This document shows positions 1 to 7,557 of a stretch of 7,557 nucleotides of DNA, piece by piece. The stretch's first letter is position 1; every line of letters starts with the position of its first letter. The notes below the pieces were generated by a model. It was not told where the DNA came from. It was given only the letters and a program-made list of their open reading frames with translations, and searched no databases. The DNA is taken from the NCBI GenBank assembly GCA_000004985.1, contig GG739131.1; one strand, 5' to 3'. Position numbers and translations under genes: made by a program. This DNA is from Naegleria gruberi (Eukaryota).

Positions 1-900
1 TTGAACATCATTGGCAGTTTTAACAGCACTTGAAGCAATAGTTTCAGTGACTGAAATTTTACCTTTCAATTCCAAAACAGCATCTCTAATCATATTAAAT
101 GTTTTTCTCTCATCTAATAAACATTCACTTGTTGTACAAATACGTGACATTGTTTGAACAGCTTCAACAGGATAATCACCCTTAGCAGTTTCACCTGATA
201 ACATGACACTATCAGTACCATCAAATACAGCATTAGCAACATCTGTCACTTCAGCACGTGTTGGTCTCGGATTTTTAATCATTGATTCTAACATTTGTGT
301 TGCAGTAATAACAGGTTTACCATGAATATTACATTTAGCAATAATCATTTTTTGTGCCAATGTTACTTGTTCTAATGGAATTTCAACACCCATATCTCCT
401 CTGGCAACCATAATACCATCACTCACTTGAAGAATTGAATCAAAATTATCTAATCCTTCTTGATTTTCAATTTTGGAAATAATTTTAATTTCCTGACCAC
501 GTGATCCTAAACATTTTCTAATATCTAAAACATCTTGTGCTTTTCTAATAAAAGAAGCAGCAATAAAATCAACATTGTGTTGAACTGCAAATTTCAAATC
601 ACCAATATCCTTCTCAGTTAATGCTGGTAAATCAACAATAACACCTGGTAAATTACATCCCTTCTTTTCACCAATTAATCCACCATTCAATGCAACACAT
701 CTAATAATTGTCTTTTCAATTTCAATGACACGACATGCAATTAAACCATCATCAACTAGAATTTCATCTCCTCTCTTTAATACTTTATACATATTCTTAT
801 AATCAATTGTAATTGAAACTGGTGAATGTTCAAAAGAAATATCAATCAATTTCTTTGTTGAGGTTGTTGAATGTTGTGTTGGTGGAATGGTTTGTTCCAT
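1..900 (-). CDS. pyk: Pyruvate kinase, partial. Covers the B domain, the second half of the A domain and the start of the C domain. The 3' end runs off the window start; the N-terminal ~115 aa are absent upstream.
   Basis: Hand translation of the reverse complement gives a 300-codon stop-free ORF: [63 protein letters not shown]...[18 protein letters not shown]...[13 protein letters not shown]...ISKIENQEG (454-477c)...[15 protein letters not shown] (376-420c)...[26 protein letters not shown]...[15 protein letters not shown]...TETIASSAV. These are the canonical PK active-site and signature motifs in the canonical order, colinear with yeast and human PK from just before the B domain onward. GC is ~30% with an A/T-ending codon bias. 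Confidence 0.9.
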
Positions 901-966
901 TAATTGATTCATTACGTTGTTGTTACAAGTGGTCACATTGAAGGTGTTGCTGGTCAAACTAATATT

Positions 967-1163
967 TTAAAGGTTTTCACTGCTTAATTGTATATTTATA
1001 TTTAAATAATAATATGATATCATATGTATCATTCTATAGTAGATTTATATAATAAATAATATTTGTAACAATTTTAATGTTCTACAAATATTATTGATTC
1101 ATTTCATATAGGAGTTAATTTTATTAAGAGTTGAAAATCTCAATATGATACAATTTAATTTAT
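967..1163. other. Very AT-rich (~16% GC) non-coding spacer between two minus-strand ORFs. Probably an intergenic 3'UTR plus promoter, less likely an intron.
   Basis: Composition drops from ~27-30% GC in the flanking ORFs to ~16% here. Stops occur in all frames. A 14-bp perfect palindrome ATATGATATCATAT lies at 1013-1026. Confidence 0.5.
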
Positions 1164-1311
1164 TTAATAATTTGGATCTAAAGGATGAGTTTGTCTTTTT
1201 GAAGGAATATGAAACGTTGTATAATTTCCCTTCTTATCATCATGTAAAATATCTTGAACATAATTAATTTGTCTAAAATCTCTTCGTTGTATAGGAAAAG
1301 TGCTTGATAAG
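1164..1311 (-). CDS. 3' end of an unidentified protein-coding gene. The C-terminal 48 codons are visible and the body lies in the N gap. Stop codon TAA at 1164-1166 (complement).
   Basis: Minus-strand frame is open for 48 codons from the gap edge: ...LSSTFPIQRRDFRQINYVQDILHDDKKGNYTTFHIPSKRQTHPLDPNY*. GC is ~27%, coding-like against the 16% spacer. Third positions are almost all A/T with aga, caa and tta preferred. I recognise no family. A 40-codon antisense ORF overlaps it on the plus strand (1146-1266), so the strand call is not certain. Confidence 0.4.
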
Positions 1312-4300
1312 NNNNNNNNNNNNNNNNNNNNNNNNNNNNNNNNNNNNNNNNNNNNNNNNNNNNNNNNNNNNNNNNNNNNNNNNNNNNNNNNNNNNNNNNN
1401 NNNNNNNNNNNNNNNNNNNNNNNNNNNNNNNNNNNNNNNNNNNNNNNNNNNNNNNNNNNNNNNNNNNNNNNNNNNNNNNNNNNNNNNNNNNNNNNNNNNN
1501 NNNNNNNNNNNNNNNNNNNNNNNNNNNNNNNNNNNNNNNNNNNNNNNNNNNNNNNNNNNNNNNNNNNNNNNNNNNNNNNNNNNNNNNNNNNNNNNNNNNN
1601 NNNNNNNNNNNNNNNNNNNNNNNNNNNNNNNNNNNNNNNNNNNNNNNNNNNNNNNNNNNNNNNNNNNNNNNNNNNNNNNNNNNNNNNNNNNNNNNNNNNN
1701 NNNNNNNNNNNNNNNNNNNNNNNNNNNNNNNNNNNNNNNNNNNNNNNNNNNNNNNNNNNNNNNNNNNNNNNNNNNNNNNNNNNNNNNNNNNNNNNNNNNN
1801 NNNNNNNNNNNNNNNNNNNNNNNNNNNNNNNNNNNNNNNNNNNNNNNNNNNNNNNNNNNNNNNNNNNNNNNNNNNNNNNNNNNNNNNNNNNNNNNNNNNN
1901 NNNNNNNNNNNNNNNNNNNNNNNNNNNNNNNNNNNNNNNNNNNNNNNNNNNNNNNNNNNNNNNNNNNNNNNNNNNNNNNNNNNNNNNNNNNNNNNNNNNN
2001 NNNNNNNNNNNNNNNNNNNNNNNNNNNNNNNNNNNNNNNNNNNNNNNNNNNNNNNNNNNNNNNNNNNNNNNNNNNNNNNNNNNNNNNNNNNNNNNNNNNN
2101 NNNNNNNNNNNNNNNNNNNNNNNNNNNNNNNNNNNNNNNNNNNNNNNNNNNNNNNNNNNNNNNNNNNNNNNNNNNNNNNNNNNNNNNNNNNNNNNNNNNN
2201 NNNNNNNNNNNNNNNNNNNNNNNNNNNNNNNNNNNNNNNNNNNNNNNNNNNNNNNNNNNNNNNNNNNNNNNNNNNNNNNNNNNNNNNNNNNNNNNNNNNN
2301 NNNNNNNNNNNNNNNNNNNNNNNNNNNNNNNNNNNNNNNNNNNNNNNNNNNNNNNNNNNNNNNNNNNNNNNNNNNNNNNNNNNNNNNNNNNNNNNNNNNN
2401 NNNNNNNNNNNNNNNNNNNNNNNNNNNNNNNNNNNNNNNNNNNNNNNNNNNNNNNNNNNNNNNNNNNNNNNNNNNNNNNNNNNNNNNNNNNNNNNNNNNN
2501 NNNNNNNNNNNNNNNNNNNNNNNNNNNNNNNNNNNNNNNNNNNNNNNNNNNNNNNNNNNNNNNNNNNNNNNNNNNNNNNNNNNNNNNNNNNNNNNNNNNN
2601 NNNNNNNNNNNNNNNNNNNNNNNNNNNNNNNNNNNNNNNNNNNNNNNNNNNNNNNNNNNNNNNNNNNNNNNNNNNNNNNNNNNNNNNNNNNNNNNNNNNN
2701 NNNNNNNNNNNNNNNNNNNNNNNNNNNNNNNNNNNNNNNNNNNNNNNNNNNNNNNNNNNNNNNNNNNNNNNNNNNNNNNNNNNNNNNNNNNNNNNNNNNN
2801 NNNNNNNNNNNNNNNNNNNNNNNNNNNNNNNNNNNNNNNNNNNNNNNNNNNNNNNNNNNNNNNNNNNNNNNNNNNNNNNNNNNNNNNNNNNNNNNNNNNN
2901 NNNNNNNNNNNNNNNNNNNNNNNNNNNNNNNNNNNNNNNNNNNNNNNNNNNNNNNNNNNNNNNNNNNNNNNNNNNNNNNNNNNNNNNNNNNNNNNNNNNN
3001 NNNNNNNNNNNNNNNNNNNNNNNNNNNNNNNNNNNNNNNNNNNNNNNNNNNNNNNNNNNNNNNNNNNNNNNNNNNNNNNNNNNNNNNNNNNNNNNNNNNN
3101 NNNNNNNNNNNNNNNNNNNNNNNNNNNNNNNNNNNNNNNNNNNNNNNNNNNNNNNNNNNNNNNNNNNNNNNNNNNNNNNNNNNNNNNNNNNNNNNNNNNN
3201 NNNNNNNNNNNNNNNNNNNNNNNNNNNNNNNNNNNNNNNNNNNNNNNNNNNNNNNNNNNNNNNNNNNNNNNNNNNNNNNNNNNNNNNNNNNNNNNNNNNN
3301 NNNNNNNNNNNNNNNNNNNNNNNNNNNNNNNNNNNNNNNNNNNNNNNNNNNNNNNNNNNNNNNNNNNNNNNNNNNNNNNNNNNNNNNNNNNNNNNNNNNN
3401 NNNNNNNNNNNNNNNNNNNNNNNNNNNNNNNNNNNNNNNNNNNNNNNNNNNNNNNNNNNNNNNNNNNNNNNNNNNNNNNNNNNNNNNNNNNNNNNNNNNN
3501 NNNNNNNNNNNNNNNNNNNNNNNNNNNNNNNNNNNNNNNNNNNNNNNNNNNNNNNNNNNNNNNNNNNNNNNNNNNNNNNNNNNNNNNNNNNNNNNNNNNN
3601 NNNNNNNNNNNNNNNNNNNNNNNNNNNNNNNNNNNNNNNNNNNNNNNNNNNNNNNNNNNNNNNNNNNNNNNNNNNNNNNNNNNNNNNNNNNNNNNNNNNN
3701 NNNNNNNNNNNNNNNNNNNNNNNNNNNNNNNNNNNNNNNNNNNNNNNNNNNNNNNNNNNNNNNNNNNNNNNNNNNNNNNNNNNNNNNNNNNNNNNNNNNN
3801 NNNNNNNNNNNNNNNNNNNNNNNNNNNNNNNNNNNNNNNNNNNNNNNNNNNNNNNNNNNNNNNNNNNNNNNNNNNNNNNNNNNNNNNNNNNNNNNNNNNN
3901 NNNNNNNNNNNNNNNNNNNNNNNNNNNNNNNNNNNNNNNNNNNNNNNNNNNNNNNNNNNNNNNNNNNNNNNNNNNNNNNNNNNNNNNNNNNNNNNNNNNN
4001 NNNNNNNNNNNNNNNNNNNNNNNNNNNNNNNNNNNNNNNNNNNNNNNNNNNNNNNNNNNNNNNNNNNNNNNNNNNNNNNNNNNNNNNNNNNNNNNNNNNN
4101 NNNNNNNNNNNNNNNNNNNNNNNNNNNNNNNNNNNNNNNNNNNNNNNNNNNNNNNNNNNNNNNNNNNNNNNNNNNNNNNNNNNNNNNNNNNNNNNNNNNN
4201 NNNNNNNNNNNNNNNNNNNNNNNNNNNNNNNNNNNNNNNNNNNNNNNNNNNNNNNNNNNNNNNNNNNNNNNNNNNNNNNNNNNNNNNNNNNNNNNNNNNN

Positions 4301-6689
4301 NNNNNNNNNNNNNNNNNNNNNNNNNNNNNNNNNNNNNNNNNNNNNNNNNNNNNNNNNNNNNNNNNNNNNNNNNNNNNNNNNNNNNNNNNNNNNNNNNNNN
4401 NNNNNNNNNNNNNNNNNNNNNNNNNNNNNNNNNNNNNNNNNNNNNNNNNNNNNNNNNNNNNNNNNNNNNNNNNNNNNNNNNNNNNNNNNNNNNNNNNNNN
4501 NNNNNNNNNNNNNNNNNNNNNNNNNNNNNNNNNNNNNNNNNNNNNNNNNNNNNNNNNNNNNNNNNNNNNNNNNNNNNNNNNNNNNNNNNNNNNNNNNNNN
4601 NNNNNNNNNNNNNNNNNNNNNNNNNNNNNNNNNNNNNNNNNNNNNNNNNNNNNNNNNNNNNNNNNNNNNNNNNNNNNNNNNNNNNNNNNNNNNNNNNNNN
4701 NNNNNNNNNNNNNNNNNNNNNNNNNNNNNNNNNNNNNNNNNNNNNNNNNNNNNNNNNNNNNNNNNNNNNNNNNNNNNNNNNNNNNNNNNNNNNNNNNNNN
4801 NNNNNNNNNNNNNNNNNNNNNNNNNNNNNNNNNNNNNNNNNNNNNNNNNNNNNNNNNNNNNNNNNNNNNNNNNNNNNNNNNNNNNNNNNNNNNNNNNNNN
4901 NNNNNNNNNNNNNNNNNNNNNNNNNNNNNNNNNNNNNNNNNNNNNNNNNNNNNNNNNNNNNNNNNNNNNNNNNNNNNNNNNNNNNNNNNNNNNNNNNNNN
5001 NNNNNNNNNNNNNNNNNNNNNNNNNNNNNNNNNNNNNNNNNNNNNNNNNNNNNNNNNNNNNNNNNNNNNNNNNNNNNNNNNNNNNNNNNNNNNNNNNNNN
5101 NNNNNNNNNNNNNNNNNNNNNNNNNNNNNNNNNNNNNNNNNNNNNNNNNNNNNNNNNNNNNNNNNNNNNNNNNNNNNNNNNNNNNNNNNNNNNNNNNNNN
5201 NNNNNNNNNNNNNNNNNNNNNNNNNNNNNNNNNNNNNNNNNNNNNNNNNNNNNNNNNNNNNNNNNNNNNNNNNNNNNNNNNNNNNNNNNNNNNNNNNNNN
5301 NNNNNNNNNNNNNNNNNNNNNNNNNNNNNNNNNNNNNNNNNNNNNNNNNNNNNNNNNNNNNNNNNNNNNNNNNNNNNNNNNNNNNNNNNNNNNNNNNNNN
5401 NNNNNNNNNNNNNNNNNNNNNNNNNNNNNNNNNNNNNNNNNNNNNNNNNNNNNNNNNNNNNNNNNNNNNNNNNNNNNNNNNNNNNNNNNNNNNNNNNNNN
5501 NNNNNNNNNNNNNNNNNNNNNNNNNNNNNNNNNNNNNNNNNNNNNNNNNNNNNNNNNNNNNNNNNNNNNNNNNNNNNNNNNNNNNNNNNNNNNNNNNNNN
5601 NNNNNNNNNNNNNNNNNNNNNNNNNNNNNNNNNNNNNNNNNNNNNNNNNNNNNNNNNNNNNNNNNNNNNNNNNNNNNNNNNNNNNNNNNNNNNNNNNNNN
5701 NNNNNNNNNNNNNNNNNNNNNNNNNNNNNNNNNNNNNNNNNNNNNNNNNNNNNNNNNNNNNNNNNNNNNNNNNNNNNNNNNNNNNNNNNNNNNNNNNNNN
5801 NNNNNNNNNNNNNNNNNNNNNNNNNNNNNNNNNNNNNNNNNNNNNNNNNNNNNNNNNNNNNNNNNNNNNNNNNNNNNNNNNNNNNNNNNNNNNNNNNNNN
5901 NNNNNNNNNNNNNNNNNNNNNNNNNNNNNNNNNNNNNNNNNNNNNNNNNNNNNNNNNNNNNNNNNNNNNNNNNNNNNNNNNNNNNNNNNNNNNNNNNNNN
6001 NNNNNNNNNNNNNNNNNNNNNNNNNNNNNNNNNNNNNNNNNNNNNNNNNNNNNNNNNNNNNNNNNNNNNNNNNNNNNNNNNNNNNNNNNNNNNNNNNNNN
6101 NNNNNNNNNNNNNNNNNNNNNNNNNNNNNNNNNNNNNNNNNNNNNNNNNNNNNNNNNNNNNNNNNNNNNNNNNNNNNNNNNNNNNNNNNNNNNNNNNNNN
6201 NNNNNNNNNNNNNNNNNNNNNNNNNNNNNNNNNNNNNNNNNNNNNNNNNNNNNNNNNNNNNNNNNNNNNNNNNNNNNNNNNNNNNNNNNNNNNNNNNNNN
6301 NNNNNNNNNNNNNNNNNNNNNNNNNNNNNNNNNNNNNNNNNNNNNNNNNNNNNNNNNNNNNNNNNNNNNNNNNNNNNNNNNNNNNNNNNNNNNNNNNNNN
6401 NNNNNNNNNNNNNNNNNNNNNNNNNNNNNNNNNNNNNNNNNNNNNNNNNNNNNNNNNNNNNNNNNNNNNNNNNNNNNNNNNNNNNNNNNNNNNNNNNNNN
6501 NNNNNNNNNNNNNNNNNNNNNNNNNNNNNNNNNNNNNNNNNNNNNNNNNNNNNNNNNNNNNNNNNNNNNNNNNNNNNNNNNNNNNNNNNNNNNNNNNNNN
6601 NNNNNNNNNNNNNNNNNNNNNNNNNNNNNNNNNNNNNNNNNNNNNNNNNNNNNNNNNNNNNNNNNNNNNNNNNNNNNNNNNNNNNNNNN
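1312..6689. other. 5,378-nt run of N (assembly gap or masked segment). No sequence information.
   Basis: Unbroken n characters. The ORF-track entries 1300..6693 and 1304..6697 are translations of this run (poly-X) from GTG/TTG pseudo-starts to the first stop after the gap, and are artefacts. Confidence 1.
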
Positions 6690-6773
6690 TTAGATGAGCA
6701 GTTAATAGATTTTTTAATTATACTTTCGAATGAAAATTATTCTAAAAAATTATCATTTTTTAATAATAGAGAA

Positions 6774-7557
6774 ATGAATGATGAATTAAAAGATGTACAT
6801 GAATTTTTTAAAATAGATAGAGAAATTGTGTTAGAAGCTGTTAAACAAAATGGTTATGCATTGAAATATGCTGATGATTCACTTAAAAAAGATAGAGAAA
6901 TTGTGTTAGAAGCTGTTAAACAAAATAGTTATGCATTGAAATATGCTGATGATTCACTTAAAAAAGATAGAGAATTTATATTAGAAGCTGTTAAACAAAA
7001 TAGTTATGCATTTGAATTTGCTGATGATTCACTTAAAATAGATACAGAAATTGTATTACAAGCTGTCAAAAAAATTGAAAACATAGAGAAAATATGGAAT
7101 AATGTTTATTCAAGTATTTTGGAGAAATATGGGTTTGAAATTATTTCATTTATTGGTTATTGTTATTATTTTACATTTAAAGTATATGATAGAAGTAGAA
7201 AAAAAATTGTTGTAGTGGGAATTATTGAAAACATATTAAAAGAAACACTTAAGTTTTTAAAAAGAGTTAACTTTCAGTCTAACATTAAAAAAGTAGAGTG
7301 TGTTAGAACTGATGAGATTAGTTTTGATGTTATGGAATTCGTATCACTTGAAGATTACATTTATAATACTAATTCTAAAACTATTATTGAAAAACTTGGT
7401 ATTTTTATTAAAATACTTGATTTAGTACAATCATTTCATAATAAGAATATTGTAATAACAAATTTAAATCCTAATAATATTTTATTAATGGAAAATGATG
7501 AATTAAAATTTATAGATTTTTCATTAAATTTTGAATATTTAGCACCTGAGGTATTGA
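6774..7557 (+). CDS. Partial CDS: DUF4116-like 25-aa tandem repeats followed by a degenerate protein-kinase-like (predicted pseudokinase) domain. The 3' end runs off the window. The frame is also open upstream to the gap edge at 6690.
   Basis: Frame 3 (codon starts divisible by 3) has no stop from 6690 to 7557 (289 codons). First ATG at 6774 (MNDELKDVHEFFKI...). The 63-84 nt upstream of it are ~13-17% GC, UTR-like, against ~28% downstream, so I favour 6774 as the start without excluding an upstream extension. The translation contains (DREIVLEAVKQNGYALKYADDSLKK)x3+ and then the kinase-like subdomains listed in the next feature. Confidence 0.8.
   Translation, partial: MNDELKDVHEFFKIDREIVLEAVKQNGYALKYADDSLKKDREIVLEAVKQNSYALKYADDSLKKDREFILEAVKQNSYAFEFADDSLKIDTEIVLQAVKKIENIEKIWNNVYSSILEKYGFEIISFIGYCYYFTFKVYDRSRKKIVVVGIIENILKETLKFLKRVNFQSNIKKVECVRTDEISFDVMEFVSLEDYIYNTNSKTIIEKLGIFIKILDLVQSFHNKNIVITNLNPNNILLMENDELKFIDFSLNFEYLAPEVL
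6816..7082 (+). repeat. In-frame 75-bp tandem repeat. Three full units (6816-6890, 6891-6965, 6966-7040) and a degenerate fourth (7041-~7082). It encodes a 25-aa repeat DREIVLEAVKQN[GS]YALKYADDSLKK.
   Basis: Units 1 and 2 differ at 1 of 75 nt (ggt to agt, G to S). Unit 3 differs from unit 2 at 7 of 75 nt, all amino-acid-changing (I to F, V to I, L to F, K to E, Y to F, K to I). Unit 4 keeps D-T-E-I-V-L-Q-A-V-K-K and then diverges into the kinase-like domain. Confidence 0.9.
7128..7557 (+). other. Protein-kinase-like domain within the CDS above, truncated by the window end. Catalytic motifs are degenerate.
   Basis: A glycine-loop-like IGYCYYFTFKVYD (7152-7190) precedes KKIVVVGII, where Gly (7218-7220) occupies the invariant VAIK-lysine position. 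The alphaC/beta4-5 region reads LKFLKRVNFQSNIKKVECV...DVMEFVSLEDY. The catalytic loop is FHNKNIVITNLNPNNILL (7437-7487), against canonical HRDLKPENILL: ITN replaces HRD, and LNPNN replaces LKPEN. DFS (7515-7523) replaces DFG. Only four residues (LNFE) separate it from YLAPEVL (7536-7556). Confidence 0.65.

Follow-up and report, generated by a model that had tools for sequence, protein, structure and literature searches.

What can a protein do with a kinase fold that has lost most of its phosphotransfer chemistry and nearly all of its activation segment? The question is raised by the end of a 7,557-nucleotide stretch of DNA (hereafter the window), where a first-pass annotation made from the letters alone had described such a fold lying directly after DUF4116-like repeats. 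On the plus strand, frame 1 runs from 6690 to 7556, up to the end of the window, through 289 codons without a stop, while the other five frames carry 12-60 stops each across the same interval; in 2000 shuffles of this DNA (about 22% GC) the longest open frame was 145 codons and the mean 60. The annotation had placed the start of the frame at ATG 6774; it is already open at 6690, at the edge of a run of N, and the true gene start probably lies inside that run. Intron read-through or a frameshift was considered as the source of the odd features and ruled out, since the frame is unbroken and DUF4116 or kinase alignments account for every segment; nor could read-through explain a short activation loop, because genomic read-through adds residues and never removes them. 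We lean towards reading the locus as a lineage-specific, catalytically inert kinase fold that is tethered to an alpha-solenoid and acts as a docking module. The frame divides as follows, in positions of the window:

6690 to 6809, plus strand: unassigned N-terminal segment of the open reading frame, 40 codons (LDEQLIDFLIILSNENYSKKLSFFNNREMNDELKDVHEFF), stop-free and in frame with the rest
6810 to 7034, plus strand: three full DUF4116 units of 25 amino acids (75 nucleotides), KIDREIVLEAVKQNGYALKYADDSL, KKDREIVLEAVKQNSYALKYADDSL and KKDREFILEAVKQNSYAFEFADDSL, from Pfam and TRF
7035 to 7127, plus strand: degenerate fourth DUF4116 unit (beginning KIDTEIVLQAVKK) and short helical linker (IENIEKIWNNVYSSILEK) to the kinase N-lobe, from the repeat register
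7128 to 7556, plus strand: kinase-like domain, 143 amino acids, subdomains I-VIII only, from Pfam, phmmer and Foldseek

The N-terminal segment had no match in a Pfam search, and AF2 models it as helices with pLDDT of 66-86. The repeats that the annotation had placed directly upstream of the kinase part are confirmed both by the Pfam match to DUF4116 (PF13475; 132.7 bits, where the cut-off is 24.9; E 3.2e-39), in tandem units of about 25 amino acids, and by TRF, which finds a 75-nucleotide period in 3.6 copies with 92% matches and ends the array at 7075. The array is 60-70% identical to units of many metagenomic and Naegleria proteins, and it shares with DUF4116 repeat proteins the prediction of a helical repeat, specifically an alpha-solenoid (PMC8078820); AF2 models the three full units as helical at pLDDT 94-98, and a long helix follows at residues 119-147, in the region of the fourth unit and linker. 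The three near-identical units differ from one another by 2-8 nucleotides, and all of these differences are non-synonymous. This bears on a second reading, possible though doubtful, in which a recently duplicated DUF4116-kinase gene has lost its catalytic residues, has suffered an in-frame deletion of its activation loop, and is becoming a functionless pseudogene. The count of 0 synonymous against 2-7 non-synonymous differences between units fits such a decaying copy and weighs against the docking module, but relaxed constraint and recent duplication explain it equally well, and the numbers are too small to tell neutrality from selection (seven of seven non-synonymous, p about 0.13 under neutrality).

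The homology of 7128 to 7556 to eukaryotic protein kinases is well supported by sequence comparison. The match to the Pfam Pkinase profile (PF00069) is significant at E 3.2e-6, which upholds the annotation's assignment, but its 27.2 bits stay under the curated cut-off of 31.7. The match covers no more than positions 42-144 of the 263 in the profile, since the window stops at the APE motif, and the sequence is divergent besides. The end of the window cuts the domain 2 codons past APE, so that half of the C-lobe, with helices alphaF-alphaI (subdomains IX-XI), lies outside. A phmmer search of the PDB returned MARK4 as the best match (2.4e-5), with MARK4, AMPK, Snf1 and PhK at 2e-5 to 1e-4 and the CAMK-group matches as a whole, MELK included, at 2e-5 to 1e-3, and phmmer against 1.84 billion representative proteins gave 142 matches at E<=1e-3, with all of the roughly 40 that were fetched or aligned being protein kinases. 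The nearest solved sequences appear to be of the CAMK type (MARK, AMPK, Snf1, PhK, MELK), only at about 1e-5 and with STE20 and PknB matches close behind. With the CAMK group (MARK, AMPK/Snf1, PhK gamma, MELK) the domain shares motif order and hydrophobic core, whereas identity is only about 25-30%, and those kinases are active, keep K, HRD and DFG intact and have about 20-25 residues in the activation loop. An AF2 model of the 143 amino acids, guided by a kinase alignment, reached a pLDDT of 75.8 with a beta-rich N-lobe, alphaC, alphaD/E and catalytic-loop strands. With this guided model, Foldseek placed CDK5, PhK, Aurora and AMPK on top in the PDB (E about 1e-7, TM about 0.5), and the 50 top matches listed were all protein kinases. 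That the model is driven by an alignment of real kinases counts against our preferred reading, as does the model of the whole fragment from a mixed alignment, in which the DUF4116 part is good but the kinase N-lobe is helical and of low confidence (pLDDT 28-64).

Motifs were placed with three alignments: phmmer against PDB kinases, phmmer against library kinases, and a MAFFT alignment of 35 sequences (the query and 34 kinases). They agree that subdomains I-VIII (G-loop, beta3, alphaC, hinge, catalytic loop, DFG and APE) are collinear, as the annotation had observed, with several of them substituted:

7152 to 7172, plus strand: degenerate glycine-rich loop IGY-CYYF (phmmer and MAFFT alignments)
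7209 to 7220, plus strand: beta3 VVVG, under VA(I/V)K (alignments)
7218 to 7220, plus strand: Gly177 (GGA) where kinases have the beta3 (VAIK) lysine (Lys in all 34 aligned kinases)
7329 to 7340, plus strand: hinge VMEF, Glu retained (alignments)
7455 to 7478, plus strand: catalytic loop ITNLNPNN, under HRDLKPEN (alignments)
7515 to 7523, plus strand: DFS in place of DFG, with Asp276 and Phe277 kept and Gly changed to Ser (alignments)
7524 to 7541, plus strand: activation-segment remnant LNFEYL, six residues (DFS-APE spacing, MAFFT)
7542 to 7550, plus strand: APE, within YLAPEVL, under xYxAPE (MAFFT)

All three methods concur on K to G, HRD to ITN, DLKPEN to NLNPNN and DFG to DFS. The glycine-rich loop is shorter by one residue and retains only the first Gly of GxGxxG, with aromatic residues where the other glycines would be. 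At beta3, pairwise phmmer lines up KKIVVVG with KKIVAVK; as read from the sequence, the change of Lys to Gly (AAA to GGA) runs against the AT mutational bias and so would not be simple drift towards AT. The placement of the alphaC Glu differs by method (E185 in phmmer, T186 in MAFFT). Within the catalytic loop His has become Ile, Arg has become Thr, the catalytic Asp has become Asn258 (7461-7463), and Lys and Glu have both become Asn, while the final Asn263, a metal ligand, is kept. The annotation's statement that all catalytic residues are substituted therefore holds for the beta3 Lys, the HRD Asp and the catalytic-loop Lys and Glu, but not for the DFG Asp (D276) or the catalytic-loop Asn (N263). 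A pseudokinase is recognised from sequence by the loss of at least one of K72, D166 and D184 in PKA numbering (PMC3218828, PMC4718504). Here two are missing, K72 (Gly177) and D166 (Asn258), and D184 is kept (Asp276); the 34 aligned kinases have K, D and D in these columns without exception. By this standard the prediction of a pseudokinase stands.

The retained D276 and N263 leave room for an atypical but active enzyme, in which the remaining metal ligands would bind nucleotide and phosphotransfer would proceed through relocated residues, as in WNK kinases, or by a different chemistry of the SelO/SidJ type. HER3 and the JAK2 JH2 domain do bind nucleotide with Asn for the HRD Asp, and JAK2 JH2 is weakly active (PMC4718504). 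We nevertheless consider this very improbable: unlike in HER3 and JAK JH2, the beta3 Lys is missing as well; two of the three G-loop glycines are gone; the third loop Gly, where a WNK-like relocated Lys would sit, is Tyr, which led us to reject that assignment; and there is neither an activation loop nor a P+1 loop to hold a peptide substrate.

The connector between DFS and APE is extremely short. Four residues (LNFE) separate DFS from YLAPE, as the annotation had counted in calling the loop vestigial, and six separate DFS from APE, against a median DFG-to-APE spacing of 23 and a shortest genuine spacing of 13 among 146 instances in the 142 matched proteins; in the MAFFT alignment the six residues face a gap of about 24 columns. 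A chance APE was rejected as unlikely on composition, since the 143 amino acids of the kinase part hold a single Ala, which lies in APE, and two Pro, of which one lies in APE, giving an expectation of about 2.5e-5 per position. We also rejected membership of the RIO/Bud32/Kdo type, which is naturally without an activation loop: the Kdo match (PF06293; E 0.004-0.016) is below cut-off and weaker than Pkinase, and YLAPE is clear. Short activation loops have been documented in other pseudokinases, namely JAK JH2, BSK8, NFR5 and EphB6 (PMC4718504, PMC6628658, PMC7586955).

Is the pattern of losses that of decay? The active site has been struck several times independently, and a deletion has been added, which is what a decaying copy would show. 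Against this, of the 44 columns with conserved hydrophobicity the query has a hydrophobic residue in 39 (other kinases average 97%, with a minimum of 86%), and of the 19 conserved polar or Gly columns it keeps only 9, with losses that cluster in the active site (Fisher p = 0.0009). Neutral decay should strike both classes, so the retention of the core with the loss of active-site polar residues points to constraint on the fold and not on catalysis. APE, the DFG Asp and Phe, and the catalytic-loop Asn have been retained as well, and 289 stop-free codons against a shuffle maximum of 145 also speak against a pseudogene.

The scaffold itself is of doubtful quality. It contains a run of 5378 N (1312-6689), and at about 905-912 there is an inverted junction between two pieces of pyruvate kinase: minus-strand sequence from the middle of the enzyme, reaching from 1 to about 900 of the window, and plus-strand sequence at 913-978 with the final 22 codons and the stop. 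Both defects count against the docking module, and the rearranged look of the neighbouring pyruvate kinase would also suit a decaying region. They would also fit an assembly artefact, in which a collapsed or chimeric join has either brought DFS and APE so close together or fused DUF4116 to the kinase part, from what is really an ordinary kinase or two genes; that the sequence ends 7 bases past APE agrees with this too. Even so, we judge it quite unlikely, for such a join leaves K to G, HRD to ITN, DFG to DFS and the degenerate G-loop unexplained, both junctions are in frame within continuous, N-free sequence, and the degenerate fourth DUF4116 unit merges gradually into the linker with no abrupt break. 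Rfam, tRNA, and promoter and terminator scans found no relevant feature. The nearest relatives of the flanking pyruvate kinase are the enzymes of Willaertia magna (81% identity) and, next, Acrasis kona (71%), both of them Heterolobosea, so the source is probably heterolobosean and not amoebozoan; the affinity to Dictyostelium and other Amoebozoa that the annotation had suggested is thereby set aside.

Relatives of the fragment were sought in several collections. The kinase part had no match among 5.8 billion proteins in a word-indexed search, phmmer against the 1.84 billion representatives returned generic kinases only and no close relative, and no related locus was found on viral and metagenome contigs. 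Exact matching of 47-mers against genome, viral and metagenome collections, aimed at a contig with the rest of the C-lobe, found nothing. The top phmmer match (P0001) was dismissed as a relative, being a plant-RLK-like catalytic-loop segment repeated 15-fold. Searching with all 289 amino acids yielded 120 DUF4116 proteins, which matched the DUF4116 part only; none of these best 120 carries a kinase domain, and none of the best 142 kinase matches carries DUF4116, in keeping with the earlier remark that the combination was unfamiliar. The contigs of two of the best DUF4116 matches (L002, L003) look prokaryote-like, with no kinase nearby. In Willaertia magna the locus of the pyruvate kinase (L001, 21.6 kb) has neither a DUF4116 nor a kinase counterpart up to 10 kb from that gene, and a tblastn match of 28 amino acids there (20596-20679, E 0.38) falls in sequence that looks non-coding and was set aside as noise. 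The missing counterpart, and the finding of nothing closer than generic kinases in the libraries searched, favour a decaying lineage-specific copy, and that these searches gave neither orthologue nor paralogue weighs against the proposed docking module. That roughly half of the domain falls outside the window and that the Pkinase score is below the cut-off also tell against that reading. An unlikely extension of it is a conserved, Heterolobosea-specific family of DUF4116-solenoid pseudokinases, permanently "loop-less" and serving as a rigid docking or nucleotide-sensing module, in which the activation segment would have been pared down to the 6-residue connector and the metal-binding Asp and Asn and the APE anchor would be kept.

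Several known systems resemble the fragment in part. Integrin-linked kinase (ILK) combines ankyrin repeats with a pseudokinase and works as an adaptor or scaffold; it too places N-terminal helical repeats directly before a kinase fold without a catalytic base, but it retains the beta3 Lys and ATP binding, its activation segment is of normal length, and in sequence the two are related only as members of the kinase superfamily. The Nek pseudokinases of Giardia are, as the fragment would be, lineage-specific protist proteins that join a very divergent kinase domain, lacking residues of the K72/D166/D184 type, to helical repeats; they are fast-evolving and often without orthologues, and their repeats influence localisation, which was altered when one ankyrin repeat was deleted (PMC3218828). 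There, however, the ankyrin repeats follow the kinase, whereas DUF4116 lies N-terminal to it here, and in the present case the nearest active kinases are CAMK-like instead of Nek and only one copy is seen, with no family expansion. JAK JH2 and HER3 share the Asn in place of the catalytic Asp (D166), a partly degraded Gly-rich loop and a kept Asn171 equivalent, and JH2 has an "abnormally short activation loop" (PMC4718504); they differ in keeping the beta3 Lys and binding nucleotide, in having activation loops that are short yet far exceed 6 residues, and in their domain contexts (FERM-SH2-JH2-JH1 and a receptor tyrosine kinase). In NFR5, a LysM receptor pseudokinase, and in EphB6 the Gly-rich loop is also degenerate and the activation loop truncated or degraded; NFR5 is inactive in vitro, and both work by partnering other proteins (PMC6628658, PMC7586955). 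In NFR5 APE is missing and DFG altered, whereas APE and the DFG Asp and Phe are kept here, and both proteins are transmembrane receptors, whereas no membrane segment is seen in the present fragment. Pseudokinases acting as scaffolds or switches have been described (PMC7586955).

In the docking-module reading, 6690-7556 would belong to a single exon in the nuclear genome of an AT-rich heterolobosean amoeba related to Willaertia, and would encode a DUF4116 alpha-solenoid that a short helix connects to a divergent domain of the Ser/Thr-kinase type, apparently nearest to CAMK-type kinases. The fold would have been retained and the phosphotransfer chemistry lost, with no beta3 Lys, catalytic Asp or catalytic-loop Lys and with a glycine-rich loop filled by aromatic residues. 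A connector of 6 residues leaves no phosphorylatable loop and no peptide-binding platform, and with chemistry and activation segment both lost, the most likely mode of action is non-catalytic. We infer that the domain can neither bind ATP nor catalyse and that it serves as a scaffold: the kinase-fold module may be rigid and constitutively "switchless", offering a surface for protein-protein docking, and the solenoid may provide localisation or a second binding surface, by analogy with ankyrin-repeat pseudokinases.

What the window holds is a fragment of a dead kinase of a fairly ordinary kind. Pseudokinases make up about 10% of most kinomes, and lineage-specific, orphan, repeat-fused examples are common in protists. 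With only half a domain available, no relatives and a doubtful scaffold, the find is for now worth an annotation note, and no long-standing question is opened. A Heterolobosea-specific family, if true, would offer the first lead to a function for the DUF4116 repeat, which is uncharacterised. If the gene is real and expressed, it would add another protist fusion of a helical repeat array with a dead kinase fold, would present an unusually extreme loss of the activation segment with APE retained, and would link the DUF4116 repeat to kinase-type signalling scaffolds.

Informative bases occupy only 1-1311 and 6690-7557 of the window; the 5378 positions between them (1312-6689) are N, and this run hides the N-terminus of the DUF4116-kinase gene together with anything lying between that gene and the pyruvate kinase at the left end. 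ORFs at 1300-6693 and 1304-6697 are artefacts of translated N. From 6690, frame 1 stays open for 289 codons and runs right to the window end, and the remaining five frames hold 12-60 stops; when the same bases were shuffled 2000 times, the longest open frame had a mean length of 60 codons and a maximum of 145. This frame encodes a DUF4116 array followed by a kinase-like part of 143 amino acids (7128-7556).

Features of the open frame (residue numbers are those of the 289-amino-acid fragment)
6810-7034: three near-identical DUF4116 units
7152-7172: G-loop GxGxxG, first Gly alone kept, one residue shorter
7218-7220: beta3 Lys changed to Gly177
within 7455-7478: catalytic-loop HRD changed to ITN, its Asp to Asn258
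within 7455-7478: catalytic-loop DLKPEN changed to NLNPNN
7515-7523: DFG changed to DFS

The Pfam match to DUF4116 (E 3.2e-39, 132.7 bits against a cut-off of 24.9) and a tandem repeat of 75-nt period (3.6 copies, 92% matches) confirm the DUF4116-like array that the first-pass annotation had placed directly before the kinase-like part; a fourth, degenerate unit grades into a short helical linker. DUF4116 is a predicted alpha-solenoid of unknown function (PMC8078820), and when all 289 residues were modelled by AlphaFold2 from a mixed alignment, the helical repeats came out at pLDDT 94-98. The N-lobe is helical in that model, at pLDDT 28-64, and we treated it as uninformative for the kinase part. 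The three near-identical units differ from one another at 2-8 nt, with 0 synonymous and 2-7 non-synonymous codons, a pattern that hints at a tandem duplication of very recent date under selection either relaxed or diversifying, the counts being too few to decide. Most similar to the window repeats are DUF4116 proteins from two metagenomic loci, with up to 72% identity over repeat units, on short contigs whose dense packing gives them a prokaryote-like look. Repeat units are thus highly alike in distant organisms and carry no taxonomic signal for the window.

Homology of the kinase-like part to protein kinases is seen in several searches. The Pfam Pkinase match (E 3.2e-6, 27.2 bits) falls under the curated cut-off of 31.7; with the window breaking off at that point, it is limited to positions 42-144 of the 263 in the profile. 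Against PDB sequences, phmmer returned MARK4/3, PhK-gamma, AMPK and Snf1 at 2e-5 to 1e-4, aligning HNKNIVITNLNPNNILL..FIDFSLNFEY opposite HQKNIVHRDLKAENLLL..IADFGFSNEF, and an exhaustive phmmer search of 1.84 billion representatives gave 142 proteins at E<=1e-3 among the matches listed; those fetched or aligned were protein kinases without exception. The best-scoring library protein (E 1.7e-20) has 1069 aa with about 15 tandem plant-RLK-like alphaE/catalytic-loop/DFG segments; its score is a sum of repeats, the gene was probably assembled or predicted wrongly, and we rejected it as a relative. An AlphaFold2 model of the 143 aa with a kinase alignment (mean pLDDT 75.8) has N-lobe strands, alphaC, alphaD/E and catalytic-loop strands, and all 50 Foldseek matches listed from the PDB are protein kinases (CDK5, PhK, Aurora, TNIK, AMPK; E about 1e-7, TM about 0.5). 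Model and Foldseek result are supportive of a predicted kinase fold, a support that is not independent because the input alignment consisted of kinases.

Within this fold the first-pass annotation had listed a series of active-site substitutions, and these are real, since the phmmer PDB, pairwise and MAFFT alignments agree on the registers. Pairwise alignment with matches that cover the N-lobe sets KKIVVVG under KKIVAVK and IGY-CYYF under IGEGAFG, and MAFFT with 35 sequences returns the same registers, inserting about 24 gap columns to separate DFS-LNF from EYLAPE. The statement that all catalytic residues are substituted is overstated, because Asp and Phe of DFG, Asn263 of the catalytic loop, the hinge Glu, APE and K273 (the Lys two residues before DFG) are retained. 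The alphaC Glu is ambiguous, E185 by phmmer and T186 by MAFFT.

The activation segment is nearly deleted, as had been proposed: DFS and APE are separated by six residues (LNFEYL, 18 nt), against a median of 23, mostly 19-28, over the 146 DFG..APE spacings measured among the 142 matched proteins. A chance APE is made unlikely by composition (one Ala and two Pro in the whole 143-aa part; expectation about 2.5e-5 per position). Intron read-through, too, was rejected as the origin of the short spacing, for it cannot shorten a loop and the intervening 18 nt are continuous and in frame. The shortest genuine spacing, 13, belongs to a bacterial-type tandem kinase, P0005 (residues about 330-590), whose second domain has HQN for HRD and 13 residues from DFG to SPE, an independent case of Asp-to-Asn loss plus a shortened activation segment. 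At the window end, 7548-7557 reads GAG GTA TTG A, and GAG|GTATTG, directly after APE, might equally be taken for a splice-donor-like site.

The left end of the window bears on the source of the DNA and on its assembly. On the minus strand, the stretch 1 to about 900 carries the central part of a pyruvate kinase of eukaryote type (residues about 103/141-440; Pfam PK E 1.5e-105), for which the top PDB matches are eukaryotic enzymes, mammalian PKM among them. Its closest database match is Willaertia magna at 81% identity and the next Acrasis kona at 71%; both are Heterolobosea. G+C is about 26% in the non-N sequence of the window and 23.5% at the W. magna pyruvate-kinase locus, which we regard as the same base composition. 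A heterolobosean amoeba with AT-rich DNA is therefore the most likely source, in place of the amoebozoan first supposed. The final 22 residues and stop lie on the plus strand (913-978; tblastx of 913-987 against W. magna, 100% identity over 25 translated codons), with a strand junction at about 905-912, and the W. magna gene is one uninterrupted ORF. The rearrangement could stem from inversion of about 1.2 kb (the segment for residues 103-498) or from an assembly chimera. Convergent with this plus-strand 3' end, the last part of a further ORF comes out of the N stretch on the minus strand (1164-1310, ending in LSSTFPIQRRDFRQINYVQDILHDDKKGNYTTFHIPSKRQTHPLDPNY and TAA at 1164-1166); it has no Pfam match and no similarity to the kinesin downstream of pyruvate kinase in W. 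magna. Together, the strand junction, the N run and a sequence end 7 bases past APE mean that the short DFS-APE connector may be an assembly artefact, but such an artefact has no power to explain the point substitutions in the kinase-like part.

Constraint was gauged by an internal column test. Of 44 alignment columns in which hydrophobic residues make up at least 85% in real kinases, 39 are hydrophobic in the query too (other aligned sequences: mean 97%, minimum 86%); of 19 columns in which a single polar residue or Gly predominates, the query keeps only 9, a difference in retention with Fisher p = 0.0009. The losses cluster in the active site (K, HRD, catalytic-loop K, DFG G, HPN). A fold kept with its chemistry lost is the pattern of functional pseudokinases and is unexpected under uniform decay; the all-non-synonymous differences between DUF4116 units speak against constraint, in counts too small to be decisive.

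No relative closer than generic kinases was found in a word-indexed set of 5.8 billion proteins or in the 1.84 billion representatives, nor was anything closer to the kinase-like part found in viral and metagenome contigs. An exact 47-mer search for the source contig had no match in three DNA collections (genomes, viruses, metagenomes). The full fragment matches at least 120 DUF4116 proteins over the repeat part only; among the matches listed, Pfam detects a kinase domain in none of the 120 and phmmer no similarity to the kinase part, and DUF4116 is absent from all 142 kinases. Around pyruvate kinase in W. magna, 10 kb in either direction, there is no counterpart of the DUF4116 or kinase part. 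As far as these searches show, the kinase-like domain is an orphan, and none of the nearest listed relatives of either half has the fusion, which does not prove the architecture unique.

ILK has repeats followed by a pseudokinase, the order found in the window fragment. In most kinomes, K72, D166 or D184 (PKA numbering) is missing from about 10% of the kinases, which are believed to act in signalling as scaffolds; of the Giardia Neks, 139 are predicted to be inactive and 133 of 198 carry ankyrin arrays, and deleting one repeat of an inactive Nek changed its localisation (PMC3218828). NFR5 combines a degenerate G-loop with a truncated activation loop (PMC6628658), and the activation loop of EphB6 is short and degraded (PMC7586955). 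The fragment differs from these systems in its repeat type, DUF4116, in having lost both K72 and D166 while retaining D184, N171 and APE, and in its extremely short DFS-APE connector.

The reading of a predicted pseudokinase after DUF4116 repeats thus stands in part, shorn of its "all" and of its taxon, and with half a domain visible. The domain would be a catalytically inert kinase fold, lacking both a catalytic base and the Lys that would grip the phosphates of ATP, and with Tyr/Tyr/Phe filling the lid of the nucleotide pocket; with the activation and P+1 loops absent, neither phospho-regulation nor peptide binding would be possible. Rigidly tethered to the DUF4116 alpha-solenoid, it may serve as a docking or allosteric module, the array offering a second binding or localisation surface. 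From kinase structure-function knowledge and these precedents we infer no ATP binding and a scaffold role. A predicted dead kinase of this sort would be an instance of a phenomenon common in protist kinomes.
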